DNA from: a virus | IMG/VR virus record: IMGVR_UViG_3300032050_000122 | DNA length: 64,000 nt | Strand: one strand, 5' to 3' | Shown: piece by piece, positions 1 to 64,000 of the stretch | Position numbering within the stretch: position 1 is the stretch's first letter | How the letters are laid out: each line of letters starts with the position of its first letter | Notes under the pieces: generated by a model | What the model was told of the DNA's origin: nothing | Databases searched by the model: none | What the model saw: the letters and a program-made list of their open reading frames with translations, nothing else | Position numbers and translations under genes: made by a program

Positions 1-98
1 ATTCACCCATATCGGCTTGCACTTCTTGCTTGCCGGCGATTTCGTGAATGTCAATGACACGCACGAATTCCAGATTTACAATCTGGTTCTCTTTGCCC

Positions 99-569
99 CT
101 AATGAATTTCATGGTATTTGACCCCTGACTCAAGAAGAATGCTTCTTGAGAAATCTAAATCAGCTTTCCACCGTTCAGGAATGTCTTTTGGACGTGGTAC
201 ACGTACTTCACTGATTCCTGCTTGAATCAATTCCACGGTGCATCGTGTACAAGGTGGACCACCCCATGGTTTCTTTGAAACCGCGTCAACAGCCCAGATG
301 TACATGGTACACCCTTTGATAGGGATTCCCACTCTCGCGGCAGCAAGAACGGCATTCATCTCCGCATGAACAACTAACTTGATCTTGGTGTCACGGTCGT
401 TTAACCGTTCAATAGTGTCTTTGATTTTACGTGGGAAGCCGTTGTAACCTGTACCACGTACCTCATTATCTGGACCAACAATCACACTTCCAACTTTGGT
501 TGATGGGTCTTTACTTTTGTTGGCCACAAACAAGCACATATCAAGAAAATGTCTGTCCCAATCGGTCAT
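99..569 (-). CDS. dCMP (deoxycytidylate) deaminase
   Basis: 156 aa ORF with the zinc-binding HAE motif (VVHAEMNA) and PCxxC (PPCTRC) characteristic of dCMP/cytidine deaminases; TAG stop. Confidence 0.85.
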   Translation of the reverse strand: MTDWDRHFLDMCLFVANKSKDPSTKVGSVIVGPDNEVRGTGYNGFPRKIKDTIERLNDRDTKIKLVVHAEMNAVLAAARVGIPIKGCTMYIWAVDAVSKKPWGGPPCTRCTVELIQAGISEVRVPRPKDIPERWKADLDFSRSILLESGVKYHEIH

Positions 570-766
570 TTGACACTCCTAGGAGGAATTATTCTATGGA
601 TGAGTTCTTCTTGGTCAGTTTCAGGAATCCGCATAGAAACCTGGGTTTCAGTTACACGTTCAACTATTGAACACTTGACACAGTGTCTGGTTTCAGGCAA
701 TATTCGTAACCGTGTTCTTGAAATTTGTTTCTTGCAAATTTCACAAAATCTTTCAATTGGAATCAT
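566..766 (-). CDS. small C4 zinc-finger protein (DksA/TraR-like)
   Basis: 66 aa with paired CxxC motifs (CEICKK ... CVKC); 4-nt overlap with the downstream gene. Confidence 0.4.
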   Translation of the reverse strand: MIPIERFCEICKKQISRTRLRILPETRHCVKCSIVERVTETQVSMRIPETDQEELIHRIIPPRSVK

Positions 767-963
767 ATAAATTCCTTACCACAAGCAGCACAATACTGTT
801 GACGCTCTTCATCGCGTACAATATCGTGTGGACAATGGCGTTGTAGATCACGCAGGGTTTTGTCAAGATGTCGTTGTTGATTCAGATAGTTCCGTTTAAT
901 CTTTCGTTGTTGAAGCAAGAGTTTCCTGCCCTTGACTCGTGCCTCATGAATCGTCATTGTCAA
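763..963 (-). CDS. hypothetical protein
   Basis: 66 aa ORF, basic and Cys-containing; operon-like 4-nt overlap with the next gene. Confidence 0.3.
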   Translation of the reverse strand: MTMTIHEARVKGRKLLLQQRKIKRNYLNQQRHLDKTLRDLQRHCPHDIVRDEERQQYCAACGKEFI

Positions 964-977
964 ACTCCTTTGAGAAA

Positions 978-1049
978 TGGGACCGGCTGGAATCGAACCA
1001 GCGACCTAGGAATTATGAGTTCCCTGCTCTGCCACTGAGCTACAGTCCC
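978..1049 (-). tRNA. tRNA-Met (anticodon CAT; could also be a lysidine Ile tRNA)
   Basis: Hand-folded cloverleaf: acceptor GGGACUG/CGGUCCC, D-arm GCUC-AGUGGCA-GAGC, anticodon loop CUCAUAA, T-arm GCUGG-UUCGAUU-CCAGC, discriminator A. No encoded CCA. Confidence 0.8.
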
Positions 1050-1305
1050 AAGGCCGGTGCAGCTTGGCGGGCTGCACCGCGAGCATTCGTACCACCACTT
1101 GGTTAGCCGGGTGTAGAATGACCAGTGTCCTGTTGAGGACGGCGCCGAAAGAAAGAGATTAGAAGCTATCGAAGAGGTTGCACTTTTTCATGGTACACCA
1201 TCCTTTCTTTGTTAAGGCCAAAGGGACACACTTGCTAATCGAACCATTCTGACATCCACTGCCTTAAGCCCGCTAGCCTAATTAAAGATTAGCGGGCTAA
1301 TGGAG

Positions 1306-2577
1306 TTACTTGGGAGCGGGAATCTGCATCATCATGTTGGGCGGCGTAGTACCCATGTAGTAGACAGGGTAACGGCCATCCCATTTTTCGTTCTGGACTT
1401 TCTGCAACTCAAGTTGCTTGAGTTGCACATACGCGGCCATGTTCTCTTTAGCCTTTTCGATTTCGTAGAACTTGGCATCAGCGAGCATCTTGATGCCGTC
1501 GGCTTCGGCCTTCTTGGTTTTCAAGATGGCATCTGCCTCACCTTGCGCCTTGAGAATCACAGCCTTGTTTGCTTCTTCTTGAGCTTTGGTCTTGCTGATC
1601 GCGATGTCCTTCTCTTGTTCAGCGTTATACACGGCAACCATCTTCTGGGAGATGGTGGGGTTCTTATACACGAAACCACCGGTAATACCGATGTTCGTGA
1701 TATTGATTCCCTTGGCCGCAAAGGTTTCTTTCACACCTTTGATGACCTTGCTGATGTGAGGCGTCGCAGATTTGCGAAGCGTTTCCATCGGAAGGTCCGT
1801 CACTTCAAGGCCGAAATCGGCCTGCACCTTGGCGCGAATTTCACTGTCCATAATTTGGGCCAGCGAACCATTGCGGTAGTTGTGCAGGAACTTGACCGCA
1901 GCATCACGGTCGTCGATTTTGGCCGTGACAGTCCAGCCAGTGCTGAACTCGATCGAGTCCGCGGTCATGACCCAAATCGCTTCATCCTTGCCGCCGGTGC
2001 CGCTATTCTTGTCGGCAGTCCATTCGCGAGTGACGGGAGCAATATCCACGACAATGAGCGTGGCCGCATCGTGCCACTTGCCGTTCGGACCCAGCCACTC
2101 ACGACCCGTCGCGATCCACTGTTGCGGAATCCGAACCTGCTTGGCGAACACGAGGTTCTTCTTGAGAAACTCTTCGTTGTTCGCAGCTTGTTGCTGAGCC
2201 GCATCGCCCTGGTACGGAATCAGGAACGCCTCTTCATGGCTGTTGATTTCCTTGTTGATCACTGGCTCGATAGGCCGGAGACAGCCTGTCGTACACAGAA
2301 GCAGCAGAGCACAGGTCGCGGTGAAGCTTTTCACCAACAACTTCTTGATGTCACCGTACAGAATCATTGCGATCACTCCGAGAACAAGTAGCCAACCTCC
2401 GCCGTATGCGAACTCCCGCATCTGCTGGTTGGTCACGGTTTCTTCCACGGCCTTTGCGTTGTTGATTTGTTTCGCGGCCGCGTTCGTTCGCTCGTATTGT
2501 GTACTCTGAAAGTACACAGCCCAAGCAACGCCATAGCCGATGAGCAACAACGCACAGACAATCAAACGAGACAACAT
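1306..2577 (-). CDS. SPFH/band-7 (prohibitin/flotillin/HflC-like) membrane protein
   Basis: 423 aa with N-terminal TM helix and a C-terminal Ala/Glu/Lys-rich coiled-coil (KAQEEANKAVILKAQGEADAIL...) typical of the SPFH family. Confidence 0.75.
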   Translation of the reverse strand: MLSRLIVCALLLIGYGVAWAVYFQSTQYERTNAAAKQINNAKAVEETVTNQQMREFAYGGGWLLVLGVIAMILYGDIKKLLVKSFTATCALLLLCTTGCLRPIEPVINKEINSHEEAFLIPYQGDAAQQQAANNEEFLKKNLVFAKQVRIPQQWIATGREWLGPNGKWHDAATLIVVDIAPVTREWTADKNSGTGGKDEAIWVMTADSIEFSTGWTVTAKIDDRDAAVKFLHNYRNGSLAQIMDSEIRAKVQADFGLEVTDLPMETLRKSATPHISKVIKGVKETFAAKGINITNIGITGGFVYKNPTISQKMVAVYNAEQEKDIAISKTKAQEEANKAVILKAQGEADAILKTKKAEADGIKMLADAKFYEIEKAKENMAAYVQLKQLELQKVQNEKWDGRYPVYYMGTTPPNMMMQIPAPK

Positions 2578-2996
2578 GACACGTTCCTTTCAAAGAGGGT
2601 AGATTTCCTTGACACGAATCTGTTCAACAAGGAAGTTGACCACAAAGTCAAACATCTCTTGTTCTTGAGCCGGCCCGAAACTTGCCGGCTTTCTTCGGTA
2701 CGAATCACAAGCGTACCACCTTCGACATTCACCCGAATCAAGTACCAGTCCCAATCCCTATAGGCACGCAGATGTCCTACCTTAAGGATGCGGTCCTCGG
2801 AATCAGAAGAGAGAATACGATTCCTTCCTCTGATCTTAGTTAGGACTTGATACAACTCACGGAATCGGGACTCAGCCCAAGCTTGAGCATCTTGGGCTAG
2901 AGTCCGATTCCTGACGGCTTTGATGATGTCCTTCATTTGTATATCACCGTGATGATGTTGTAGATTGTGACACAAATCACAACCAAGCACAGCCAT
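2562..2996 (-). CDS. hypothetical protein
   Basis: 144 aa ORF; start uncertain (internal Met MKDII possible). Confidence 0.3.
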   Translation of the reverse strand: MAVLGCDLCHNLQHHHGDIQMKDIIKAVRNRTLAQDAQAWAESRFRELYQVLTKIRGRNRILSSDSEDRILKVGHLRAYRDWDWYLIRVNVEGGTLVIRTEESRQVSGRLKNKRCLTLWSTSLLNRFVSRKSTLFERNVSCCLV

Positions 2997-3014
2997 TACT
3001 TAGTAGTATGTGTT

Positions 3015-4094
3015 TCACTGTTGAAACTTTCGGTGGTACCGTGCTTCCTTCGGGATACCGTCATCGGTGAGTTCACGGTAACGGAACGTAACCTGACTCC
3101 CCCTTGGAAACAATGGATTGTTAATCCAGTCAGGAACTTCTTTCTCTGGGTTGCAAATTGCCCACTCTTTGGCATAGACGATATTCTTGCCTTTGAGTTC
3201 ACGCTCGGCATCTGTGAACCCTGACAATTCGAGTCTTTTCCCGTTGAAGTTCGTAATCAGGGCACCCATCTTGCCGAGCAGTTTGCTGCCCTTATCGGTC
3301 TCTCGGCCAGTTGTGTAGCCCGTAACGATTGCTTCCGCATCATTGAAGTCTTTCACCTTCAAGATGTTGTAGCTACGTTTCGGTTCCCAACTTGCCGATG
3401 GCTTGCGAAGCATGATGCCTTCGCCGCCCTGGTCAACAACAGAATCCAACAACCGATTCAACTCGGTTACTGCGGCTGGCGTCGAAAACGGCATACGCCA
3501 CTGTGTATGTACTTGAAGATTTTCGGTGATCTTCAAGTTGCTACACAGATAGTTATGAACTTCTTCATACGATGACAACGGCGGCATGATTCCTGTGAAG
3601 TTTGCTTGCCACCAAGGGTAGCAACCTCGCAGAAACACCTTGTACGCTTGTACCGAGATGTCGCCATCTTGGAACAAAGAGTATGGCCAAGGCATGTCAA
3701 ACACCATGTATCTGACATTTCGCCAGCCCGAACCAGGGTTATGATCCTTGACCGTGGCTTGATTCGTCTGGAAGTTTCCACGACCAGACCACAATTCGCC
3801 ATCCAAACAAAAGTTTGGAAGTTGGTCAAGAAACCAATCCGGAGCGTAGATCACGTTACCATAACGTGACCACAGACCCGTGGCAATCACTTCGTTGACA
3901 CGAATGTGATCCTTCTCGGTGTTGGCATACGGAACTTGAGACGCGGGTTTACCACGACTTGCTCCGCCGTCCCAAAAAGCCCGCATACCATCTAATTTTT
4001 CGCTAGCAAACCAGCCAGCCGGCGAGTGCTTCTTCGGATCGTAAACATGAGCAAGTTGAACGTACTCACGTTTCAAAAGATTACGACTGGCCAT
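3015..4094 (-). CDS. ATP-dependent DNA ligase (phage T7/Chlorella-virus-type nucleotidyltransferase)
   Basis: 359 aa with motif I KLDGMRA (KxDGxR), motif III FCLDGELW, motif IV EGIMLRK and motif V LKVK. Confidence 0.8.
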   Translation of the reverse strand: MASRNLLKREYVQLAHVYDPKKHSPAGWFASEKLDGMRAFWDGGASRGKPASQVPYANTEKDHIRVNEVIATGLWSRYGNVIYAPDWFLDQLPNFCLDGELWSGRGNFQTNQATVKDHNPGSGWRNVRYMVFDMPWPYSLFQDGDISVQAYKVFLRGCYPWWQANFTGIMPPLSSYEEVHNYLCSNLKITENLQVHTQWRMPFSTPAAVTELNRLLDSVVDQGGEGIMLRKPSASWEPKRSYNILKVKDFNDAEAIVTGYTTGRETDKGSKLLGKMGALITNFNGKRLELSGFTDAERELKGKNIVYAKEWAICNPEKEVPDWINNPLFPRGSQVTFRYRELTDDGIPKEARYHRKFQQ

Positions 4095-4269
4095 ATTTTG
4101 CTCTCTCGGGGTGGTTGAATGTGAAGCGTTCGTGATCGCCGATGATGATCTCGCGTTCCATTCGTTTGCTCATCGTTTCGATTGTGACCCTTGACTCTTT
4201 GACTGGTGGCTCGGTGCAGCCAGCAGCGTGATCCAGACGCATTTGATGAATCCGTTCGTACTTGGTCAT
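4081..4269 (-). CDS. hypothetical small protein
   Basis: 62 aa ORF overlapping the ligase start by 14 nt. Confidence 0.3.
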   Translation of the reverse strand: MTKYERIHQMRLDHAAGCTEPPVKESRVTIETMSKRMEREIIIGDHERFTFNHPERAKYGQS

Positions 4270-4332
4270 TTGTCCAACTCCACATTGTTAAGGGTTGCAA
4301 AGTAACAATCATCAACTTTGAAATAATAACCA

Positions 4333-5154
4333 TTAGATGTTTGAAGGTTTTTCATCGGATTCCATATGCCAAGGGCAACTAAAACTGCCGGCGTGCTTGT
4401 GGCCACCGCCGCCGAATCGGGTACAGATTTCGCTAACGTCCATGCCGTTGGGATCGGAACGCAGCGAGTAGCAGAAACGCTTCTCTTTGTCCTTGTTCCA
4501 CCAGACGATTGCGAAAGGTTTGCCCTTTGCAAGTTCGCCGCCGATTTCCGATTGCAGGACGGTGGAGTTCACCATCGGAACTTTGTGACCCTCAAACTCG
4601 ATCTCGGTTGCCTGACTTACAGCTTTTTGAATCAGTTTCTCTTGGTACCGAAGGATTGATAAGCCTTGCGATGTACATAGAGTATGCCCTAGCTTGGTCA
4701 GCATTTCGCAATTGGCCATGCTAAAAGCATAAGACTGGATGCACGCATCGATCTCTTTGGACCGTGGAAGTTCCCATTTCCACAAATCACGGTCTTGGAT
4801 ATAAGGCAGAATCCACGGTGCTTCAAGGGTTGGATTGTAATATTCCCATGTGAGCATAGCACCGCACTTGTCAACGTCGTAGACATACTCAAACGGGTAC
4901 GACGGTACGAACCCTTCCATTTTGATTCTGGAAGATTTGTGGTGGTCGAGGATTTTGAGGGATTTATATTTGGCAGATTCCAGAGTCGCCCGATCAGGAC
5001 AGTAATCGACGCAAATTACGTCGTGGCCATCCAATGAGGGAATGCTGGTTTGGTAATAGACTGGAACCAAATCTGCTGTCAAATTGTGGAGATGAGCGTA
5101 ATAGGCCGCGAAGATTCCGTCGGCACAATTAGCATGGTAAAGGATGGTCGTCAT
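4333..5154 (-). CDS. DHH/DHHA1 family phosphoesterase (NrnA/RecJ-like)
   Basis: 273 aa with YHANCADG (motif I), ILDHHKS (DHH motif III) and the C-terminal DHHA1 signature FGGGGHKHA. Confidence 0.8.
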   Translation of the reverse strand: MTTILYHANCADGIFAAYYAHLHNLTADLVPVYYQTSIPSLDGHDVICVDYCPDRATLESAKYKSLKILDHHKSSRIKMEGFVPSYPFEYVYDVDKCGAMLTWEYYNPTLEAPWILPYIQDRDLWKWELPRSKEIDACIQSYAFSMANCEMLTKLGHTLCTSQGLSILRYQEKLIQKAVSQATEIEFEGHKVPMVNSTVLQSEIGGELAKGKPFAIVWWNKDKEKRFCYSLRSDPNGMDVSEICTRFGGGGHKHAGSFSCPWHMESDEKPSNI

Positions 5155-5164
5155 TTCTTTGTCC

Positions 5165-5590
5165 TTAAGAAAGTTGAACTTCGATGATCTTATCGCTGTT
5201 GTTCAGCGTGGCCGGAAACGCTTTTCCGACATGCTTTGGAAAGTTTTTCGGGGCACGAGTACAGGTAATCAGTAGACCACCTTTGTACGCCGGAGCCATT
5301 CGATACGCTGCATCCGAGGCAGCAGTCGTTGCCGGTCTTTGAAAGCCGATCTTTAATCGAGTCTTATCAAAGAAAACATTCACCGCTTCTTTCGGCTTGT
5401 AACCAAAAATCTCGGCAAAAGCCTTATTGCATTGTAGTCCATTTTTGAGAATGGCAACCATCGGCCGCTCTGCCCAAGCTGCTCCATACTTTGCAACACC
5501 TGATTGGAAGTTTCTCGAATTCGAACTTTGCATTTCCCAAGCCATGATGCGTTCCTTTAAGTAAAAGGTTACTCTTATACCGCCGGCCAA
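5165..5590 (-). CDS. hypothetical protein
   Basis: 141 aa ORF, no recognisable motif. Confidence 0.4.
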   Translation of the reverse strand: MAGGIRVTFYLKERIMAWEMQSSNSRNFQSGVAKYGAAWAERPMVAILKNGLQCNKAFAEIFGYKPKEAVNVFFDKTRLKIGFQRPATTAASDAAYRMAPAYKGGLLITCTRAPKNFPKHVGKAFPATLNNSDKIIEVQLS

Positions 5591-5616
5591 ACTGGACGGC
5601 GGTCAAAGGGGAACCC

Positions 5617-7053
5617 TTACATATACTCGCGTGCCCGAATGAAGTCGATGATTGCCTCGCTCCATCCACTGATGTGGACGAACTTGTTGTAGCCGATTCC
5701 ATTCTCATTGCAACTGATGTTGATGAGATAGTTGGAATCACCGAAGGCGTTTGCCTGAGACGGATCGAGCTTGCTGCCAGGAGTCTGGCAATCTTGCTCG
5801 TCCGTGATGACGATGACGCGGTCAGCCGTTCGCTGTTCCTGATAGACATAGTCCATGACTTGTTTCAGGAAGATGCCACCAGTACCGATTTGGTGCTGGA
5901 GTTGCAACTCACTGAACAGTCGAGACAACTCGAAACCACGCCGAGCCGGAATCTGCATCGTTGCATGACGCCGTGCCGAATCGCTACCGGCGGTAGCATA
6001 GATGACCGGATTTTCGGCGATCTCTTTGACGAGAATCGCCAACGCACCAGCGGCATCAAGACGCGACAGGTCGCTCTTGGCCGAGACCTTGCCCTGAGTC
6101 ATGGACCCCGAGGAATCCACGATCAGAACCGTCTTGCCGGGGAGCTTCGGAATCGTTTGGAGACAGCGAAGCATCATGTCTTCGATCATGTTCTGCCATG
6201 CCGGAACCGCACGGTAAGCCGCGATGAACCGGAAGGGAAGCACACGACCCAAATCAACATGCTTCGAGTACTCGACGACGAGTTCCTTGGCCACGCCGCT
6301 CTGTTCCATGTTGCGGAGATTCCGCAGGAACGCCAACGCACCGAGCTTGCCCTCTCTCATCAGACGCGTGAACGTCTCGCACTTGTCGGCTCCCGCAGAA
6401 AGCTCAACTTCCCAAGTATCGGGAGTCTTGAGAGTGCCTTCTGCCAACTTGTGGTAGAGGGAATCGGTGTGTCGTAGCAGGGACTTGGAGTGACCGTCTT
6501 TGTAAGTACGGTGCTTGATGGTGGCGGGGCCAACGTCAGCCGGTTTCGGATGACAGAGGAACATGGCGTCCCGGAGTTTGACCGCTCCATCACGATTATA
6601 CTTAGCCAAGGCGTACTCATTGAAGTTCCCGAAGGCTTTCGCCAGTCCTTTCTTGACTTGGGCAGAAATCGGGCACTTGCCATCTTTCCAGTAGATGGCA
6701 AGGAATTCTGCCAACTCGTCAGCACGCTGGATGATTTCCGGGAGCAGGTCTTTCACCAGTCCCTTGTGGCTATCCAGCCGAGCCATTTCACGTGCAATCA
6801 ACAACGGTACGTGCCGCAGTTTCTGATTCGTTCGGGCGTCGATCGCCATGTTCGCGACCTTCTGCGGATCGACCTGTTTGATGAGGCTCGCAATCCGCTT
6901 GGCGATCTTCTCGCCAGTTTCGTAGAACGTGTCTTCCCACAACATGCACGCCATCACGGATCGCCGAAGTTGTTCTTCGGGACTGACGTTGCTGGCGATT
7001 GCTCCGCCGTGGGTACGCTTGACAAGCTTGGGTGCCTTCACATTCGTCTTCAT
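5617..7053 (-). CDS. rsr: Ro60/Rsr ortholog (TROVE domain plus vWA domain)
   Basis: TROVE-like N-terminal region (HGGAIASN..., LRDAMFLCHPKP resembling the Ro60 LRLSHpKP motif) and C-terminal vWA domain with the Ro60-type MIDAS LIVDSSGSM. Start chosen at MKTNVKAP because of the strong RBS (AGGAGAgcatcATG); the ORF track extends to 7170. Confidence 0.75.
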   Translation of the reverse strand: MKTNVKAPKLVKRTHGGAIASNVSPEEQLRRSVMACMLWEDTFYETGEKIAKRIASLIKQVDPQKVANMAIDARTNQKLRHVPLLIAREMARLDSHKGLVKDLLPEIIQRADELAEFLAIYWKDGKCPISAQVKKGLAKAFGNFNEYALAKYNRDGAVKLRDAMFLCHPKPADVGPATIKHRTYKDGHSKSLLRHTDSLYHKLAEGTLKTPDTWEVELSAGADKCETFTRLMREGKLGALAFLRNLRNMEQSGVAKELVVEYSKHVDLGRVLPFRFIAAYRAVPAWQNMIEDMMLRCLQTIPKLPGKTVLIVDSSGSMTQGKVSAKSDLSRLDAAGALAILVKEIAENPVIYATAGSDSARRHATMQIPARRGFELSRLFSELQLQHQIGTGGIFLKQVMDYVYQEQRTADRVIVITDEQDCQTPGSKLDPSQANAFGDSNYLINISCNENGIGYNKFVHISGWSEAIIDFIRAREYM

Positions 7054-7241
7054 GATGCTCTCCTGGGATTGACAAAGCCACAGTTCATTGCGAAGCTCAT
7101 GACTTTTATAGTCCATGCTCCACAATTCCTGACCCATGACACTTATGGGTCTAATCATCGCTGCTTCCATTGTCTTATTCTTGTTTCTGCCGGAGTAATT
7201 GCTACTCGACGGCTACCACCGAATTTCTTTGTTAATTCAAT

Positions 7242-7282
7242 CTTCGGCTTGGGTCCACCGATGTAGAACCCAACGCCGAAGA
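7242..7282 (-). other. 13-bp bulged GC-rich hairpin with loop ...ATCGGTGG... between rsr and the upstream gene
   Basis: Minus-strand CTTCGGCGTTGGGT-tctacatcggtgg-ACCCAAGCCGAAG; no U-tract. The loop carries the CGGTGG core of the repeated box A. Confidence 0.4.
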
Positions 7283-7323
7283 TTGCAAAGGCACCTGTCA
7301 CATACAATGCTTCCGGGTGCATG

Positions 7324-7866
7324 TCAACTCCGTGGCAAATGCCAGACTGGGATGTTCGGTGGCAAGTAGCCCGAATAAAAAGCTTCTGCCCCGATCAAAT
7401 CACGCAGGAGTTTTAATGATTGGCGTCTCACTGTGACATAGTAGTAATCACACTGAGCGTCACGAACCGTGTCCCACACTTGGTACAACTGGTCCGTCTC
7501 AACGATTGCTTCACGTATCACATCCGCGTGGAACAAGTCTACTTCCAGCCTCTTGTTCAAGTCATTGCGAAATGACCGATTCAATGCCAGAAAGTCATTC
7601 AGTGTTTTACGCGTTGGATACCGGTTACACTCACCCAATTGTGGGTAAGACAGAAACTCTTCATTACGGCCCCTCAGCATCTCAAGATCAGTGTTTGGGT
7701 CTTGAGTGAGTAGGAAGGAATGTTCCCGCGGATCAAGAATCTCGCTATCAAGAGCGAGAGCCAGAATCGTTGGCCGTAATACCTCGATCCATGCAACGTC
7801 AACAGGTGGCGAGTCTTTCGAAGCCGTCAATAAGGCGGCTGCTAAGACAATCTCACAAGTGAACAC
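7324..7866 (-). CDS. hypothetical protein
   Basis: ORF track gives 7324..7908, which runs into tRNA-His. An in-frame GTG at 7866 is preceded by GGAGGG at a 7-nt spacing, giving about 180 aa. Confidence 0.45.
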   Translation of the reverse strand: MFTCEIVLAAALLTASKDSPPVDVAWIEVLRPTILALALDSEILDPREHSFLLTQDPNTDLEMLRGRNEEFLSYPQLGECNRYPTRKTLNDFLALNRSFRNDLNKRLEVDLFHADVIREAIVETDQLYQVWDTVRDAQCDYYYVTVRRQSLKLLRDLIGAEAFYSGYLPPNIPVWHLPRS

Positions 7867-7881
7867 ATAGATACCCTCCAG

Positions 7882-7958
7882 GGTGGTCGACGGGATTTGA
7901 ACCCGCAACCGCCGGAATCACAATCCGGTGCTCTGCCAGTTGAGCTACGACCAACATG
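7882..7958 (-). tRNA. tRNA-His (anticodon GTG)
   Basis: D-arm GCUC-AACUGGCA-GAGC, anticodon loop UUGUGAU, T-arm GCGGG-UUCAAAU-CCCGU, extra 5' G (G-1) opposite C73; one acceptor mismatch. Confidence 0.7.
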
Positions 7959-7993
7959 AATTTGCGGGAACAAGCGGAACGGCTGCTGCCCTT

Positions 7994-8044
7994 TCGGGCG
8001 ATCAAACCATCTTTGAAGTAACCGTTTCCTAACGCCACGCAAAC
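7994..8044 (-). promoter_or_regulatory. repeat unit copy 1 (box A 8015-8044 plus box-B-like 7994-8006) upstream of tRNA-His
   Basis: Minus strand GCGTGGCGTTaggaaaCGGTTACTTC then GGTTTGATCGCCCGAAAG; member of the repeat family at 8.0-11.6 kb. Confidence 0.5.
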
Positions 8045-8159
8045 ATTAAAGTGGGGAACAATCGCTGTAGTTAGCCGGTATCGAGCCGGCACCCTTGCGG
8101 GTTTCAAACCAAGAAGTAGCTACAACTATCACCACCACAAGAAGCATTAGAGGGATAAT

Positions 8160-8280
8160 AATCGACAACAGGGGTTGGTCTTTTGCTCTACCCACTGAGC
8201 TACAATCCATCCCGAGGGACTTCATGGCGGGATTCGAACCCACGACCTAAAGAAGTAACTGTTATCTACGCCACTCTAAT
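8160..8280 (-). ncRNA. candidate YrlA-like ncRNA: box A, then T-arm, hairpin and D-arm (permuted tRNA-like module), then closing stem and box-B-like
   Basis: Minus strand GAGTGGCGTAGATAACAGTTACTTC (8276-8252); T-arm GUGGG-UUCGAAU-CCCGC (8243-8227); hairpin GUCC-cucg-GGAU; GGAUUGUA plus D-arm GCUC-AGUGGGUA-GAGC (8200-8185); CUGUU (8171-8167) pairs with the AACAG of box A. No anticodon arm and no matching acceptor 3' strand. Confidence 0.45.
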
Positions 8281-8364
8281 AAGGTGCCGACGGCAGGATT
8301 CAAAATGGAGAGCCTGCGAAACAGGATCGTATCACCTGTGGTTAACCGCACAGATTACCACCCC

Positions 8365-8387
8365 GCTAAAGGGTGTGGCCACACCCC
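8365..8387 (-). terminator. possible weak terminator hairpin after the kinase gene
   Basis: Perfect palindrome GGGTGTGGCCACACCC followed by only UUU on the minus strand. Confidence 0.3.
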
Positions 8388-8409
8388 GTCCGCGTTCGTC
8401 GGCCTGATT

Positions 8410-8847
8410 TCATGCTAAGAACACTTCTTGATTCCAATAGGAAGGAACAATTTGTTCTTGAAGGTTCTTATGCATTGCCAAAATTGTGTTGACCGGTACC
8501 TTGTGCGTATTTCTACGCATTGCACGACTAACCGGACACATGTGGTACTTGATCACGTAATCGTGGCCTAATGCTTGAGCGATTCTGACATATGGAGCTA
8601 GTTCCATGAGAGTTGTGTTTGTGTTATCCACAATAAAAAGTGGACAGCGTTTCTCAACGAAGACCGCCGAGATGTAACAACGCAAACACCAATCATGAGC
8701 CTCACCCGCACGCTTAGGGTCGTACTGGTAAATACCATTGACTGTGTGAAAGTCATCAGCCGAGAAGATTTCACAATCTTCACCAGCATAGTTCTTCACA
8801 TAAGTTGATTTACCTGACCCAGGCAATCCTCGCATGATCCAGATCAT
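8410..8847 (-). CDS. P-loop kinase (polynucleotide kinase-like, AAA_33 type)
   Basis: 145 aa starting MIWIMRGLPGSGKSTYVKNY (Walker A) and resembling the T4 Pnk kinase domain N-terminus; RBS AAGGAAAG precedes the ATG. Confidence 0.65.
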   Translation of the reverse strand: MIWIMRGLPGSGKSTYVKNYAGEDCEIFSADDFHTVNGIYQYDPKRAGEAHDWCLRCYISAVFVEKRCPLFIVDNTNTTLMELAPYVRIAQALGHDYVIKYHMCPVSRAMRRNTHKVPVNTILAMHKNLQEQIVPSYWNQEVFLA

Positions 8848-8934
8848 GGTCTTTCCTTAAAAAGTTAATTGGTCCAGAGCCTTCACGGTAACACACCGTG
8901 GCCTGCCCAGCTTAAGCACTCTGGACCAAAAGGT

Positions 8935-9000
8935 ATCGGGGATTAAATCGGTCACAGCTTTTTCTAAGCATGAAGTAACCGTGACCAACGCCACCGAAAG
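8935..9000 (-). promoter_or_regulatory. repeat unit copy 3 (box B 8935-8948, hairpin, box A 8972-9000) upstream of the kinase gene
   Basis: Minus strand CTTTCGGTGGCGTTGGTCACGGTTACTTC ... GCTGTGACCG ATTTAATCCCCGAT; the GGTCAC/GTGACC stem covaries with other copies. Confidence 0.55.
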
Positions 9001-9004
9001 TTTG

Positions 9005-9265
9005 TTACTTGGGCTTCCACTCTTCGGGAATCTTTTCCTTGTCGTTGAAGATGTTGCCCATTCGAATCTTCCAGTCTTCACCTTCGGGAAGACCAGCATG
9101 GCGATACATGGTATCACCCACCATACGCCAAACTCCTGCCTGGGATTCCGGCGGCACGTAAGCCGCTCGTTGCATGATTTGTTTCAAGTCGTTGGCCAAC
9201 GCGACTTCCGTCGGCGGCAGAACTTCTTGAATGACAAACTTCACCAATCGATCAAGGTCTCGCAT
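9005..9265 (-). CDS. hypothetical protein
   Basis: 86 aa; RBS AAGGAAAAG upstream of ATG at 9265. Confidence 0.5.
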   Translation of the reverse strand: MRDLDRLVKFVIQEVLPPTEVALANDLKQIMQRAAYVPPESQAGVWRMVGDTMYRHAGLPEGEDWKIRMGNIFNDKEKIPEEWKPK

Positions 9266-9284
9266 GATTCTTTTCCTTAATAAG

Positions 9285-9402
9285 AGCGGGGATTAAACGA
9301 AATCAGTATTTAGTCCCACACTTGCGGGTTTACGGCCCGTAGTTGTGGGGCTTCTCCGGTCATGGTGGGGAAGTAACTGATCTCAAACGCCACCGCAAAA
9401 AG
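9285..9402 (-). promoter_or_regulatory. repeat unit copy 4 (box A 9370-9402, long structured loop, box B 9285-9298)
   Basis: Minus strand GCGGTGGCGTTTGAGATCAGTTACTTC ... ACTGAT ... GTTTAATCCCCGCTC; ATCAGT/ACTGAT stem. Confidence 0.5.
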
Positions 9403-9403
9403 A

Positions 9404-9682
9404 TCACTTCGTGGGAATCGGCTCAAGCGGACTCGTCGCCAAATGAATGGCAACGTGGTGAATCTTGTTGGTTTCTTTGTCAATGACCCACGACTCCTGC
9501 TCCTGGTAGAACCGATTCAGTTCGAAGATCGCTTCGATCGATTCGAGCCACCACCAAGAGGTTTCGCCTTCGTCGGCAACACCGATCAACCAGCGTGCAT
9601 CGGCGGGCTTACGCCCCACGAATCCTGACACGCGGGAAATTCCTTTGTAAACGACGTTGTCGTATTTCGTTTGCATGTTCAT
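9404..9682 (-). CDS. hypothetical protein
   Basis: Start moved to MNMQTKYD (ATG at 9682) because the longer ORF would run through the upstream repeat unit; RBS AAGGAAatgaacATG. Confidence 0.5.
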   Translation of the reverse strand: MNMQTKYDNVVYKGISRVSGFVGRKPADARWLIGVADEGETSWWWLESIEAIFELNRFYQEQESWVIDKETNKIHHVAIHLATSPLEPIPTK

Positions 9683-9697
9683 TTCCTTAAAAGAAGT

Positions 9698-9763
9698 ATC
9701 GGGGATTAAACGCTTAGGGTTGGCACTTTTAACAGAAGTATCCCTTAGCATACGCCACCGATG
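9698..9763 (-). promoter_or_regulatory. repeat unit copy 5 (box A 9735-9763, hairpin GCTAAGGG/CCCTAAGC, box B 9698-9711)
   Basis: Minus strand CATCGGTGGCGTATGCTAAGGGATACTTC tgttaaaagtgccaa CCCTAAGC GTTTAATCCCCGAT, then RBS and ATG. Confidence 0.55.
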
Positions 9764-9912
9764 ATTGTGAGCCTGGACTGCCATTCATTTATTTAACGCC
9801 CCGGTCCTGGCACCTGGTGCGTCTAACTCTGACGTTCCCATGTAACGCCACGCGAGTGTTGGGTTTTGCTAACCATAAGTGACCACACCAACAGGCCACC
9901 CTTCGATTCCTC

Positions 9913-10161
9913 CTAGAGTTGACCAGCGAGGTACAACAAAGCCGCCTTGAACGCCGCTCGATTGCTGCCGGGCGTCTTGGGAATTTCGTCCATCTTGTTT
10001 GTCATCTCTTTGTAGAGACGGGTCTGTTCGACATCCATCTCTTCGTGAGTCGCGTTCGGTTTCGATTCATACAACTGAAAGAACGTGACGATGGCACTGA
10101 GCGTTTTCAACTGCTGAGCCATCTCTAGGGACAGCGTCAGAATCAAAAGTTCCTTGAGCAT
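9913..10161 (-). CDS. hypothetical protein
   Basis: 82 aa; RBS AAGGAAAtgtctcATG. Confidence 0.5.
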   Translation of the reverse strand: MLKELLILTLSLEMAQQLKTLSAIVTFFQLYESKPNATHEEMDVEQTRLYKEMTNKMDEIPKTPGSNRAAFKAALLYLAGQL

Positions 10162-10188
10162 GAGACATTTCCTTTCGAGAAAGAATGG

Positions 10189-10347
10189 TTAAGGTTCAAC
10201 TGATGCGATGACCCATGACGATAGGACATCAAGGATTCTGTCGGCTTCGTCTTCCGACGTTTCTTGTCCAACGGTTTCCCATTCACCGTGAACAAAGACT
10301 TCAATATGCCAGTTGCCAGAATCGTCGTCCAATCGTTTTCGAATCAT
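10189..10347 (-). CDS. hypothetical small protein
   Basis: Start at MIRKRLDD (GGAG RBS) rather than 10401, which would overlap the upstream repeat unit; 52 aa. Confidence 0.4.
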   Translation of the reverse strand: MIRKRLDDDSGNWHIEVFVHGEWETVGQETSEDEADRILDVLSSWVIASVEP

Positions 10348-10423
10348 CTTGAAACTCCAAAACAGGGGCAAGTAACTAGCGTCAGAACCCCGATGACCCA
10401 ATTACCTACCCCTGTGATTCAAA

Positions 10424-10492
10424 ATCGGGGATTGTTCGCTACGGCTTTTCGTGCAAAGGTAGAAGTAACCGTAGCAATCGCCACCGAAAAAG
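10424..10492 (-). promoter_or_regulatory. repeat unit copy 6 (box A 10462-10492, hairpin GCTACGG/CCGTAGC, box B 10424-10437)
   Basis: Minus strand CTTTTTCGGTGGCGATTGCTACGGTTACTTC ... CCGTAGC GAACAATCCCCGAT. Confidence 0.55.
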
Positions 10493-10628
10493 CATGTACT
10501 CACGTTATCTGTTATTCTCTTCGACCTTCGGCATCATGCGTACTTTCCGAGTCAGACCACGCCGTGAGTACAACCCCATCCTCAAAAGGCAGGGGCGGGC
10601 CAGATGGGGACGGAACCCTTCTCCAGCA

Positions 10629-10838
10629 TCAGGCCGACTTTGCAGTCAGCTTATCCATGTACTTGGCCTTGTTCACGACGCCCCGACGAATCGAAGCGAG
10701 AACTTGGTTGGCACGTTTGACATGCCGTTCCGTGTACGTCTTACCGGCGAACTTCTCGGCGATGACACCTGCATCAAGCAGGGCACCGTCTTTGTCTCGA
10801 CCGAACTTGCTGACATTGGCTTTCGTGATGTTAATCAT
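10629..10838 (-). CDS. hypothetical protein
   Basis: Likely starts at MINITKANV (69 aa). The longer 10629..11003 frame overlaps a better-supported gene in another frame. Confidence 0.35.
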   Translation of the reverse strand: MINITKANVSKFGRDKDGALLDAGVIAEKFAGKTYTERHVKRANQVLASIRRGVVNKAKYMDKLTAKSA

Positions 10839-10872
10839 GGTTAGTGATTCCAATGAGTGTTGGGAAACGGGT

Positions 10873-11124
10873 TTAGGACGCCAGAAGATACACGCCGCGA
10901 GGCTTGTCGAAGACGATGGTCGCGATGACCACTGACTCCTCAACCTCGATGCCTTCGTCATTTTTGACCATTCGATTTTCCTTGACAACCTGTTGGTCGC
11001 CAAAGGCTTTCTTCACATTGGCCCGTCGTTCCGTGACGGCCCGACCGCGACCCGGCCAGATTCCACGAAGGGTAGCTTGACCGTGCTTGCGGCACTTGTC
11101 GATCAGAACTTGCACTTCATTCAT
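10873..11124 (-). CDS. hypothetical protein
   Basis: 83 aa; strong RBS AAGGAAAGtttcATG. Confidence 0.5.
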   Translation of the reverse strand: MNEVQVLIDKCRKHGQATLRGIWPGRGRAVTERRANVKKAFGDQQVVKENRMVKNDEGIEVEESVVIATIVFDKPRGVYLLAS

Positions 11125-11153
11125 GAAACTTTCCTTAAGTAAAGGGACCAGTG

Positions 11154-11221
11154 GGGGCCCGAGGATTTGAACCTCATCTCTGAGTTAAACTCAGGCTCTG
11201 CCAAGTTAAGCTAAAGCCCCA
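11154..11221 (-). tRNA. tRNA with atypical anticodon arm (possible anticodon UUA; or a 5-nt loop)
   Basis: D-arm GCUU-AACUUGGC-AGAGC and T-arm UGAGG-UUCAAAU-CCUCG. Anticodon arm CUGA-GUUUAAC-UCAG gives UUA with a 4-bp stem; the alternative is a 5-bp stem with loop UUUAA. Acceptor has a mismatch and GU pairs. Confidence 0.45.
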
Positions 11222-11224
11222 AAT

Positions 11225-11293
11225 CGGGGAACAAACGATTACGGGGTCACATCAACCAAAAGAAGTACCCGCAATCAAACGCCACCGAAAGCA
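11225..11293 (-). promoter_or_regulatory. repeat unit copy 7 (box A 11264-11293, hairpin GATTGCGGG/CCCCGTAATC, box B 11225-11238) upstream of the UUA tRNA
   Basis: Minus strand CTTTCGGTGGCGTTTGATTGCGGGTACTTC ... CCCCGTAATC GTTTGTTCCCCGAT. Confidence 0.5.
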
Positions 11294-11366
11294 CGACCGG
11301 GTGGAATCGAACCACCAACCTACGGTTTTGGAGACCGTCGCTCTGCCAATTGAGCTACTAGCCGCG
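11294..11366 (-). tRNA. tRNA-Trp (anticodon CCA), acceptor stem does not pair as read
   Basis: D-arm GCUC-AAUUGGCA-GAGC, anticodon arm ACGGU-CUCCAAA-ACCGU, T-arm GGUGG-UUCGAUU-CCACC. The 5' CGGCUAG and 3' CGGUCGU are not complementary, so this may be a pseudo-tRNA or I have misread the boundaries. Confidence 0.5.
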
Positions 11367-11374
11367 TTGTGTCC

Positions 11375-11492
11375 GGGATTAAGTCGAATCAGTATAGCAT
11401 CCTACCATTAGACGACGAAGGCAAGCCCTCGGTGGGATTCGAACCCACATCTCTTCTTTGACATAGAAGTAACCGATTCTAAACGCCACGGA
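11375..11492 (-). ncRNA. candidate YrlA-like ncRNA: box A, then T-arm, closed acceptor-like hairpin and D-arm, then stem and box B
   Basis: Minus strand CCGTGGCGTTTAGAATCGGTTACTTC (11492-11468); T-arm GUGGG-UUCGAAU-CCCAC (11450-11434); hairpin CGAGG-gcuugc-CUUCG; UC; D-arm GUCU-AAUGGU-AGGA (11415-11402); GAUUC pairs with the GAAUC of box A; TTAATCCCGG (11386-11375). Confidence 0.45.
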
Positions 11493-11567
11493 ACTAAGAA
11501 CCAGGGATTAACTGAGTCGGTGCCGCTGTTGCCAAATCTTGCGGCCTCAACACCCTTGCGGATGCTG

Positions 11568-11637
11568 ACAGGATTCGAACCTGCAATTACTTATGAAGTA
11601 TCCGATTCAATCGCCACTGGTAAGTTGTCAGACGATC
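11568..11637 (-). ncRNA. tRNA-like element: acceptor-like stem, box A in place of the D and anticodon arms, and a T-arm
   Basis: Minus strand CUGACAAcuuacCAGUGGCGAUUGAAUCGGAUACUUCauaaguaauuGCAGG-UUCGAAU-CCUGUCAG; box-B-like TTAATCCCTGG at 11514-11503. Confidence 0.35.
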
Positions 11638-11831
11638 ACCACGAGCAGGCCGAGCAGGAACGCGATTTCGTCGGGATGTTCATTCACCACGACGCATTCC
11701 AAATCGGAGTCGACATCGATTCGAGTCCGATTCCCATACTCATCGTCCGCCGGAAGTGGGACCAGAGCGAGGATCATTTCCGGACGAAGCCAAATCGAGT
11801 GGCCAGTCATCGTGCAAGTCAGACGAATCAT
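11628..11831 (-). CDS. hypothetical protein
   Basis: 67 aa, RBS AAGGAA; its 3' end overlaps the tRNA-like element. Confidence 0.35.
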   Translation of the reverse strand: MIRLTCTMTGHSIWLRPEMILALVPLPADDEYGNRTRIDVDSDLECVVVNEHPDEIAFLLGLLVVIV

Positions 11832-11854
11832 GCTGCGTTCCTTAAATGGAGGGT

Positions 11855-12181
11855 TCAGATCAACTCAAGCAGGAACTCTACAGTAAGTTCCAGCCGGTTA
11901 ATCCATTCTTTTGCTTCCGCGAGTTCCTGACACTTTCGCGTCAGTTCCGAATCGTACCCTTCGGGCCGATCCGCAAGTGCTTTCTTGAGCTTATCTCGAA
12001 GATGGCTCAGTTGTTTGGTTTGCATCGCAATGCCTTCATCGCGACGAGCAATCATCTCTTCCATCCGGTTGATTTGAAGCTGACGATCGGTGAGCTTCAT
12101 CATGTGATTCTTGAGCCGCTGACGCATACCCTCAAGAGCCTTAGCTTGGTTCAAAATCACAAGATCATCGGCTGCACTCAT
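11855..12181 (-). CDS. hypothetical coiled-coil protein
   Basis: 108 aa, heptad-rich. Confidence 0.45.
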   Translation of the reverse strand: MSAADDLVILNQAKALEGMRQRLKNHMMKLTDRQLQINRMEEMIARRDEGIAMQTKQLSHLRDKLKKALADRPEGYDSELTRKCQELAEAKEWINRLELTVEFLLELI

Positions 12182-12387
12182 TTGAGCATCTCATAAGTGT
12201 CACCCGCTACAGCAACGGGTATGTGGCGGAGAACCTCGTTCGGGTCCATATCGTTGGCTGCACAACGATTAACAGCGGCGTCAAGGTCGGTCATGATTCC
12301 CCAGGGAGTCACAATCCAAACCGCAAACGAGGTAATCGGAATCGGCCGACCAGTCAACGTGACTGTCTTTGCAACAAGGTCGATCAT
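12178..12387 (-). CDS. hypothetical protein
   Basis: 69 aa, 4-nt overlaps with both neighbours. Confidence 0.45.
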   Translation of the reverse strand: MIDLVAKTVTLTGRPIPITSFAVWIVTPWGIMTDLDAAVNRCAANDMDPNEVLRHIPVAVAGDTYEMLK

Positions 12388-12758
12388 AGGATCAGTTGTC
12401 CTGTTCGGTTGTTGACGGCAATCTTGATTTCACCGTCGAGTTTGGGTGTACCAATCGGGGCGTACGATTCATCCCCTGCGTTGTGTAGCGTGGCACCTGT
12501 CATGGCATCCTTACCTACGACCTCAGTGGGATCAATTACCTTTTTGCCCGGCAAGTATTTGTCAGGGCCACCCTTCTTCATGATTCCACCAAAGCAGGAC
12601 ATGCAGACTTCATAGCCAAAGCCGTCCTTACCACGTTTGAGAATCTTGTAGGGCTTGTCCTTTAAGGACTTGTTGCACATCTTGTTGGCACAACGTCCCT
12701 TACTTTTTGGCGGCTTGAGACTGATTAGCAAGGCGATCCCTCCGTTTTTGTGTTCCAC
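12384..12758 (-). CDS. hypothetical protein (Cys-rich, possible zinc binding)
   Basis: 124 aa with CxxxC...CxxC. Confidence 0.45.
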   Translation of the reverse strand: MEHKNGGIALLISLKPPKSKGRCANKMCNKSLKDKPYKILKRGKDGFGYEVCMSCFGGIMKKGGPDKYLPGKKVIDPTEVVGKDAMTGATLHNAGDESYAPIGTPKLDGEIKIAVNNRTGQLIL

Positions 12759-12845
12759 GCATCAAGGCCCAGTAGCCCGGCACCCAAGGTGTCGGAATCT
12801 TGGCCAGAATTTTTTGCGAATCTTTCACGTCTTTGCAACGCATGG

Positions 12846-12950
12846 TTAACGTCCTTTGATGTTCATGATCAAGACTACGACGCCAACAATCAGGAACGAC
12901 ACGCCCAAGATTATGGCAACAGGCAAACTCATGGTCGGGTTGAGCATCAT
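12846..12950 (-). CDS. possible 34-aa single-TM miniprotein
   Basis: Not on the ORF track (under 60 aa). MMLNPTMSLPVAIILGVSFLIVGVVVLIMNIKGR with GGAG RBS 7 nt upstream, immediately downstream of the tRNA-like element. Confidence 0.3.
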   Translation of the reverse strand: MMLNPTMSLPVAIILGVSFLIVGVVVLIMNIKGR

Positions 12951-12966
12951 AACAAATCTCCAAGTT

Positions 12967-13032
12967 GCGGGGGTGGGCTTCGAACCCACAAACAGGTAGC
13001 TAGCCTTCGCTTTGCCAGTTAGCGTACCCCGC
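12967..13032 (-). ncRNA. tRNA-like element lacking an anticodon arm
   Basis: Acceptor GCGGGG/CCCCGC, 3-bp D-arm CGC-UAACUGGCAAA-GCG, T-arm GUGGG-UUCGAAG-CCCAC, but only AAGGCUAGCUACCUGUUU where the anticodon arm belongs; about 66 nt. Confidence 0.4.
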
Positions 13033-13307
13033 GATAATCCCTCTGGGACCGTAAATCCCAGAGGGCGATAAGCCGGGACGTAGCCCGGTACAAATTGTAC
13101 TCTATCTAACCGAAAAGCACCAGCGGTGTGTTCCGCAAGAATTTAGGTGCCTTCGGCCGATTCTTGCTCCATCGAAAACCTACAACCCAGGACTTTACGG
13201 GTCTCTTGGGCGTCGATAGGCTCAAGGCCGAGTTTGGCGGATAGCCGTAAGCAGACAGCAGACAAACTAAGACGGCTCCGCCGATCAAATCGAACAAGGG
13301 CGACTCC

Positions 13308-14363
13308 TTACTTGGAGACCAAAAGCTTGGTGCCACGCGGCAAGATGCGATTCACGCTCTTGCTCTGAATGAAGATGTCGTAGTTGCCGTGGTTGCCCGG
13401 CACGATCTTGGCGTGCTGGTCACGCGGCAGACCGATTAGGTCGCGGGCTTCGGGGCCACCGTAAATCTTCTTGGTGCGGCCGGTGTTCTTCTCTTGGATG
13501 AGAACCTCTTTCGAGGGCTGAACCTTTTCCGGCTTCACCAACTGGTAGAAGGCCGTACCGGGGATGTAATCCTTGCCGGTCTGGTCTTCCACAAAGTTGC
13601 GGATGATCGATTCGTTGGCGACCGTGAACAGTCGGAAGCTCGCCGCCAAATCGTCGAGTTGCTTCTTGACGTTGACCTTCGAGAGGTCCGGCGTCGCCTT
13701 GAAGAAGCCCTTCGTCTGAGTGATACCGCGGGCACGATTGTCCATGTAGTTGGATACCGCGTTCGAGGTTTCATCACTCATCTTCCGCGTGCCGATCTCG
13801 GTCAGTTCCCACTCGTTGACATTGTCAACCGCAATTCCGAACTGACGACAGAAGATGTCGCGGCGACCGACGGGAAGCTGGAACGCGAACGTCCAGTTGC
13901 CCTTGTCTTCGCGATTCACCATCATCCGTTTCAGGTCGGAAGCCGTGGTGAACACCGAGTTGAGTTCTTCACCGTCCGTAATCGGATGGATCAGGAAGCT
14001 CGTGTTTTCGTCGGTCGGCACGTTGTCGAACAGTGCGATGGCCGAAGCGACGGCATCGAACAAAGCGGTCCCACCACCGGGATTGTAGTTCGTGTGGTCC
14101 AGGTCGGGAATCATGTTCACGTTGGCGTGCTTGAACAGCGGTTCATTCACGCGGTCGTTGAACGTAATCAGGGACACGTAGACATCCTGATTCTTGAGGG
14201 CCGACTTGCGTTGCAGCGTCGCCTTGAGGTTGTTGAATGTCTGCCGAACCGAAGCGGTCAGTCGGCTGTGGCCAATTGAACTGGACGAATCCAGCACGAT
14301 GGCAATGTAGGTCTTCTGCCGGGGCTTGGTGACGCGACGCTTGGTGGTTGTGGTGCGAGCCAT
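13308..14363 (-). CDS. vWA domain protein (second MIDAS protein in the window)
   Basis: N-terminal vWA with IVLDSSSSIGHS (DxSxS), TALFDAV and ITDGEE; about 170 aa of unknown C-terminal domain. ATG at 14363 (MARTTTT); the ORF track extends to a TTG at 14381. Confidence 0.6.
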   Translation of the reverse strand: MARTTTTKRRVTKPRQKTYIAIVLDSSSSIGHSRLTASVRQTFNNLKATLQRKSALKNQDVYVSLITFNDRVNEPLFKHANVNMIPDLDHTNYNPGGGTALFDAVASAIALFDNVPTDENTSFLIHPITDGEELNSVFTTASDLKRMMVNREDKGNWTFAFQLPVGRRDIFCRQFGIAVDNVNEWELTEIGTRKMSDETSNAVSNYMDNRARGITQTKGFFKATPDLSKVNVKKQLDDLAASFRLFTVANESIIRNFVEDQTGKDYIPGTAFYQLVKPEKVQPSKEVLIQEKNTGRTKKIYGGPEARDLIGLPRDQHAKIVPGNHGNYDIFIQSKSVNRILPRGTKLLVSK

Positions 14364-14377
14364 GATTTTGGTGTCCT

Positions 14378-14662
14378 TCAAGAGTGAAATTTTGTGGAAA
14401 GAAATTCGGCGATGGCTTGCTCTAAAGCAGCCATTCGTGATTCGTTGCTAATATGGCTGGCGGTGACTTCTTCACCATTATCGTGGATGAAGATTCCCAC
14501 CGCCGCCCATTTCCGTATGACCGCTTCCATGCTACTCCTTGTTGGAAATCGCATTGCGAAGACCAGCAGCAGCGGCAGCAGCGAGCAGGCTTTGGAAACC
14601 GGCTTCAATCTGTCCGATACTGAACTGATAAACGGCAAGGCCAACGAGACCTGCCACCGCAA
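14378..14662 (-). CDS. hypothetical protein
   Basis: 94 aa ORF. Confidence 0.35.
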   Translation of the reverse strand: MRWQVSLALPFISSVSDRLKPVSKACSLLPLLLVFAMRFPTRSSMEAVIRKWAAVGIFIHDNGEEVTASHISNESRMAALEQAIAEFLSTKFHS

Positions 14663-14689
14663 TGTATGTCTTGTACCCGTTCAACATGG

Positions 14690-15214
14690 TCATCTCCCGG
14701 TTGGTCTGGGATCACCACAGTGTTCCCAGCGTTCGATTCGTTCTCCATTCACTTCTTCAACCACAAGATATTCGAAGAAGTAGGAGAACTGTCCTGGTCC
14801 TTCGGTTTTGATACCGTAGGTTTTGTGACGCAAGTCGAGAAGATTCTTACCCTGCCAAACCGTTTTGATCTTCGGTTTCGGATCGAATCGACTCGACGGT
14901 TCATAGCCTTCACGCATCTGCAATCGATACGTGTGCATCAAGCTTTGAAGCTCTTCGGCTTGGCGCTTTGTTTCGGCCTTGGCCCACAATCGGGCTTTCG
15001 GTCCCTTTGCCATCTCTTCGATGGCGATGACGATTACCTCGTCACCGACTTTTGGTTCTTCCCGCCAGTCACCATTGTGGTAAATCTTATTGTCGAGATC
15101 ACAATAAAACTCACGTTGTTGACTGTTGTGGAAGAAAATGTTTCGCGGGCTTTCAGGACTCTGAATGAATCCGAACTTCCCCTTCTTGTCGTAATGACAA
15201 ACGGTGCCTGTCAT
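14690..15214 (-). CDS. cold-shock-domain-containing protein
   Basis: Start at MTGTVCHYDKKGKFGFIQ (CSD RNP-like motif) with RBS GAGGA; 174 aa. Confidence 0.5.
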   Translation of the reverse strand: MTGTVCHYDKKGKFGFIQSPESPRNIFFHNSQQREFYCDLDNKIYHNGDWREEPKVGDEVIVIAIEEMAKGPKARLWAKAETKRQAEELQSLMHTYRLQMREGYEPSSRFDPKPKIKTVWQGKNLLDLRHKTYGIKTEGPGQFSYFFEYLVVEEVNGERIERWEHCGDPRPTGR

Positions 15215-15701
15215 AGTCGTCCTCAATTTTGAAGTAGGTCTTGAAAATCGACCCCTTGCTTTCCAAGAGTTCAGCCAGTTCATTTTCCTCGATGCAACGG
15301 CGAATCTCTGACGCCTTCGTCTTGAGATACGCCTCGTAATCCTTGACAAACTCTGGCCGATTCTGCTTTGTCAACTTGAACTTGAACAAATGAAAGAGTT
15401 CGAGAACTGTCGAAGACTTCATTCGTTCGTAGTAAGGGAACAAAGGATTCTCTCTTGGCAAGCTCTGTGCCCAAGGGCCACAGTTGTCAAGGACTTCCAT
15501 ATCGAGCGTTGCACACCCCGTCGATTCCATTCGAAACCTGACCAATGCCGCGTGAACCCGTTTTAAGGACTCACGTTTCTCTTTGATGCAAAGAAGTTCA
15601 AAAAGAACTCGATCGCGATTCTTACCGCAAACTTTGCAAGGTACAGACGTTGACTTGTTGTTGCACTTCTTGCAAATCGGCAGGTCTTTAATCCTTGTCA
15701 T
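15153..15701 (-). CDS. hypothetical protein (N-terminal zinc ribbon)
   Basis: 182 aa; CKKC...CKVC near the N-terminus. Confidence 0.4.
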   Translation of the reverse strand: MTRIKDLPICKKCNNKSTSVPCKVCGKNRDRVLFELLCIKEKRESLKRVHAALVRFRMESTGCATLDMEVLDNCGPWAQSLPRENPLFPYYERMKSSTVLELFHLFKFKLTKQNRPEFVKDYEAYLKTKASEIRRCIEENELAELLESKGSIFKTYFKIEDDYDRHRLSLRQEGEVRIHSES

Positions 15702-16234
15702 GGTTTCCTCGATTTAAGCGTAGATTTACTTACAGCGCAGAATGGTTCTGCACAAAGGGGCCGAATCATTTTTCATTTAGGATTTGGTCACTTAGAGAAG
15801 TGACATCCTTAGCTCTTGTCCTAAGAGCCATGATCCAAAACATCCCGCTTTGTCATCGGACGTTGCTAAGCAACTTCTTCGCAGAGCCAATCAGGTCGGA
15901 TAGTGTGGATGTCGTTACAGCGGGCTTCCGTCTCGCTAATCTTCTCGAAGATAGACGAGCCAGGTATGGCCGCTTTCATCACACTGTTGACCATTTGAAA
16001 TTTTTGGCCAATCTTGAACTCACTGAACGGTTTTTGCAATCGCCTACGAGCCGGTGAATCCATTGATCCTCTCCCCCAGGATGCCTGAGTATTGACTCAT
16101 GGCGATATGCTGGCGAACCAGCTGATCGCGTTCGAGTTCGGACAGCTTGTCGTATTGGCTGCCCATCATGTAGCGGTGCAGCATTTCGATTCGCAAGTCC
16201 AGTTCACGTTTTTCTTCAACGAGCGTTTCCATAA

Positions 16235-17206
16235 TCAGTAGCTCCTGCAAATGGCGTCAAATTCCTCGTCACGCATTCCCATCGACTGTTGGTCGAGAGT
16301 CTTGCAGCGGGCTTGCGATTGCTCAAGGGTCATGTTGCGGAAGATATGGTCACTGTGGACAATATCCCAAATCTCTTGAGCCAGAGCAAACGTATGCCAC
16401 TGGAAGGTCTCACTGATTCGCAGCCGATGTTCGGCAATCCGAATGCTCGGTTTGATGCCACCCGGCTTGCAAACCAGTTGGTCAATCGCGGTGATGAAAT
16501 CGCTGCCGACTTCGTTACCGCACAACCAACCGTAAATTGCAAGCTGAACAGCCCAACTCTCGTTGAGTTCTTCGAGACGTTGGTCACGGTTAATCATCAT
16601 TCCATGATGCATGGCTGGGATGCAGTTCTTGTGTGGGCCAGTGAAATCGGCACCACGAATCCGCAAGTAACCCGGCATCGGACTGATTCCCGACTTGCTA
16701 CAGTAGCCATTCACCTTGAAGTCCAAGGTGACATTGATTCCGCTTTTGTGGTTGAAGGACACGTCCGGTTTACCCAAGAACGTGACCCCTGACACACTCT
16801 TCGTGACGCCTTCTTTTTGTCCATTGACCACGCCACGAACTTCGATTTCAAAACGCGGTGTACCAACCGCTTGTTCCAAATCCGACATTAGGTCAGCCAA
16901 CGCACCTGAGTGCTTGTAGCAATCGAAAGCGTGACGACCGTTGTCCCATGCCCAGTCCCAATGGTGTCGTTCGACCTGAGCTTCAAAGAGCGTTCTCAAA
17001 TCGAAACGAGGGTCATTGCCTTTACCGAACAACGCTTCGTGCATCCAACTCTTCACGTAAGCATCGAAGGCGGACCCGATCGACATTGGCTGAGTTTGCT
17101 TGTCTCGTGTTGGACGATTCTCAGACAGGTATCTGAGGTAATAGTCCTCGGCGTTCTGCTTGAATGCTGCGATGCTCGTCGGGCTGAGGTACTCAAGTTT
17201 CCTCAT
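16235..17206 (-). CDS. putative PD-(D/E)xK-type nuclease
   Basis: 323 aa; candidate catalytic GKPDVSF ... LDFKVNGYC (D...D/ExK). Confidence 0.4.
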   Translation of the reverse strand: MRKLEYLSPTSIAAFKQNAEDYYLRYLSENRPTRDKQTQPMSIGSAFDAYVKSWMHEALFGKGNDPRFDLRTLFEAQVERHHWDWAWDNGRHAFDCYKHSGALADLMSDLEQAVGTPRFEIEVRGVVNGQKEGVTKSVSGVTFLGKPDVSFNHKSGINVTLDFKVNGYCSKSGISPMPGYLRIRGADFTGPHKNCIPAMHHGMMINRDQRLEELNESWAVQLAIYGWLCGNEVGSDFITAIDQLVCKPGGIKPSIRIAEHRLRISETFQWHTFALAQEIWDIVHSDHIFRNMTLEQSQARCKTLDQQSMGMRDEEFDAICRSY

Positions 17207-17840
17207 TGTTGCTCCTTAGGAATCGGTTCTTGATGACATCGAAGATACGGCTTGCAGTCACGTAGTGTATACCCGTCTTTTCCTGAATTTCCCTAAAGGT
17301 ATAACCCTGACACTTCAAGTCGAAAATCTTTCGTTCCTCTTCCGTCAAAACAGCAAGCTGAATCTCTTCATCAAGAATCATCTTACGGAGCGGACTCATC
17401 TCTCTGCCAGCCACTTCCCGGTTGGGCAGAATCTTTTTGTCTTCTTGTCCAATCACATACCTCGCATGGGTTGATAGCGGAATCAACCGATCTCGATGTA
17501 TGAACCGACCACACGCTTCGTGCATCCGGTAGGATACAAACTTTCCAAAAGAATCAGTTTTCATTTTTTCAACGTCGTGACAGGCTTTAACCAAAGCAAG
17601 AGCAGCTTCACTTACAAGGTCTTTCGATTTCTTTGGTTCTAAAGCTCCGTAGCATCCAGCGATGTACACGACCAGTTTCAAGTGTCCTGTTACAATCTCT
17701 TCGATGACACTCTTATCCCCAGCCTTGAGCTTGACTACCAGTTCGTCTAATCGTTCCTTGGTAATCTTAGGCGAAGGAACTTTGCTGAATGGATAACGAA
17801 TCGAACACGGCCTTGTCTTCTTACCAAGTAGGAACATCAA
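17193..17840 (-). CDS. sigma-70 family sigma factor (phage-encoded)
   Basis: 215 aa; region-2-like DLVSEAALALVKACHDV and C-terminal region-4 HTH YTFREIQEKTGIHYVTASRIF. Confidence 0.6.
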   Translation of the reverse strand: MMFLLGKKTRPCSIRYPFSKVPSPKITKERLDELVVKLKAGDKSVIEEIVTGHLKLVVYIAGCYGALEPKKSKDLVSEAALALVKACHDVEKMKTDSFGKFVSYRMHEACGRFIHRDRLIPLSTHARYVIGQEDKKILPNREVAGREMSPLRKMILDEEIQLAVLTEEERKIFDLKCQGYTFREIQEKTGIHYVTASRIFDVIKNRFLRSNNEET

Positions 17841-17923
17841 CCTCCTTCTTAGCGTTCCTTAGCTGGGCTTTCCGTAATCCGTTTAATTCCTATTCCTAAG
17901 TCTCCGATTCGGAATCTGGCAGG

Positions 17924-17946
17924 AATCAAATCGCCGATTTGATTCT
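17924..17946. promoter_or_regulatory. palindrome GAATCAAATC-gcc-GATTTGATTC (operator or parS-like), copy 3
   Basis: Perfect 10-bp inverted repeat; same half-sites as the palindromes at 37035 and 37318. Confidence 0.5.
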
Positions 17947-18208
17947 TGCGAGTTTCGCCTAGTTCACAAAAGGAACAGGGCGCGACCGTTTCGAGATGTC
18001 AACCGAACCGAACCGAATTAGACCATAAAACGGGCGCACTGTGCAAGAGGAATTGAGCAAGGAAAACGCATTTTCTGGGAAATTTTTGCGCAACCGTGCG
18101 CAACCTCTTTCGCGTTAACGTGTTACGTTCATTTCAAAAAGCAACGCGCTGCCCATGGCGCGAAAAATTACCTAAGAAGTTTCCCCTATAGGTAGTTTTC
18201 CAATGTAA

Positions 18209-18667
18209 TCAAATCGGTGGATAACTCCATTTCGATTTGATTCGGTAGTAAGTTTGGATTTGGAAATCGTCTAACGTCGTTAGACGCCCACCACTCGGAT
18301 CCAAAACCTTACCGTTCACCCATGCAATCGCATGACGCTGCCCATTGATTTCGCCAGTCAAGACACCATTGCTACCGTCAAGAATTTTTTCAAACGGTAG
18401 ATGAATCTCAACAGGCCCACCTATGCCACCGGGACTCTCAAGCATGGCAATCGGTTCGTATGTCGTGGTCACGAATCCTAACCTATCCCCAAGGTAGATT
18501 AACTCTTGAGGGTGGAAACCTCTGCGACAGTTTGGTTCAGTAAGATTCGGCCAGCGTATCTCGCTACCATCATGGCCAATGGCTTTGATGACAGACCAAG
18601 TAGGCCAGCCGATAACATAGGACCAAGCTGTTGGCAGACAGGACCAGCGATTGGGTTGGTAGGTCAT
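18209..18667 (-). CDS. hypothetical protein (possible Cys/His peptidase)
   Basis: 152 aa with candidate Cys (CLPTAW) and His (GQRHAIAWVNG) motifs; weak. Confidence 0.35.
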   Translation of the reverse strand: MTYQPNRWSCLPTAWSYVIGWPTWSVIKAIGHDGSEIRWPNLTEPNCRRGFHPQELIYLGDRLGFVTTTYEPIAMLESPGGIGGPVEIHLPFEKILDGSNGVLTGEINGQRHAIAWVNGKVLDPSGGRLTTLDDFQIQTYYRIKSKWSYPPI

Positions 18668-18939
18668 TTCTGCTCACACATGACTGTGCCGGGCGGTGGC
18701 GGTGTTGGGGTAATCACTTGAGGTTGTGGAGTCTTAATGCCACAACGAATCTTTGAACCACGGTTGATGTCTTCGAGAATCTTGTACGCTGGGTCTTGTT
18801 CCCAATAGAACACAATGATATCTCGGTCTGTGCTGATAACGCTGATGATTCTCTTTGGACCGAGTTCACTCAGGAAGTCAGCCGCTTTCAAATGAGAAAC
18901 ACCGCTGGTTAAGCTGAACGATTTTGTCAGTGCTGTCAT
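18664..18939 (-). CDS. hypothetical protein
   Basis: 91 aa ORF. Confidence 0.35.
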   Translation of the reverse strand: MTALTKSFSLTSGVSHLKAADFLSELGPKRIISVISTDRDIIVFYWEQDPAYKILEDINRGSKIRCGIKTPQPQVITPTPPPPGTVMCEQK

Positions 18940-18978
18940 CGGCGTTTGTCCTTGTGTTTGTCGGAACGAGGACGGCGT

Positions 18979-19488
18979 CTACGATTTTCGCCGTCGTGAG
19001 CGGGGCATCTTGCGCACTTGCCGCTTTTTGGTGCCCGGTGCCCGTACACCTTTTCTTTTCTTGCCATAGGTTCCCCAAATCTTCTCGTTGATTTCCTGAT
19101 AGGTTTCAGGTGGGATAGGCTTACCACCCATAACCATTCTTGTGTTCAGAATCCCAAACGGGTGACCCTTGACCCATGACCCACCGTTAAAGACAAGTAG
19201 AGTCGGTGGCCATCCATACGCGATTACAACGGGTTGGCGTGTGGCTCTGTGCAACTCTTCACACAGAAGCATCTCACCATTCGTGGGGTGTGGACCTTTA
19301 ATCTCGATCCAGGTGTTCCACCCAGGGAGATAGAAGTCCGGTAAGTATGAACCAGAAGGTAAAGGGAACCTTCGTGATTCATAGGTCCAAGGAACATCAA
19401 ACATGTTGAACAACATGCAGTATTTGGCCTCAGTCCGAGAACGAAACTGAACGCCACAATACAATGTTGGTTTTGCTTTTATTGGCAT
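18979..19488 (-). CDS. PD-(D/E)xK nuclease-like protein with basic C-terminal tail
   Basis: FRSRTEAKYCMLF ... YLPDFYL ... WIEIKG matches the E...PD...(E/D)xK restriction-endonuclease-fold core. Confidence 0.45.
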   Translation of the reverse strand: MPIKAKPTLYCGVQFRSRTEAKYCMLFNMFDVPWTYESRRFPLPSGSYLPDFYLPGWNTWIEIKGPHPTNGEMLLCEELHRATRQPVVIAYGWPPTLLVFNGGSWVKGHPFGILNTRMVMGGKPIPPETYQEINEKIWGTYGKKRKGVRAPGTKKRQVRKMPRSRRRKS

Positions 19489-19700
19489 GTGTGCAACCCG
19501 CAGTCATCACAGGCTTCATGGTAATCAGAACCGCCACCATAGTCATGGTGCGTCCATGATCGTTTGTTTGGATGGTCACAAACTGATTGCAAGAATGCGA
19601 GTTCTGCTTTCAGAATCTCTGCATCCTTTTTCAAAAGCTTCTCTCGAAGCTTTAGCTCGGCGAGCTTGGTTCGGATATTGTCAATGCTCCAGTCGGACAT
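19479..19700 (-). CDS. hypothetical protein
   Basis: 73 aa ORF; overlaps neighbours in other frames. Confidence 0.3.
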   Translation of the reverse strand: MSDWSIDNIRTKLAELKLREKLLKKDAEILKAELAFLQSVCDHPNKRSWTHHDYGGGSDYHEACDDCGLHTCQ

Positions 19701-19870
19701 TGTGACACCTGGTCCTTAATCTCTTGAGCCGTGGCACCTTGGATGTTGACCCAAGGTCTCTTTGACAGATCAAAGACACTTGACAACTGCAAACAGTTGC
19801 CACCGTGTTCACACTTGTCGCTGTCCCAATGAACAGTCAACTCTTCTCGTTTGTAATCACGCTTTGCCAT
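19652..19870 (-). CDS. divergent 4Fe-4S mono-cluster protein (Fer4_19-like)
   Basis: 72 aa with WDSDKCEHGGNC ... QCPTGAL. Confidence 0.5.
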   Translation of the reverse strand: MAKRDYKREELTVHWDSDKCEHGGNCLQLSSVFDLSKRPWVNIQGATAQEIKDQVSQCPTGALTISEPSSPS

Positions 19871-19944
19871 GATACACCTTGTATGGCGGTCCCCAGGCCA
19901 TTCTCCCTCGCACGGGAGAATTTGTGCGAAGACCCAGGGACCAT

Positions 19945-20015
19945 TAGACTCAGAAGGATTCGAACCCTCTCTAACGGGTCCAACGCCCGTTGTGCTACCG
20001 TTACACTATGAGTCA
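19945..20015 (-). tRNA. tRNA-Gln (anticodon TTG), noncanonical G33
   Basis: D-arm GUGU-AACGGUA-GCAC, anticodon arm ACGGG-CGUUGGA-CCCGU, T-arm GAGGG-UUCGAAU-CCUUC, acceptor GACUCA/UGAGUC with U1-U72 mispair. Confidence 0.5.
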
Positions 20016-20101
20016 ACGTACCCGCTTGGGTGGTCTGCTCTGCGTTCGCAGTCGTTCCACGCACCCTAGACGCTACGGCACTCTGCCAAGCGGGCTTACA
20101 A

Positions 20102-20365
20102 TCACTTCTTGATCAGAGCCAGGATGGCATTGATCACGGTTTGCAAATCCAACTTCTGGCCAGAGAACAGACTGAGAACAAGCGGCAAGAGAACCGCCAA
20201 AATCGTCACCAATCCGACGCCCTGAGCTTGTGCCTGCTTGACGGCTTCACTGAGCTTTGTCTCGGCGTCGCGACCGTACTGGTACGCAACGCTCTTCAAA
20301 AGCATTCGCAGCGTTCCCTGTTGATTTGCACCGACGACACCTGCAAGGTGTTGAGCTTCGATCAT
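20102..20365 (-). CDS. small membrane protein
   Basis: 87 aa with a hydrophobic segment (VGLVTILAVLLPLVLSLF). Confidence 0.4.
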   Translation of the reverse strand: MIEAQHLAGVVGANQQGTLRMLLKSVAYQYGRDAETKLSEAVKQAQAQGVGLVTILAVLLPLVLSLFSGQKLDLQTVINAILALIKK

Positions 20366-21525
20366 TTATCCTTCTCCAAGTAAGTTGCTCCGACACACTT
20401 GAGACACAAGCGTCCCAAGTGAATGTCAGTGCGTTCAACAATCGGTTTGACCACGCAGCCCTCACGATAGTGCTGTGCAATCAAAGATTGACCGTCGCTC
20501 AAGTTCACAACCAGATCGAAGCTGTAATCGTGAACGCCAAGGAATGGCACCCACGGTACATCCGGTGCCGCGTCGCGAGCTTCTTGAGCATTCAGCCAGC
20601 GGCCGTCGTCAAGAATGTCGAACACAGCAATCGAGACTGGCTTGTCTTGAGTGTGGCCGTACTTCAAGGTCTGCACGTTGCCGTAGACTTCACCGTACAA
20701 AATCTTTCCCGGATTATCACGGCACCACTTCTCAATTTCCGGTTCATGGCTCAACGCCGTCCACCACATGTTCCGCGACTTTGTCGGAGAATGTAGGCGA
20801 TCGAAAATCTGTTGACAGCGTTCTTCATCAGGGATGTTTGTGTCCTTGTTCAGAACACGTTCCCGCAACCAATTCATTGTGATATGGTCATAGGTCGGGA
20901 ACTCTTTCTTCCACTCGGTCCGAGAACCACAGTGCATCACACCGTCTTGATAGACGTACCGTGCGTTAGCTCCGTGAATCTTCTCGGTGATCCAAACCTT
21001 CTCGCCAGGAATCAACAAGTGATGATACTTGCGGAAGGCATCGAGATCGTACTTCGGACTGTTGAGGCTTGGAGCCTTGGCAACTTCACCGCCAAGAATC
21101 AAGCCGTTTGCTGCTCGCTGCTCACCTGGCATCGGCGGTTCGTAGTGAGTGACGCCCAACTGCTGAGCAACGTCTTGACCCAAGACGCTACCTTCCGGTG
21201 CCGGAATCATCAGACCAAACGAAACAACACCACGCAGCTTCATAGCCTTGACGCGGTGTGTACCATCAGCCTTGGCTTTTGGCATGAGGAAGTCGAACTC
21301 TTTCCGGTTTGTGTCCACCACCGAATCAGGCGGAAGATACGCACCAAGAGCGACACCTTGCCAGTCTTGGGTTCGGACGATACAGGTGTATCCGCCGAAG
21401 ACTCGAACGATACTGAGCGAATCAGCGTTTGGGTGCTTGGTCAATTCGATTGGCACAATCTCCACCTGATGTGTGCTATTTGACATGGTGCTTACCTCGT
21501 TTGTTGAGTTCCCTGATTTCATCAT
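20362..21525 (-). CDS. ATP-dependent RNA ligase (Rnl2/Rnl5-DraRnl type, KxHG)
   Basis: 387 aa; nucleotidyltransferase motif I ITEKIHGANARYVY (KIHG as in T4 Rnl2) preceded by an N-terminal OB-like domain. Confidence 0.65.
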   Translation of the reverse strand: MMKSGNSTNEVSTMSNSTHQVEIVPIELTKHPNADSLSIVRVFGGYTCIVRTQDWQGVALGAYLPPDSVVDTNRKEFDFLMPKAKADGTHRVKAMKLRGVVSFGLMIPAPEGSVLGQDVAQQLGVTHYEPPMPGEQRAANGLILGGEVAKAPSLNSPKYDLDAFRKYHHLLIPGEKVWITEKIHGANARYVYQDGVMHCGSRTEWKKEFPTYDHITMNWLRERVLNKDTNIPDEERCQQIFDRLHSPTKSRNMWWTALSHEPEIEKWCRDNPGKILYGEVYGNVQTLKYGHTQDKPVSIAVFDILDDGRWLNAQEARDAAPDVPWVPFLGVHDYSFDLVVNLSDGQSLIAQHYREGCVVKPIVERTDIHLGRLCLKCVGATYLEKDK

Positions 21526-21919
21526 GAAGGATATGAAACTTGATTATAGTTTCATCGCTTTGTGGTTTGCCACCTTTGAGTCTAGGAATATCCCAGTAAG
21601 CAAGTAGTATCTCTGCTTGTCTTTTCTTCGTGAAAAGAAAAGGCAGAAGAAGTTTGCAGACATAAATTGCATCATCACTTGACACAAACCATGTAATGTA
21701 ATCGCTACCATTAACATTGTTTGATGTCCTGGGATCAGAGACAGCACCTATTCCTAAAATTTGACGCACTCGCCGGACAGTGGCGAAATGCGTCATGTCG
21801 ATTTTAACCTTAGGTGTAAAACTAGGGTTAATTGAAGTCTTCGATTTGTTGAGTAGCAAATCAACATTTGCTTCGCCATCAACGATACCGGCTGTCCAAC
21901 TTAAAAGACTACTATCCAT
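21476..21919 (-). mobile_element. free-standing LAGLIDADG homing endonuclease
   Basis: 147 aa with WTAGIVDGEANV; overlaps both flanking genes. Confidence 0.65.
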
Positions 21920-24185
21920 GACGAACTACGCATTGTGGACCTTCGCAATAGCGTTCATCAATCCCATCGCTACCACGAAGCTTGGACCAATCGATGGGCT
22001 TGATGCTGAGCAAACGATGCTTGTACTCATCCTCAGTAATCCCTTCTTCGGGCATTTGTGCATACACACCTTTTGGAGTGATTGGCAACATTGCCACGCT
22101 CTTCGTCAAAGGAGCGATACTACTGAGAACAGGTTCAATGTCTTCTTCCTCATGGTTCTCGTCGTACTCGTAGATTTTCACTTCGACGTTCTCAGAGAAC
22201 TCGAACGTGGCTTTGAACTCACGGAACGAGTTAATGCTGGGAAGCTTCTTGTTGAAAACCTCAATACGTTCAGCAAGACTCATGTACTGGTCGAGTACCG
22301 AATCGGCTTGTAAGAACGCTTGGACCGTTGGCCACAGATGATATTTCAGATTCCACTTGGGTCTGAAATTCAACGTGTTGCTCACAGCGTTGTCCGACCA
22401 TTCTCGTTGTAACAAGCACAACATGCTTGCCTGTTCCCACAAGCTGACTCGTTTGAAACCAGTCTTGTGTACCGGGAACTCAAATACAACCGTGCCCTTC
22501 GGATCAAAGATTTCCGGTTCGTTCGGCACACCTGCATCAACCAGGATTTGGTAGACCGGTGAGTTACGCGACAACCGGACTCGACGAATCATGAACTCGA
22601 AATTCGGACGATTGAACCCTGCATTCTGTCCAGGGAGATTCGGTGTCGTGCCGCCGGGCTTGATGGTCGTGTGCCGGATCGGATCAGGAATGCCTGCTTC
22701 CGAATTGCACCAGTGCGACACATTACGAGTCTTCTCGTAACCCTGACGCAGGTTCTTAATCAGCTTGTGAGTGCCGATCTTGTCCGACCATTCAGCGACG
22801 TTGATGATGCTGGCACCAATACGACGATTCCGGTACATAACCGAATTCGTTTCAGGCCGATGCGTCGGCAACAGTGTTACCGTTGTGGCATACACAGTTG
22901 CATACTCAACAGCCTTGAGCCATGCTTCGTCACTGTGACATCGCATGGGAACCGTTTCAACGAGTGTGCAAAGCTCTTTATCTTCGAGAGGTTGTTCGCC
23001 ACAAGGATTAAAAGCAATCGCTCTGTCCAACCTCAAGCCATCCATCGACTTACCAATACGACCGAATGGCAAGTTAACCTTATTGATGTATCCAGGCTCG
23101 CCATTGAGAATCACCCTTTTTGCGATTTCACCAAGACGCTCGAAGTCTTCACTGGTTTCCAGGAACACCGAATTGTTCGACATGTAGCCCCAGTCCTTAC
23201 GGTAGGGATACTTGTCGTACTGTTTCAGGTCCATCACTTCGTCGATTGTTCCTGCACAGAGTTCGGCTGATCGTCGGACATTGCCCGCCACCACGCAACA
23301 GCCAGTACAATTGGCGAGGTCAGTCTTAAGAAGAACCGAGTCATACCATTCCTCACAAGCGTACTGTTCCATCAGCATTTCAATGCGTTGATGAAACTTG
23401 ATCAGAGGAGCCGGACCAGAACAGACGCCACCGAATCCACGAATCGGGGCACCCTCTTCACGAATCTCGTCGTAGATGAATCTCGGTTTCGGGGAACCTT
23501 TTTCCCGAAAACTTGTAATCAGGGCTTTGGTGGAATCGCACCAACCTTCACGACTGTCAGGGATGACATAGTCGTAAGTTCCCTTCGGATTGTAGACCGT
23601 CAATTCATCTTGACGTTCTGGTAGGAATCCTACACCGACGCCGCACATGAGCATGTCCATCATCCAATGGATATCATTCTCAAGTGTCTCACCGATGATT
23701 GTGAATCCACAATTTTGCAGAGCAGCCGAACCACGTTCGTAAACGAAGTCCGAACCCATCGCCCAAAGTCCGCGACCGGGAGGTAGCCATTCCATCTTGT
23801 ACATCGACACCGCGAAGTGGCGTGCGTACACCTGCCAGAATGATTCGTCCCACGGAATATGGTTCTTAATGTACCAATCCTTGCGAATCGAAAACGTTCC
23901 TTGAGTCGCACGGATGATTGTATCGGGCCACCACTCTTGACAAGTCTCTAAAGGGTCTACAAAATCATGTACAAGAATTTGTCCCTTTTGACATGAACCA
24001 CAATACTCTCTCCCAGTCTTGAGATCAAGTTTGATTGACGGTTGCCGGCAATTTTTGCAGATGTTTCGCGAGTATGTCCTGAAATACAGGAACTCTCCGA
24101 AACCATTGTAGCCAAAGTCTGGAGTCATACTCCTAATCTCTTCAAGCGTAGACTCGACTAACTTGAATCGTTCTTTTACAAACAC
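21912..24185 (-). CDS. nrdJ: class II (B12-dependent) ribonucleotide reductase, NrdJ-like
   Basis: 757 aa with the active-site motif NPCGEQ and large RNR-like size. Confidence 0.7.
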   Translation of the reverse strand: MFVKERFKLVESTLEEIRSMTPDFGYNGFGEFLYFRTYSRNICKNCRQPSIKLDLKTGREYCGSCQKGQILVHDFVDPLETCQEWWPDTIIRATQGTFSIRKDWYIKNHIPWDESFWQVYARHFAVSMYKMEWLPPGRGLWAMGSDFVYERGSAALQNCGFTIIGETLENDIHWMMDMLMCGVGVGFLPERQDELTVYNPKGTYDYVIPDSREGWCDSTKALITSFREKGSPKPRFIYDEIREEGAPIRGFGGVCSGPAPLIKFHQRIEMLMEQYACEEWYDSVLLKTDLANCTGCCVVAGNVRRSAELCAGTIDEVMDLKQYDKYPYRKDWGYMSNNSVFLETSEDFERLGEIAKRVILNGEPGYINKVNLPFGRIGKSMDGLRLDRAIAFNPCGEQPLEDKELCTLVETVPMRCHSDEAWLKAVEYATVYATTVTLLPTHRPETNSVMYRNRRIGASIINVAEWSDKIGTHKLIKNLRQGYEKTRNVSHWCNSEAGIPDPIRHTTIKPGGTTPNLPGQNAGFNRPNFEFMIRRVRLSRNSPVYQILVDAGVPNEPEIFDPKGTVVFEFPVHKTGFKRVSLWEQASMLCLLQREWSDNAVSNTLNFRPKWNLKYHLWPTVQAFLQADSVLDQYMSLAERIEVFNKKLPSINSFREFKATFEFSENVEVKIYEYDENHEEEDIEPVLSSIAPLTKSVAMLPITPKGVYAQMPEEGITEDEYKHRLLSIKPIDWSKLRGSDGIDERYCEGPQCVVRHG

Positions 24186-24194
24186 AGATGACCC

Positions 24195-24671
24195 CTAAAT
24201 GTGTGACCAATTCTTACGACTGAGTATTAAAGAAATCGTGATGTAGTTCACATTGAACATTCTTCCTAGAGCGGCTTTAGACATAGTTCCTTCTAGCTCA
24301 CGAATCTTCAAAACTTCTATCTCAGTCAATTTCGCTTGACTATGGTTCTCACCACGATTATCTTTGCGGCCAGTTTGAAAAGCATGAATTATATTCTCAG
24401 AAACAGTTCCAAGAAATAAATGTTCTGGCTTTACACAAATCGGGTTTTCGCACTCATGACAAACTTGCAACTCTCCCGGCTCTTTATGGTAATGAAACCA
24501 ATAAGAGAATCGAGAGGCTATGTAATTGACACGATCAATTGTTATTGTGCCATAGCCGTCTCGATTCGGTCTACCTAACCAAAGCCAACAATCTTCTGTC
24601 TTACTGACATTGGCCCAATACGTCACAATCGCTTTTGGCGTTATGAGGGGCATTGGCCTGTAGTAACCCAT
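24195..24671 (-). mobile_element. HNH homing endonuclease
   Basis: 158 aa; CWLWLG...DGYG...HECENPICVKPEHLFLGT, typical of the phage HNH_3 family. Confidence 0.65.
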
Positions 24672-25056
24672 CAGGTTCCCTTGGTATAGGTCCGAAAGAG
24701 CAGTAAACGGGAGCGTCTTTGATCCCGGTCAGCTTGCCACCGTTATAGGTGATGGTAAAACGGTAGCCATTTTCAGTCGTCAAAATCCAGACACCCGGCT
24801 TGTCGGGTAATCCTTTGACCCACCTTGGTGGCGGCATGTACTCTGTACCTTCACTCTGACAAGTGAGGTACTGTTTGCAGTTCTCAAGTTGAATTGGAAT
24901 ATCTTGCTTGGGCGGAGTATACCCCTCCGGCAGCATAGCAAAGAGAGCGTTCCAATCTTGCCAACATTTGTCATCACCGAAGTTGTCTCGAATTTTCCTT
25001 ATTTGATTGAAGAGCTTGTCTTCTCTTTCCTCATAAATCTCACCGACGATGGACAT
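24601..25056 (-). CDS. hypothetical protein
   Basis: 151 aa ORF. Confidence 0.4.
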   Translation of the reverse strand: MSIVGEIYEEREDKLFNQIRKIRDNFGDDKCWQDWNALFAMLPEGYTPPKQDIPIQLENCKQYLTCQSEGTEYMPPPRWVKGLPDKPGVWILTTENGYRFTITYNGGKLTGIKDAPVYCSFGPIPREPDGLLQANAPHNAKSDCDVLGQCQ

Positions 25057-25194
25057 GATTCATCCTCGATTTCTTTCCAAATTTTTCGGATGATAGCATC
25101 ACGACGGTCGATCTCACCTTGGGCACAACACCACAAGGTGGCAACCGTCGCTACTAATCCGAAAACAGACAGGCCGTAAAACACCAAGAAGATT

Positions 25195-25584
25195 TCATTC
25201 GGCACAATGCACATTCTTCTCGTACTTGCTGTGATGAATCCATTCACCAGCACGAGTCCAAAAGCCCCAGTTCCGAAGCTTGCCTGTGCAGAAGCAAAGT
25301 GTAATCGCTTTCTTCTCGATTACAACTTGGTGTTTCCAAGTGGCTGGACGGTATAAGAAGCTACCCGGTCCATACCATTTCTTTCCGGTTGGCGTGACTT
25401 CCCAGTAGCCACCCCACAAGATTAGTGAGTAGAAGTTCCACGGATGATCGTGCAAACATTCGTCGTCACTTGCAACGAAAATGTGGAGATACACTCGACA
25501 CCATGAGAGGACTAAAATCTTTAGCCGCCACATGTAGTCGGCGTTATCTCCACGAGTGATTCGTTCCCATTGGAACATCTTCAT
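25195..25584 (-). CDS. hypothetical protein (HxH cupin-like?)
   Basis: 129 aa; LHDHPW motif. Confidence 0.35.
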   Translation of the reverse strand: MKMFQWERITRGDNADYMWRLKILVLSWCRVYLHIFVASDDECLHDHPWNFYSLILWGGYWEVTPTGKKWYGPGSFLYRPATWKHQVVIEKKAITLCFCTGKLRNWGFWTRAGEWIHHSKYEKNVHCAE

Positions 25585-25913
25585 GTTTGTTGTCCTAATT
25601 GGTCCGCAAAGCGTTGCTGAAGAAGTTTGTATTCTTGGTGGAGAGTGTTGAAAGATTGTTCAAGCTCTGCCTTGTCTCGATACAGAGTTTGAAGTTCGTC
25701 GTCAAGGTTTTCGAATCGCCGACGCCAATGCTCTTTGGCTTTCTTGAATTCAGTCTCCACCTTGACTGCGTAGTTTCGAGCAACCGCCAGGAGTTCCAAA
25801 TCGACGCTCATATGATCCCTTCCAAGATGAAAATTGAGACAACGGTTTGTGTTTCGCATTCCTCGCAATAACCACCGCCCTGGTCTGGTTCGACCTCGGT
25901 GGTGTAATCGCAA
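25581..25913 (-). CDS. hypothetical protein
   Basis: 110 aa, partly coiled-coil. Confidence 0.35.
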   Translation of the reverse strand: MRLHHRGRTRPGRWLLRGMRNTNRCLNFHLGRDHMSVDLELLAVARNYAVKVETEFKKAKEHWRRRFENLDDELQTLYRDKAELEQSFNTLHQEYKLLQQRFADQLGQQT

Positions 25914-26019
25914 TCCTCATTCGAGCAGATGCCAGGAGCAACCGAATCGGAGATGTACGCTTCGCACAAATCGACCGGACTGGCATAGCCTTCAATCTCG
26001 GCGAGCTTGTCTGATTTGC

Positions 26020-26379
26020 TCATCTGCAATACACCGAAAGGTAAAGGTACCAGTTGCTAGGACCGAACAGCTTTTTGATTTCGTCATCCGAGTCACTTGT
26101 CAACACATAGATGCCGACGCCTTCGGCAGCCATCTTTGTGAAGTCACGAATTTGAGCGTCCGTGAATTTGTATGACGCGGCATTCTTACACTCAATCCAG
26201 CGAGTCCCGTAACCACGGTGACATGCAAACAAGTCAGGGAATCCTGCTTGATACATATTGCCGTGAGTTGATTTCACGAACCAGCCTTCAAGAGTGAGAC
26301 GTTTGATGATCGCCTGTTGGATATACCATTCAGGACCATGACCACCTTTGGGCTTGAATGGTTTCATCTGGTTACTCAC
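26020..26379 (-). CDS. VRR-NUC domain nuclease
   Basis: 119 aa; GFPDLFACH ... WIECK (PD-(D/E)xK of the VRR-NUC type). Confidence 0.6.
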   Translation of the reverse strand: MSNQMKPFKPKGGHGPEWYIQQAIIKRLTLEGWFVKSTHGNMYQAGFPDLFACHRGYGTRWIECKNAASYKFTDAQIRDFTKMAAEGVGIYVLTSDSDDEIKKLFGPSNWYLYLSVYCR

Positions 26380-26683
26380 TTACTTGGTTCGCCTTCACAA
26401 GAGCGAGAAGAGTAATCGCCTGGTCGATCTTGTTGTCATCTGCACCAGACAGAAGCTCATGAATCAATTCGTTGGTTCGACGCAGCTTGTACGTCATGTC
26501 CGATTCGACAACGATCTTGAACCACACACTGTCGTGGTGTTTGTCGATCGAATCAGTCAGCGACTTCTTGATCGCCTTGATCCCGATTTTTCTTTTTGCG
26601 GCCATAGCTGCGAATCTCCTTGTACTTGGTGCGAAGGCGTTTGAGTGCTTCTTTGAGTAGTAGTTGTTCACGAAGGTCTTCAT
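26372..26683 (-). CDS. hypothetical protein
   Basis: 103 aa ORF. Confidence 0.35.
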   Translation of the reverse strand: MKTFVNNYYSKKHSNAFAPSTRRFAAMAAKRKIGIKAIKKSLTDSIDKHHDSVWFKIVVESDMTYKLRRTNELIHELLSGADDNKIDQAITLLALVKANQVSE

Positions 26684-26900
26684 ACTCCATCAAAGCATAA
26701 TGTTCCCACTGTGCTTCTGGGAGTAGATTCCAAATCTCGACAACATCACGCAACTCGTGAACCGTGATGTCAGCGGTCAACTTCTGAATGGCAGCGATGA
26801 AATCCTCATCGCCTTTTTCAAGGCGATGAGATTCTTTCGTCAGTTGCTTCTCCGAGACGCCGCTCATTTTCAAGAATTTTTCTAGCACGGACTTCTCCAA
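26553..26900 (-). CDS. hypothetical protein
   Basis: 115 aa ORF. Confidence 0.35.
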   Translation of the reverse strand: MEKSVLEKFLKMSGVSEKQLTKESHRLEKGDEDFIAAIQKLTADITVHELRDVVEIWNLLPEAQWEHYALMEYEDLREQLLLKEALKRLRTKYKEIRSYGRKKKNRDQGDQEVAD

Positions 26901-27228
26901 TCAGGGTAAGCAACTGTTCTTTGCACATTTTCTGGTAATCGTAAATCCCTAACGACCGAGCCAGAATACGTAGAGCGGTAACAGTCATTGTTGCCGTGTC
27001 CGAGTCGCGAATCTTATCCAACAAGGCAGAGAACAACTCTCGTTCGTTCTTTTCAAGAAGAATGAAGAGTTGCTCTCTTTCAATCGCAGTTGCCTTGTTG
27101 ATTAGTTCTTGAACATCATTTCGATTGACGTAGTAATCCAAGCTCCTAGCCTGGAGATACTTCCGTCTCGCCATTGTCAGGAAGTCCGGGAGGGTCTTCA
27201 TTCGATGATGCCTCAAGACGTTTCTCAC
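26818..27228 (-). CDS. hypothetical protein
   Basis: 136 aa ORF. Confidence 0.35.
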   Translation of the reverse strand: MRNVLRHHRMKTLPDFLTMARRKYLQARSLDYYVNRNDVQELINKATAIEREQLFILLEKNERELFSALLDKIRDSDTATMTVTALRILARSLGIYDYQKMCKEQLLTLIGEVRARKILENERRLGEATDERISSP

Positions 27229-27418
27229 ATTCCATCAGCACCCGATTCATGAAACGAGTCGCCGTGTTGTGAAGAAGCGATTCTTCTTTTGTCAACTCAC
27301 GTTCGCATTTGATACCGGACAACTGCATACGTGTCTCGTGTGCAGCTTTAGGCGCGTCGAGTGGACTCATAATATGAACCCTCCCATTAGGATTACTACT
27401 GACGCCTTGATGTTTCAA
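27146..27418 (-). CDS. hypothetical protein
   Basis: 90 aa ORF. Confidence 0.35.
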   Translation of the reverse strand: MKHQGVSSNPNGRVHIMSPLDAPKAAHETRMQLSGIKCERELTKEESLLHNTATRFMNRVLMECEKRLEASSNEDPPGLPDNGETEVSPG

Positions 27419-30040
27419 TCATTTGTCGGCCCATGACTTAAGCCCAATCATCCAGTCCATCTTAATCAAAGGTACTTTTGGACGGATAGATTCAACTGAT
27501 TCATCAACGATACGTTTAACCTCGGCGGAATACTGCGGGTCGGTAACACACATGATCTCGTCGTGAATGTTCATACCGATTACACGCCATGGATTCACAC
27601 CATGAGGTTGAATGTTCCAGATGTTGCGTTGCAACTTCTTAGTCGCCTGTGCCCCGCTGCTTTGAATCTGGTGGTTCGCAGCAGCACGCATTGAACTCGC
27701 TTGGATGCTGAAAGCAGCACCGAACAGTGCTGACCTTGTTGCACCCTCAGCCATTTGCATTCGCGGATTCTTCAAGCTTCTTACGAGCCTGATCTTGATG
27801 TCTTTCCAAGCTCTTGGAGGTTTCTCTCCGAGCATGAAGAGAGCCTTACAGATTTTATTCTCAAGAGTGAAGTACCTTGGGAATCCGAAGAGGGACTCGA
27901 TTTTGTCAGCAGGCTCGTGCCATTCGACGCGGCTACCTATTCCACCTGGTTGTCGCATGGAACAGAACTGATCGACAATTCTTTGTCGAGCAACGCCAAC
28001 CTGTTTGAACTGTCGTCCGAATTCTGTGAAGGCTTTGTTTGCGGTTTCAAGATCGACGCCCAATCGGTCTTGAAGGGTTGGTCCTTCTCCACCATAAAAC
28101 ATAGCGAAGACAGCGGACTTTGCCTTGGTGTACAGGTCTTTTCCATCGTTCATACCCTTGGTGGCCTTAAGCGATTTGTATGTATGTTCGGGATACACAT
28201 GGATACCGAACAACGCATGAATCGCTTTACCATCTTTGTCGCAAGATGGACAATAGACCTCATTGGTCGGACTTACCGCTTTGTTGAGCTTGCACTTCTT
28301 GCAGACCTTGTCCGAGTTGCGTTCGCGTTTCGTACAGGCCGGGCAGTAGATGTCACCTGATTCGATGACCATTTGCCCGTCGCAGTATTCACACGTTAGC
28401 AGAGCTTTTCGTAAGTCTGGATCGTTGTAGCAAGCCTCAGCAAGTGTGACTTCAAATCCTGCAAAGTCTCCTCCATCAAGAGAAAATCCTTCCCACGCCA
28501 ATGGAAAGCAGCTGCGTACTTCCTTTGTCTTGTTAATCCCTTGGGCGTTGAGACCGTCTGTTCCTGACATACGAGAGGACAAGGCCCCAATGACTTTGAA
28601 ACTTGCGTGAAATCTCCCAGCAAGAATAAGCTTGTCGTAGATTTCAATTTCTTTGGTGGCCTTACGAGCGTCGAGGACGTTCTTGGCTCTGATTGCTGCC
28701 GGGTGCGGGACTTTACCTTTTGAGCCACAATGTTCACACTCCACATTTGAAGGTGCGATAACCGTTTTGATGATTAACGATTTCTCACCTGTCAATTCGC
28801 CAACCAATTCGGAAACTTGTTCGCAAGCTTCCTCGACTTCGATTTCATTGGCCGCTGACGCATTACACTTGGGGCAAGGCATTTCTTGCTTTGCCATTGC
28901 TTCAAGAAGAACTTTCTTGGTGCTGCCCTTGAGTACAAGTTTGCTGGCAGGATCAAGTAGTTCGTTGATGTAATGCTTTACTTCGCGTGGACCAGTTGGA
29001 ATGACTTTCTTTTTCTCAATAGCACTCTTCTTAAGGGCTTTGAGCTTGTCGATGTCGATTCGAAATCCCTTCCAACGAACGGCAGCCACCATACAAGCCA
29101 ACTCGGAATCATCATCGCCTTGAGCAGGACGACCAAAGTGTTTCCAAAGTCCGCGAGTATAAATCACATCATCGGTTGCATACTCCCTTGCCAAAGGATT
29201 ATATGCCCAATGATTGATATGGTGTTTGATTACTTGTGGCCATGCTTCTCTTGCGAGTTTTTTCTTATTTGTTTTGCTACCAAACTTCTTCGCGAACGGT
29301 ACAGCTTTTGCGAACGGAGCATAGCCGTACTCGGCAGGCCACCAGCGACGATCGACTTCGACGTCGGTGAAGCGTAGAACTTTCTCAGGTGGAATACCTA
29401 AAGCGTCTACCGCTAATGCTTTCAATGCACTACTCGGTGCGAACTTCAAAACGACATCTTTGAAATCGGGGTTGACGACTTTCTCTTCATCCACGATATC
29501 GTAGACTTGCCATTTCTTACCTTTTTCTTTCTTGCGAGCAAAGTAAATGTCCTTTAATTCGATTCGTCTTTCCAACTCAGCAGCAAGCTGCCAAGCAAGT
29601 GCTGTAGGTACTCTACGAATTCGAATGTCGCCGCGATCCATTGTAGACTGGTATTCAGTTTTTCTGGCCCACAGCATTAGATCGCAAGCAGAGACAGGCT
29701 TCAAACAAGGACCATCACGACCCATAGGTTCGAGATCGGCAAGCCTATCAATGATGTCTTCAGGGTAATCGTCATGGTCATGCCACAGTGAGAAGATTGT
29801 ATAAATCTTACACATGTGGAAAAAATCAAATGCTAGATTGAATCCACAAATTCCTCCAGGGTGGTTCACAATCATTTCAATCAATGCGAGTGTCTTGCTG
29901 ATAGGCTCTTTCCAAATTGAGTACAATTCAATTGGACCGTCGCCAATGGCATATTGAAGAAGCACTCCCATACCATGGAGACCACAAGTTTCAAAATCTA
30001 GAAAGATTGGGTCATGCGTATTTCCAGTAGTATCCACCAC
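27419..30040 (-). CDS. family A DNA polymerase with 3'-5' exonuclease and zinc-finger insertions
   Basis: 873 aa; Exo I FLDFETCGL, Pol A motif B KAKSAVFAMFYGGEG, motif C NIHDEIMCV; inserted CxxC...CxxC ribbons. Confidence 0.8.
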   Translation of the reverse strand: MVDTTGNTHDPIFLDFETCGLHGMGVLLQYAIGDGPIELYSIWKEPISKTLALIEMIVNHPGGICGFNLAFDFFHMCKIYTIFSLWHDHDDYPEDIIDRLADLEPMGRDGPCLKPVSACDLMLWARKTEYQSTMDRGDIRIRRVPTALAWQLAAELERRIELKDIYFARKKEKGKKWQVYDIVDEEKVVNPDFKDVVLKFAPSSALKALAVDALGIPPEKVLRFTDVEVDRRWWPAEYGYAPFAKAVPFAKKFGSKTNKKKLAREAWPQVIKHHINHWAYNPLAREYATDDVIYTRGLWKHFGRPAQGDDDSELACMVAAVRWKGFRIDIDKLKALKKSAIEKKKVIPTGPREVKHYINELLDPASKLVLKGSTKKVLLEAMAKQEMPCPKCNASAANEIEVEEACEQVSELVGELTGEKSLIIKTVIAPSNVECEHCGSKGKVPHPAAIRAKNVLDARKATKEIEIYDKLILAGRFHASFKVIGALSSRMSGTDGLNAQGINKTKEVRSCFPLAWEGFSLDGGDFAGFEVTLAEACYNDPDLRKALLTCEYCDGQMVIESGDIYCPACTKRERNSDKVCKKCKLNKAVSPTNEVYCPSCDKDGKAIHALFGIHVYPEHTYKSLKATKGMNDGKDLYTKAKSAVFAMFYGGEGPTLQDRLGVDLETANKAFTEFGRQFKQVGVARQRIVDQFCSMRQPGGIGSRVEWHEPADKIESLFGFPRYFTLENKICKALFMLGEKPPRAWKDIKIRLVRSLKNPRMQMAEGATRSALFGAAFSIQASSMRAAANHQIQSSGAQATKKLQRNIWNIQPHGVNPWRVIGMNIHDEIMCVTDPQYSAEVKRIVDESVESIRPKVPLIKMDWMIGLKSWADK

Positions 30041-30242
30041 TTGATTTCTGCCTCCCTGAAAGTACTCGTAGGTGCCTATAAGCTCTTCTGCCGATTCCCT
30101 TACCTATGTAGAAATACGGGTCACTACTTGTTGGGTCAGTGTACCCGTATACGTAGTAATCAGTCAAGTGGGACATCCGTTGCAAGGAGAGTTCGCAGAT
30201 CGTCCCATAGCATGGGACACAAAGCCTTTTCACCTGACACAC
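30012..30242 (-). pseudogene. truncated GIY-YIG endonuclease-like ORF
   Basis: YVYGYTDP...PYFYIGKG.GRR...H (N-terminal half of a GIY-YIG domain) in a 76-aa ORF overlapping the polymerase start. Confidence 0.4.
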
Positions 30243-30405
30243 GACACTTACAGCTAATCAGGTGCGGAGCGTACTGGCGAGTTGTGAAGAACATCGGCGT
30301 GTTGCAGATTGTGCAAGTCCGATACGGCACATCTTTGCCAGCTTCAAGCAAGGCTTTGACATAATCAAAGCTAGGCTTCTTCGTTGGCCCTTGTGAGGTC
30401 GTCAT
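30160..30405 (-). CDS. hypothetical Cys-rich protein
   Basis: 81 aa with CTIC...CKC. Confidence 0.3.
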   Translation of the reverse strand: MTTSQGPTKKPSFDYVKALLEAGKDVPYRTCTICNTPMFFTTRQYAPHLISCKCRVSGEKALCPMLWDDLRTLLATDVPLD

Positions 30406-30562
30406 TGTTTGGGTCTTCCTCAGTGATAGTGCTGATTCGTCTTCTTATAGCCGAATCATGTGGATCAGGTCGATGAATGATTTGTGTGTTGACGCCAAGT
30501 TCCCCACAAGTGGGGCACCTGGCATCAGCTAACACTTTGCTGCAACCCCTACACCACTTCAT
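30371..30562 (-). CDS. zinc-ribbon protein
   Basis: 63 aa with CRGC...CPTC. Confidence 0.35.
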   Translation of the reverse strand: MKWCRGCSKVLADARCPTCGELGVNTQIIHRPDPHDSAIRRRISTITEEDPNNDDLTRANEEA

Positions 30563-30953
30563 CTGGCTTCACCTTGAGCTTCAAGGATTCGTGGTCCGAT
30601 TGCAGATTCGCATGAGTCAAGGTCAATGCCTTGTGTTCATTTTGAATCTTGTCGAAGACCGCTTGCCAAGTCTTCTGGTCTTTGTCGGCTTGTTCCTTGA
30701 CAAGTTGGACTTGCAACTCGGCTTTCTCGCTCGCAGCCCGAAGATTCAAAATCTCGGTCTTGAGCTTCTCGTTTTCATCTTGCAGCTCTTTCAGCTTCGG
30801 AGTCGCAGTACCATCCACTGTTGCCTTGGTCACTTCATCGACCAGAACATCTGCAAAATCTTCACAGAGTTGTACATCCATGAGCTTGCGTTTGTTGTTC
30901 GTGCGGGTCCAGATTCGAGCGGCAATGCCGCGTGCTTCATCCATTGTCAACAT
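30549..30953 (-). CDS. hypothetical coiled-coil protein
   Basis: 134 aa. Confidence 0.4.
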   Translation of the reverse strand: MLTMDEARGIAARIWTRTNNKRKLMDVQLCEDFADVLVDEVTKATVDGTATPKLKELQDENEKLKTEILNLRAASEKAELQVQLVKEQADKDQKTWQAVFDKIQNEHKALTLTHANLQSDHESLKLKVKPDEVV

Positions 30954-31755
30954 TACGTGGTTCTCCGTTGAAGGAAGGATATTCTTCCTTTAGGGACTTA
31001 AAGAGTTCTTCCGTGCTAATGACACCAGATGTCCAAGCTAACGTCCGTGTAGCAATGTTCGGACCAACAGAGTCCGTAATCAAGTCTTGGACTTCAAACA
31101 TCTCTCGCATGTTGCGAACAACTTTGGCCTTCTGGTCAGAGGTTATGACGCTCTTCTTTGGTGTGATTGCGACATCAAGACTCTCGCCACGGAGCTTCGC
31201 CTGTTTGATCTTGACCACAGTGTCGATCCGGCCTTGCCGAGATGGAATCTCATGCAAGGCTTTGATCTGGTCCTGTGTTAGGAACCCTGCTGCGATTTCC
31301 AATTGAATGTCGGGTTCAAGATCGAGGATCAAGTAACGAGTTGTCACCCAGCCGGTGGACTGACCCACACGCTTGGCAACTTCCCGCAACTGCAATCCTT
31401 TATCCCTGAACCACTTGATTGCCTGAGCTTCCTGGAACATGTTCAAGTCTTTGCGTTCCAGATTCTCGATGAGATTCAAGGAACGAGCTTGATCTTCGGA
31501 CAAGTCCCGAATCGTACCAGGAATGTGGGTCCACTTCAACAGCTTGCAAGAGTAGAGGCGACGGTGACCCACGACCATCATGTACTCGTAGCCGTCCTTG
31601 TTGTAAGGACGAACTACGATAGGTTGCATGAGTCCATTCTCTCGAATGGACTCGACAATCGTTTGCACGTCAATCGGTGCAAGCTTTTGATGACGACAGT
31701 TCCAGTTTTCCTCGTCGGAAAAGATTTTCTTGATTTCAAGCTGTTGTACTTGCAT
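30937..31755 (-). CDS. ParB-like nuclease domain protein
   Basis: 272 aa; N-terminal ParB/Srx fold with VVGHRRL. Confidence 0.6.
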   Translation of the reverse strand: MQVQQLEIKKIFSDEENWNCRHQKLAPIDVQTIVESIRENGLMQPIVVRPYNKDGYEYMMVVGHRRLYSCKLLKWTHIPGTIRDLSEDQARSLNLIENLERKDLNMFQEAQAIKWFRDKGLQLREVAKRVGQSTGWVTTRYLILDLEPDIQLEIAAGFLTQDQIKALHEIPSRQGRIDTVVKIKQAKLRGESLDVAITPKKSVITSDQKAKVVRNMREMFEVQDLITDSVGPNIATRTLAWTSGVISTEELFKSLKEEYPSFNGEPRNVDNG

Positions 31756-32198
31756 TAAGTGCCTCGTTTGTTCAATGCCTGAATCTCTTCACAGAGAATG
31801 TCTCGCAAAGCCTGATCCCTTAGAGGCACAGGATTGAATCTATCGTAGTCCTTAAAAGTATCAAGAAATTCAAATAGTATTTTCGCCTGCTCGATTTTAA
31901 TAATCAAATAAGGTGAAATACGATTCAAGAAATTTCTTAATTCTTCTCGTTGAACATCCCATTGCCAAGATTCTTTTCTATTTCCTCTTAAATCTTTCCT
32001 GGATCGAGGAGTGCCAATTCCAGTAATAACTACCAAGTAGTCCATTAACTTGTAGTTAGTATTGCTGATTGCCACAAATGGTATATAAGGAATTGCATGG
32101 GTTACTTTTTGTGGCTTCTGCCTACAGATTGTGATAGTACCTTCACCATCAATCAATCCAGCAATATAAGCAGCTTGGTTGTCTGTGATGTTTTTCAT
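31755..32198 (-). mobile_element. free-standing LAGLIDADG homing endonuclease
   Basis: 147 aa with AYIAGLIDGEGT. Confidence 0.65.
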
Positions 32199-34117
32199 TG
32201 ATCCCAGTTGATTTGGTTATTCAACTCTCCCATGCTGAGGGCTTGAAGCTTCTTCTTCTTCTTCAAGTTGTTAAGAACCAATTCATCACTTGGTAAATGG
32301 ATCAAATCAATGATGGTAGCCCCTCTGTTCACATCCATTCCCATACGATGTATTCGGTCTTCTGACTGCTGTCTGGATTCAGCATTGAAATCATTCGAGT
32401 AATATACGATTGTTGGGCTAGCCGTTAAGGTCAAACCCATACCAGCCGCACTAGGCTGACCAATGAATACTAATCGACGAATTTCCTTATCATTTTGAAA
32501 TTTCAACAACAGTGCTTTAGCATCAAGTCCTTCAAAAGAACTTGCCCAACCACGGCCATCAACACGAATCCATTCCCACTGATTCTTCTTCGCTATTTCA
32601 ACACAGCGATCAACAGAACCAGTGAACCCCGCATAGACAACGAGACGCCCAACGTCGTCGTGTTCGTCAAACAGGTCCGAAAGGACTTGTTCCTTCGCAG
32701 ATTCGACTTGCGTTGCAACGCGAGTATACGAAGTAACTTCGCCCGATCCGTCGCAATGCGGACACGCTTTCTCACCAGTTTGAAACGTGCCTTCCGGGAT
32801 TTCAAGCCCTTCATATTGTCTCCGCATCATTTCGTCATATTGGTCGTCCGGACCAACGTAGATGAAATCGATCGCAGTACGCTCGCCCTTGCAGAGCGGA
32901 CACGTTTCCGTGCCGATCGCTTGTTCGTCATACTGAAAGCCATCGGAGAGTTCTCTCAACAGAGTGAGAGTTTTGATTCCACTGTTGCCTTGAGCCACAA
33001 GCAGCTTCGCGGCATTGACGATGTTCTGACTCGGCTTGATACGAATTTCCCGGTATTGCTTTTCGGGAAGATCGAGGCAATCTTTTTTCAATTTCACAAG
33101 AACCAGGCCATTCATTCTCTTATAGAGATAAGCGACTTCATTCTTGCTCGGCTGGTACGGGTGAGCATCTTCCATGATTTCATCATGTTGATTTTCATAC
33201 TTGCCGCAGGTCTTGCATTTCTTCTCGTCATCAAGCCAAGATTCCAACGCGGAGTACGTACCCGCGACGCCTTCCGCTTGTTTCATAATCGCAAGACGCG
33301 ATCTGAACTTCTCAGGGTTGCCCTCTTTCAAGAAGCCAGGACAAGCGATGTTACATAATGACCACCAATCCACCGGACTCTTGGGAGCCGGCGAACCAGA
33401 CATCAGAATGACATAGCCCTGTTCGCCCCAGTGTTCGCGGATGTAATCGGCCATCCACTTGGCAGCTTGTGTACGCGCCGCGGTATGCGTTTTGCATCGT
33501 GATGCTTCATCGAACACAATGCCTTGCGGCGGTTCGGCACCTTGCGGCCAATTCTTGCAAAGTTCGCGGAACGCTTCGTAGGTGTGGAATCGAGGACGAA
33601 CCTTGGAGTTCCATTTGTCGAACTCAAGCTGCACCGAGTACATGGCGGACTTCGGTGCAATCCAGTACCAACTCTTGGCATTGGATTGTTCCATGGCACT
33701 GATTGTCGAGAGCGTCTTGCCAGTACCCATCTCGGCGGCGATGACGCAGTAGTGACGAATCAGTTCAAACGCCGCAATGTCAATTTGATGTTGCCGGAGT
33801 TCAGGACGCCAAACAATATTGCTTGTGTCGAGAGGCTTGTCGAACCAGACATAAGGATCGCCGCCAGCAAGAAAGTCAAGCTGGAAACGATTATGTTGGG
33901 AGTCACTAAGACTCCAAGCCTTAATCGGCGGGTCTTTGAACCCATGCCAAGTTGTACCCTCAAGAGCTTTGAGTTCTTCGGTTATCTTTTTGTTAAAAGC
34001 ATACGAAGCCCAAAGCCGGTCACGCTTCTTCGTGAACGTGACCGGGTATCGATAATCCCCAATTTGGATTTTAAGGACTTTTGGAACACCTTCTTGGAAT
34101 GTCAAATCAGTGAACAT
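32195..34117 (-). CDS. SF2 (SNF2/DEAH-like) helicase with zinc-ribbon insertions
   Basis: 640 aa; Walker A AAEMGTGKT, motif II VFDEAS, motif VI QSEDRIHRMG; CxxC ribbons. Confidence 0.65.
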   Translation of the reverse strand: MFTDLTFQEGVPKVLKIQIGDYRYPVTFTKKRDRLWASYAFNKKITEELKALEGTTWHGFKDPPIKAWSLSDSQHNRFQLDFLAGGDPYVWFDKPLDTSNIVWRPELRQHQIDIAAFELIRHYCVIAAEMGTGKTLSTISAMEQSNAKSWYWIAPKSAMYSVQLEFDKWNSKVRPRFHTYEAFRELCKNWPQGAEPPQGIVFDEASRCKTHTAARTQAAKWMADYIREHWGEQGYVILMSGSPAPKSPVDWWSLCNIACPGFLKEGNPEKFRSRLAIMKQAEGVAGTYSALESWLDDEKKCKTCGKYENQHDEIMEDAHPYQPSKNEVAYLYKRMNGLVLVKLKKDCLDLPEKQYREIRIKPSQNIVNAAKLLVAQGNSGIKTLTLLRELSDGFQYDEQAIGTETCPLCKGERTAIDFIYVGPDDQYDEMMRRQYEGLEIPEGTFQTGEKACPHCDGSGEVTSYTRVATQVESAKEQVLSDLFDEHDDVGRLVVYAGFTGSVDRCVEIAKKNQWEWIRVDGRGWASSFEGLDAKALLLKFQNDKEIRRLVFIGQPSAAGMGLTLTASPTIVYYSNDFNAESRQQSEDRIHRMGMDVNRGATIIDLIHLPSDELVLNNLKKKKKLQALSMGELNNQINWDQ

Positions 34118-34157
34118 TAAAAATATCCTGTATGAGTGTGAAAGGTATCTAGCTCAG

Positions 34158-34418
34158 CTAGTTCTTGAAGATAAGGAAGGCGATGACTTCCAGAACTGTC
34201 AAGCCGATAGCGAGAATCCAAAGATTGCGACACACGCTAGTTGACAGCATAGTGTAGCTGTCTCTGACCACTGTTGCCAGAATCGCTGCACCGAATAGAC
34301 CACCAACAAACAAGTGACAGGCATCTTTGAAAAGATCGTCGGGATGAATCTGACCAGAAGCTGGCATCAGGAATCGGCCGATGCCAAAAGCGATTGTCAA
34401 GATTAGAACGTAGATCAT
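34158..34418 (-). CDS. small membrane protein
   Basis: 86 aa, two or three hydrophobic helices. Confidence 0.4.
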   Translation of the reverse strand: MIYVLILTIAFGIGRFLMPASGQIHPDDLFKDACHLFVGGLFGAAILATVVRDSYTMLSTSVCRNLWILAIGLTVLEVIAFLIFKN

Positions 34419-34445
34419 TTCAACAACCGCCTTTTGGTTTGGTTT

Positions 34446-34940
34446 TCATTTCTTCTCCAAGAGCTTGAAGGTTTTATCCTTCAAAGGAACCTTTGAGTAG
34501 TTCACCCAAAGTTGACCCATTTCTCTCTTCTCCATGTCCATCAGGACAAGATTCGTGAAGTGCCTATATGACGCAAGAGCAGACTCAGAACAACCGGCTA
34601 TGAAAGCCACGAGCCATTGTTGTAGAGTCCCGCTTACAATCACATACTCTTCATCGAAGCTGACGGTGAAGTTGAGATTGCATTCTTCAATGATCTCGAT
34701 TCTATCACGTTCTTTCGGGCACTTGAGTAAGTACACGTAATGCTCGTGTCTTAACAATGACCCAAGATTCGTGAAGTTGCATGGCACATCCTTGAAGTCT
34801 GTCAAGGTTGCCAAGTATGCAAGCGAATGATTCGGTGGTAGCCGTAAGCTGTCGATCTTAGGCGACTTCTCAAAGCTCTTGATAAGCTGCAAGAAGTTGT
34901 TCATATCGACAACTGTCTTGCCCATGAATGCTATTTGCAT
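34446..34940 (-). CDS. hypothetical protein
   Basis: 164 aa ORF. Confidence 0.45.
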   Translation of the reverse strand: MQIAFMGKTVVDMNNFLQLIKSFEKSPKIDSLRLPPNHSLAYLATLTDFKDVPCNFTNLGSLLRHEHYVYLLKCPKERDRIEIIEECNLNFTVSFDEEYVIVSGTLQQWLVAFIAGCSESALASYRHFTNLVLMDMEKREMGQLWVNYSKVPLKDKTFKLLEKK

Positions 34941-35015
34941 GTGTCACCCTTAAGAGATGGGCGGGAGGGAATAGTAATCGCCGCTCAACAACCACTAACA
35001 TCTCAACCGCCCAAA

Positions 35016-35072
35016 CTGACTTGCTGGGACTCGAACCCAGTGCCCTCGCTAGCGAGGTATCCAATCAAGTCA
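35016..35072 (-). ncRNA. tRNA-like minihelix (acceptor stem, hairpin, T-arm; no D or anticodon arm)
   Basis: Minus strand UGACUUG-auuggaua-CCUCGCuaGCGAGG-gca-CUGGG-UUCGAGU-CCCAG-CAAGUCA-g; perfect 7-bp acceptor and canonical T-arm, 57 nt. Confidence 0.35.
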
Positions 35073-35104
35073 ACACAACTGACTACCCAGTTGTCAAGGA
35101 TCAA

Positions 35105-35836
35105 CTATCGGTCCCGCTTGGGTTGGCCTTCTTCCTTCTTGACCACTTCGACTTCCGATTCCTTCGGGTTGGCAAACTTCGTCGCCTGCTCGATGATTTC
35201 TTCCATCGACGGAATGCTGAACTGAGTCGAGCACTGGGTGGCGACGGGACCGTGCCACTTGTACTTGTCAGTCTTGATGAGGTTTGCCTTGAGCGTCATC
35301 GGACGCGGGCCTTGGCCAGGATCGCCGTTCGGGAAATCGGCCGTGATGTGGGCCGGATTCGGCGGACGCGGACAGAACGAACGGATGTTCGGGGCTTCAC
35401 GGCGGCTCGTCTTGCTGTTGCAGTAGAACGTGGCGAAGCAACGAGCGGGCAGTTCAGGAACCCAGAACAGGAACTCGATACCGTACATGCAGCCCGAGTC
35501 CTTGATTTCCGACTTCTCTTTGATCGTCAAGAACGTCGTCGATTTCGGATCGTAGCTGCTGAGAATGCCTTCACCGATCTGCATGGCCTTGTAACGCCAC
35601 GCAATCGCGAGGACGTTGAACTCAGCGGTCAGGTCTTCGATCTTGTCCTTCTGACGGACGAGACCGTAGCGGCCGATTCCAATGAGTCCTTCTTTGCACG
35701 CATTGCTGTTCCCGCCATAGAGCGAGATGTACGGGAGGAAAGACCCAGCGGCGACAACATCGCCCCAAGCCTTGTCGTCCTGCGTGTGGACCGACATCGG
35801 AAAATTCTGATTGAGAGTGGAAAGGTCTGTGGACAT
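35105..35836 (-). CDS. hypothetical protein
   Basis: Start moved to MSTDLSTLN (ATG at 35836); 243 aa. Confidence 0.45.
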   Translation of the reverse strand: MSTDLSTLNQNFPMSVHTQDDKAWGDVVAAGSFLPYISLYGGNSNACKEGLIGIGRYGLVRQKDKIEDLTAEFNVLAIAWRYKAMQIGEGILSSYDPKSTTFLTIKEKSEIKDSGCMYGIEFLFWVPELPARCFATFYCNSKTSRREAPNIRSFCPRPPNPAHITADFPNGDPGQGPRPMTLKANLIKTDKYKWHGPVATQCSTQFSIPSMEEIIEQATKFANPKESEVEVVKKEEGQPKRDR

Positions 35837-36003
35837 TGTGTAAAGTCTCTTGAAGAAATACTTTTGGTAAGGTAACAGTATTTTGACCATGAACTGTCAA
35901 TCATGCTTCAGGGTGCATTGGTCGTAAGAATCCTGAAATCCGGCCTGTACTTAATCAGATACAGTATCAACCTGATCAGCCACAGGCCGGGATACTGCTT
36001 CGA

Positions 36004-36978
36004 TTACGCAGCCGCGACAGGAGCATTCAGCTTGGCGACTTCTTGCGCCGCTTCCTGAGCCTTGCGTTGAGCACGTTCGGCCGCAGCCTGAACGCGTTCC
36101 GCTTCGGCCGTCTTCTTGCGTTGTTCGTCCTTGGCCTTGGCGGCTTCGATCGAACGATTGTCAAGATGCACGGCGTACTTGAGGCCGAGAAGGAATCCTT
36201 CTTCGGCGGTCTTGATTCCAGCTTCACGACAAAGCTGGGGTCCGATGACCGGCGTCTCAAGCTCTTGCTTGATTTCGGCGGTCTTGCGGGCACGGGCGAC
36301 GGCGACGAAGCCTTCCGGATTCGCAGCGCGACCTTGACGACGGGCCTTGTCGAGTTCTTGCTTGCGGGCCTGAACGGTTCCGCCGAACTCTTGAGGATTC
36401 ATCGACTGGGCGCGATCAATGAACGCGGCCTGTTCGTCTTCCGGCAGCTTGGCCAGGACGTAGGCGTTGCTCAGGTTGATTTTGCCACCATCGACGAGGG
36501 CACCGACGGCTGCCGTCAGCTTCGTGAGGCCGAGGCGTTCCTTGAGCCACGTGTCGCTCTTGTGCAACTTCTGAGCCATCTGGCTGAAAGTCGTCAGAGG
36601 ATTGCGGCCCATGAGACGCTGGAGAGCCTTGCTGTACTCGACAGGCTTGGTCTCGATCTTGTGGATGTTACCGAGAATCTGCGCTTCCTCGACTTCGGCG
36701 TCGCTCATCGAGCGAACCTGGGCGGGAATCGTTTCCTTGCCGGCGTCGAGCGACCCGGTGTAACGATGCAGACCTTCGATGATTCCGTAGAACAGTTCGC
36801 CAGTGGTGGCGTCCTTCACTTCGCGGACGAGGATGGGATTCAGGATGCCGACATCCTTGATGGAATCAACCAACTGAATGTACTCGACATTCGTGCGGTT
36901 GACACCACGCAACGCAACCGGATTCTCGCGAATCTGGCTGAGCGGGATGTGCTTCAATTGGGTCAACTCATTGGACAT
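36004..36978 (-). CDS. ParB-like partition/DNA-binding protein
   Basis: IPLSQIRENPVALR ... GILNPILVR ... GLHR (ParB N-domain) and an Ala/Glu/Lys-rich C-terminus; start at MSNELTQ with GGAG RBS. Confidence 0.65.
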   Translation of the reverse strand: MSNELTQLKHIPLSQIRENPVALRGVNRTNVEYIQLVDSIKDVGILNPILVREVKDATTGELFYGIIEGLHRYTGSLDAGKETIPAQVRSMSDAEVEEAQILGNIHKIETKPVEYSKALQRLMGRNPLTTFSQMAQKLHKSDTWLKERLGLTKLTAAVGALVDGGKINLSNAYVLAKLPEDEQAAFIDRAQSMNPQEFGGTVQARKQELDKARRQGRAANPEGFVAVARARKTAEIKQELETPVIGPQLCREAGIKTAEEGFLLGLKYAVHLDNRSIEAAKAKDEQRKKTAEAERVQAAAERAQRKAQEAAQEVAKLNAPVAAA

Positions 36979-37034
36979 GGAACAAACTCCAGAGTGTGTT
37001 GCGATTCGTCGATCGCAGGTTGAAAATCGTTCAC

Positions 37035-37055
37035 GAATCAAATCTGATTTGATTC
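37035..37055. promoter_or_regulatory. perfect palindrome GAATCAAATC-t-GATTTGATTC (parS or operator-like), copy 1
   Basis: Located 57 bp upstream of the ParB-like gene start within a 300-bp dyad-symmetric divergent region. Confidence 0.5.
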
Positions 37056-37317
37056 ACGGTGAAGCGGAACAGCCTCATATAGCATGGTCCGAAATGGCGT
37101 TTCTTGTTTCAACAATTCCGGCGGAACTCGCCTATTATAATGGCGCGTTTTGCGCCCTACTAATTTCTTCCTTTCCCTTACTCTCTTATAGCGAAGCTAG
37201 TTAGAACGGTTTGCATTAAAAGAGTAAGGGAAAGAGGGAAAAAATAGTAGGTCAACAATTCTTGAAACAATTTCGCCCGTTTCGGACCATGCTAATTAGA
37301 CCGTTCCGCTATCTTGT

Positions 37318-37338
37318 GAATCTAATCAGATTTGATTC
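37318..37338. promoter_or_regulatory. palindrome GAATCTAATC-a-GATTTGATTC (one mismatch), copy 2
   Basis: Just upstream of the primase-polymerase start; flanks the large inverted repeat centred near 37190. Confidence 0.45.
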
Positions 37339-37355
37339 GTAAATGGAGGATTCCT

Positions 37356-40058
37356 GTGCTGAGAAGCGAAGCAATCAAAAAATTGCTCGTTGCTAAAACC
37401 CATGCTGACCTAGCAGAAATGTATTCCAAAAACATGGAAGTTCAATTCAACGTCGCACAAGATGGTGGCGACCGGATTGAGGAAGATTTCAAAGGGCGAA
37501 CACTCCACAGTTATACCGATGGTATTAACAAGTGGAGCCACTTTCGGATTCCGCGTAATGCGAAGACCGAACCCGAAGATAATGATTGCCCCGTATACGG
37601 GGACATCTATCAACATGCCGAAGGCGTTGGCATGACGGGTTGGGACTGGCAGAATCGCTTGAGCCGATGGGTCGCCTACGATTTCGACGCCATGACAGGT
37701 CACTCGGATAAGCACGAGAAGAAGATGACCGACGAGGAGCTTCAACAACTCCGAGAAGTAGTATCCGCGATTCCGTGGGTCACTATCCGATTATCAACGT
37801 CAGGCAAGGGTATCCACCTGTACGTGATGCTTGACCCAGTACCCACGCAGAATCATACGGAACACGCCGCCCTCGCTCGGGCGATTCTTGGGTTGATGGC
37901 TTCGATTACTGGCTATGATTTCCAATCGAAGGTTGACACCTGCGGCGGTAATATGTGGGTCTGGCATCGTAAGATGACCGGCACCAAAGGATTATCCGTC
38001 GTAAAGCAAGGAACGATTCTTACGGACATTCCACAGAATTGGCGTGATCACATTCGCGTCGTGAGTGGTGCGTCGCGTCGCACGTTGCCTGCATTCGTTA
38101 CGGAGAACAGCGAAGCGAATCCGAATCTTGAAGACATGTTTGAGGAAGTAACTGGCACGAAGACTTTGATTCCGCTCGACAATGAACACAAGCGATTAAT
38201 CGCTTTCATGCACGAGAACAGATGTTGTGCCTGGTGGGATCAAGATCATCACATGCTTGTCACGCACACGGTACACCTACAAGAAGCTTTCAACAAGCTG
38301 AATCTTAAGGGAGTGTTCAAGACAAATGCGAAAGGTGAAAATTACGGCCAAGACCATAACTGCTTCGCTTATCCACTTAGAAGGGGTGCTTGGGCAGTTC
38401 GTCGGTATACACCGGGGGTTGCCGAGGAATCGACGTGGGATCAAGATGGGCAAGGATGGACTCGATGCTACTTCAATCGAGAACTTGATCTCGCAACTGC
38501 GTGTCGCGCATTCAATGCTAATGAAGATGAGAGCGGAGGTTATGTCTTTCGAGAAGCAGAAGTTGCAGCCAAAGCCGCAACTCTCCTTGGAATCGACCTT
38601 GGCATCCCTTCCTGGGCTAATACTCGATCCGCCCTGATTAAAAAGGGCAAGGATGGAAAGTACATTGCTCAGATGGACGCGACCGAACATGATGACCCAC
38701 GAGAGATGACCCAATGGAATCGTAAGGGGAAGAAGTGGTCACGTGTCTTGAGCGGTAAAGCAGAGGTTGCACCCGAGACTGAGGGTCGTAACTATGACGA
38801 AGTTTGCCGGCATATAATCAGTTCGGCCCATTCCAATTTGGGCTGGCTGTTACGTGCAGAGAAAGAATGGATTGACGAACCATTGAATCATGTGTCCATT
38901 GGCTTGAAAGGAATCGTCGGCAAGCAAGCTCTTGTAGATACGATCCTAGGCGAAGCGGCTCTCAAGCCGTGGAAAATCGTGTGCAGACCGTTCGAGCCTG
39001 AGTATCCCAAGATCGCGGGTCGTGTGTGGAATCGGAACGCACCACAATTGCGATTCCGACCCACGAATGCGGACACGCTCTCGTATCCGACATGGCTCAA
39101 GATTCTTACACATTGCGGTAAGAGTCTGAACGAACCAATCAAAAAGAATAACTGGGCCAAGAGTGCAGGTATTCTTACTGGTGCTGATTACTTGAAGGTA
39201 TGGCTCGCATCGCTATTTCAAGAGCCGCTGTGTCCATTACCTTACTTGTTCTTTTATGGGCCACAAGATAGTGGTAAATCTATCTTCCATGAAAGCATCA
39301 GGAATTGTTTGGTTACGTCAGGCGTCGTGCGTGCGGATACAGCCCTGATTAATCAGCAGGGTTTCAATAGTGAATTGGAAAAAGCTGTTCTGTGTGTCGT
39401 TGAAGAAACGAACATGAAGAAGAACAAAGTGGCCTATAATCGAATTAAGGATTGGGTCACTTCCGAAGAGCTTCCTATTCACCCGAAGACAAAGACACCC
39501 TACAGTGTTCTTAACACAACACACTGGGTGCAGACGGCGAATGAGGCAGACGCCGTACCTGTGATGGAAGGTGACACCCGAATCGTTATGGCTTATGTCG
39601 ATGAGCTTTCTCCTACGGATAAAATTCCTAAAAAGATTCTCATGCAAAAGCTGATGAAGGAAGCACCTGACTTCATCGCAGAGTTGTTGCGAATTCAACT
39701 TCCAGATTCTAACGACCGTTTGAACGTGCCAGTGATTGCAACCGAGGAAAAGATCAGGGCACAGCAAGCGAGCCAGAGCTATCTTGATATGTTCTTGGCT
39801 GAGCGTTATTATCATGTTCCTGGCGAAACGATTCTGTTCAAGCAACTCGTTGAAGAGTTCCATGAATGGTTGCCGGGTAATGAACGTGATAACTGGATGA
39901 TGAAAACTATTGGAGAATCGTTGCCGGATAAATACGTTAAGGGACGTAGTACGTCCACTAACCAAGTTATCGTTGGTAACATCTCCAAAAACAAAGATGC
40001 AAAGCCAGGCAAGGCTTTGGTTATTCGCAACGAAAAACTCGTACCATCGGAGACCTAA
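37356..40058 (+). CDS. primase-polymerase (AEP prim-pol) fused to a D5/SF3-like P-loop helicase
   Basis: N-terminal prim-pol motif TIRLSTSGKGIHLYVML; C-terminal Walker A YGPQDSGKS; GTG start with GGAGG RBS (track start 37332 is a TTG). Confidence 0.7.
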   Translation: MLRSEAIKKLLVAKTHADLAEMYSKNMEVQFNVAQDGGDRIEEDFKGRTLHSYTDGINKWSHFRIPRNAKTEPEDNDCPVYGDIYQHAEGVGMTGWDWQNRLSRWVAYDFDAMTGHSDKHEKKMTDEELQQLREVVSAIPWVTIRLSTSGKGIHLYVMLDPVPTQNHTEHAALARAILGLMASITGYDFQSKVDTCGGNMWVWHRKMTGTKGLSVVKQGTILTDIPQNWRDHIRVVSGASRRTLPAFVTENSEANPNLEDMFEEVTGTKTLIPLDNEHKRLIAFMHENRCCAWWDQDHHMLVTHTVHLQEAFNKLNLKGVFKTNAKGENYGQDHNCFAYPLRRGAWAVRRYTPGVAEESTWDQDGQGWTRCYFNRELDLATACRAFNANEDESGGYVFREAEVAAKAATLLGIDLGIPSWANTRSALIKKGKDGKYIAQMDATEHDDPREMTQWNRKGKKWSRVLSGKAEVAPETEGRNYDEVCRHIISSAHSNLGWLLRAEKEWIDEPLNHVSIGLKGIVGKQALVDTILGEAALKPWKIVCRPFEPEYPKIAGRVWNRNAPQLRFRPTNADTLSYPTWLKILTHCGKSLNEPIKKNNWAKSAGILTGADYLKVWLASLFQEPLCPLPYLFFYGPQDSGKSIFHESIRNCLVTSGVVRADTALINQQGFNSELEKAVLCVVEETNMKKNKVAYNRIKDWVTSEELPIHPKTKTPYSVLNTTHWVQTANEADAVPVMEGDTRIVMAYVDELSPTDKIPKKILMQKLMKEAPDFIAELLRIQLPDSNDRLNVPVIATEEKIRAQQASQSYLDMFLAERYYHVPGETILFKQLVEEFHEWLPGNERDNWMMKTIGESLPDKYVKGRSTSTNQVIVGNISKNKDAKPGKALVIRNEKLVPSET

Positions 40059-40061
40059 CCA

Positions 40062-40256
40062 ATGGATGCGATTAACGAAGCCTTCAAAGAACTTACGCCA
40101 GAAGATCGTGATGCTCTAATGGCAGCATTTGATGAACTGATTCCGTTCGTTGTCAAGCTAAGCAACAACAGGTTTTTAGGTGCCCACTGTGGGGAAGATT
40201 CCAGCTTGACTGTGGTCGAAACCAATGGCTACTGGTTTGTGGGTACAATCAAATGA
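40062..40256 (+). CDS. hypothetical protein
   Basis: 64 aa ORF. Confidence 0.35.
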   Translation: MDAINEAFKELTPEDRDALMAAFDELIPFVVKLSNNRFLGAHCGEDSSLTVVETNGYWFVGTIK

Positions 40257-40528
40257 AAGTCATAGCAATTGATGATCCAAGACGTATGGCAATCCGGTTC
40301 TTGAGCCAAGAAATTAGGCTCAAGCATCCGGGTTGCAATATCTTGGTAATCGCAGCAAATCATGTCAAGCTTGAAAGTCTATGCAAAGTAGATTATTGCT
40401 TCTTGACTGAGGCTGAACCCTGTGAGGTTGAAGCTTTGAATGGAAAGTTCTACACTCTTAAGGAGGTAGAAACAATGAGAGAATATCACGCGGAAGTGAT
40501 GGCTCTATTACCGGAGATTCTTGCATGA
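40253..40528 (+). CDS. hypothetical protein
   Basis: 91 aa; 4-nt overlaps. Confidence 0.4.
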   Translation: MKVIAIDDPRRMAIRFLSQEIRLKHPGCNILVIAANHVKLESLCKVDYCFLTEAEPCEVEALNGKFYTLKEVETMREYHAEVMALLPEILA

Positions 40529-41163
40529 AGTTGCTTGATCTCTTTTGTGGTGCTGGTGGTTGCTCAATGGGTTATGCTCGTGCAGGGTTTACTTGTACGG
40601 GTATAGACATCAACCCGCATCCTGATTATCCCTTTGAGTTCTTACTCGACGATGCGTTGTGTATTGACTTTAGGGATTACGATGTTGTTCACGCTTCACC
40701 GCCCTGCCAATTGTTCTCAGTGTCCGCTTCTGGTGACGGAGGCGGACATCCAGATTACGTAGAACCGATTCGAGAACGTCTACGTGCATGGGGTGGGCCT
40801 TATGTAATCGAGAACGTGGTTGGTTGTCCACTGATTGATCCTATCATGCTTTGCGGAACAGAATTTAATCTGCAAGCTAAGTGTGAGGATGGAATCGTTA
40901 GACAACTACGACGGCACCGATTATTTGAGTCGAATGTTGCACTCCAGAACAATGGCGGCTGCAAACATAGTGGACGAGCAATCTCCGTAGTAGGTCATTC
41001 AGGTGGCGTGAAGGCAACTCGTTCTGGAGAGTATCAAGCCACCAAAGCTACTGCTAAGATTGCAATGGGCATTGACTGGATGTTGCACGAGGACATCACT
41101 CAAGCTATACCGCCAGCATACACTGAACACATAGGCCGACAAATCATGGAGTATCTTGCATGA
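40525..41163 (+). CDS. DNA cytosine-5 methyltransferase (short, Dcm-like)
   Basis: Motif I DLFCGAGG, motif IV PPCQ, motif VI ENV; only 212 aa. Confidence 0.7.
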   Translation: MKLLDLFCGAGGCSMGYARAGFTCTGIDINPHPDYPFEFLLDDALCIDFRDYDVVHASPPCQLFSVSASGDGGGHPDYVEPIRERLRAWGGPYVIENVVGCPLIDPIMLCGTEFNLQAKCEDGIVRQLRRHRLFESNVALQNNGGCKHSGRAISVVGHSGGVKATRSGEYQATKATAKIAMGIDWMLHEDITQAIPPAYTEHIGRQIMEYLA

Positions 41164-42032
41164 GCGAAGACCTGTTGCGTCTGTACGCAGACCTCGACGA
41201 CACGGCAGTCACACGTGAGAACTACGTTCGTGCACCATTCAACTATCCTGGCAACAAGAAGGAATCACTCGAACACTTACTCCCCTTACTCCCCACTACG
41301 GATGTTTGGGTTGATGTGTTTGGTGGCACTGGAGTTGTCACTCTTAATCGGCGTCCTTCGAGACTCGAAGTCTTTAATGACCGATGGAGTGGCATTGTTG
41401 CTTTCTATCGTTGCATTCGTGAACCTGCGAAGCTCGACGCACTAATCGACAGACTTCGATTGTGCGTCCACTCGCGTGAAGAGTTCATGTGGTGCAAACA
41501 AACGTGGGAGAATCCCACGGACGACATCGAACGTGCGGCACGTTGGTACTACATGATCCAATGTAGTTTCGCTTGTCGTGGGTTGTTCTTCGGACGTATT
41601 CTTGGACCGGCTACGCCGATTGCCAAGAAGATTTCCGAAAATCTCCCGTTGTTCTATGAAGTGCATCTTCGGATGCGAGATGTCCAAGTTGAAAACCTGG
41701 ACTTTCGAGAATGCTTCAAGGACTACGATTCTTCACAAACAGTCTTTTACCTTGATCCACCCTACTACGAAAACAACATCTACGCTGTCAACTTCACAAA
41801 GCAAGACCATGTGGAAATGCTCGACAAGGTTTTCAAGCTGAAAGGCTTTGTTGCTTTGTCTGGGTATAAGAACGATTTGTACGACAAGTTTCCTTGGGAC
41901 TCAGTACACAAATGGTCACGCCAAGACAAGATGGCTACAATGTCTACGAAAACTGATACCAGTTGCGTAGCTGGGTTGGATATTGAGCGTGAGGAGAAAA
42001 CTGAGTACCTCTGGATAAAGGAATCGTGGTAA
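41160..42032 (+). CDS. DNA N6-adenine methyltransferase (Dam/D12 class)
   Basis: FNYPGNK, DVFGGTG (FxGxG) and DPPY motifs. Confidence 0.7.
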   Translation: MSEDLLRLYADLDDTAVTRENYVRAPFNYPGNKKESLEHLLPLLPTTDVWVDVFGGTGVVTLNRRPSRLEVFNDRWSGIVAFYRCIREPAKLDALIDRLRLCVHSREEFMWCKQTWENPTDDIERAARWYYMIQCSFACRGLFFGRILGPATPIAKKISENLPLFYEVHLRMRDVQVENLDFRECFKDYDSSQTVFYLDPPYYENNIYAVNFTKQDHVEMLDKVFKLKGFVALSGYKNDLYDKFPWDSVHKWSRQDKMATMSTKTDTSCVAGLDIEREEKTEYLWIKESW

Positions 42033-42033
42033 A

Positions 42034-42543
42034 ATGTACAAACCAATTACAGGTTGGTCTATCGAACATTTGTTCAAATTTTGTGGCAAAATCCAAAAGA
42101 CTGATTTTCATTGGCTCTGGACTGGGACCATCTGTAAAAGAGATGGCTATGGCATATTTACTATTAGGAACAATAATTATTATGCTCATAGAATTTCTTG
42201 GTTTGTACACCATCAAGAAGACCCTGGAGTTAACTTTGTACTGCACAAAGTTGATTGTCATTTACGACTTTGCATAAACCCAAATCATTTATATTTGGGT
42301 TCAAAATCGGACAACAATTTTGATCGTACTTTGAATGGAACTAACATCCAACAAGGAAGTTTTAATGGCAATACTAAATTCTCAGATGAAAACATCTTAG
42401 ATATTAGACACCGTTATCAGGCAGGAGAAACACAAAAGTCACTTGCTAAATTTTATGCTGTACACAAGTGTACTATTTACAGAATCGTAAATAACATAAG
42501 ATTTGCAACTGTTGGAGATAAAACAAAATGTCTCACAAACTAA
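42034..42543 (+). mobile_element. HNH homing endonuclease
   Basis: HWLWTG...DGYG...HR.SW...CHLRLCINPNHLYLG; paralogous to the HNH gene at 24195. Confidence 0.65.
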
Positions 42544-43142
42544 TGGCGCACCTTAACGGCCATTTGCTCTGTTCTATCGACGTAGAAACAACTGGCTCCC
42601 GACCCGGCTTTCATGACATCATCCAAATTGCGGTGATTCCATTGGACGGGTTGTTAAAGCCTGACGGGAATCGAATACCCTTCCTGTTGGACATGTGTCC
42701 GAAGCGGCCGCAAAACGCCGAGCCGGATGCAATGGCTTGTAACAAGCGAGAGCTTGCCGAGCTTGTTCTCAGGGGTGTCGACGCCGATCGTGCTGCTGAT
42801 CTTTTTGTTGAATGGGTCGAGAATCAAAAGCTCGGCTTCAACAAACGGATTATGCCGTTAGGTGCAAACTGGCCTTTTGATCGTTCGCACATCATGGAGT
42901 GGCTCGGACCCAAGACATATGAAATGTTGTTCGATTCGCAGTTCCGAGACACGATGACCGTGGCGACGTTCCTCAATGATCTTGCTTCGATTCGTGGGCT
43001 ACCTTACCCGTACCCCAAAGTGAACCTGAGCTACCTCTGCAACATCTTCCGCATCGAACGGACGAAGTCACACGATGCGACTGATGATGCACGGGTCACG
43101 GCCGAAGTGTATGCGAATCTTCTCAAGCAATTCGGTGCTTGA
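42528..43142 (+). CDS. DEDDh 3'-5' exonuclease (DnaQ-like)
   Basis: Exo I CSIDVETTG and Exo III HDATDDARVTAEVY. Confidence 0.65.
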   Translation: MSHKLMAHLNGHLLCSIDVETTGSRPGFHDIIQIAVIPLDGLLKPDGNRIPFLLDMCPKRPQNAEPDAMACNKRELAELVLRGVDADRAADLFVEWVENQKLGFNKRIMPLGANWPFDRSHIMEWLGPKTYEMLFDSQFRDTMTVATFLNDLASIRGLPYPYPKVNLSYLCNIFRIERTKSHDATDDARVTAEVYANLLKQFGA

Positions 43143-43654
43143 TGAGTATTATCAAGCATTTCAAAAATGAGTCTATGTCTGAGTACATAGACAAGGTGGT
43201 GTTAATGGGCGACCAACCCAAGGCACCTTTAGGAGTGATCATGACAGAGCCAATCAAAAACGACAAGTTTGTTGTGAAGGACTCCGGCGAACGGCGACAG
43301 TTTGAAACTGGTGCAGTTCGAGACAAGGCTGTTGGTAAGGGTCGCTTCGACCTGATTCCTGCTTATCCTCTGCATCGGTTGGCCAAGCTTTACGAAGCTG
43401 GTGCAATCAAGTATGCAGATCGAAATTGGGAAAAGGGAATGCCGACTGGTCAGTTCATGGATAGTGCTTTCCGGCACTTGATGAACTACCAAGACGGTGA
43501 TCGTAGTGAAGATCACCTGACGGCTGTCGTTTGGAACATGTTCGGGTTGATTTGGACCCAAGAGATGGTCAAACGCGGCAAGCTCCCGGAATCGTTACTC
43601 ACGCTTCCTGAACCGAAAGAACTCGATGGGACAACGCAAGACGTACCTTTCTAA
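43139..43654 (+). CDS. hypothetical protein
   Basis: 171 aa; conserved-looking RLAKLYEAGAIKYADRNWEKG segment of unknown function. Confidence 0.45.
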   Translation: MMSIIKHFKNESMSEYIDKVVLMGDQPKAPLGVIMTEPIKNDKFVVKDSGERRQFETGAVRDKAVGKGRFDLIPAYPLHRLAKLYEAGAIKYADRNWEKGMPTGQFMDSAFRHLMNYQDGDRSEDHLTAVVWNMFGLIWTQEMVKRGKLPESLLTLPEPKELDGTTQDVPF

Positions 43655-43660
43655 CGTCGG

Positions 43661-43734
43661 GGCGGCATAGCTCAATTGGATAGAGCGTCGGTCTACGAAG
43701 CCGAAGGTTGGGAGTTCGAATCTCTCTGTCGCTA
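43661..43734 (+). tRNA. tRNA-Arg (anticodon ACG)
   Basis: Acceptor GGCGGCA/UGUCGCU, D-arm GCUC-AAUUGGAUA-GAGC, anticodon arm UCGGU-CUACGAA-GCCGA, T-arm GGGAG-UUCGAAU-CUCUC. Confidence 0.75.
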
Positions 43735-43843
43735 ATGTTGATTCGCGTCAGGATCAACAACACGCACTTGGTGCGGTCTCTGTAACTGGGCTTACATAAG
43801 CAGGCTTACCAGAGCTATGCAAGACTCCTAACGGAGTAGTCCG

Positions 43844-44209
43844 ATGGCAATCACAATCACCGAGATCAATATTCGGAAGCCCCAATATCTTGATTCTCGG
43901 CTCCTGGCGTTTGTTACTGTAGTCTTCGATAACTGCTTCGCAATCACGGACCTACGGCTATTGCAGCTTAAAGACGGTCCTTTCCTGGCGATGCCTTCGA
44001 AGAAAGCATCTACACCATGTCAGCATTGCAGACGTAAGAATACGTTTGATTGCCGATACTGCGGTAAGTGCGGCAAACTCTTGGAGTTCAAAGCGGAAGA
44101 GCATTTCGACGTAGCTTTTCCAATCAACAACGAGTTCCGACAATTTATGTTGCAGTCCATTCTTGAGAAATACAAGAATGAAACTGCCAACGAAGCTGGT
44201 GCCAAGTAA
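43844..44209 (+). CDS. SpoVG-like protein with zinc-ribbon insertion
   Basis: ITDLRLLQLKDGPFLAMPSKKAS ... HFDVAFPINNEFRQFM matches SpoVG (NGLFVAMPSKR ... DIAHPIN), interrupted by CQHC...CRYCGKCGK. Confidence 0.55.
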   Translation: MAITITEINIRKPQYLDSRLLAFVTVVFDNCFAITDLRLLQLKDGPFLAMPSKKASTPCQHCRRKNTFDCRYCGKCGKLLEFKAEEHFDVAFPINNEFRQFMLQSILEKYKNETANEAGAK

Positions 44210-44247
44210 GAGGAAATCAGGGCACCCATGACGAATGGAATCGTGAC

Positions 44248-44319
44248 GCTAGCATAGCTCAATGGTAGAGCAGCTGTTTTGTAAGCAGCCGGTTGGGGGT
44301 TCAAGTCCCTCTGCTAGCT
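44248..44319 (+). tRNA. tRNA-Thr (anticodon TGT)
   Basis: Perfect acceptor GCUAGCA/UGCUAGC, D-arm GCUC-AAUGGU-AGAGC, anticodon loop UUUGUAA, T-arm GGGGG-UUCAAGU-CCCUC. Confidence 0.8.
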
Positions 44320-44331
44320 CTGGAGGTATCT

Positions 44332-44751
44332 ATGAGCATACTGTTTTTGGATATTGATGGTGTCTTAAATGGACACCAGAGACATGCCAATGGGTATTGT
44401 GGTATTGATTCCCACTGTATGAGCAACCTGAACCATGTAATCGCACAAACCAAATGTCTGGTTGTAATCAGTTCCGCTTGGCGGTACATGATGCCAGAAG
44501 CCATGACGATTACTGGCTTTGAGTATCTACTCAAGAGTCACGGTCTGAATGGTAGTGTCTACGGTTACACGGAACGTGACGAAGTAATCTCGAAACGCGA
44601 AGATCAGATTCTGGCCTACCCCAAACAAGGCAAGTGGGCCGTGGTTGATGATCTTCCTTTGCAGATCGAAAACTTTGTTCGCACGGATGGAACTATTGGA
44701 ATGCAACGGCATGAAGCCGAACGATTGATCGGCCTGTTAACTCAGGGGTAG
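44332..44751 (+). CDS. small HAD-family phosphatase (Pnk phosphatase-domain-like)
   Basis: Start at MSILFLDIDGVLNG (HAD motif I DxDGV) with GGAGG RBS; about 139 aa; 3' end overlaps tRNA-Val by about 20 nt. Confidence 0.55.
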   Translation: MSILFLDIDGVLNGHQRHANGYCGIDSHCMSNLNHVIAQTKCLVVISSAWRYMMPEAMTITGFEYLLKSHGLNGSVYGYTERDEVISKREDQILAYPKQGKWAVVDDLPLQIENFVRTDGTIGMQRHEAERLIGLLTQG

Positions 44752-44802
44752 AGTGCCAGCTTTACACGCTGGAGGTCGCAGGTTCAAATCCTGCACAGGC
44801 TA
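44731..44802 (+). tRNA. tRNA-Val (anticodon TAC)
   Basis: Acceptor GGCCUGU/ACAGGCU, D-arm ACUC-AGGGGUA-GAGU, anticodon arm CCAGC-UUUACAC-GCUGG, T-arm GCAGG-UUCAAAU-CCUGC. Confidence 0.75.
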
Positions 44803-44912
44803 TTCCCTACGAGCTTTTAAGTGGCACCACTGTTATCGTGGTTCTGGGAAATGAGAAAGGTGGACCCGGCGTATCCGGGGTGAATACCCAGCTAGGGAAC
44901 CAGGAGACAGCT

Positions 44913-45506
44913 ATGTTTAAGTTACTCTTGATCAGTCTAATGTTAGGCGCGACTCCTGCGGAGATCACGCAAAGTACAGTCAAAGTAGATTATCGATTCG
45001 ACGACAACGTCCTTGTCGGGTCTGGAACGATAATCGAAACCACCGACGTGAGCTTTAGTGTACTGACGTGTTCGCATTGCGTCCGACATCATGCACCCAA
45101 AGGAAAGAGCAAAATCATTCTCCAAGATGGTCGAAGCTATCCAGCAACGATTATCAAGATTGACCCGGATCGTGACCTCTGCCTCTTGAAGTCAAACTTC
45201 AAGATAGAGATCAAACCTTCCGAATTTGCTGACGATGATTACAAACCTGGAACAAAGATTCAGGTGTCAGGGTTCTCGGCAGGTAAGTTCTACTCACTAC
45301 GGAATGGGACCGTGACCAATGACTTCGGTTGGAAAGTCATTGACGGAGATAAAGTCGTCTCACAGATTCTGAATGTGTACGCCGTACAAGGTGATTCGGG
45401 TGGTGGCGTGTTTAGAGATGGCAAACAGATAGGTGTTCTATGGGGCGGTACCCCTGGCGGCATCTATGTGAATCGGATGGATACGATTAAGTCGTTCTTG
45501 AAGTAG
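44913..45506 (+). CDS. secreted trypsin-like (S1) serine protease
   Basis: Signal-peptide-like MFKLLLISLMLGA; catalytic triad contexts TCSHC, DLCLL, GDSGGG; GGAG RBS. Confidence 0.65.
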   Translation: MFKLLLISLMLGATPAEITQSTVKVDYRFDDNVLVGSGTIIETTDVSFSVLTCSHCVRHHAPKGKSKIILQDGRSYPATIIKIDPDRDLCLLKSNFKIEIKPSEFADDDYKPGTKIQVSGFSAGKFYSLRNGTVTNDFGWKVIDGDKVVSQILNVYAVQGDSGGGVFRDGKQIGVLWGGTPGGIYVNRMDTIKSFLK

Positions 45507-45512
45507 TGGTTA

Positions 45513-45585
45513 GCGGGTGTAGCTCAATTGGCAGAGCGTCAGTTTTCCAAACTGGATGTTGAGGGTTCGAGTCCCTCTACCCGCA
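45513..45585 (+). tRNA. tRNA-Gly (anticodon TCC)
   Basis: Acceptor GCGGGUG/UACCCGC, D-arm GCUC-AAUUGGC-AGAGC, anticodon arm UCAGU-UUUCCAA-ACUGG, T-arm GAGGG-UUCGAGU-CCCUC. Confidence 0.8.
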
Positions 45586-45740
45586 CTATGCCTGATCGTC
45601 TTACCTTTGGCAAGGCAGCCGGTCAGGACAGCGGTGGATTAGAGCGTGTGGGGCTACACCACCAGGCTGGTTACGGGTAGAGAGGTTGTGCCAACAGCCA
45701 TACTGTAATCGGTCAAGCCCTTCCTTTTAGGAGATTCACA

Positions 45741-46178
45741 ATGATTGCAGGCACTGTCCTTATCTCAAGGAACAATGATGAGGCTCTAAACACAAGTCCC
45801 GGCCATTGGAATCATTGTGCCATCTACGTGGGCGGTGGACGCATTATCCATTCTCTACGTGATCAAGGTGTTGTCGAAACAGTCTATGGCGAATGGCTCG
45901 CTTATGACTGTACTTGGGTTTCCTTGATTCCTATTGACGTGTCGGTCGGATACAAAGCTGCATTCAAAGCGACACAGCTTGTAGGGTTGCCTTATCGAAT
46001 GCTCTCAAGCGTGTTTCTGCGTGCTAGGAATCTTAACCGTGGGATCAATTGTGTTGATGCAGCGGTAAGAGTACCCTACGAGTACGCTTTAGGAAAGAGC
46101 CTCAGTTCGATACATTGGCCTGACCATGTAATCGAATTGACTGGCGTGTTTAAGAAGGGTCCAACAAGTTCTGATTAA
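45741..46178 (+). CDS. hypothetical protein (possible Cys/His hydrolase)
   Basis: 145 aa; GHWNHCAIYVGGGRIIHS. Confidence 0.4.
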   Translation: MIAGTVLISRNNDEALNTSPGHWNHCAIYVGGGRIIHSLRDQGVVETVYGEWLAYDCTWVSLIPIDVSVGYKAAFKATQLVGLPYRMLSSVFLRARNLNRGINCVDAAVRVPYEYALGKSLSSIHWPDHVIELTGVFKKGPTSSD

Positions 46179-46183
46179 TTCTC

Positions 46184-46256
46184 GGGCCGTTAGTTCTAAT
46201 CGGGAAAACGCTGGCCTTGCAAGCCGGAGTCAAGGGTTCGAATCCCTTACGGTCCA
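46184..46256 (+). tRNA. tRNA-Ala (anticodon TGC)
   Basis: Acceptor GGGCCGU/ACGGUCC with the G3-U70 Ala identity pair, anticodon arm CUGGC-CUUGCAA-GCCGG, T-arm AAGGG-UUCGAAU-CCCUU. Confidence 0.75.
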
Positions 46257-46257
46257 A

Positions 46258-46330
46258 TCCCTGGTAGCACAACTGGTAGTGCAACTCGCTGTTAACGAGT
46301 AGATTGTAGGTTCGAATCCTACCTAGGGAG
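46258..46330 (+). tRNA. tRNA-Asn (anticodon GTT)
   Basis: D-arm GCAC-AACUGGUA-GUGC, anticodon arm ACUCG-CUGUUAA-CGAGU, T-arm GUAGG-UUCGAAU-CCUAC. Confidence 0.75.
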
Positions 46331-46418
46331 CTTGACAGGTGAATTGTGGCATTAAGGGAAACGGCGGAACAGGCTTATGCCTAAGTACCATATGGTTCTC
46401 TCCACATACCTGTCACCT

Positions 46419-46490
46419 CGGTGCGTTGCTGGAAGGTCATAGCGTGTGGTTTGGGACCACAAGACGAGAGTTCGATTCTCTCCGTGCCGA
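46419..46490 (+). tRNA. tRNA-Pro (anticodon TGG)
   Basis: Acceptor CGGUGCG/CGUGCCG (two GU pairs), 3-bp D-stem, anticodon arm UGUGG-UUUGGGA-CCACA, T-arm GAGAG-UUCGAUU-CUCUC. Confidence 0.65.
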
Positions 46491-46503
46491 TTAAAACGAA
46501 AAA

Positions 46504-46536
46504 GCCCGCAATGGTAAAACCATTGCGGGCTTTTTT
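46504..46536. terminator. bidirectional rho-independent terminator
   Basis: AAAAA-GCCCGCAATGG-uaaaa-CCATTGCGGGC-TTTTTT; ends the plus-strand tRNA block and the convergent minus-strand structural operon. Confidence 0.8.
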
Positions 46537-46539
46537 CGT

Positions 46540-47091
46540 TTACACGTTTGCGAGGACAACCGGAGTGTCGTAGACGATAATCACGCGGGCCTTACCCGCC
46601 GTGACATTGGTGTCACCAAGGGCCGAACCGTTGGTCACAACACCATTCAAATCAAACGCCGTTTGAGCCGCAACCAATGCGAGAGCATCGGCAGGAACCG
46701 CACCGACTTGACTGTTCTTGGTCAGAGCCGCGGTGATGCCAAGCTGATCGACATTGCCACCGTTCGGGCCAAGGCCAAGCTTGACGGTCGTGCCGCCACC
46801 AACGACCAGTTCAGTAATCTGAATGATCGCAAGCTTGACTTTGGAACCTGCCGGAATCGTGCAGACATTTTTGTACTTGGTCGCATTGCCAGTGAAGTCG
46901 ATGATTTCATCGACTTTCACTTCTTTGAGTCCAGCCGGATCAGTCATCACTTCGGCGCGAAGTTGCTCCAAAGTAATTTCCTGCTCTTGAGACTGAGACT
47001 TGGACAAACCTCGGTCGTCGGTGACCGAGGTAAAATTCTTGACTGCGATCTTGTCGGTCGTGAAGTCAAGATTGGGAATAACTGTTGCCAT
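46540..47091 (-). CDS. putative virion structural protein (paralog 1)
   Basis: 183 aa sharing TDPAGL.EV..D, PAGSKVKLA and C-terminal VYDxPVVLANV with the adjacent gene. Confidence 0.45.
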   Translation of the reverse strand: MATVIPNLDFTTDKIAVKNFTSVTDDRGLSKSQSQEQEITLEQLRAEVMTDPAGLKEVKVDEIIDFTGNATKYKNVCTIPAGSKVKLAIIQITELVVGGGTTVKLGLGPNGGNVDQLGITAALTKNSQVGAVPADALALVAAQTAFDLNGVVTNGSALGDTNVTAGKARVIIVYDTPVVLANV

Positions 47092-47111
47092 ATGTCAAAT
47101 CTCCAAAAAGG

Positions 47112-47672
47112 TTAGACGTTTGCCAAAACAACGGGTTTGTCGTAGACCAACAGCACACGAACGCTGCCAGCGGTCAATTCACCATCAGAGAGTGAACCGT
47201 CAGCATTCACTGTTGCACAGAGGTCAATTGCCGTTTCGGCTGCGATAAGCGAAGCAGCATCAGCTGGTACGCTACCGATTTGATAGTTAGCTGCAAGGTT
47301 TGCAGCACCTTGAAGCAGCAATGCCGGTGTTCCTGCGTTAGTTCCGATAGCCAACGAGTCACCAGTACCGTCATCTGTCACAGTCGACAGAATCTGGAAC
47401 TTTGCAAGTTTGACTTTCGACCCGGCAGGAAGCGTAGCAATTTCTACGTATGCTGCACCGAGAGCAGTCAAATCAAAAGTACGGTCAATACGCACTTCTT
47501 GAAGACCGGCAGGATCAGTGAACAACCGCTCATGCAGTTCGTCCAGCGTGATTTCCACAGGTACACTCAATTGTCGCGTAGTACCATCGCCAAGCAAAAC
47601 AGACTGCTTGCGAATCACAGGGACCACATCAGGTCCAGTGAATTGCAAGGTAGTCGATGGAGTTGAGGCCAT
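47112..47672 (-). CDS. putative virion structural protein (paralog 2)
   Basis: 186 aa; tandem paralog of 46540..47091. Confidence 0.45.
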   Translation of the reverse strand: MASTPSTTLQFTGPDVVPVIRKQSVLLGDGTTRQLSVPVEITLDELHERLFTDPAGLQEVRIDRTFDLTALGAAYVEIATLPAGSKVKLAKFQILSTVTDDGTGDSLAIGTNAGTPALLLQGAANLAANYQIGSVPADAASLIAAETAIDLCATVNADGSLSDGELTAGSVRVLLVYDKPVVLANV

Positions 47673-47675
47673 AAA

Positions 47676-47948
47676 TCATATCTCCCTTTTTGTACATGTT
47701 TGACAGAAGGCTGGACCCACTGGTAAACCGAGTAGAGTACATTGGTCTACTAATCGGCTACCAAGTGGACATTTGACACGGACACCGATTATTCGGTACT
47801 TACAAGGTTTGTAAGTTTGAACAAATCGGTAAGCGTCCGTTGGATCGCGAACATAGTTCGCTGGTGGTTCCCATGTAGGTGGTGAACCACGCATTGGGAA
47901 TGTAATACTCCCATCGCCTTGCAATTTTGCTCCCGGTGGCAGATTCAT
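47676..47948 (-). CDS. hypothetical protein
   Basis: 90 aa. Confidence 0.4.
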   Translation of the reverse strand: MNLPPGAKLQGDGSITFPMRGSPPTWEPPANYVRDPTDAYRFVQTYKPCKYRIIGVRVKCPLGSRLVDQCTLLGLPVGPAFCQTCTKREI

Positions 47949-48886
47949 TAGCCTACTCCTTCACCAACAGGGTTGAATGGGTCCGAAATTGGGTAGTTCG
48001 GATATTCATAGGAGTTCGGTTTAGGAATCTGGTACGGATCAAGGGTCGTGTCAGCGTGCCAGCCTTCAATATCGTGCCAACCAGTATCCCAGCCAACTGC
48101 TTCAACTGTTGCTCCAACACCTTGGACAACGCCAAGAGGATTGTTGTAGTACACTGAGACAATACCGTCAGAAAAATTCAAACGGTGTTTTTCCCAAATC
48201 TCGCAAGGCAAAAACAGATTACGTTCATACGGTGGACCCAACATTGCGTAGTAGGTTACACCTTGACTAAAAGTTGTATCAGACAACTTATAGTGAACGT
48301 AGCTTTCAACCAACCCATCCCTGCTATCCCACACGAAAGGATCAATGCTTGGGTCTGGAAAACCTTGTGCATCGTGTGCTGCTAAGTACACTCTGCATGT
48401 AGCTGATCCAGCACTGTAGCCAAGACCTTGCATGAACTCAGTAGCAGGTGCCTCGTTTGAAGAAAAAGTTTCGTCAAACGGCATCTTGGCATCACGTTGC
48501 CAGTTTCGAATATACACTTTCGGTTCTGCCCCAGCACCATTGCTACCAATGGTGTGGGCAAAACTAATTGTGATTCGCAGTCGGATACTATCCTGGCCAC
48601 CGACCCACGGACGTTTATCCAGACGAAGTCCACGACGTAAGATAGTCCCTTTCTTACCATATTTTTGAGTGGCGGAATCTATGCAAATTCCAGTTCCACC
48701 TTCAAAGCCCATTATGTTGCCGACGTTCTTGCCAATCATAGGGCGTCCCGACATAGGAGACAACCCATATGGTTGCAAATTGTTGGAATAGGAATCCATG
48801 TTTGTCAGCTTGAGAACTTTGGTCAACAAACCAGCAGTAAGAAGTTCACCATCCCAAGTGACTTCGTCGCCATAGGTTAGAGCCAT
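47948..48886 (-). CDS. putative tail/baseplate structural protein
   Basis: 312 aa, Gly/Pro/aromatic-rich; position in the tail module. Confidence 0.4.
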   Translation of the reverse strand: MALTYGDEVTWDGELLTAGLLTKVLKLTNMDSYSNNLQPYGLSPMSGRPMIGKNVGNIMGFEGGTGICIDSATQKYGKKGTILRRGLRLDKRPWVGGQDSIRLRITISFAHTIGSNGAGAEPKVYIRNWQRDAKMPFDETFSSNEAPATEFMQGLGYSAGSATCRVYLAAHDAQGFPDPSIDPFVWDSRDGLVESYVHYKLSDTTFSQGVTYYAMLGPPYERNLFLPCEIWEKHRLNFSDGIVSVYYNNPLGVVQGVGATVEAVGWDTGWHDIEGWHADTTLDPYQIPKPNSYEYPNYPISDPFNPVGEGVG

Positions 48887-51800
48887 ACTGGCACCTGCAT
48901 TGTGTACTCGCCACTTGGACCTTTAGAAACTAAAGCCCAAGTGCCCGAAGGGATGCTTTCACCGCCAGCAATCTGCAATTGCTTAACAGTAACGGACGTT
49001 GCCGCACCTGTCAAACCACTCTTGTAGATGTTGACGGTATAAGTACCAGCACTACCGCCAGTCACAACGCCTGGGTATGTAGAAGTACCACCTGTTGGCA
49101 GGAAATATCTCTGGACCGATTGCTTCGTTGTAGTCTGGGTACGTCTACCAGCTGTGCTATCACCACTTGTCGTTGAGGGTAACTCAGTTGTGACTTTGTC
49201 AGTCCACATAAGTGGCTGAATCATTACCCACATACCCGGTTCATGTTTGACCGGGTTATCCCGATCGTAAGACGCATCAATGGCTTTGGAGATTACACTT
49301 TTCTTACCCACACCTTTTGGATATGAATCCAAAAGATACTCAGGCAGACCCTTGTTAGAAACCCGTCGAATCTTAGCAGGTATAGCCGAAGTATTAACTA
49401 CTTGAGGATTCGTACTCAAATCGAAGTTCTGGTTTACCGGCGGGTACAAGTCCGGTTTTTCTTCGGCCAATTCACCGATACTGTTTTCGACTTCTGGCGA
49501 AACAATCGGATTCAATTCCTCTGCACCAGGATTTGGACTACCATCATGTGGACGGTCTCGACCATCTTCAAATTCCATAGGTTCATCAGCCGGTGGACGA
49601 CCGCTGCTACTGATATCACCACCAGCAGTTTCACCAACATTCTGACTACCTACTTCATCATTGATATCAGGGTAGAAGAAGAACTTGTCAGGATTCGCAC
49701 CGGGGTATTTGTGCATCTCACCGATTCGCACAGGCACCCAAACACTAAAGTCAATTTCCATTGCGTCACTGTCCAAGCTTGCACTTTGGACAACGCCAAC
49801 TACTGGCTCATCAGACACGGCTCTCAAATCGATGGTGACCGAATCGAAAGTCTCAAGTCTGAGTTTGTGCAACGGCGTCTTGAATTTCACCAACTTCCAT
49901 GTGTTTGCTTTTCTGATAATCCAAAACGTCGAACTCAAATCAACTAGCCGCGTATTTGTGTACGCGTAGTAGTTGTAGGTTTGCTCATGGCAACCATACT
50001 TCGCCATGTTAGCACGAAGAATGATTTTGTTGTCCTTACTACCGACATCAGAAGCTGCGAATCCTGTTTGAGGCCCGTAGAAAACCTTATAGGATGCTAC
50101 GAACTTTGTGACCAGTTCCTCGGTTGTTGTGTGATGAATCTCAAGAGTCTTCTCTTCAATATCACACAAATCAATCGAGTCTACTGGTGCACCTTCCGGC
50201 ACTAAGTACAACAGATAGAAGATATCTTCTTTCAACCAGATTGCACAACGTGCTTGGAACGCAATTTCCTTCAAAGCATCAAACAGATTCTTCCGCTCGA
50301 ACAAACAGAAGTGCATAGGGAATGCACCAAGTTGTGCCCGAACTGTGTTGAAGCTAGTGGTATCGCAATCGAACGGTGCAGCAGGATAAGGCACACCACT
50401 ATAGGTGTGAATCAAATACTGCAAAATGTCGGCCGTGTTTGGGCCAACTGGCGAAATAAGATCGACGTAAATTTGATCTTCCCAGCCGCTTGAGAAGCTG
50501 GAGTCTCGACTCAAATTGAAGTACGTCTTCTTATTTTCATCACGTACATGCTGACCATTCACCGACGACGTTGTTGTCCTAACAATACCGGTTCCGGTGT
50601 CAGCGGTGACCAACTCAATGTCGTTGATGTAACTCAACGGTTGCTTGAGTGTAATCATTGTTGCGGTAACGCCAGGACCACCATCTCCGGCCACGAAGTT
50701 CTGGTAACTAACTGTGTAATAGTTAGTTGGAACCGCAGTCATCAATTTGGTGCCGTCGTAATCGCGAATAGCGTACACGCCCAAAACCGCACAAGGCAGC
50801 ATCGCTGCTACCCAACGCATTGGAAGATCGCTCACCCACTTGATACGAGTACCAGCCTTGACGAAGACAAAACCAGGATTACTGTCCACAATGATTTTGT
50901 CAGCGGCTTTTTTCGTGATGTCGATTTCAGTGACCAGACCCATGTCTGCTATGAAGTTGTCCGGGAATCCGAATTCACTTTTATCAGACACGTTGGCACT
51001 GGTGTATTTCTCGACACTAGACTCGCCGACTTCGACATGCGTCAAGAATGGTTTCTTGGGCGTTATCGAAGTGATGTTTAAGATACTGTCCCCACGCGGA
51101 CTCGAAGGTAGTGCAGAGATGACTCCGGTGACAATCAATTCACCGATTTCAAATGTTGCAGGCACGCCCATTGGGAACGACTGGCCATTGAACAAAATGA
51201 CAGAGTCCTTCTCAAACTTCTTCTGTGCCTCAATCTGCTGAGTAATCGCTGACACACTATCCAGCATTCGTTGGCCTTCGTTCAGCAATTTAGTGGCACT
51301 ATCCATCATGCCCTGACCCTGTTGGTAATCAGGGTCATCAGGGTTCTGTTCAAACGGCCCAACATCCTCACCCATGCCAGCAGAGTTTGTCTGCAACACG
51401 CTACCAGCCGTGTATAATGCTTGGGCGTAAGCATCCGAAAACTGTTTGGCCATGAACAGATTCTGCAAGTCAGCTTCGAGTTTTGGATCGTGCAACCCAA
51501 TGCTATCCATCAAGGTTGCATTGCCGACCAGATCAAGACTGACCGATGGAACCTTGAGGCAGGTTCCAAAAGGCATGGGCCAAGCCTTACCGATTACGCT
51601 GTCATCCAACTGAGGAAAGTCGCCTTCTTCTGGCGAGAATCCGATTTCTGCATCTTCCAATTGGCTCACAATATCGAAAGACATCGTCCGATTAACTTCA
51701 ACCCAAACAATGGGCGAGTTGATAACGCCTTCAAAAATCACGAACTTATCATTGAAGTTAAGTTGTGTGAACCACTGGTAGATCAAGACCTTTTTCTTGT

Positions 51801-52086
51801 GGATGTCGCGTGTGTTGTAAATCGTTTTGATCGAACCATCTGTATCGCTCAATGTAATCGAGACGGACTGTGAGTTCGACGCATTCGAGATATTCACAAC
51901 ATCATCAAGGTTAGCCAACTTGAGAATCTTACCTTGTAACTGCGGCACAGCTTGATGCGCACCGCGATCACAATAGTATTGGGGCGGACGGTTCTCCCCA
52001 TCCCAAAAGATTGCTACAACGACGAGTGGTTCCCCACCCAGCTTTGTAGTAATCTGCGTCAATGCTGCTGTTGAGATATTTTTCAT
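48877..52086 (-). CDS. large tail/baseplate (fiber or hub-like) structural protein
   Basis: 1069 aa immediately downstream of the distal tail genes. Confidence 0.45.
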   Translation of the reverse strand: MKNISTAALTQITTKLGGEPLVVVAIFWDGENRPPQYYCDRGAHQAVPQLQGKILKLANLDDVVNISNASNSQSVSITLSDTDGSIKTIYNTRDIHKKKVLIYQWFTQLNFNDKFVIFEGVINSPIVWVEVNRTMSFDIVSQLEDAEIGFSPEEGDFPQLDDSVIGKAWPMPFGTCLKVPSVSLDLVGNATLMDSIGLHDPKLEADLQNLFMAKQFSDAYAQALYTAGSVLQTNSAGMGEDVGPFEQNPDDPDYQQGQGMMDSATKLLNEGQRMLDSVSAITQQIEAQKKFEKDSVILFNGQSFPMGVPATFEIGELIVTGVISALPSSPRGDSILNITSITPKKPFLTHVEVGESSVEKYTSANVSDKSEFGFPDNFIADMGLVTEIDITKKAADKIIVDSNPGFVFVKAGTRIKWVSDLPMRWVAAMLPCAVLGVYAIRDYDGTKLMTAVPTNYYTVSYQNFVAGDGGPGVTATMITLKQPLSYINDIELVTADTGTGIVRTTTSSVNGQHVRDENKKTYFNLSRDSSFSSGWEDQIYVDLISPVGPNTADILQYLIHTYSGVPYPAAPFDCDTTSFNTVRAQLGAFPMHFCLFERKNLFDALKEIAFQARCAIWLKEDIFYLLYLVPEGAPVDSIDLCDIEEKTLEIHHTTTEELVTKFVASYKVFYGPQTGFAASDVGSKDNKIILRANMAKYGCHEQTYNYYAYTNTRLVDLSSTFWIIRKANTWKLVKFKTPLHKLRLETFDSVTIDLRAVSDEPVVGVVQSASLDSDAMEIDFSVWVPVRIGEMHKYPGANPDKFFFYPDINDEVGSQNVGETAGGDISSSGRPPADEPMEFEDGRDRPHDGSPNPGAEELNPIVSPEVENSIGELAEEKPDLYPPVNQNFDLSTNPQVVNTSAIPAKIRRVSNKGLPEYLLDSYPKGVGKKSVISKAIDASYDRDNPVKHEPGMWVMIQPLMWTDKVTTELPSTTSGDSTAGRRTQTTTKQSVQRYFLPTGGTSTYPGVVTGGSAGTYTVNIYKSGLTGAATSVTVKQLQIAGGESIPSGTWALVSKGPSGEYTMQVPVWL

Positions 52087-53126
52087 TGTAGTACCTGAAA
52101 GTCAAACTCGACCTCGTAAGAGCCGCAGTTTTTGTCGTTGGTGCATACCACTTGCGCATCAGGAGTGATAATGATTCCGTTCCACACCACTCCAAAATGA
52201 TCCGTTAATTGGACACTCAGTCCAATTGTGTCAGCAAAGAATCGAAGCAACTCTTGACTTCTATTCCGAGTCAAGTTGGTGAACTTGAACTTAAGAATCT
52301 CAGTAATCGACCATATCGGGTCACGAAAGATAATCGTGTCCCCACCGCGTGTTTGATCTTTAACACGCTTGAGACTGATACTGTCAATGTCCCCAAGCTC
52401 TGGTACTACAAGAGTAACAGTTGTTGAGCCGTAAGTTAAAATTACTGGCCCGTATACAAGCGAATCTGACGGTACATTAACGGGAATATTTGCAGACGGA
52501 GACGGTACAACAATGTTGAACGTCTTGACAGCGTCTTTCTTGAAGTAAGAGACGCTTTGCGTAATCGTCAAAGACGTAGTTGCTGGGGCTGTATAAGTTC
52601 CAACAAGGACTACAGCTTGTGAAACTGTCAGCGTGCTTGCAAGTGCACGAGAAGGAACAACACTATGAGTAATCGCCAAGCCTTGAATAACCGCTTGAGG
52701 GTTTACACTCGCAGCTTGCTGTGTGATTACCAGTGCCGTCGCAGCTTCAATGTTGTAAGTTGGAGCCGCAGTTTGAGTCAGGCTCAAAATATTGACGACA
52801 TCAAGATTCAAAATTTGTGTAACAGCAACTGCCTGTGACACATTGAATGGTTGATTCGTGCTTACGTTCTGATGCGAACATTGTACCGATTGAGTTAGGT
52901 ACAAAGGCTGTTCAACAATCTGGCCGATGATTCCCGAGTCTGGGTCGCCTTGCGTAATCGGCAAGAACTGGGCGACGCTGATATTGATGATCGCCATTAG
53001 ACAACTCCAGTAGAAAGCGGAAGGAGAAGGATTCGAACCTCCGGATGCCATAGGCATCGCCGGTTTAGCAAACCGGTACAATAAGCCACTCTGCCATCCC
53101 TCCGAAAAGAGGGACCGTGTTGCCAC
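52083..53126 (-). CDS. tail protein with internal TQ-rich repeats
   Basis: 347 aa with repeated LTITQSV / VAVTQIL-like segments. Confidence 0.4.
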   Translation of the reverse strand: MATRSLFSEGWQSGLLYRFAKPAMPMASGGSNPSPSAFYWSCLMAIINISVAQFLPITQGDPDSGIIGQIVEQPLYLTQSVQCSHQNVSTNQPFNVSQAVAVTQILNLDVVNILSLTQTAAPTYNIEAATALVITQQAASVNPQAVIQGLAITHSVVPSRALASTLTVSQAVVLVGTYTAPATTSLTITQSVSYFKKDAVKTFNIVVPSPSANIPVNVPSDSLVYGPVILTYGSTTVTLVVPELGDIDSISLKRVKDQTRGGDTIIFRDPIWSITEILKFKFTNLTRNRSQELLRFFADTIGLSVQLTDHFGVVWNGIIITPDAQVVCTNDKNCGSYEVEFDFQVLQ

Positions 53127-53141
53127 GGTCCCTCGTTCAAT

Positions 53142-53720
53142 TTACGCCGATGTCGTGTAGGTGATGTTCAATTGATCACCGCTCGACACTGGGACGGGCG
53201 AAGCGAAGGCCGCTGTTGCCCACAATTTTCCGGTCGTGCCGCTCTTGGCACTTCCGCTTGTCACAAAGATTCCGTAAACCGTTCCACCACCGCCGTTGAT
53301 GTTGAACACGCAGGCGGAGGCATTTGTCACGGTACGGACACCAGCACTGGCCGTTCCACTCGTCCAGCTTACACGCGTCGACTGCGAGTAGGCAATGAAC
53401 TCGGTCCAACCAGCATGGCTGTTCATTACGTCGGCATTGTCCAAAGCCGAGAAACCGGCGTTGTCAATGAAGCCGATGTACCACGCGTTCTGTGCAATCT
53501 GCGTTGCACTATTGAACATGACGTTGAACAGCGTATTGACACCTTCATTGGTGATGTTGTTCAGCGTGTCATGCACGCCAATCAACTTACCACCACGATA
53601 TTGTTCCATCTTCACCGGGTTCCGAAATTTCAGGAACTGGGTGAGACTTCGATTTCGTTCCGCAACGAAATCGATTTGGTCCTTGACAGAAAAAGCTCGG
53701 ACATCGTTATTCATTTTCAT
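53142..53720 (-). CDS. putative distal tail protein
   Basis: 192 aa directly downstream of the tape measure gene. Confidence 0.35.
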   Translation of the reverse strand: MKMNNDVRAFSVKDQIDFVAERNRSLTQFLKFRNPVKMEQYRGGKLIGVHDTLNNITNEGVNTLFNVMFNSATQIAQNAWYIGFIDNAGFSALDNADVMNSHAGWTEFIAYSQSTRVSWTSGTASAGVRTVTNASACVFNINGGGGTVYGIFVTSGSAKSGTTGKLWATAAFASPVPVSSGDQLNITYTTSA

Positions 53721-53728
53721 CTCCAGGG

Positions 53729-56700
53729 TTAAGCATTTCCACGCCGTTGTTCGCGACGTATGATTTTCATGACTGCACGAGCAGTCTGTTCAGGACTGTC
53801 AGAACCGCTAACATTGAAGGTCATGTTACCGATACTGCTGTTCGTCACGGTTCCACCGTTTGCATATCCACCACCGCGTGGTGCATCACCACGATTCATG
53901 CGAACAAGTGTCGCATAAAACTTCTGCGTCGATTCCGGATTCATAACAAATTCGCCGCGTCGTGCACGAATCATTACATTGTCCGGACCGAAGTTGGAAA
54001 ACATGTTTCCAATCAAACCACCCTCTGCGTACCCTTGCGGGTTAACCATATCTCCATTTATGATTACAGGCGGTGGAGCCGGTGGTGGGATCACTACCGG
54101 TGGCGGGATGTTAATGGTTACCGGTGTCGGCCCATTCTGAATAACCGGCAAAGGTATTGCGCCAGGTTGTGGCGGTCCTACCGGTGCCTGTGGTGGCCCA
54201 TTCTGAATGACCGGCAAAGGTATTGCGCCAGCAGGTGCTGGTGGCCCCATCAACCCTGGTGCCGGTGCTGCTGGTGCGCCTGGTCCCCCAAGGAGTCCTG
54301 GTAGCACGATTCCAGCAATGCCAGATAGCCCTGTTCTGATTCTTTCAGCCAGAGTTCTTAACGCTTCTGGTGCTTGGTCTATAGCACGCTGGACACCATC
54401 CATTCCTTGCTGTCCTGCATTCACCAGTATATCACGCGCACGTCGTACTCTTTCAGCCTCTGCACGTGCATTGGCTTCAGCAACAGTTGTCTCAGCCCTA
54501 GTCCGATTCTCAGTGGCTTCCGTAAGGCGTGCCATAGCCACACGAAGTGCCTCAGACCCGGCCGTAGTATTTACCAAACCATCAGCCCGCGGTGCAGTAG
54601 ATAAGAGACCTCGACCACGTTGAAATCGATCAAACAGTTCAGCAATCGCTCTTGCTGCTTCTTGTGCTCTGGCAATATCTTCCGGCCTACCAGAGGCAAC
54701 AGCAACAGAATTCAAACGTGTCGCTTCCTCAATAGCTTCCTGCAACATTCTAGCTCGCTGACGAGTTAGAGCGTCCGCACCTTCCGAGCCTAATGAGGAC
54801 GCACCAGCTACAGTTCTTGGGTCTGGTACAAACCCTCGAATCTCATTCAGTGTTGTTTGAGCTTGTCGAAGCTGCTCAATTTGCGCCTGCCTTGCCGCTA
54901 CAGCCTCAGCCGTTGCTCGATCAGTATTCCGAGCAATCTCTGCCAAGATACCAATCTGTTCACGTTGATTAGCTTCACTCCGGCGTCTTGCCTCAGCATT
55001 CTGGAACAAAGCTTCCAATGCAATTCTCTGGTTCTGCAATTGCAGAGTCAAAGCCGCAACTTCTTGCTCAGTAGGTGCACGCCTACGAGCTTGGTCTGCT
55101 TGTTCTTGAGTGATTGCACCAGTACGCAAAGCCTCAGCAATACCAGCTTCAATCGATGCTGGCAACTGTTCAATACGAGCAATCTGTTGGTCGATTGTTC
55201 TATTGATTTCAGCAGATGCAAGTCGACCACCGGCAGCACCCTGGAAGTTCTCGCGTGGAGTTCCGTCCGGCGTAAGCAACCGATTAGGCAGACGAGCAAC
55301 ATTACGCTGACCTTCTTGAACCAACCGGACCTGATTACGCAGTTCTTGGTTGATTGCTTGAAGTGCAGCTTGTTGAGCTGCCAGTCGTTGTCGGCGTCTC
55401 GCTTCGAACGCTTCTTCCGCAGCATTGAGTCGTCTCGCTGCTTCTTCCCGCTCACGATTGAATGGGTTAAAGGTTTGATCTTGACGCGTAGACCTTGCTC
55501 GGAATTCAGCGTTGCGTCTCGAAGACTGCGCACGAATGTCATATTCTTGTTCAGTCAACTGACGAAGCTCAGCCATCTTTCGGCGTGCCGTAGCAATACT
55601 AACTGCGTCACCCTTAGCTTCAAGTTGTGCAATTTCTTCGGTCAGTCGCTGTTTACGATCTCGAATCAAGCTAAGCTGATTATTTGCACCAGCATCTTGA
55701 GCATTCAACAATTTCGCGGCATTATTTTGCTGCGAAGCACTTGTGAATGGTGTAGTTTGCGATACGTCAGCAGCACTCTTCAACCGATCCTGGAACGATT
55801 CCTTGTCAGTCTTTTCTGCAAGGTCTTGAACTCGACTCAACGATTCCGAGATTTGAGACTCGGCTTGTTTTGCGATAGCTTCCAGTGCTTCGATCTGTGC
55901 TGCAAAAGCACCAAAAACCGATTTGCTAGAGGCTTCGATTTCCTGGCCAAGAGTATGTACTCGTTCCCGTTGCAAGTCAGCTTGACGATTCAATTCGGCA
56001 TTAACTGGCAAGAAAGTAGCAGCAATTGCTGCTGTTCCTTCTTGCAAAGCTGTCCGTGTAAGCTGACGTTGTCCGGCTGCCCAAGTGTTAGAACGCTCCA
56101 TCGATTCGCGAGCAGCCGTGTTAAAGGCGGCCATCGCCTCTCGATTTTCTCTTGTTGCTCGACTAAGAAGGCCGACTCCTTCGGCAATTCTTTCAATCAG
56201 CTGAGCAACAAGAACTGCACCAGTCGCAACCGCAGCAATAGGTTCGACAAGTGCTGCAATCAATCGACCAGTGTCAATGATTACATTCGAAAGGCCACCA
56301 GCACGATCCGCCATGTTGAGGATCGTATTGATAATTTGCGGCCCAATTTGACCGACAAAAGCCGTTCTAATTTTCTCAAGCTCGTCATTCCACCGACCTG
56401 TCGCATCCACAACTCGCAAAGCAGCGTCAGCGGTATTGTTTAATCCTTCAACATTGTCTAAAGGATTACCACCACGTTGCCGTGCTTGAAAGGAATCAGC
56501 GACAGACAGACCACCACCAGCACGACGGCTTTGAACAGCTTGTCGTGCCTGGATGTTGCCTTCATCAATGTTACGATTGATGTACTGAAGTGCCCCGCCC
56601 AATCGTTGGGCTTGAATCAATTGTTGCGGGCTAAAGATTCCATCGCCAGCCATCAAGTCACGCATTCGTTGCGTAGGCCGTTCGATCGAATTCATTACCG

Positions 56701-57667
56701 CGCCGAGTTGAGTCATAACCTCGGCATCAGAGATGCCTGTGGCCTTCAACTCTTCCATCAACAAGGCAACTTCGGAGAAACTGATCCCGAGGCGTTGAGC
56801 TTGCGAAGATACGCGACCAAGTGATCCAGAAATCGCTTCAACGCCGATACCAGATTGAGCCAAGTGGATCAACTGATTACTAACGTGTTGCGATTCCTCA
56901 GCCGTCAGTTGGAAAGCACGAGTAACAGCAGTAATCGCTGTTGCTGCTGCTGGTCCAGTAGAACCAGTTACCTCAGCAAGACGGATAGCCGAATTAGTGA
57001 TCGCATCAATTTGGTCAGCACTTTGTGCCCCACCTTGATCAGCAGCAATTCTACCAATGTTGGCCGTATCTTGCAGCGACCGGCCGTAGGCCAAAGAAAG
57101 ATTAGTAAACCGTTCAGACAGTTGATCGGCACTTACACCAAGCTCTTGGTGCAGAGCGACAATACGTCCGACCGATTCTTGGTACTCAGCAGCAGCCGTA
57201 ATCGAGTTACCGATAGCACCGGCAATGTCCAAGAAGACACGCCGAATGACTGTAACTGTCAACAGCCGGAAGATGCCGTCCCATGCAAAAGTGAATGCCT
57301 TAGCATGTTCGACACCAGCTTTACCAGTCTTGGCCGAAGCTTGAGTCAACTTGTCCAGAGAGTCAGCGGCTCTCTGAGTAGCTCCTGCGATTGCAGTCAA
57401 AGCTGCTGACTGTTGGGTTTGTGCAGCAGTCAAGGCTTGTACAGCTTTTGTCGTTGCTTCGGTAGCTGCTTTTTGAGCAGCCATTGCAGTATTCATTGCC
57501 TGCAATTGTTGTTCAATCTTTGCAGTCGAAGTTGCAAAACCGTTGAACGCAGCACCCGCAGATTGCAGGTTCTTGTTCATATCAACAATGGCTTGACCGA
57601 TTGCATCTACCGACGCGATAAACTGTGAGGCGTCAAGTGTTACTTGTGTTTGAGCAGGTGTTGCCAT
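53729..57667 (-). CDS. tail tape measure protein
   Basis: 1312 aa, long Ala/Gln/Glu/Arg-rich coiled-coil and Pro-rich C-terminal region, located between the chaperone-like and distal tail genes. Confidence 0.75.
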   Translation of the reverse strand: MATPAQTQVTLDASQFIASVDAIGQAIVDMNKNLQSAGAAFNGFATSTAKIEQQLQAMNTAMAAQKAATEATTKAVQALTAAQTQQSAALTAIAGATQRAADSLDKLTQASAKTGKAGVEHAKAFTFAWDGIFRLLTVTVIRRVFLDIAGAIGNSITAAAEYQESVGRIVALHQELGVSADQLSERFTNLSLAYGRSLQDTANIGRIAADQGGAQSADQIDAITNSAIRLAEVTGSTGPAAATAITAVTRAFQLTAEESQHVSNQLIHLAQSGIGVEAISGSLGRVSSQAQRLGISFSEVALLMEELKATGISDAEVMTQLGAVMNSIERPTQRMRDLMAGDGIFSPQQLIQAQRLGGALQYINRNIDEGNIQARQAVQSRRAGGGLSVADSFQARQRGGNPLDNVEGLNNTADAALRVVDATGRWNDELEKIRTAFVGQIGPQIINTILNMADRAGGLSNVIIDTGRLIAALVEPIAAVATGAVLVAQLIERIAEGVGLLSRATRENREAMAAFNTAARESMERSNTWAAGQRQLTRTALQEGTAAIAATFLPVNAELNRQADLQRERVHTLGQEIEASSKSVFGAFAAQIEALEAIAKQAESQISESLSRVQDLAEKTDKESFQDRLKSAADVSQTTPFTSASQQNNAAKLLNAQDAGANNQLSLIRDRKQRLTEEIAQLEAKGDAVSIATARRKMAELRQLTEQEYDIRAQSSRRNAEFRARSTRQDQTFNPFNREREEAARRLNAAEEAFEARRRQRLAAQQAALQAINQELRNQVRLVQEGQRNVARLPNRLLTPDGTPRENFQGAAGGRLASAEINRTIDQQIARIEQLPASIEAGIAEALRTGAITQEQADQARRRAPTEQEVAALTLQLQNQRIALEALFQNAEARRRSEANQREQIGILAEIARNTDRATAEAVAARQAQIEQLRQAQTTLNEIRGFVPDPRTVAGASSLGSEGADALTRQRARMLQEAIEEATRLNSVAVASGRPEDIARAQEAARAIAELFDRFQRGRGLLSTAPRADGLVNTTAGSEALRVAMARLTEATENRTRAETTVAEANARAEAERVRRARDILVNAGQQGMDGVQRAIDQAPEALRTLAERIRTGLSGIAGIVLPGLLGGPGAPAAPAPGLMGPPAPAGAIPLPVIQNGPPQAPVGPPQPGAIPLPVIQNGPTPVTINIPPPVVIPPPAPPPVIINGDMVNPQGYAEGGLIGNMFSNFGPDNVMIRARRGEFVMNPESTQKFYATLVRMNRGDAPRGGGYANGGTVTNSSIGNMTFNVSGSDSPEQTARAVMKIIRREQRRGNA

Positions 57668-58200
57668 TAGTTCAACTTCTTTCTAATTAGATAATCCGTT
57701 ATGGCAGGAATCCTTTGAAGACCTGTTCGTTCCAAGTAATCAATAAACGCGGCGGTCCCAAATTGGTAACTCTTCCAATTCAGTCGCTCGTCGTTAATCT
57801 CGTAGTACAACACAGTGTTGTCGTAGTTGAAGCTCCAAGATTTACCATTGTTGGTAAACACTCGGTTCGAAGGTGTCGAGAATGCCCGAGCGGCATCTGG
57901 TGTTTTAAGGACACCTTCGTAGTATTCAACATAGCCATTCACTGGCGAATTTTGTTTGGGCCGTTTGGCCAGTTTCTTCTTAAACGCTGCGGGGCTAGAA
58001 GCCGCCGCCATACCGATTGCATCTTGCAAATTAAGAAGCGTCCCGCGTGCAAATCCTGTTCGGACTGGCACGCGGGGTAACGCTGCCTCAACAAACTTTC
58101 TGGCCGCATTTCGCATTTCAAGTGCGATAGCTTTTTTGAAAGCATCTGAGAATTCGGCTCGTTTGAACTCGAATCCCGCGATAGTGATGTTGACTTTCAT
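57667..58200 (-). CDS. putative tail assembly chaperone
   Basis: 177 aa immediately upstream of the tape measure gene. Confidence 0.35.
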   Translation of the reverse strand: MKVNITIAGFEFKRAEFSDAFKKAIALEMRNAARKFVEAALPRVPVRTGFARGTLLNLQDAIGMAAASSPAAFKKKLAKRPKQNSPVNGYVEYYEGVLKTPDAARAFSTPSNRVFTNNGKSWSFNYDNTVLYYEINDERLNWKSYQFGTAAFIDYLERTGLQRIPAITDYLIRKKLN

Positions 58201-58346
58201 TTAGAACCTCGGTCCGCCTGCTTTCATGAGTTCGATTTTCTCATCGACCTCTTCATAGTCGCGGATTTGAGAGTAAGCTATTAACTGTGCTTGCGCCCAG
58301 ACATTACATTCGTCCCATGACGTTTCGATTCCTGGCGGTCTTATGC

Positions 58347-58877
58347 CTATTCGTTCGCAGGCCCGCCAGATTGCGTAGTCGTGGGTTCGTCCTCTTGGGA
58401 TGTACCGCTCGACACTTGTGTCTCCTGCGATTGTATAAAACGCCGGCGAGCTTCCTCAAGTTTCTGCTCGTCGAGGTTGTTGGCAATGAAGACACCACGG
58501 GAAATCAGATTCCGCTCGATGGAACTGAATCCCGCCTTTTTGAGTTCTTCCTCAAAGTTCAGCCACGTACTCGGGTCTTTGATGTCAATCGTTTCCCATT
58601 CCAACCCTTCGGTTGCTTCAAGGGACTTGATCAACATGTAGTAGGTCTGTTTCGTGACCCGCTGCCTGACTGCTGCTTGGTACTTGACATCCTTGAAGTT
58701 CTGCTCTTTCACCCCACCTGGCTTCATAATCCAGGGTACCTTAGGTTCGGGGCAGAGTCGTTCGAAGTCGGTGTAATCAAGCACGGCTCGTGCCTTGAAA
58801 ACGATCTGACCGTCACCCCGAGGGATGACGATCAGTTCTTCGTTCGGACCCTTAATCTCTTGGCCCAGAATACGCAT
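58347..58877 (-). CDS. putative tail assembly chaperone
   Basis: 176 aa acidic protein between the major tail and tape measure genes. Confidence 0.35.
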   Translation of the reverse strand: MRILGQEIKGPNEELIVIPRGDGQIVFKARAVLDYTDFERLCPEPKVPWIMKPGGVKEQNFKDVKYQAAVRQRVTKQTYYMLIKSLEATEGLEWETIDIKDPSTWLNFEEELKKAGFSSIERNLISRGVFIANNLDEQKLEEARRRFIQSQETQVSSGTSQEDEPTTTQSGGPANE

Positions 58878-58889
58878 TAGATGCCTCGC

Positions 58890-60002
58890 TTATTGGTCAA
58901 CGCGGGTAACAGTTGCCTGGGTCAGATTGCACTTACCCGAACATGCAATCATGGCCGTTTTGGTATCGTGCTGGAGTTCCTCGTAACGGAACTCAGCAAG
59001 GTCGATGATTTCCTTCTGTGCCGAAGAGCAAGGAGGAACGTACTCGATACGGAGAGTAACGCAGTACGGTTCGCAAGGATCGGAACCGGCACTGACCCAA
59101 GTCGATGCCTGACCTTGCTTCTTGAGAACATCTTCGACCGTCAGAGCTTCGCCGGTGCTGGACTTGACAAAAATCCAGCCGAAGTCCAACTTGACTTCCA
59201 ACGGTTCTTCATCACCGTTCCGCACCGAGTCGAGCTTGCCGCGATTCTTCTTGTACTCACGAGCTTTCTTCTCCGTGTAGGAGAAGCTACCGTCACCAAG
59301 ACGGACTTGAAGCGTGTGAGGCAGAACATCAACCGCAGCGTTGTTCTGAACTGCGACAGCCAACACCGGAGTGAAGGTAATCGAAGTCGTGAACGTGGAG
59401 TCAATCTTGGATGTGACCGTGTACTCGGTTGTATCCTGCTGGTTTGGATCGAGGTTGGTAAACGTCACAACATCACCAACAGCGATTACCGCACCCGCAC
59501 CAGAATCCACAACCGTGGTCGAAGCGCCAGCGGCATAAGCCGGAACGCCAGGAACGCTTGTGGCATGAGTGATGGTGATGGCAGCCGGTGCGCTGGTCAT
59601 CAACGAGACGCTCGAACTTCCGATTGCAGGCTGGTTGATACCAGCCAAGTCGCCTTGGAAGGTAACAGTGAAAGGGCCAGTTGCTGTGGTTCCAGCAACA
59701 GCCACATTGCCGGCACCGATGGAAGTCAAAGCTTCCAAAGCTGCCTGAGCCGCCGCAGCGGTGTACGTCGAAATCGCCGCAGTCGATTCGCCATTGAACG
59801 TCAGCACGTAGCTGCCCGAATCAATCGTGCCGCTAAACGTAATCGTTTGCTGCTCGTCGGTTCCGGCGTTGTTGACAAGATAGCCAGTGGGTCCACCATT
59901 GGCCGTACCATATCCGTCGAGGATATAGATTTCAGCGTTCTTGAGGTCAAAGTACGCGTAAGACGTATTGACCGGAATACCCTTGAGGTACTTCATGTTC
60001 AA
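58890..60002 (-). CDS. major tail protein (with Ig-like C-terminal region?)
   Basis: 370 aa Thr/Ala/Gly-rich beta-type protein in the canonical position upstream of the chaperones and tape measure. Confidence 0.5.
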   Translation of the reverse strand: MNMKYLKGIPVNTSYAYFDLKNAEIYILDGYGTANGGPTGYLVNNAGTDEQQTITFSGTIDSGSYVLTFNGESTAAISTYTAAAAQAALEALTSIGAGNVAVAGTTATGPFTVTFQGDLAGINQPAIGSSSVSLMTSAPAAITITHATSVPGVPAYAAGASTTVVDSGAGAVIAVGDVVTFTNLDPNQQDTTEYTVTSKIDSTFTTSITFTPVLAVAVQNNAAVDVLPHTLQVRLGDGSFSYTEKKAREYKKNRGKLDSVRNGDEEPLEVKLDFGWIFVKSSTGEALTVEDVLKKQGQASTWVSAGSDPCEPYCVTLRIEYVPPCSSAQKEIIDLAEFRYEELQHDTKTAMIACSGKCNLTQATVTRVDQ

Positions 60003-60010
60003 AACTCCTG

Positions 60011-60544
60011 TTAAGTGTCCAAGTACATACAGTAGTAGGCTTGGACCGTTGATTGTGTCAATTTCACGCTGGGGTCCATCTGACCGAAGTGATGAATCAC
60101 AATCGGGTCAGACTCTTCGGTATCGAGTACGAGGCATCCTACTGCGGAGCCATCGTCGTCGGTTCCATTACCGAGTTTGAACACGGTAATACTGGGAGCA
60201 AAAGTAGCAAACACGCGGCCTACCGAAGTATCGTGAGTATAGACATTGTTGCCAGTCAATTGAGTTTCGACCAAGAAGTTCATGGTAATCGTGTACTTGT
60301 CACGGCCATGACATTCCCTCACTAAAGGCCCATCCATTCGCATTTCTGTCCATGTTGGCAAGCGGTTAATGATTTTACCGTTCTTGTCAATATGTTCAGT
60401 AAGCTCGACGTAGACCTTAATCTTGTCTTTAAGTTGGTCGTTGAACCAAGTATAAAGAGAAGCTCGAATCCAACGAATGATGTGTTCTTTGTTAATCATT
60501 GTGCATCCCTTGATCAATTTCAAGATCGTTGCACGCTGAATCAC
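60011..60544 (-). CDS. head-tail joining or tail terminator-like protein
   Basis: 177 aa; position only. Confidence 0.3.
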   Translation of the reverse strand: MIQRATILKLIKGCTMINKEHIIRWIRASLYTWFNDQLKDKIKVYVELTEHIDKNGKIINRLPTWTEMRMDGPLVRECHGRDKYTITMNFLVETQLTGNNVYTHDTSVGRVFATFAPSITVFKLGNGTDDDGSAVGCLVLDTEESDPIVIHHFGQMDPSVKLTQSTVQAYYCMYLDT

Positions 60545-60965
60545 TCAGCAGTTGTGCTGGTGGAACACCTTGCGTGTCTGTCATCGTGAGTACCCAGCCA
60601 TAGGCACTAATCAATTCGGTGATACTCGAAATGGCCCATCGTGTGCCATTGTGTACGATGTAATCTTCCATGGTTGGCACAAAATCGACAGGGACATCTT
60701 CTGCATCGAGGATGCAGACATGCTTAGCCGTGTCAAAGTGTCCACCGTAATTGAACTGGCTGTTGGCTGGCTTGAACTGTCTTTTGCTGCCTTCGTCCAA
60801 CACGACAGCCAGAGACACATTCAGGACAGTTTTCGGTTTTTCGATTTCGCCGGTACGAGTGTCAACTGTTTGCGACCCGTAGCGGTAAATATCAATTGGA
60901 GTTCCATAATCCAATTTCAATTTATACAACACATTTTTGATGTAGGCTGCACCGCCGGGTGTCAT
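60492..60965 (-). CDS. head-tail joining protein (putative)
   Basis: 157 aa; position only. Confidence 0.3.
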   Translation of the reverse strand: MTPGGAAYIKNVLYKLKLDYGTPIDIYRYGSQTVDTRTGEIEKPKTVLNVSLAVVLDEGSKRQFKPANSQFNYGGHFDTAKHVCILDAEDVPVDFVPTMEDYIVHNGTRWAISSITELISAYGWVLTMTDTQGVPPAQLLSDSACNDLEIDQGMHND

Positions 60966-60969
60966 CAGT

Positions 60970-61227
60970 TCACTCCTTGGGTTTGCAAAGGCTCAAACAT
61001 TCGTTCAGTGAATCATACAATGGCTTAAATTGTTTTGCAATTTCAGCGATTGCAGTCTCCAACTGTTCTTGTTTCGAATATAAGAGCACTGGAACTTTCA
61101 CATCTGGGACAGGAGCATCGGCAACGACAATATGACAATCTTCAATTGACGATATTTCGAAGCCGTAATCCTTTAGCACACGACAGACTTTATCGGCGTC
61201 GTGGCCTACAACGCAGATACGAATCAT
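60970..61227 (-). CDS. hypothetical protein
   Basis: 85 aa. Confidence 0.35.
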   Translation of the reverse strand: MIRICVVGHDADKVCRVLKDYGFEISSIEDCHIVVADAPVPDVKVPVLLYSKQEQLETAIAEIAKQFKPLYDSLNECLSLCKPKE

Positions 61228-61577
61228 TTCTGAATCCTCCGCTCCAAATCCGCGATCTTCTCTCGAAGATCGTTATTCTCACACGTGAGATTCTGGATTT
61301 GCTCCTTCATTTTCATGTTTTCCATTAGCGTTGCGACATTCGCAGTTTGAATGTCAACAACTTTTTGTTGCACTTCAACGAGTTTTAATTCCAGCCTTTG
61401 CATCTTTGAATCTTGCTGGAGAATCGTTTCTTTGTAACTCGTCAAAAGGAAAGCAGCACCTTCTTGGTCTTCTTTCTTTTTCTGCGACAAGGCTTCCTTT
61501 ATCTTTGTGATAATCGGTACGATAGCAGCAGAAATTGCCATCAAGACTGCAACCCATTCTGTTGAAATAGGTTCCAT
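61224..61577 (-). CDS. hypothetical coiled-coil protein
   Basis: 117 aa. Confidence 0.35.
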   Translation of the reverse strand: MEPISTEWVAVLMAISAAIVPIITKIKEALSQKKKEDQEGAAFLLTSYKETILQQDSKMQRLELKLVEVQQKVVDIQTANVATLMENMKMKEQIQNLTCENNDLREKIADLERRIQK

Positions 61578-61588
61578 GTTTAAGCTCC

Positions 61589-62209
61589 TTATACCCGGAC
61601 CAAATCAATTTCTTCCGGGTCACGTAGATATGGTTTCAGGTAAGTCCAAGCTCGGAAACTAGGAATACCTGCACGCATATAGTCAGGTATGAAGGATCGA
61701 TCGTAACCAGTTCTGACGTTGCTATACGTCTGCGAAGCAGTAGCAAGGATGTCAGCTTCACGATCAGGGTCATACCCTTGAATGAGCTTTATTGCAATTT
61801 CAAAGCAAGCCTTTTTGATGTCTTCCGGAATCTCATCATCCGGGTCGCCAGCGGTGTTGACACCGCAAACAAGTACCGGACTTGGACCCCGTGGAAACTG
61901 ATGAACTTGGCTTGTTTCAGCTTTGATTCCTACGAAATTCAAGCGATCAATCATCTCGGTCGCTTCGTGCATTGCAGACTTTTTGTCCACGTTTCTTGCA
62001 CGTTTCCACGCTGTAGAGCGTAGACGATTATCAAAGTAGTTGTTTGCTTCCGAGAGAGTCCCGTAAGCATCCAAATACTCGGAGTTGTATGGCATACAAC
62101 TCTGCATAGGAAACAGATTGTTGAGACAAGCCAAGTTCAAATTGGCTTGATTACCTTGGGCTTGTACAAGGGTCAACGTGTTATCAACGGAGATGTCAAT
62201 AATTGCCAT
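61589..62209 (-). CDS. putative head-tail connector protein
   Basis: 206 aa; position between the capsid-proximal gene and the tail genes. Confidence 0.3.
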   Translation of the reverse strand: MAIIDISVDNTLTLVQAQGNQANLNLACLNNLFPMQSCMPYNSEYLDAYGTLSEANNYFDNRLRSTAWKRARNVDKKSAMHEATEMIDRLNFVGIKAETSQVHQFPRGPSPVLVCGVNTAGDPDDEIPEDIKKACFEIAIKLIQGYDPDREADILATASQTYSNVRTGYDRSFIPDYMRAGIPSFRAWTYLKPYLRDPEEIDLVRV

Positions 62210-63996
62210 TAGTTAACCCTCACGCCTTGGTACTCAAGTTCAACTTCGTACAGATCACCGTTGCAAATTCCTCCCCGCGAAGTCGAAGTGATTTCGGCCG
62301 GGTCAGTTAGTAAAAACCCAGTCCACATTTCGCCCTTCCAGTTTGTCATCTGAATACGATCCCCAAGGAAGTCCAAGAGGAATCGTCGCAGTTCATAAGC
62401 CTTCCGTTGATTTATGACAAACTTGTATTTCAGCTTACGATTAGCACTCTTCTTCACATAAGAGTAAGTGTCGCCACAAATCGTTCGCTTAATACTTACT
62501 GCCGCTACGTTCCCTTCCGAATCACTGTACTCTGGATTCGGCAACACAATCGCTCGCGTTGCACTTTGATAGACTGTTGACCCACTTGGAATTGGGCAAC
62601 ATTCAATATCAGGTGTCGGCCCACTTGTAGTCGTTGGCTTCGAGCCACCAAATGTTACAATAACATTTGGTACTTGAATAATACCACCAGCACCATCGGC
62701 TTTTGGGTGTTCTTCGGTGAACACCATAGTGCTGGTCAGACTACGATTCAAAATCATCGTCAGGCCGACACTTTGTGTGACGGCCAGCGTCTGACTTACT
62801 GACTTGTTCCGTTGAACATCAACAACAACGTCATGGTCCAAACCAGACAGTGTGTTAGATGCGTTTCGTAATGGACCACCGACGACCAACTGTGATACTA
62901 GAAGAAGGTTCGATGCCGATTGCTCGATAATCTTCAAGTAACTAACAGTTTGTGCAATCGTCACAGTCTGCGAGACTGTTCTATTGAAGATCGCAGCAAC
63001 TGCAACAGTTTGTGTTGCGGTCAGTTCTTGAAACTGTTGGTCAAGGTGTGGATCATATTGAGTGACCACATCTTGGGTAATCGTCAGTTCGTTGCCGACA
63101 CCAGTCGTCTTGACTTCGACAACACTCTGAGTGATTGTCAGGCTGTTACTTGCGTCAGTTGGAATGAACTGGAAGTAATCAGCAGCCTGGTTCAGTATCA
63201 AGGAATTCGAAGCACTCTTCGACACTTCCAATTCTACTGCAACCGATTGGCTAAGTGTTAGCCCTTGTTCAACACTTTGAGTAGGTGAAGCAACCAAATG
63301 CGATTGTGTAATTGTCAGAGTGCTAGTAACACTCCTATTAACAATCTTATTGGCTACTACATCTTCACTTGTTGTCGCTTCATCAGTGGCAAGACGACCA
63401 AATACTTTGATTCCTACTACCGATTCCGATAGTGTAGGAGCGTCGGTTGCCGTTCTGATGTACGTCAAACTAGCAGCAGCAGACTCACTGATCGTAGGTG
63501 CGTCAGTAGCAGTTCGATCAAGAATTGCTACCCAGTCAACAGCTTCACTCAGCGTAGGTGCATCTGTCGTTGTCCGTTGAATGTCAGCAACACGATCAAC
63601 CGATTCCGACAGCGTAGGTGCATCAGTTGTTGTTCTTGTCTGAGCAACAATTGCGACTACTGATTCTGAAACAGTCGGCGTGTCAGCCGTACTACGTGGT
63701 TGCAGCGTTACGACAACCGCAGAGTCAGACAAAGTCGGCGAGTCAAAAGCTGCATCGCCAAATACGCCTACGGCTGCTGCACTTTCAGAAATCGTTGTCG
63801 CATCTACCGTAGTACGGTAAAAGTCGCCAGTTCGATCTACCGACTCAGAAGTAGTCGGTGTATCAGTTGTTGTCCGTTGCAGAGCTTGAACCGCACTTGC
63901 CGATTCGGACAGCGTCGGTGTGTCCGTTGTCGTTCGGATATTAAGGACAGCATCGCCAAGTAGGATGTTACCTAGAAGGCTGTCACTTGTTCCCAA
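62209..63996 (-). CDS. capsid-associated protein with N-terminal tandem TTDAPTLSESV repeats (possibly partial at the window edge)
   Basis: 595 aa from the first ATG inside the window; the ORF may continue upstream past 64000. About ten 19-aa repeats, then a TITQS/SNSL-rich domain and a Cys-containing C-terminus. Confidence 0.45.
   Translation of the reverse strand: MGTSDSLLGNILLGDAVLNIRTTTDTPTLSESASAVQALQRTTTDTPTTSESVDRTGDFYRTTVDATTISESAAAVGVFGDAAFDSPTLSDSAVVVTLQPRSTADTPTVSESVVAIVAQTRTTTDAPTLSESVDRVADIQRTTTDAPTLSEAVDWVAILDRTATDAPTISESAAASLTYIRTATDAPTLSESVVGIKVFGRLATDEATTSEDVVANKIVNRSVTSTLTITQSHLVASPTQSVEQGLTLSQSVAVELEVSKSASNSLILNQAADYFQFIPTDASNSLTITQSVVEVKTTGVGNELTITQDVVTQYDPHLDQQFQELTATQTVAVAAIFNRTVSQTVTIAQTVSYLKIIEQSASNLLLVSQLVVGGPLRNASNTLSGLDHDVVVDVQRNKSVSQTLAVTQSVGLTMILNRSLTSTMVFTEEHPKADGAGGIIQVPNVIVTFGGSKPTTTSGPTPDIECCPIPSGSTVYQSATRAIVLPNPEYSDSEGNVAAVSIKRTICGDTYSYVKKSANRKLKYKFVINQRKAYELRRFLLDFLGDRIQMTNWKGEMWTGFLLTDPAEITSTSRGGICNGDLYEVELEYQGVRVN
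63390..63940 (-). repeat. tandem repeats of about 57 bp encoding R-T-T-T-D-A-P-T-L-S-E-S-V-D-x-V-A repeats
   Basis: Seen as recurring protein motif in the translation of 62209..63996. Confidence 0.5.
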
Positions 63997-64000
63997 TTTT

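What the first reader, a model, noticed from the sequence alone, without database searches (positions are those of the whole stretch)
7990..11640. Family of at least 10 same-orientation repeat units: conserved box A, a hairpin whose stem covaries, conserved box B, then RBS and gene
Copies lie at about 7994-8044, 8160-8280, 8935-9000, 9285-9402, 9698-9763, a partial copy at about 9829-9856, 10424-10492, 11225-11293, 11375-11492 and 11503-11622. On the minus strand each reads cTTTCGGTGGCGTT-(6-10 variable nt)-(C)GGnTACTTC, a variable loop, then the exact reverse complement of the variable segment, then GTTTAATCCCCGAT, about 15 nt, AAGGAA and ATG. The paired segments differ between copies but stay complementary: GGTCAC/GTGACC, GCTAAGGG/CCCTAAGC, GCTACGG/CCGTAGC, ATCAGT/ACTGAT, GATTGCGGG/CCCCGTAATC. 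That is compensatory covariation, which argues for a conserved structure rather than only a primary-sequence promoter. Units precede six protein genes and three tRNAs; three of them carry T-arm-containing tRNA-like inserts in the loop. Box A could be the promoter for the phage sigma factor at 17193-17840, with the hairpin plus box B forming a 5' leader or processing signal. Alternatively each unit could be a small structured RNA.
Basis: seen in the sequence. Interest (0 to 1): 0.85.

Follow-up and report, generated by a model that had tools for sequence, protein, structure and literature searches.

The report
Phage Y RNA array beside Ro60
The repeats are an unusually large array of about eleven small structured RNAs of the Y RNA kind, the partners of the RNA-binding protein Ro60 whose gene lies just downstream, and they are not promoters; the RNA class is known, but the size of the array and its compact hairpin subtype are new.

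Summary
The repeat family is real: GTGGCG-N10-13-TACTTC occurs 9 times, all on the minus strand between 8.0 and 11.6 kb, against 0.02 expected. I count 10 complete units plus one truncated remnant. The key context is a Ro60/TROVE gene at 5617-7053(-), directly downstream on the same strand. A covariance model built from four units finds nothing else in the 64-kb window. It does hit 35 of 43 viral loci that encode Ro60 relatives (38-93% identity), always on the Ro60 strand and mostly within 600 nt upstream. It also hits beside Ro60 in cultured phages (Olaya, CcrColossus, Kabachok) and in cellular genome and MAG contigs. Box A carries the published Rsr-binding motif GNCGAA as GGCGWW, and as exact GGCGAAG in distant phages. 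Units U2 and U9 carry the permuted tRNA-like module of YrlA, and U9 gives a full-length but sub-threshold Rfam YrlA hit. The short units match the 'long hairpin, pyrimidine-rich loop' YrlB type. New here are the array size, the interleaving with small genes and tRNAs, and a sequence-defined hairpin subtype that no Rfam family matched here. Ro60 binding is inferred, not tested.

The parts
11500..11621 (-). U1: Y RNA-like unit with a degenerate tRNA-like apical module (V-like hairpin, T arm CAGGUUCGAAUCCUG, 8-bp stem capped by GCAA, 5-bp D-like stem)
   Evidence: Sequence; MFE fold z -4.21; R1 hit at 30.7 bits; outer stem CCAGUGG/UCCCUGG
11372..11492 (-). U2: YrlA-type unit with a permuted tRNA-like module (T arm, acceptor-like stem closed by a loop, D arm)
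   Evidence: fold z only -0.90; blastn match of its tRNA-like part to the gap upstream of Ro60 in Xanthomonas phages; weak Rfam tRNA hit at 25.4 bits
11291..11365 (-). tRNA-Trp (CCA). Its 3' end abuts the 5' end of U3
   Evidence: ARAGORN; Rfam 52.2 bits
11224..11288 (-). U3: short hairpin unit (YrlB-like) lying exactly between two tRNA genes
   Evidence: R1 81.7 bits; fold z -3.38
11153..11220 (-). tRNA-like gene immediately 3' of U3, with an odd anticodon loop UUUAACU
   Evidence: Rfam tRNA 34.7 bits; not called by ARAGORN; sequence
10425..10487 (-). U4: short hairpin unit
   Evidence: R1 64.6 bits; fold z -3.53
9829..9856 (-). U5: truncated remnant, box A only (GCGTGGCGTTA). L121 has an intact unit here
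   Evidence: no stable fold (z +0.23)
9698..9762 (-). U6: short hairpin unit, followed 8 nt later by UAAGGAAA and the start of g6
   Evidence: R1 73.6 bits; fold z -2.74
9286..9396 (-). U7: unit with a 68-nt structured apical insert that is not tRNA-like
   Evidence: R1 49.4 bits; fold z -3.62
8936..8997 (-). U8: short hairpin unit
   Evidence: R1 67.6 bits; fold z -3.85
8283..8403 (-). Separate multi-hairpin RNA of about 120 nt. Its closing stem GCCGACG/CGUCGGC carries GACGAACG. A possible further Y RNA of another type
   Evidence: Fold z -2.86; conserved in L121 with a compensatory change in the closing stem; no Rfam hit; not found in other loci
8145..8281 (-). U9: best YrlA-type unit, with T arm GUGGGUUCGAAUCCCGC and D arm UAGCUCAGUGGGUAGAGCA in permuted order
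   Evidence: Rfam YrlA RF02553, 36 bits, E 2.3e-5, full-length, below the gathering score of 69; outer stem UUAGAGUGG/UCCCUCUAA
8051..8138 (-). U10: unit with the GUGGUG variant of box A and a miniature tRNA-like apical module (GCAA-capped stem, 5-bp stem-loop).
   Evidence: R1 23.8 bits; sequence; outer stem GUGGUGG/UCCCCAC. My fold of 8055-8138 was uninformative (z 0.02) because the cut dropped most of the outer-stem 3' strand
7960..8044 (-). U11: unit with a GAAA-capped apical stem. Its 3' end lies 5 nt before tRNA-His
   Evidence: R1 27.1 bits; fold z -2.08
7881..7954 (-). tRNA-His (GUG)
5617..7053 (-). Ro60/Rsr ortholog (TROVE ring plus vWA domain). The longest ORF starts at 7170, but the likely start is the ATG at 7053, which has AGGAG upstream
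   Evidence: Pfam TROVE E 5.7e-14; PHROG 850 'RNA-binding protein' E 1.1e-38; nearest solved structure is phiLo phiRo60, 9KOP/9L5Y, E 1.8e-26; start region
8410..8847 (-). g8: P-loop kinase (AAA_33, polynucleotide-kinase-like) inside the array; absent from L121
   Evidence: Pfam; PHROGs 2071 and 505
9005..11124 (-). Interleaved small protein genes: g2 10873-11124, g3 10629-10838, g4 10189-10347, g5 9913-10161, g6 9404-9682, g7 9005-9265. They are not part of the RNA units
   Evidence: Third-codon-position excess against L121 for g2, g5 and g7; no useful family matches; none found in L122

Best explanation
The units are genes, or excisable modules of one long transcript, for Y RNA-like small RNAs. 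These are the RNA partners of the phage Ro60 (Rsr) protein encoded just downstream on the same strand.

Each unit is one long hairpin with four parts:
- a basal stem NNNGUGG/UCCCNNN with a conserved U.C mismatch;
- an asymmetric internal loop holding CG(W)(W) on the 5' side and (G)UUUR(U/A) on the 3' side;
- a second stem of 7-10 bp that covaries;
- an apical part that always starts with (G)GUUACUUC.

The basal stem plus the GGCGWW loop is the counterpart of the GNCGAA stem-bulge-stem that Ro60 proteins bind, so I infer that it is the Ro60 docking site. The apical part is the variable 'effector' module. It is a full permuted tRNA-like domain in U2 and U9 (YrlA type), a reduced version in U1, U10 and possibly U11, another structure in U7, and a short pyrimidine-rich loop in U3, U4, U6 and U8 (YrlB type).

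No sigma-70-like promoters or terminators stand out inside the array, and U2, U3 and U11 abut tRNA genes. I therefore infer that the RNAs are cut out of a polycistronic precursor, partly by RNase P and tRNA 3'-end processing. By analogy with D. radiodurans, Salmonella and Thermus phage phiLo, the resulting particles would gate Ro60 and tether it to host PNPase or other partners, altering RNA turnover during infection.

Shown here: the repeats, the structure and its covariation, the linkage to Ro60, and the resemblance to YrlA/YrlB. Inferred: Ro60 binding, processing from a precursor, and the effect on PNPase.
For: Ro60 gene directly downstream on the same strand.

Model R1, built from only four window units, finds all units in the window and nothing credible elsewhere in 64 kb.

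R1 gives 78 hits in 43 Ro60-encoding viral loci, all on the Ro60 strand. 35 of the 43 loci are positive, and 54 of 62 hits outside the two close relatives end within 600 nt upstream of Ro60.

The reverse test also holds. Of six motif-retrieved loci confirmed by R1, four encode Ro60 just downstream, as does the double-motif locus L044, which R1 matched only weakly at E 0.004-0.03.

The same unit lies in the unannotated gap upstream of Ro60 in Xanthomonas phage Olaya, Caulobacter phage CcrColossus and Brevundimonas phage Kabachok. In Olaya and CcrColossus it lies next to Rfam YrlA hits. It is also present in 7 of 11 Ro60 loci from cellular genome and MAG contigs.

Covariation across 58 distinct sequences: 88.2% of cells paired against 65.4% when shuffled; score 0.537 against 0.145 (0 of 500 shuffles reached it); 0.03-0.10 when partners are slid; outer stem 99.6% paired with 4-6 pair types at three of its four positions.

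Box A is GGCGWW here and GGCGAAG in L126, L134 and L162. That equals the GNCGAAN0-1G motif of Chen et al. 2014 (PMC4201824). It sits in a stem-bulge-stem, as in phiLo Yrl1/Yrl2, which bind phiRo60 at about 16 nM (PMC12135203).

U9 gives a full-length YrlA match. U1 and U2 fold into V/T/acceptor/D four-way junctions.

Against: No binding or expression data exist for this phage.

The Rfam YrlA score is well below the gathering threshold (36 against 69 bits), and only U9 is hit.

The canonical AA of GNCGAA is replaced by UU, AU or UA in every window copy. In phiLo, single A-to-U changes raised Kd 3-4-fold.

The farthest units lie about 4.4-4.6 kb from Ro60, with protein genes in between, which is unusual for Y RNAs.

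Alignment A3 was fitted to the model, so its pair counts lean towards the structure.

The invariant UWCUUC has no documented role in Y RNAs.

A separate element at 8283-8403 carries an exact GNCGAANG and could be the, or another, real Ro60 ligand.
Confidence: 0.82

Rival explanations
1. The Ro60-binding modules act in cis. The hairpins stay attached to the mRNAs of the small genes, and of Ro60 itself in other phages. Acting as 5' leaders or 3' caps, they would let Ro60 control processing, stability or translation of those messages. They would not work as free small RNAs.
For: U6 and U7 end 8 nt before a strong UAAGGAAA ribosome-binding site, about 20 nt before the ATG. In many distant loci the last unit ends 4-50 nt before the start of the Ro60 match. 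No internal promoters or terminators stand out. M. smegmatis YrlA and YrlB come from one precursor and lie upstream of rsr.
Against: Units flanked on both sides by tRNAs or by other units (U1, U2, U3, U9, U10, U11) have no ORF to regulate. L122 keeps 8 units but none of the ORFs. Characterised Y RNAs are free RNAs.
Confidence: 0.1
2. Box A, together with TACTTC at a fixed 11-12 nt spacing, is a promoter for a phage-specific sigma factor or RNA polymerase, and the hairpin is a transcribed 5' leader.
For: The spacing between GTGGCG and TACTTC is nearly fixed at 11-12 nt. The units are co-oriented with the genes, and several precede an RBS. A weak sigma-70 region-4 protein is encoded at 17193-17840 (E 7.8e-4).
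Against: There are no copies elsewhere in the 64-kb window. Box A pairs with box B with compensatory changes, so both are read as RNA. G.U pairs work only on the minus-strand transcript. The units track Ro60 across unrelated phages and cellular genome and MAG contigs whatever their transcription genes. Several units are followed by another unit or by a tRNA.
Confidence: 0.04
3. The units are generic RNA processing or stabilising hairpins, like the RNase III sites between phage T7 early genes. They would cut the polycistronic transcript into stable monocistronic pieces and have no connection with Ro60.
For: They have a lower stem, internal loop and upper stem, and they sit between genes of one operon. 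The comparison with T7 RNase III sites rests on my own knowledge.
Against: This does not explain the tight, strand-specific linkage to Ro60 in 35 of 43 loci, the tRNA-like apical domains, the match to the Rsr-binding motif, or the absence of copies from the rest of the window's operons.
Confidence: 0.03
4. The units are a selfish or recombinogenic repeat, MITE-like or REP-like, that spread inside this phage, and their structure is incidental.
For: The copy number is high only in this lineage: 10-11 here, 9 model hits in L121 and 7 in L122 at E < 0.1, and no more than 4 elsewhere. Whole gene cassettes next to units differ between the window and L121.
Against: The sequence, structure and position beside Ro60 are conserved across phages whose Ro60 is only 38-50% identical. 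Compensatory changes indicate selection on the RNA fold. No transposase or target-site duplication was noticed (sequence).
Confidence: 0.01

Closest known systems
Bacterial and phage YrlA Y RNAs (Chen et al. 2014, RNA 20:1715; Rfam RF02553)
   Same: They are encoded upstream of Ro60/rsr on the same strand, and their 5' and 3' ends pair in a stem carrying a GNCG(A/W)(A/W) motif. They have a stem, internal loop, stem layout. The apical domain is a tRNA opened at the anticodon, in the order V arm, T arm, acceptor stem closed by a loop, D arm (U2, U9, and U1 in reduced form). U9 gives a full-length match to RF02553.
   Different: Scores are far below the Rfam threshold (36 against 69 bits). The basal helix is GUGG/UCCC with a U.C mismatch and lies outside the Rfam model. 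AA is replaced by UU, AU or UA in the window. An invariant UWCUUC follows the second stem. There are 11 copies here, whereas Chen et al. reported 355 YrlAs across 276 genomes (254 bacteria and 22 phages), about 1.3 per genome.
Hairpin-type Y RNAs: Salmonella and M. smegmatis YrlB, D. radiodurans Yrn2, Thermus phage phiLo Yrl1/Yrl2
   Same: [quoted passage not shown] They lie upstream of Ro60, and in M. smegmatis they are processed from one precursor with YrlA. phiLo Yrl1 and Yrl2 bind phage Ro60 and host PNPase. The window's Ro60 is most similar, among solved structures, to phiLo phiRo60.
   Different: Chen et al. found YrlB homologs only within Salmonella serovars. Here a sequence-defined hairpin subtype (GUGGYG...UWCUUC...UUCCC) is recognisable across dozens of phage lineages and in some cellular genome contigs. 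I could not compare the sequences directly with phiLo Yrl1/Yrl2, because their sequences were not in the text I could read.
RNase III processing hairpins between phage T7 early genes
   Same: They are repeated intergenic stem, internal loop, stem elements within one operon, and they may release discrete RNAs (resemblance from my own knowledge).
   Different: They have no linkage to Ro60, no tRNA-like modules and no GNCGAA-type motif. Cleavage of these units by RNase III was not tested here.
Circularly permuted tRNA genes (red alga Cyanidioschyzon merolae)
   Same: The order T arm, 3' acceptor, linker, 5' acceptor, D arm is seen in U2 and U9.
   Different: The outer helix continues into a conserved Ro60-type stem rather than a bulge-helix-bulge splice motif. 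No anticodon loop could be formed by joining the ends. Most units have no tRNA part at all.

Membership tests
Bacterial/phage Y RNA (Ro60-associated RNA; criteria of Chen et al. 2014) | Encoded within about 4 kb of a Ro60/TROVE gene and on the same strand | tested here: met
   Ro60 lies at 5617-7053(-) and the units at 7960-11621(-), so distances run from 0.9 to about 4.4-4.6 kb. The same linkage is seen in 35 of 43 other viral Ro60 loci.
Bacterial/phage Y RNA (Ro60-associated RNA; criteria of Chen et al. 2014) | 5' and 3' ends pair in a stem with an internal loop or bulge that carries the GNCGAAN0-1G (CGAA) motif near the 5' end | tested here: inconclusive
   The stem-loop-stem layout is met and supported by covariation. 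The motif is GGCG followed by UU, AU or UA in the window (UGAU in U10). Exact GGCGAAG occurs in homologous units of L126, L134 and L162, and across distant rows the motif positions are G, G, Y, G, W, W.
Bacterial/phage Y RNA (Ro60-associated RNA; criteria of Chen et al. 2014) | Physically bound by Ro60/Rsr and dependent on it for accumulation | not testable with these tools
   This needs EMSA, RIP or Northern blots.
YrlA subfamily (Rfam RF02553) | Score at or above the Rfam gathering threshold of 69 bits | tested here: not met
   U9 scores 36 bits, E 2.3e-5, full-length over model positions 1-114. No other unit is hit. Homologous RNAs in Olaya and CcrColossus score 40-50 bits.
YrlA subfamily (Rfam RF02553) | tRNA-like module with conserved T arm and D arm and an acceptor-like stem closed by a loop, in permuted order | tested here: met
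   Met for U9 (GUGGGUUCGAAUCCCGC; UAGCUCAGUGGGUAGAGCA) and U2, and in reduced form for U1 and U10. Not met for U3, U4, U6, U7 and U8.
YrlB / Yrn2 / phiLo Yrl hairpin-type Y RNA | [quoted passage not shown] | tested here: met
   U3, U4, U6 and U8 are 62-65-nt hairpins whose apical part starts with the pyrimidine-rich UACUUC(U).
Sigma-factor or phage-RNAP promoter | Occurs upstream of many transcription units of the phage, and its sequence is read as DNA with no need for long-range complementarity | tested here: not met
   Copies occur only at 7960-11624 within the 64 kb. Box A and box B covary as a helix.
Functional (permuted) tRNA gene | Recognised by tRNA finders, and an anticodon arm can be formed | tested here: not met
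   ARAGORN calls none of the units. The Rfam tRNA model gives only 17-25 bits on parts of U2 and U10. The 'anticodon' helix continues into the Ro60-type stem.

The most novel reading that the evidence does not exclude
The array could be a modular library of Ro60 adaptors embedded in a messenger RNA. All eleven RNAs share one Ro60-docking base, but each carries a different apical module: full tRNA mimic, reduced tRNA mimic, GNRA-capped helices or a bare pyrimidine loop. Each module would direct Ro60 and host PNPase to a different RNA or protein target. Because the modules sit directly in front of ribosome-binding sites and between swappable gene cassettes, they would also act in cis, coupling Ro60 binding to the processing and translation of the small early genes. 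They would additionally serve as recombination points for cassette exchange.
Probability: 0.12. Interest if true: 0.7.

Novelty: new variant of a known kind. Interest (0 to 1): 0.45.

Why it matters
Y RNAs are the obligate partners of Ro60, a conserved RNA quality-control protein and a human autoantigen. In bacteria and phages they have been hard to find beyond the tRNA-like YrlA type.

This locus, together with the model derived from it, defines a compact hairpin Y RNA of about 65 nt (GUGGYG...UWCUUC...UUCCC). No Rfam family matched it here. It marks Ro60 loci in most of the phage lineages sampled and in some cellular genome contigs.

The locus also shows a natural series running from a full tRNA mimic to a minimal hairpin on one shared Ro60-type base, in eleven copies. 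That makes it a convenient system for asking two questions: what the apical modules of Y RNAs do, and why a phage would invest in so many of them.

None of this overturns current understanding. It extends a known system.

Tried and rejected
Promoter reading: rejected, as set out above.

Permuted functional tRNA genes: considered because of the T arm, acceptor, D arm order. Rejected because most units have no tRNA part and no anticodon arm can form.

Ribozyme, riboswitch or other Rfam families: no hit at E <= 10 other than YrlA, tRNA and noise such as skipping-rope at 19 bits and Bacilli-1.

MAFFT alignment of the four short units put the variable stem out of register for two rows. I therefore let Infernal realign the sequences.

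The exact-pattern scan of viral contigs returned mostly single chance hits, since only 14 bases were specified. Only loci confirmed by the model were used.

The automatic parser picked the wrong register for U10, and the parse was redone by hand.

The within-window test of cognate against non-cognate variable stems was only modestly discriminating (8.4 against 5.5 bp), because the stems share a conserved core.

I first set the wrong frames for g3, g4 and g6 and then corrected them. PHROGs gave no function for the small ORFs.

The DNA polymerase found no relative among cultured phages, so the host and lineage remain unknown.

Two reviews on bacterial Y RNAs (PMC10870794, PMC6047535) were not held.

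The second structured RNA at 8283-8403 could not be found beyond L121 by BLAST or motif search.

Structure prediction and the large protein searches were not used, because Pfam, PHROGs and the PDB search already identified Ro60.

Full report
**1. The observation**

Read on the minus strand, window 7960-11621 contains a family of co-oriented units. The pattern GTGGCG-N10-13-TACTTC matches 9 times, all on the minus strand and all inside 8015-11617, against 0.02 expected from dinucleotide shuffles. The 'partial copy' near 9843-9853 is a truncated remnant. The close relative L121 has an intact unit at that site, and homology with the window breaks inside GTGGCGTTA.

Unit coordinates:

| Unit | Coordinates |
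|---|---|
| U1 | 11621-11500 |
| U2 | 11492-11372 |
| U3 | 11288-11224 |
| U4 | 10487-10425 |
| U6 | 9762-9698 |
| U7 | 9396-9286 |
| U8 | 8997-8936 |
| U9 | 8281-8145 |
| U10 | 8138-8051 |
| U11 | 8044-7960 |

**2. Anatomy**

In fact they pair with each other. The 5' NNNGUGG pairs with the 3' UCCCNNN, with a conserved U.C mismatch inside the helix.

The N positions are complementary in all ten units, using seven different combinations: CCA/UGG, UCC/GGA, UCG/CGA, GCG/CGC, AGA/UCU, GUG/CAC and UGC/GCA. Non-cognate partners pair at only 1.52 of 3 positions.

Above this basal stem the unit continues as follows:
- an asymmetric internal loop, CG(W)(W) on the 5' side and (G)UUUAA or UUUGU on the 3' side;
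- the 'variable' stem of 7-10 bp, which contains G.U pairs and occasional mismatches, so it is not an exact reverse complement;
- an apical part that always begins (G)GUUACUUC.

The G.U pairs would be C.A on the other strand, so the structure belongs to the minus-strand transcript.

RNAfold, given each unit alone, recovers this layout with z-scores of -1.7 to -4.2 for eight of the ten complete units. U2 is weaker (z -0.9). My cut of U10 dropped most of its outer-stem 3' strand and was uninformative.

The apical parts form a series:

| Units | Apical part |
|---|---|
| U9, U2 | Complete tRNA-like domain in permuted order: V-like hairpin, T arm GGUUCGAAUCC, acceptor-like stem closed by a loop, D arm |
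| U1, U10 | Reduced versions, with GCAA-capped stems |
| U11 | GAAA-capped stem |
| U7 | Another 68-nt structure |
| U3, U4, U6, U8 | Short loop of about 17-32 nt that starts with the pyrimidine-rich UACUUC(U) |

**3. Context**

The ORF immediately downstream on the same strand is a Ro60/Rsr ortholog. It runs 5617-7170 at its longest, and the likely start is the ATG at 7053, which has AGGAG upstream. The supporting evidence is:
- Pfam TROVE, E 5.7e-14, plus a weak Ro60-type vWA domain;
- PHROG 850, 'RNA-binding protein', E 1.1e-38;
- the nearest solved structures, Thermus phage phiLo phiRo60 and its complex with the Y RNA-like Yrl2 (9KOP and 9L5Y, E 1.8e-26).

Rfam in E-value mode gives a full-length match of U9 to YrlA ('Y RNA-like', RF02553) at 36 bits, E 2.3e-5. 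That is below the gathering score of 69.

**4. Linkage to Ro60 elsewhere**

I built covariance model R1 from only the four short window units.

- *In the window.* R1 finds the ten units and nothing credible elsewhere on either strand.
- *In viral contigs.* In 43 viral contigs retrieved solely because they encode a Ro60 relative (38-93% identity), R1 gives 78 hits at E < 0.1. Every hit is on the Ro60 strand. 35 of the 43 loci have at least one unit. Outside the two close relatives, 54 of 62 hits end within 600 nt upstream of the Ro60 match, typically 1-4 units abutting the gene.
- *The reverse test.* Among loci fetched only through the RNA pattern, R1 confirmed six. Four of them (L030, L045, L049, L077) encode Ro60 just downstream on the same strand. 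So does the double-pattern locus L044, which R1 matched only weakly at E 0.004-0.03. The other two confirmed loci gave no Ro60 match; L061 holds only 1.4 kb and L007 6.7 kb.
- *In cultured phages.* The unit lies in the unannotated gap upstream of Ro60 in Xanthomonas phage Olaya, Caulobacter phage CcrColossus and Brevundimonas phage Kabachok. Olaya has one short unit followed directly by one with a 74-nt insert, plus two sub-threshold Rfam YrlA hits, making four Y-type RNAs in about 700 nt. CcrColossus has three units plus a YrlA hit. Kabachok has one unit. The phiLo paper cites Chen et al. [quoted passage not shown]
- *In cellular genome contigs.* The unit is found in 7 of 11 Ro60 loci from cellular genome and MAG contigs, including a 545-kb Terriglobus scaffold. 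The family is therefore probably not confined to phages, although a prophage origin was not excluded.

**5. Covariation**

This test used the alignment of 59 hits (58 distinct) from the window and 23 other loci.

| Measure | Observed | Control |
|---|---|---|
| Cells forming standard pairs | 88.2% | 65.4% when shuffled |
| Pairs with changes on both sides | 14 of 16 | |
| Covariation score | 0.537 | 0.145 shuffled (0 of 500 reached it); 0.03-0.10 with 3' partners slid by 1-3 columns |
| Outer stem paired | 99.6%, with 4-6 pair types at three of its four positions | |

One caveat applies: the alignment was fitted to the model, which favours the structure. The size of the effect and the within-window result argue that the helices are real.

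Among 43 rows from 22 loci other than the window and L121, three blocks are nearly invariant: G-U-G-G-Y-G, U-W-C-U-U-C and U-U-C-C-C.

A subgroup with UUCAUC in place of UACUUC has GAUAAA where the others have GAAAA. This suggests a short apical helix, AUCU/AGAU against CUUC/GAAR (inference, not tested formally).

**6. Identification**

Chen et al. 2014 (PMC4201824) define bacterial and phage Y RNAs by four features:
- location within 4 kb of rsr on the same strand;
- a GNCGAAN0-1G motif near the 5' end that overlaps the Rsr-binding region;
- in M. smegmatis, processing of both from a single precursor upstream of rsr.

The phiLo study (PMC12135203) describes two hairpin Yrls upstream of phiRo60 with CGAA in a stem-bulge-stem. 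Binding is about 16 nM, single substitutions to U in CGAA cost only 3-4-fold, and ternary complexes form with host PNPase that slow its activity.

The present units fit this description on four counts:
- the position is right;
- box A is GGCG(W)(W) at the junction of stem and internal loop, and reads exactly GGCGAAG in homologous units of L126, L134 and L162;
- U2 and U9 have the YrlA architecture;
- U3, U4, U6 and U8 have the YrlB-type architecture.

I therefore identify the repeat family as an array of Y RNA-like RNAs for the adjacent Ro60. Ro60 binding itself is inferred.

**7. How it probably works**

No sigma-70-like promoters or intrinsic terminators exceed chance in 7100-12200.

Several units are framed by tRNA genes:
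- U3 is framed exactly. tRNA-Trp ends at 11291 and a tRNA-like gene starts at 11220.
- U2 ends 6 nt before tRNA-Trp.
- U11 ends 5 nt before tRNA-His.

The simplest reading is one long transcript from which tRNAs and Y RNAs are excised, partly by RNase P and tRNA 3'-end processing. This is inference.

The shared base would dock Ro60, and the diverse apical modules would engage different partners. By analogy these are host PNPase, and tRNA enzymes for the tRNA-like modules.

A P-loop polynucleotide-kinase-like gene (g8) lies inside the array. This fits the view of Ro60 as part of RNA-repair platforms in phages (PMC7824862).

**8. The genes between units**

g1, g2, g5, g7 and the 181-aa gene at 7324-7869 show a third-codon-position excess against L121, so they are real genes. 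None has a useful family match.

They are not conserved partners of the units. L122 (Ro60 69% identical) has 8 units but none of these ORFs. Even L121 (Ro60 93% identical) lacks g4, g6 and g8, and it carries an 887-nt two-ORF insert that the window lacks. Each of these differences lies next to a unit.

The strong RBS UAAGGAAA-N-AUG occurs only at g2, g6, g7 and g8 in the whole window. It belongs to those cassettes, not to the units.

**9. Verdict**

The promoter-plus-leader reading is not supported, and the 'small structured RNA' alternative is right.

The kind of RNA, a Y RNA beside Ro60 in phages, is already known. Three things are new:
- the size of the array: 10-11 copies here, 9 and 7 model hits at E < 0.1 in L121 and L122, and no more than 4 in every other locus examined;
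- its interleaving with tRNAs and variable small-gene cassettes;
- a sequence-defined compact hairpin subtype (GUGGYG...UWCUUC...UUCCC) that no Rfam family matched here, yet which tags Ro60 loci across many phage lineages.

The phage itself has no cultured relative detectable through its DNA polymerase.

Noticed in passing
window 8283-8403 (-); L121 6566-6742: A separate multi-hairpin RNA of about 120 nt lies between the kinase gene and U9. Its closing stem GCCGACG/CGUCGGC carries GACGAACG, an exact match to GNCGAAN0-1G. In L121 the stem is GCCGAUG/CAUCGGC (a compensatory change), the internal hairpins differ but stay paired, and two single-stranded blocks are conserved. It has no Rfam hit and was not found in other loci. 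It may be another type of Y RNA.
   Followed up: partly
window 8334-8869, 9404-9682, 10174-10360; L121 5276-6163: Whole gene cassettes next to units differ between the window and its close relative L121 (Ro60 93% identical). g4, g6 and the kinase g8 are absent from L121, and L121 has an 887-nt two-ORF insert absent from the window. The repeated units may act as recombination or insertion points.
   Followed up: partly
window 11153-11220 (-): A tRNA-like gene is found only by Rfam (34.7 bits) and not by ARAGORN. Its anticodon loop is UUUAACU, giving anticodon UAA with a pyrimidine at position 37. It may be a degenerate or unusual tRNA.
   Followed up: no
window 8868-8925 (-) and 10363-10412 (-): Additional long hairpins sit between U8 and g8 (UUGGUCCAGAG...CUCUGGACCAA, conserved in L121) and between U4 and g4 (ACAGGGG...CCCCUGU followed by UUUU). 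Their function is unknown, and the terminator scan did not call them.
   Followed up: no
L121 6866-6978: An extra tRNA-like insert of about 110 nt (closing GACCC/GGGUC, T-loop-like GGUGCAAGUCCGCC) lies between the U9 and U10 homologs. It is absent from the window and not called by ARAGORN.
   Followed up: no
window 8845-8859, 9263-9279, 9674-9689, 11122-11137 (-): The strong ribosome-binding site UAAGGAAA-N4-9-AUG occurs only at four genes in the whole 64-kb window (g8, g7, g6, g2). All four lie inside the Y RNA array (5 matches at 4 sites against 0.15 expected).
   Followed up: partly
window 3015-5154 (-): Downstream of Ro60 lie an ATP-dependent ligase (DNA_ligase_A_M plus OB_2) and a protein with a weak DHHA1 phosphoesterase hit. 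Together with the kinase g8 and the many tRNAs, this could form an RNA-repair or quality-control island.
   Followed up: no
L167 8920-9175 (Brevundimonas phage Kabachok): Rfam finds a permuted tmRNA (57 bits, above threshold) that is not annotated in the phage record, about 2.4 kb downstream of its Ro60 gene.
   Followed up: no
Chen et al. 2014 probe sequences: The M. smegmatis YrlA and YrlB probe sequences imply the RNA sequences UUACCACUUCU and GGCGACUUCAAGGUUCGA. An ACUUC-like element next to GNCGA may therefore also exist in mycobacterial Y RNAs, hinting that the invariant UWCUUC is older than this phage group.
   Followed up: no

What the first reader, a model, noticed from the sequence alone, without database searches (positions are those of the whole stretch)
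11154..11221. tRNA whose anticodon arm reads as UUA (ochre-reading) or has a 5-nt loop
The D-arm and T-arm are canonical, but the anticodon region CUGAGUUUAACUCAG folds either as a 4-bp stem with loop GUUUAAC (anticodon UUA, which would decode UAA/UAG) or as a 5-bp stem with a 5-nt loop. Neither form is standard. Genes here end with ordinary TAG and TAA stops, so a suppressor would not be needed for a recoded genome. It could be a regulatory or late-gene readthrough tRNA, a decoy, or non-functional.
Basis: seen in the sequence. Interest (0 to 1): 0.55.

Follow-up and report, generated by a model that had tools for sequence, protein, structure and literature searches.

The report
Broken lysine tRNA gene in phage
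The odd "stop-codon-reading" tRNA is a phage lysine tRNA gene that lost two bases from its anticodon loop, so it is most likely a recently acquired, decaying tRNA copy and not a designed suppressor.

Summary
It is a 68-nt tRNA-shaped gene whose anticodon hairpin CUGAG-UUUAA-CUCAG has a 5-nt loop. It scores as a tRNA in Rfam (34.7 bits, cut-off 29). ARAGORN misses it by default and calls it tRNA-Stop(UUA) only when relaxed.

Related uncultivated phage contigs (L067-L070) carry a homolog, 83% identical over 89 nt including short flanks. That copy is a normal-looped tRNA-Lys(UUU) with loop AUUUUAA. The window copy differs by a 2-nt deletion inside the loop, plus an extra C at the discriminator. 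"UUA" is therefore a by-product of the deletion. The 7-nt-loop form that would present UUA costs about 3-4 kcal/mol and is under 1% populated.

The cassette is absent at this site from eight sister lineages, with the breakpoint exactly at G1. TAA ends about 40% of ORFs. No ortholog compared is interrupted by a stop.

Best reading: a recently inserted, non-decoding tRNA-Lys relic. Its cloverleaf is fully intact, so a non-decoding role (RNase P processing signal, decoy) is not excluded.

Context: it sits in an array of nine Y-RNA-like elements next to a Ro60 gene, which is more interesting than the tRNA itself.

The parts
11154..11221 (-). tRNA-Lys(UUU)-derived tRNA-like gene, 68 nt. G1 is at 11221 and the discriminator C at 11154.
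   Evidence: Rfam RF00005 34.7 bits. ARAGORN calls it tRNA-Stop(tta) only at -ps90. 83% identical over 89 nt to tRNA-Lys(UUU) of L067.
11215..11221 (-). Acceptor stem, 5' strand GGGGCUU. It pairs with 11155-11161.
   Evidence: 7 bp, two of them G-U. The 5:68 pair is C-G here and U-A in L067, a compensatory change.
11196..11212 (-). D arm GCUU-AACUUGGCA-GAGC, with A14, G18, G19 and A21. No N26 follows it.
   Evidence: Read from the sequence; Rfam alignment. L067 has the same architecture.
11181..11195 (-). Anticodon hairpin CUGAG-UUUAA-CUCAG. The 2-nt deletion relative to the L067 loop AUUUUAA lies between 11191 and 11190.
   Evidence: Alignments A3 and A5. The G31-C39 pair has probability 0.993. 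The 4-bp/7-nt-loop form is 3.0-3.9 kcal/mol less stable.
11162..11176 (-). T arm GAGG-UUCAAAU-CCUC: a 4-bp stem with a canonical 7-nt loop.
   Evidence: The 4-bp stem is shared with L067.
11154..11161 (-). Acceptor stem 3' strand GGGCCCC plus discriminator C. The C run is one base longer than in L067 and in strain variant L051/L058, where the discriminator is A.
   Evidence: (A5).
11141..11153 (-). 3' trailer ACUGGUCCCUUUA, which came in together with the tRNA. It is homologous to the trailer of the L067 tRNA-Lys and absent from sister lineages.
11223..11290 (-). Y-RNA-like hairpin element ending directly at the 5' end of the tRNA-like gene. It is present in L008 and L071 without the tRNA.
10873..11124 (-). 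83-aa gene immediately downstream. Its orthologs were used to find the sister lineages.

Best explanation
The element is a copy of a compact phage tRNA-Lys(UUU) gene. It arrived as a small cassette (tRNA plus about 13 nt of trailer), inserted immediately after a Y-RNA-like element and upstream of an 83-aa gene, and only in this phage lineage.

It has two lesions relative to its intact homolog. Two nucleotides are deleted from the anticodon loop (AUUUUAA to UUUAA). In most strains one extra C has been added at the discriminator position.

With a 5-nt loop closed by a G-C pair (or a UUA triloop), the RNA cannot present a normal anticodon. It most likely no longer decodes anything, whether lysine codons or stop codons. 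It is probably still transcribed and processed like a tRNA, because the acceptor, D and T arms and the tertiary-contact nucleotides are intact.

Shown: the homology, the deletion, lineage-restricted presence, the energetic preference for the closed loop, and the absence of stop-interrupted genes. Inferred: loss of decoding function, and expression or processing.
For: - Homology: 83% identity over 89 nt including flanks to L067 3253-3340. ARAGORN at default settings calls that copy tRNA-Lys(ttt). Rfam scores it 45.1 bits with a perfect 5-bp stem and 7-nt loop AUUUUAA.
- Lesions: the alignments place a clean 2-nt gap inside the loop and a 1-nt C-run difference at the discriminator.
- Lineage distribution: the cassette is absent at this site from L008/L001/L066, L071, L072, L073-76, L077/78, L080/81, L082/83 and L084. 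The breakpoint falls exactly at G1.
- Not an assembly error: the sequence is identical in at least 8 independent assemblies.
- Energetics: the form presenting UUA costs +3.0 to +3.9 kcal/mol, and G31-C39 has pairing probability 0.993.
- No demand for suppression: TAA ends 33 of 82 crude ORFs, and 91% of the window is coding under the standard code. No orthologous gene over window 100-23660 is interrupted by an in-frame stop.
- Detection scores: ARAGORN default makes no call, and the Rfam score is 10 bits lower than for the intact homolog.
Against: - All 20 base pairs and all 9 tertiary-contact nucleotides are intact across 8 substitutions relative to L067, one of them a compensatory double change. 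Random substitution would achieve this in only 0.2-1.3% of trials. Either the lesions are very recent or the fold itself is still under selection.
- All strains sampled are nearly identical, so there is no direct measure of constraint after the deletion.
- No expression or charging data exist.
- The intact homolog is itself unusual (no N26, 4-bp T stem), so ordinary rules for tRNA function may not apply strictly.
Confidence: 0.7

Rival explanations
1. It is a non-decoding but functional tRNA-like RNA, kept for its fold. One version: RNase P and 3'-end processing signals that separate the upstream Y-RNA-like element from the downstream mRNA. Another version: a decoy or sponge for a host enzyme that targets tRNA-Lys(UUU), such as an anticodon nuclease of the PrrC or PARIS type.
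For: - The cloverleaf and tertiary nucleotides are fully preserved despite 8 substitutions.
- It starts 0-1 nt after the 3' end of a Y-like element. Two other Y-like elements in this clade are followed within 5-6 nt by tRNA-Trp and tRNA-His.
- RNase P is known to cleave a tRNA-like Y RNA (PMC4201824).
- tRNA-Lys(UUU) is a known target of phage-defence nucleases (PMC10264068).
- The phage carries an RNA ligase and an AAA_33 kinase.
Against: - Sister lineages have the same Y-like element followed directly by the gene, with no tRNA, so it is not needed for processing there.
- Only 5 of 63 Y-like elements across loci are followed by a tRNA, all in this one clade.
- There is no second lineage with a truncated loop.
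- The discriminator C-run is polymorphic.
- Nothing shows that an anticodon nuclease would bind a 5-nt loop.
Confidence: 0.17
2. It is a working ochre (UAA/UAG) suppressor tRNA. It would use a 4-bp anticodon stem and the 7-nt loop GUUUAAC, giving programmed readthrough of some phage genes.
For: - ARAGORN at -ps90 draws exactly this structure and calls tRNA-Stop(tta).
- U33 and A37 are in place in that drawing.
- Lysine tRNAs are a classical source of ochre suppressors (E. coli supG/supL; from my own knowledge).
Against: - The triplet arises from a deletion, not from an anticodon substitution.
- The required conformer is disfavoured by 3-4 kcal/mol and would have G32-C38 poised to pair.
- The arm would be one base pair short, and N26 is absent.
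- TAA is the stop of about 40% of ORFs, including the tape measure, Ro60 and primase genes.
- No gene is interrupted by a stop relative to relatives that lack the tRNA.
- The closest relatives do without it.
Confidence: 0.05
3. It is part of a Y RNA: a tRNA-like module belonging to the upstream Y-like element, as in YrlA.
For: - It abuts a Y-like element.
- The window encodes Ro60 and YrlA-like RNAs.
- A weak alternative pairing exists between the Y element's 5' arm and the tRNA's T-stem/acceptor 3' strand.
Against: - In YrlA-type RNAs the tRNA-like module is circularly permuted (T arm, closed acceptor hairpin, D arm) and sits inside the closing helix (Rfam alignment; PMC4201824). Here the order is that of a normal tRNA, with open ends, and the Y element's own closing helix is complete before the tRNA starts.
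- The Y element exists without the tRNA in sister lineages.
Confidence: 0.03

Closest known systems
Phage-encoded tRNA-Lys(UUU), specifically the compact tRNA-Lys of related uncultivated Ro60 phages (L067-L070)
   Same: Same acceptor, D, anticodon-stem and T-arm sequences and the same trailer. Both lack N26 and both have a 4-bp T stem.
   Different: The window copy lacks 2 nt of the anticodon loop and has an extra C at the discriminator. It sits upstream of the 83-aa gene; the L067 copy sits downstream of it.
tRNA pseudogenes and tRNA gene fragments in prokaryotic and phage genomes (e.g. PMC9897764, seen in the listing only, not read)
   Same: A tRNA-derived sequence that scores near detection thresholds and carries a lesion incompatible with decoding.
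   Different: It is full-length with every stem intact. Only the loop and the discriminator are damaged, which suggests a very young relic or one kept for its fold.
Lysine-tRNA-derived ochre suppressors (E. coli supG/supL) and natural suppressor tRNAs of stop-recoded phages (crAss-like, Lak); from my own knowledge
   Same: A UUA triplet can be read in a lysine-tRNA background.
   Different: Those have a normal 5-bp stem and 7-nt loop with a substituted anticodon, and recoded phages show ORFs interrupted by the reassigned stop. Here the loop is shortened by a deletion and no ORF is interrupted.
YrlA tRNA-like Y RNAs (Rfam RF02553; Chen et al. 2014, PMC4201824)
   Same: A non-decoding tRNA mimic encoded near Ro60. 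The window holds YrlA-like RNAs within 3 kb.
   Different: YrlA is circularly permuted and closed by a Ro60-binding stem. The candidate has normal tRNA topology and no Ro60-binding motif.

Membership tests
Canonical elongator tRNA (Rfam RF00005) | Covariance-model score at or above the gathering threshold | tested here: met
   34.7 bits against 29. The anticodon arm is poorly aligned.
Canonical elongator tRNA (Rfam RF00005) | 7-bp acceptor stem, D loop with A14/G18G19/A21, T loop UUCRANY | tested here: met
Canonical elongator tRNA (Rfam RF00005) | 5-bp anticodon stem closing a 7-nt loop with U33 and a purine at 37 | tested here: not met
   It has a 5-bp stem with a 5-nt loop, or a 6-bp stem with a triloop. 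The 4-bp/7-nt alternative is 3.0-3.9 kcal/mol less stable.
Canonical elongator tRNA (Rfam RF00005) | 5-bp T stem and a nucleotide 26 between the D and anticodon stems | tested here: not met
   4-bp T stem and no N26. The intact homolog shares both features.
Canonical elongator tRNA (Rfam RF00005) | Called by ARAGORN at default stringency | tested here: not met
   No call at default or at -ps95; called from -ps90 down.
Ochre suppressor tRNA | Anticodon UUA at positions 34-36 of a 7-nt loop | tested here: inconclusive
   Possible only if G31-C39 opens. That pair has probability 0.993. ARAGORN draws this form at -ps90.
Ochre suppressor tRNA | Genes with in-frame TAA/TAG that need readthrough, or depletion of TAA as a terminator | tested here: not met
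   TAA ends 33 of 82 ORFs. No stop-interrupted orthologs over window 100-23660.
Ochre suppressor tRNA | Aminoacylation and decoding of UAA in vivo | not testable with these tools
   Needs tRNA-seq, a charging assay or a reporter.
Phage tRNA-Lys(UUU), L067 type | Sequence homology across the whole tRNA and its flanks | tested here: met
   83% over 89 nt, E = 7e-20; alignments A3 and A5.
Phage tRNA-Lys(UUU), L067 type | 7-nt loop AUUUUAA presenting UUU | tested here: not met
   2-nt deletion.
Phage tRNA-Lys(UUU), L067 type | Discriminator A73 | tested here: not met
   It is C in the window and in most strains. It is A in the L051/L058 variant and in L067.
YrlA / Y RNA tRNA-like module (RF02553) | Permuted order (T arm, closed acceptor hairpin, D arm) inside a Ro60-binding closing helix with a GNCGAA-like motif | tested here: not met
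   Normal tRNA order with open ends and no such motif.
tRNA pseudogene | Derived from a functional tRNA family, carries lesions incompatible with decoding, and is dispensable in close relatives | tested here: met
tRNA pseudogene | Relaxed constraint (broken stems, polymorphism) | tested here: inconclusive
   There is one indel polymorphism at the discriminator, but no broken pairs. The strains are too similar to measure constraint.

The most novel reading that the evidence does not exclude
A lysine-tRNA-derived RNA whose anticodon loop has been cut down to 5 nt is kept on purpose as a non-decoding tRNA mimic in a Ro60/Y-RNA phage. In one version it is an RNase P punctuation mark that releases the adjoining Y-like RNA and the downstream mRNA. 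In another it is a decoy for host nucleases that attack tRNA-Lys(UUU).
Probability: 0.15. Interest if true: 0.55.

Novelty: new member of a known kind. Interest (0 to 1): 0.25.

Why it matters
For annotation, permissive tRNA finders will label this gene a suppressor (tRNA-Stop/Sup-UUA), which could wrongly suggest stop-codon recoding in this phage group. The comparison shows it is a lysine tRNA with a loop deletion.

Biologically it captures tRNA turnover in progress. A small tRNA cassette was inserted into a hypervariable tRNA/Y-RNA region of a Ro60-encoding phage and has already been damaged.

If the intact fold turns out to be under selection, it would be an example of a tRNA gene converted into a non-decoding tRNA mimic, in a genome that already invests heavily in tRNA-like Y RNAs.

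Tried and rejected
- Exact and degenerate DNA patterns of the element found nothing in viral contigs or genome contigs. blastn of the intact homolog against GenBank phages also found nothing.
- The single metagenome-contig scan, using an alignment of the 83-aa protein, returned only the already known L008 contig.
- The weak Rfam 'skipping-rope' hit at 11424-11555 (19 bits, E = 0.52) was dropped. It is not significant, and that family is linked to DUF3800 genes (PMC5737381).
- The sigma-70 promoter and terminator scan of 7800-12000 gave no more sites than shuffled sequence.
- A first tblastn test for stop-interrupted orthologs was swamped by off-frame and antisense ORFs. It was replaced by a test using a greedy gene set.
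- A search for same-frame ORF pairs separated by TAA gave only ordinary adjacent genes.
- I tested whether tRNAs generally follow Y-like elements. Only 5 of 63 do, all in one clade.
- tRNAscan-SE was not available.

Full report
**1. What is there**

On the minus strand, 11221..11154, lies a 68-nt sequence:

GGGGCUUUAGCUUAACUUGGCAGAGCCUGAGUUUAACUCAGAGAUGAGGUUCAAAUCCUCGGGCCCCC

Its parts are:
- a 7-bp acceptor stem (two G-U pairs)
- U8 and A9
- a D arm with A14, G18, G19 and A21
- no nucleotide 26
- the hairpin CUGAG-UUUAA-CUCAG
- a 4-nt variable loop
- a 4-bp T stem with the canonical loop UUCAAAU
- a discriminator C

Rfam's tRNA model scores it 34.7 bits (gathering score 29), with a badly aligned anticodon arm. 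ARAGORN finds 12 other tRNAs in the window but not this one at default stringency. At 90% stringency it draws a 4-bp stem (plus a C·A mismatch) with loop GUUUAAC and calls tRNA-Stop(tta). RNAfold gives a cloverleaf with a 6-bp anticodon hairpin and a UUA triloop.

The refinements are that the gene is on the minus strand, the T stem is short, and N26 is missing.

**2. Where it comes from**

GenBank phages hold no close relative of the region. Neighbouring proteins led to related uncultivated phage contigs.

In one lineage (L067-L070, where the 83-aa neighbour is 70% identical), a sequence 83% identical over 89 nt, short flanks included, lies just downstream of the ortholog of the 83-aa gene. 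ARAGORN at default stringency calls that copy tRNA-Lys(UUU). Rfam scores it 45.1 bits, with a perfect 5-bp anticodon stem CUGAG/CUCAG and the 7-nt loop AUUUUAA. It also lacks N26 and has the 4-bp T stem, so those two oddities are family traits.

The window copy differs from it in three ways:
- 8 substitutions
- a clean 2-nt deletion inside the loop (AUUUUAA to UUUAA)
- one extra C in the 3' C run, which turns the discriminator from A into C

One strain variant (L051/L058) still has the shorter C run and discriminator A. The "UUA anticodon" is thus what remains of UUU-A after the deletion, not a substituted anticodon.

**3. Distribution**

The element is identical in at least eight independent assemblies of near-identical strains from JGI, ENA, Logan and NCBI, so it is not an assembly artefact.

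It is absent at this site from all other lineages found: L008/L001/L066, L071 and L073-76, L072, whose 83-aa protein is the closest at 81%, L077/78, and L080/81, L082/83 and L084. In L008 and L071 the alignment is collinear up to ...CCCCGAUUU and resumes at the ribosome-binding site of the 83-aa gene. The window has the tRNA plus a 13-nt trailer in between, and the 5' breakpoint falls exactly at G1.

One insertion in this lineage is far more parsimonious than many independent losses. The tRNA set in this hot spot differs between lineages (Arg, Met, Asn, Ile, Phe, Trp, His), so cassette turnover is the norm here.

**4. Can it decode?**

With ViennaRNA energies, the cloverleaf that presents UUA in a 7-nt loop is 3.0 kcal/mol less stable than the 5-bp/5-nt-loop form and 3.9 kcal/mol less stable than the triloop form. 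The G31-C39 pair has probability 0.993. In the open form the anticodon arm would also be one base pair short, and G32/C38 could pair.

There is no sign that the phage needs suppression:
- 91% of the window is covered by ORFs under the standard code.
- Stops are TGA 35, TAA 33 and TAG 14. TAA ends the tape-measure, Ro60, primase and other large genes.
- Over window 100-23660, no ortholog of a gene from relatives that lack the tRNA is interrupted by a stop.
- Same-frame ORF pairs separated by TAA are ordinary neighbouring genes.

**5. Is it dead or repurposed?**

All 20 base pairs and all 9 tertiary-contact nucleotides survive the 8 substitutions that separate it from L067. One change (5:68, U-A to C-G) is compensatory. 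In 200,000 random trials this happened in 1.3% (pairs only) or 0.2% (pairs plus tertiary nucleotides) of cases.

This shows selection on the fold along the path between the two copies. It cannot say whether that selection continued after the deletion, because all strains carrying the deletion are essentially identical. The second lesion (the extra C, polymorphic) points to decay.

The element starts 0-1 nt after a Y-RNA-like hairpin. In this clade two other Y-like elements are followed within 5-6 nt by tRNA-Trp and tRNA-His, and RNase P can cleave tRNA-like Y RNAs (PMC4201824). A role as a processing signal is therefore conceivable. However, sister lineages have the same Y element with no tRNA after it, and only 5 of 63 Y-like elements across loci have a tRNA after them.

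A decoy role against nucleases that target tRNA-Lys(UUU) (PMC10264068) is pure speculation.

**6. Verdict**

It is a recently inserted, loop-deleted copy of a phage tRNA-Lys(UUU) and most likely non-decoding (confidence 0.7).

| Rival reading | Confidence |
|---|---|
| Non-decoding but functional tRNA mimic | 0.17 |
| Real ochre suppressor | 0.05 |
| Part of a Y RNA | 0.03 |

It is a new member of a known kind (a degenerate phage tRNA) and of low interest in itself.

**7. Context worth a separate look**

The candidate sits in a 3.7-kb stretch (7961-11629, minus strand) upstream of a Ro60/TROVE gene (5617-7170). That stretch holds nine copies of a Y-RNA-like element. The pattern GTGGCG-N8-16-TACTTC occurs 9 times against 0.09 expected.

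The elements share a closing helix with a bulged U next to an invariant GG/CC. Three of its pairs covary, with 7-9 double changes among 24 sequences and none broken. They also share a GGCG(A/U)(A/U)NG motif resembling the GNCGAA Ro60-binding motif (PMC4201824).

- One copy is a sub-threshold Rfam YrlA hit (36 bits).
- Another copy explains the 25-bit "tRNA" hit at 11424-11486.
- The same motif lies next to Ro60 in 43 of the 78 loci fetched, with 9-11 copies in the close relatives.
- Cultured Xanthomonas/Xylella phages match one copy next to an unannotated Ro60 homolog.

Noticed in passing
window 7961-11629, minus strand (5' ends near 11625, 11497, 11293, 10492, 9766, 9401, 9002, 8282, 8046): There is an array of nine Y-RNA-like elements upstream of a Ro60 gene. 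Each has 5' ..CGG-U-GGCG(A/U)(A/U)NG.. UUACUUC, then a variable module, then ..AAUCCCCG.. at the 3' end. The closing helix has a bulged U and covaries strongly. The pattern occurs 9 times against 0.09 expected. The same motif lies next to Ro60 in 43 of the 78 loci fetched by then, with 9-11 copies in close relatives L008 and L009. Published phage and bacterial cases that I read describe about two Y RNAs per locus (PMC4201824, PMC12135203).
   Followed up: partly
window 5617-7170 (-) and 8162-8282 (-): A Ro60/TROVE homolog (517 aa) lies here, together with a YrlA-like Y RNA that has a T arm, a closed acceptor hairpin and a D arm. The YrlA hit scores 36 bits, below the gathering score of 69.
   Followed up: partly
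window 11370-11497 (-): The sub-threshold 'tRNA' hit at 11424-11486 (25.4 bits, loop AUGUCAA) is not a tRNA-Asp remnant. It is the T-arm part of a second YrlA-like element (T arm, CGAGGG/CCUUCG hairpin, D-like arm) closed by the family's bulged helix. tRNA-Trp follows it after 6 nt.
   Followed up: partly
window 12966-13032 (-): A second compact tRNA-like sequence (67 nt) has a 6-bp acceptor, good D and T arms, and only a 3-bp anticodon stem. ARAGORN calls it Ala(agc) at -ps90, and Rfam does not call it a tRNA. It occupies the position where L008 has tRNA-Met(CAU), and it is conserved in L071.
   Followed up: partly
L079 (Xanthomonas phage 10KY502B, OQ622092.1) 888-2582; also Xylella phage Usme and the Xanthomonas phages Olaya, Bolivar, Usaquen, Alcala, Fontebon and Soumapaz: Cultured Xanthomonas/Xylella phages match window 11400-11476 at about 80% in an unannotated intergenic stretch. 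The adjacent 439-aa 'hypothetical protein' is a Ro60/TROVE homolog. These phages therefore probably carry unannotated Ro60 and Y RNA.
   Followed up: partly
L067 3260-3329 (also L068-L070): The intact tRNA-Lys(UUU) of the related lineage is itself unusual. It is 70 nt long, has no nucleotide 26 and has a 4-bp T stem, yet ARAGORN calls it at default settings and Rfam scores it 45 bits.
   Followed up: partly
window 20362-21525 (-), 8410-8847 (-), 3015-4094 (-), 4333-5154 (-): A possible RNA-repair gene set lies around the Ro60 locus. It comprises an RNA ligase (PF09414 plus the PHA02142 OB fold), a small AAA_33 P-loop kinase, an ATP-dependent DNA ligase, and a weak DHHA1 hit.
   Followed up: no
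window 11100-13200 compared with L008, L071, L073, L080, L082: The tRNA content of this intergenic hot spot differs between closely related phages. Arg(CCG)+Met, Asn, Ile, Phe and Lys come and go, while Trp and His stay.
   Followed up: partly
window 52083-53126 (-) and 53017-53103 (-): The 347-aa ORF as listed (GTG start) overlaps tRNA-Ser(GCU). The real start of that gene is probably downstream of the tRNA.
   Followed up: no

What the first reader, a model, noticed from the sequence alone, without database searches (positions are those of the whole stretch)
11370..11500. Second, cleaner permuted tRNA-like unit (box A, T-arm, closed acceptor hairpin, UC, D-arm, stem, box B) inside the minus-strand tRNA cluster
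Minus strand 11492 to 11375 reads: CCGUGGCGUUUAGAAUCGGUUACUUC (box A), a 17-nt spacer, T-arm GUGGG-UUCGAAU-CCCAC, hairpin CGAGG-gcuugc-CUUCG with a U-G pair standing in for a closed acceptor stem, then UC (like positions 8-9), D-arm GUCU-AAUGGU-AGGA (tRNA-Glu-like), then GAUUC pairing with the GAAUC of box A, then TTAATCCCGG (box B). This has the same topology as the 8.2-kb unit: a tRNA-like module placed in the loop of a stem formed by the flanks. It sits immediately upstream of tRNA-Trp.
Basis: seen in the sequence. Interest (0 to 1): 0.8.

Follow-up and report, generated by a model that had tools for sequence, protein, structure and literature searches.

The report
Phage Y RNA that mimics tRNA
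The "permuted tRNA-like unit" is real, but it is a known kind of small RNA: a YrlA-type Y RNA, the tRNA-mimicking partner of the Ro60 protein, and one of ten such RNA genes lined up upstream of this phage's own Ro60 gene.

Summary
A stem formed by the two ends encloses a T arm, a closed acceptor-like hairpin, UC and a D arm. This is the published architecture of YrlA-class Y RNAs, which bind Ro60 and are described as resembling circularly permuted tRNAs.

- Ro60/TROVE gene at 5617-7053, same strand.
- Ten units share the end module between 7962 and 11621.
- A covariance model built only from other phages scores the finding as the window's best hit (71.6 bits, E=3e-15).
- The end stems, T arm and D arm covary strongly. 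The 93%-identical-Ro60 relative L003 keeps the unit, with compensatory changes in the acceptor hairpin.
- At least one unit in 44 of 45 Ro60-selected viral loci. In an RNA-first search, 17 of 17 model-positive loci had an adjacent TROVE gene and 0 of 63 model-negative loci did.

Caveats: no expression or binding data, the exact CGAA motif is replaced by CGUU, and the Rfam score is below threshold, as it is for other phage YrlAs.

Verdict: a new member of a known kind. The large, diversified array is moderately interesting.

The parts
11371..11493 (-). The finding: full Y RNA unit U2 (YrlA type, about 123 nt)
   Evidence: R2 model built from other phages only: 71.6 bits, E=3e-15, full length. 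The MFE fold equals the model structure.
11480..11492 (-). 5' strand of the Ro60-binding module: P1 UCCG, bulged U, GG, then CGUUUA (position of the published GNCGAA/CGAA motif)
   Evidence: P1 and GG:CC covary or are invariant across 26 and 15 sequences. Motif statistics.
11472..11479 (-). P2 5' strand, GAAUCGGU (the analogue of the anticodon stem in YrlA)
   Evidence: All 8 P2 pairs show double-sided changes in A3, and 7 of 8 in A5.
11453..11472 (-). UUAC (the published YUAY) plus the V / anticodon-arm-like hairpin CUUCU-AUGUCAA-AGAAG
   Evidence: Hairpin covariation on 36 units: 81% paired versus at most 43% when slid. Loop signature C32 U33 NNN A37 A38. Rfam tRNA aligns it as an anticodon arm.
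11432..11448 (-). T arm, GUGGG-UUCGAAU-CCCAC, preceded by AGAU (11449-11452; U48 pairs with A15)
   Evidence: Levitt pair A15:U48 here versus G15:C48 in most relatives.
11416..11431 (-). Closed acceptor-like hairpin, CGAGGG-CUUG-CCUUCG
   Evidence: Compensatory changes in the L003 orthologue (CGAGUCC-UUCG-GGGCUUG).
11399..11415 (-). UC (positions 8-9) plus the D arm GUCU-AAUGGUA-GGAU (tRNA-Glu/Asp-like)
   Evidence: The same D-arm type appears in L001, L002 and L032 homologues.
11372..11393 (-). P2 3' strand ACUGAUUC, 3' internal loop GACUUAAU, CC, and P1 3' strand CGGA (box B)
11500..11621 (-). Unit U1: tRNA-like module with a degenerate D arm
   Evidence: R2 46.8 bits, E=2.6e-9.
11223..11289 (-). 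Unit U3 (short, hairpin module)
   Evidence: R1 60.8 bits; R2 38.6 bits.
10424..10488 (-). Unit U4 (short)
   Evidence: R1 49.7 bits.
9698..9762 (-). Unit U5 (short; hairpin loop CUGUUAA)
   Evidence: R1 53.2 bits.
9285..9397 (-). Unit U6 (long; module of two hairpins, not tRNA-like)
   Evidence: R2 32.3 bits, E=7e-6; fold.
8935..8998 (-). Unit U7 (short)
   Evidence: R1 60.1 bits.
8148..8278 (-).
   Evidence: R2 70.9 bits; Rfam YrlA 36 bits, E=3.9e-5.
8050..8139 (-). Unit U9
   Evidence: R1 42.9 bits.
7962..8042 (-). Unit U10
   Evidence: R1 45.9 bits.
5617..7053 (-). Phage Ro60 (TROVE + vWA) gene. The likely true start is the ATG at 7053.
   Evidence: Pfam TROVE E=5.7e-14. PHROG 850 RNA-binding protein, E=1e-38. 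PDB 9KOP/9L5Y, phiRo60, E=1.5e-26 over the full length.
8410..8847 (-). Polynucleotide-kinase-like P-loop protein inside the array
   Evidence: Pfam AAA_33 E=6.7e-12. PHROG 2071 ATPase and PHROG 505 polynucleotide kinase.
11291..11365 (-). tRNA-Trp, immediately 3' of the finding (probably co-transcribed)
20362..21525 (-). RNA ligase (context: RNA-repair toolkit)
   Evidence: Pfam RNA_ligase E=3.8e-18.

Best explanation
The unit is a gene for a YrlA-class Y RNA, a small non-coding RNA partner of the phage's own Ro60 protein.

Shown here:
- Its 5' and 3' ends pair. The end module is a 4-bp stem of free sequence, a bulged U, invariant GG:CC, an internal loop carrying YG-WW on the 5' side and UU(A/G)(A/U)U on the 3' side, and then a second variable stem.
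- This end module is shared by ten units in the window.
- The same module is found next to Ro60 genes in dozens of unrelated phages.
- The enclosed module is a tRNA mimic containing UUAC, an anticodon-arm-like V hairpin, a T arm, a closed acceptor-like stem and a D arm. The nucleotides needed for the tRNA elbow and the Levitt pair are in place.

Inferred from published work on Salmonella, Deinococcus and Thermus phage phiLo:
- Ro60 binds the bulged end module.
- The variable module acts as a gate or tether that brings Ro60 together with another factor. Host PNPase is the documented case. For the tRNA-like module, tRNA-recognising enzymes are candidates.
- This would redirect RNA surveillance, decay or repair during infection.

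Inferred from context: the ten units are probably made from one long transcript together with the interspersed tRNAs and small ORFs, and released by tRNA- and mRNA-processing nucleases. The neighbouring PNK-like kinase and RNA ligase suggest a link to repair of damaged (t)RNA.
For: - Anatomy confirmed.
- Adjacent Ro60/TROVE gene on the same strand.
- End-module covariation on 26 units from 20 loci: 92.9% paired versus at most 53% when slid, 12 of 14 pairs with double-sided changes, 0 of 500 shuffles.
- Full-length structure on 15 units from other phages: 98.1% paired, 17 of 24 pairs with double-sided changes.
- The model built from those 15 scores the finding 71.6 bits, E=3e-15. It recovers all ten units and nothing else in 64 kb.
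- Orthologue in L003 with compensatory acceptor-stem changes.
- Homologue in Xanthomonas/Xylella phages, about 330 nt upstream of their TROVE gene.
- 109 hits in Ro60-selected loci, all on the Ro60 strand, at a median of about 190 nt upstream. 44 of 45 loci are positive when both models are combined.
- RNA-first test: 17 of 17 model-positive loci versus 0 of 63 model-negative loci have an adjacent TROVE gene.
- Statistically significant though sub-threshold Rfam YrlA matches on sister units (E down to 1e-10).
- The published YrlA features match: near Ro60 on the same strand, a GNCG... motif, YUAY, V, T, AS, D, and Levitt-pair covariation (PMC4201824).
- YrlA is described as resembling a circularly permuted tRNA with a closed acceptor stem (bioRxiv 10.1101/312249).
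- The closest solved Ro60 homologue binds upstream-encoded Y-like RNAs and host PNPase (PMC12135203).
Against: - There is no expression, end-mapping or binding evidence for this RNA.
- The exact CGAA of the published Ro60-contact motif is absent from all ten window units. The finding has CGUU. CGAA occurs in only 14 of 138 family members. In phiLo Yrl2, single U substitutions in CGAA weakened binding 3-4 fold.
- The Rfam YrlA score on the finding is only 22.6 bits, a local match, against a curated cut-off of 69. Phage YrlA-like RNAs from actinophages and CcrColossus are also sub-threshold, at 30-44 bits.
- Fold stability is unremarkable (z = -1.13).
- The unit lies 4.3 kb from Ro60 with ORFs in between. 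The family median is about 190 nt.
- The effector of the tRNA-like module is unknown even in the model organisms.
Confidence: 0.87

Rival explanations
1. It is a true circularly permuted tRNA gene, as in Cyanidioschyzon merolae or Thermofilum. The transcript would be circularised and reopened at the acceptor end to yield a functional tRNA-Asp (anticodon GUC).
For: The order T arm, acceptor, D arm is that of a permuted tRNA. A 5-bp hairpin with a canonical 7-nt loop (A-U-GUC-A-A) is present. M. smegmatis YrlA can be cut by RNase P and receive CCA (PMC4201824). The L003 orthologue has a 7-bp acceptor stem.
Against: - The acceptor stem is capped by a bare tetraloop (CUUG; UUCG in L003), with no discriminator, CCA, leader or trailer.
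- The ends form the conserved Ro60-type module shared with seven units that have no tRNA-like content, not a bulge-helix-bulge splice motif.
- The break lies between the D arm and the anticodon-like hairpin, so ligating the ends would insert about 40 nt there.
- The family is strictly linked to Ro60 genes.
- ARAGORN finds no tRNA here, and the Rfam tRNA score of 25.4 is below the cut-off of 29.
Confidence: 0.03
2. It is a rearranged tRNA pseudogene, or a fossil of a tandem tRNA pair, with no function of its own.
For: It sits in a tRNA gene cluster. The sequence reads like tRNA pieces. tRNA finders partly call sister units (Rfam tRNA 33-41 bits on L002, L022 and L034). The literature proposes a dimeric-tRNA origin for YrlA.
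Against: - It is conserved in L003 with compensatory changes.
- There are homologues in distant phages with Ro60 only 44% identical.
- All helices covary strongly.
- Tertiary-pair nucleotides are invariant, and the 15:48 pair covaries.
- Linkage to Ro60 is strict.
Confidence: 0.02
3. The shared end module is primarily a cis-acting element of the polycistronic mRNA: a processing, stability or Ro60-docking site between genes. It would not be the closing stem of free-standing small RNAs, and the tRNA-like insert would serve as an RNase P/Z entry point.
For: - In this window the units sit in intergenic gaps. They start a few nt after stop codons and end just before UAAGGAAA-type ribosome-binding sites.
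- There is no excess of promoters or terminators.
- A remnant of the boxes lies in the Ro60 5' UTR in both the window and L003.
Against: - In most other phages the units are packed head to tail with no ORFs between them, directly upstream of Ro60.
- Homologous RNAs in Salmonella and M. smegmatis are stable, Ro60-bound small RNAs (PMC4201824).
- phiLo Yrl RNAs bind Ro60 as isolated RNAs of about 60 nt.
- This rival is not exclusive of the main explanation.
Confidence: 0.08

Closest known systems
YrlA (Y RNA-like A; Rfam RF02553; Chen et al. 2014, PMC4201824; crystal structure 6CU1, bioRxiv 10.1101/312249)
   Same: - Encoded on the same strand as a Ro60/TROVE gene.
- The ends pair into a stem-bulge-stem module with a G-N-C-G motif near the 5' end.
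- A conserved YUAY (here UUAC).
- An optional V stem-loop, a T arm, a closed acceptor-like stem (6 bp, as in Salmonella) and a D arm.
- The elbow and Levitt-pair nucleotides.
- The Rfam consensus also carries GGCGAA, CUAC and UUGUcGCC at the corresponding places (alignments).
   Different: - The motif reads CGUU, not CGAA.
- Both strands of the end module are conserved (U-GG...UUAAUCC). In Salmonella and M. smegmatis only the 5' strand was reported to be recognisable.
[quoted passage not shown] - It is one of ten paralogous units.
Yrl1/Yrl2 of Thermus phage phiLo with phiRo60 (PMC12135203; PDB 9KOP, 9L5Y)
   Same: - Phage-encoded Ro60 homologue (E=1.5e-26 to the window protein).
- Y-like RNAs encoded just upstream.
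- Stem-bulge-stem with the motif at about nt 10-13.
- Yrl2 is about 60 nt, the size of the short units here.
- It gives experimental precedent for Ro60 binding and recruitment of host PNPase.
   Different: phiLo has two units and no reported tRNA-like module. Its motif is an exact CGAA. I could not obtain the phiLo sequences to test them with my models.
YrlB of Salmonella, and metazoan Y RNAs / C. elegans stem-bulge RNAs
   Same: Short Y RNAs carry the Ro60-binding stem and only a small variable loop, like the seven short units of this array. Multi-copy Y RNA families with different loops exist, such as the 4 human Y RNAs and the many nematode sbRNAs (my own knowledge).
   Different: There is no sequence similarity beyond the short motif. 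The units here are tandem in one phage operon.
Circularly permuted tRNA genes (Soma et al. 2007; Chan et al. 2011)
   Same: The 3' half (T arm) precedes the 5' half (D arm), and the acceptor stem is initially closed.
   Different: Those are matured into functional tRNAs through a bulge-helix-bulge splice and RNase P/Z. Here the acceptor is capped by a tetraloop and the ends form a Ro60-type module.

Membership tests
YrlA-class Y RNA (Chen et al. 2014; Rfam RF02553) | Encoded near a Ro60/TROVE gene, on the same strand (published criterion: within about 4 kb) | tested here: met
   Ro60 is at 5617-7053 on the minus strand. The finding is 4.3 kb upstream, as part of a continuous array whose nearest unit is 0.9 kb away. 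Family-wide linkage is shown.
YrlA-class Y RNA (Chen et al. 2014; Rfam RF02553) | 5' and 3' ends pair to form a stem-bulge-stem (Ro60-binding) module enclosing the effector module | tested here: met
   Covariation of P1, GG:CC and P2. The MFE fold agrees.
YrlA-class Y RNA (Chen et al. 2014; Rfam RF02553) | Conserved 5' motif GNCGAA(N0-1)G, the presumed Ro60 contact | tested here: inconclusive
   The finding reads GGCGUUUAG, so GNCG is present but AA is replaced by UU. Across the family the counts are YGUA 61, YGAA 32 (exact CGAA 14), YGUU 21 and YGAU 14 of 138.
YrlA-class Y RNA (Chen et al. 2014; Rfam RF02553) | tRNA-like domain in the order (V) - T arm - closed acceptor-like stem - D arm, with conserved YUAY before V and tRNA tertiary-pair nucleotides, including covarying 15:48 | tested here: met
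   - Sequence.
- UUAC is the commonest form, with UUACUUC in 82 units.
- T and D arm covariation; V hairpin covariation.
- A15:U48 here versus G15:C48 in 21 relatives.
- G18, G19, U54, U55, C56, A58, U8 and A14 are all present.
YrlA-class Y RNA (Chen et al. 2014; Rfam RF02553) | Score at or above Rfam's curated gathering threshold (69 bits) | tested here: not met
   22.6 bits, a local match, on the finding. The best sister unit scores 55.9. No unit in 15 loci passes. Units next to Ro genes of CcrColossus, Gordonia, Streptomyces and Rhizobium phages also score only 30-44 bits. The threshold therefore excludes every phage Ro-locus RNA I scored, not this one specifically.
YrlA-class Y RNA (Chen et al. 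2014; Rfam RF02553) | Accumulates as a stable small RNA, is bound by Ro60, and carries tRNA-type modifications (pseudouridine 55, dihydrouridine) | not testable with these tools
   Needs RNA-seq or Northern blotting, RIP or EMSA, and modification mapping.
Circularly permuted tRNA gene (matured to a functional tRNA) | Acceptor end that can be opened to give a 5' end, discriminator and CCA; termini that form a splice (bulge-helix-bulge) motif | tested here: not met
   The acceptor is closed by a 4-nt loop (CUUG; UUCG in L003). The termini form the Ro60-type module shared with non-tRNA-like units.
Canonical tRNA gene | Cloverleaf detected by tRNA finders at threshold | tested here: not met
   ARAGORN gives no call. 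Rfam tRNA scores 25.4 bits against a cut-off of 29, and covers only box A through the T arm.
tmRNA, including two-piece permuted tmRNA | tRNA-Ala-like domain with an open acceptor, plus a tag reading frame and pseudoknots | tested here: not met
   ARAGORN finds no tmRNA in the window. Rfam tmRNA hits are 18-nt T-arm fragments only.

The most novel reading that the evidence does not exclude
The array is a diversified adapter library. One phage Ro60 would be served by ten Y RNAs whose variable modules differ:
- three tRNA mimics of different type;
- among them this one, with a Glu/Asp-type body and an anticodon-arm mimic reading GUC;
- seven small-hairpin modules.

Each RNA would either direct Ro60 to a different host factor or RNA target, or act as a decoy or sensor for host tRNA-targeting defence nucleases. 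It would work together with the PNK-like kinase embedded in the array and the nearby RNA ligase.

My evidence does not exclude this. The covarying V hairpin has a canonical anticodon-loop signature. The Glu-type subfamily keeps NUC 'anticodons' in three distant phage lineages.
Probability: 0.15. Interest if true: 0.7.

Novelty: new member of a known kind. Interest (0 to 1): 0.36.

Why it matters
The finding adds an unannotated Y RNA, and nine siblings, to a class whose function is still poorly understood.

- **Annotation.** Phage Ro60 loci routinely carry these RNAs, yet standard annotation misses or mislabels them. The Rfam threshold excludes them. Sister units are annotated as tRNA-Thr in Xanthomonas phage 10KY502B and as tRNA-Gln in CcrColossus. 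In Gordonia phage Trax, small CDSs overlap one.
- **Test system.** Arrays of 8-11 units, here and in L003, L004 and CcrColossus, offer a natural system for asking what the variable module of a Y RNA does. The same protein-binding stem presents many different modules in one genome.
- **Origin.** Units that retain an anticodon-arm-like hairpin are consistent with the idea that YrlA arose from tRNA genes.

Tried and rejected
- **Rfam at curated thresholds.** It finds only tRNAs in the window. With E-value thresholds YrlA appears on the 8.2-kb unit, but not on the finding unless the finding is searched alone.
- **First pattern finder.** It was noisy and missed units. I replaced it with covariance models.
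- **Model R1 (short units).** It matches the long units only in part, because the insert is penalised. Model R2 solved this.
- **Thermodynamic support.** The z-score of the finding is not significant, so I did not use stability as evidence.
- **Promoter and terminator scan.** No excess, so there is no support for independent transcription units.
- **MFE folding of the short V segment.** Unreliable. I replaced it with an anchored extraction and a pair count. I allowed a 4- or 5-nt spacer and kept the better-pairing choice, which is a mild bias.
- **First motif count.** It was corrupted by the GG of P1 and was redone.
- **Recent copy of the lineage's tRNA-Asp.** I tested whether the finding is a recent copy. 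The real tRNA-Asp of L004 has a different D arm, so I make no such claim.
- **Literature and sequence gaps.** The supplements of the two key papers and the 2020 review were not available. I could not locate the phiLo genome. I therefore could not test Yrl1/Yrl2, or check whether multi-copy phage arrays were already tabulated.
- **Mini-module in the Ro60 5' UTR.** Not supported by folding.
- **Considered and rejected.** Functional permuted tRNA, tRNA pseudogene, tmRNA, and ribozyme-flanked element (no Rfam ribozyme hit).
Full report
**1. The observation.**
On the minus strand, 11493 to 11371 reads: UUCCGUGGCGUUUAGAAUCGGUUACUUCUAUGUCAAAGAAGAGAUGUGGGUUCGAAUCCCACCGAGGGCUUGCCUUCGUCGUCUAAUGGUAGGAUGCUAUACUGAUUCGACUUAAUCCCGGAC. 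tRNA-Trp follows 5 nt downstream. The minimum-free-energy fold gives exactly the proposed architecture. Its stability is not exceptional (z = -1.13), so thermodynamics is not the evidence. The box-A pattern TGGCG-N6-16-TACTTC occurs nine times, all on the minus strand between 8015 and 11616, against 0.18 expected.

**2. What surrounds it.**
Reading 6.8-13.3 kb on the minus strand and folding the candidates shows ten units with one common frame:
- a 4-bp closing stem whose sequence differs from unit to unit but stays complementary (UCGG/CCGA, CCAG/CUGG, UCCG/CGGA, UGCG/CGCA, AGAG/CUCU);
- a bulged U, then GG paired to CC;
- an internal loop (CG-U/A-U on the 5' side, UU(U)AAU or UUGUU on the 3' side);
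- a second stem of 7-10 bp of free sequence;
- the conserved UUACUUC;
- a variable module.

The others are one or two small hairpins.

Downstream on the same strand lies a Ro60 orthologue, 5617-7053:
- Pfam TROVE, E=5.7e-14, with a weak Ro60-vWA match;
- PHROG 850 'RNA-binding protein', E=1e-38;
- a full-length match to the solved phiRo60 of Thermus phage phiLo, 9KOP/9L5Y, E=1.5e-26.

A polynucleotide-kinase-like P-loop protein sits inside the array (8410-8847). An RNA ligase lies at 20362-21525. tRNA-Trp and tRNA-His are interspersed. Promoter- and terminator-like sites are not enriched. The units start a few nt after stop codons and end just before UAAGGAAA-type ribosome-binding sites. I therefore infer one long transcript that is processed.

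**3. Is the shared frame a real RNA structure?**
I aligned 26 short units from 20 different viral loci. The frame (14 pairs) is 92.9% paired, against at most 53% when the 3' partner is slid. Twelve of 14 pairs show double-sided changes, and no shuffle in 500 reaches the covariation score. Only the GG:CC pairs never vary.

Next I aligned 15 long tRNA-like units taken only from other phages, excluding the window and its near-identical relative. Twenty-four pairs (frame, T arm, closing pair of the acceptor hairpin, D arm) are 98.1% paired against at most 51% when slid, and 17 pairs show double-sided changes.

The covariance model built from these 15 (R2) was then run on the window:
- the finding is the best hit, at 71.6 bits, E=3e-15, full length;
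- the 8.2-kb unit scores 70.9 and U1 scores 46.8;
- the seven other units score 31-39;
- nothing else in 64 kb is significant.

The short-unit model R1, run with filters off, likewise finds no unit outside 7961-11621.

**4. Conservation of the finding itself.**
- The closest relative is L003, an IMG/VR contig of 112 kb with Ro60 93% identical. It has the unit at the same place, upstream of tRNA-Trp. The unit is identical except in the closed acceptor hairpin, where CGAGGG-CUUG-CCUUCG becomes CGAGUCC-UUCG-GGGCUUG. That is three changed pairs, all still paired, plus one added pair.
- blastn found the T-acceptor-D part at about 80% identity in Xanthomonas/Xylella phages, in unannotated DNA about 330 nt upstream of their TROVE gene. 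Those phages carry five units with the same boxes. One unit is a clear homologue of the finding: it has the same Glu-type D arm, and its loop reads AUCUCAA where the window has AUGUCAA.
- The 15:48 Levitt pair is A:U in the finding and G:C in its Xanthomonas-phage homologue and in 21 of the long units examined. This is the same covariation that Chen et al. reported for YrlA.

**5. Linkage to Ro60.**
In 45 loci chosen because they encode a Ro60 relative:
- R1 finds 109 units at E<=1e-3, all on the Ro60 strand;
- 102 are upstream, at a median of about 190 nt, and 7 are downstream;
- with R2 added, 44 of 45 loci have at least one unit, and the exception is a contig that begins at the Ro60 gene.

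To remove the selection bias I also searched the viral collection by RNA motif alone. Of 80 loci returned, R2 recognises units in 17. tblastn finds a TROVE gene directly adjacent in 17 of those 17, and in 0 of the other 63.

The same RNAs lie at the Ro genes of cultured phages:
- CcrColossus, eight contiguous units upstream;
- Brevundimonas phage Kabachok, four upstream;
- crAss-like cr106_1, two downstream;
- Gordonia phage Trax, Streptomyces phage Kradal and Rhizobium phage TM30, upstream.

**6. What it is.**
These properties are the published definition of YrlA-type Y RNAs. Chen et al. 2014 (PMC4201824) found them on the same strand and within about 4 kb of Ro60 in 254 bacteria and 22 phages. 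They described:
- a 5' motif GNCGAA(N0-1)G as the likely Ro60 contact;
- a conserved YUAY that begins a 'V' loop;
- an optional V stem-loop upstream of a T arm;
- a closed 'AS' stem and a D arm;
- covariation of 15:48.

In the finding, UUAC is the YUAY. Box A and box B are the Ro60-binding module plus the analogue of the anticodon stem. The Rfam YrlA consensus printed also carries GGCGAA, CUAC and UUGUcGCC at the corresponding positions.

Rfam's model gives statistically significant but sub-threshold matches to sister units (E from 1e-10 to 4e-5) and a local 22.6-bit match to the finding. Every phage Ro-locus RNA I tested scores below the curated 69 bits, including those of actinophages and CcrColossus at 30-44 bits. 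I therefore read the failure as a property of the threshold.

**7. How it most likely works.**
Shown: a conserved, covarying stem-bulge-stem encloses a tRNA mimic and is obligately linked to a phage Ro60 gene.

Inferred from established work:
- Ro60 binds the bulged stem through the 5' strand motif.
- In phiLo, the closest solved homologue, phiRo60 binds two upstream-encoded Y-like RNAs with nanomolar affinity. Mutating the CGAA motif weakens binding 3-4 fold. The complex engages host PNPase (PMC12135203).
- In Deinococcus and Salmonella the Y RNA tethers Ro60 to PNPase. The tRNA-like module of YrlA is recognised by TruB, DusA and, in M. smegmatis, RNase P (PMC4201824).

I therefore expect the finding to be a Ro60-bound small RNA whose tRNA-like module recruits or gates a tRNA-recognising partner. 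It would be part of a phage toolkit (Ro60, PNK-like kinase, RNA ligase, own tRNAs) for controlling RNA decay or repair during infection. The partner and the physiological role are not known.

**8. Departures from the textbook case.**
- *Motif.* After the bulged U-GG the family reads YG-WW: YGUA 61, YGAA 32, YGUU 21 and YGAU 14 of 138. Exact CGAA is found in only 14 units and in none of the window's ten.
- *Conservation of the 3' strand.* Both strands of the end module are conserved.
- *The V hairpin.* I extracted it by a fixed anchor from 36 distinct long units. The 5-bp/7-nt-loop hairpin is 81% paired against at most 43% when slid, and 0 of 500 shuffles reach its covariation score. Its loop reads C32 (19 of 25), U33 (22 of 25), NNN, A37 (21 of 25), A38 (23 of 25). 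It is followed by an AGGUC-type 4-5-nt linker and then the T arm, exactly as positions 27-48 of a class I tRNA. It is therefore an anticodon-arm mimic. Published Salmonella YrlA 'lacks the anticodon loop', and the fourth stem-loop was interpreted as a variable arm. I could not see the published figures, so I cannot say whether this was noted before.
- *The loop triplets.* Most end in U36. The Glu-type subfamily (window/L003, Xanthomonas phages, L032) keeps NUC. I read this as descent from two kinds of tRNA with constraint on the loop frame, not as proof of isoacceptor-specific function.
- *Array size.* The mode is 2-3 units per locus, often one short next to one long, as with yrlB-yrlA. The window has 10, L003 has 11, L004 has 9 and CcrColossus has 8. 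I found no paper in the held library that describes such phage arrays. The relevant supplements were not available.
- *Interleaving.* In the window the units alternate with small ORFs instead of being packed head to tail.

**9. Rivals.**
- *A functional permuted tRNA gene.* This is unlikely. The acceptor is capped by a tetraloop, the ends form the Ro60-type module shared with non-tRNA-like units, and tRNA finders do not call it.
- *A pseudogene.* Conservation, compensatory changes and the Ro60 linkage contradict this.
- *A cis-acting role of the end module within the polycistronic mRNA.* This cannot be excluded for this window and is compatible with the main explanation. Elsewhere, however, the units are tightly packed without ORFs, and related RNAs are free small RNAs.

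**10. Verdict.**
The object is a new, unannotated member of a known class (YrlA-type Y RNA) in a phage Ro60 locus. The interest lies less in the unit than in the expanded, diversified array, the anticodon-arm mimic, and the systematic mis-annotation or non-annotation of these RNAs in public phage genomes.

Noticed in passing
window 7060-7085 (minus), just upstream of the likely Ro60 start (ATG at 7053); L003 7983-7997: A remnant of the boxes lies in the Ro60 5' UTR. It reads CUGUGGCUUUGUCAAUCCCAGGAG in the window and GUGGUUAAUCCC in L003, and it overlaps or abuts the ribosome-binding site. It could be a scar of a lost unit or a Ro60 autoregulatory site. Folding does not support a stable hairpin (z = +1.4).
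   Followed up: partly
window 11153-11220 (minus): A tRNA-like gene with a normal acceptor stem, D arm and T arm but only a 5-nt 'anticodon' loop (CUGAG-UUUAA-CUCAG). Rfam tRNA scores 34.7 bits and ARAGORN is silent. It is absent from the corresponding position in L003.
   Followed up: partly
window about 12935-13020 (minus): Another tRNA-like sequence with an acceptor stem, D arm and T arm (GUGGGUUCGAAGCCCAC) but no clean anticodon arm. Rfam YrlA gives a weak 18-bit hit. Not detected by ARAGORN.
   Followed up: no
window 8285-8405 and 8862-8932 (minus): Two further strongly structured intergenic segments lacking the Y RNA boxes. The first is a 121-nt three-hairpin structure closed by a 7-bp stem (-52.9 kcal/mol, z = -3.45). 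The second is a 71-nt long hairpin (z = -3.45). Their function is unknown.
   Followed up: partly
L002 2706-2773 (Xanthomonas phage 10KY502B); L166 2715-2782 (CcrColossus); L170 2357-2639 (Gordonia phage Trax): Public annotations mislabel Y RNA units. 'tRNA-Thr' and 'tRNA-Gln' each cover the 5' half of a unit (box A through the T arm). Two tiny 'hypothetical protein' CDSs, gp92 and gp93, overlap the Trax unit.
   Followed up: yes
L034 2064-2193: One unit encloses a tRNA-like body in normal order (D arm, anticodon arm, AGGUC, T arm) without an acceptor stem, inside the usual end module. Rfam tRNA scores 41.3 bits over model positions 6-65. Its orientation is opposite to YrlA and recalls what was described for Deinococcus Yrn1.
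   Followed up: partly
L166 2305-3496 (Caulobacter phage CcrColossus): Eight contiguous Y RNA units fill the 1.2 kb upstream of the Ro60 gene of a cultivable phage. This is a practical system for testing what multi-unit arrays do.
   Followed up: partly
window 26530-26589 (plus): A weak, isolated match to the short-unit model (17.4 bits, E=0.015), far from the array and on the other strand. Probably chance.
   Followed up: no
window 8850-11145 (minus), before each small ORF: The small ORFs between units are each preceded by a UAAGGAAA-like motif 5-8 nt before the ATG. This is presumably the ribosome-binding site of this phage-host pair. None of these ORFs matches a PHROG family.
   Followed up: no
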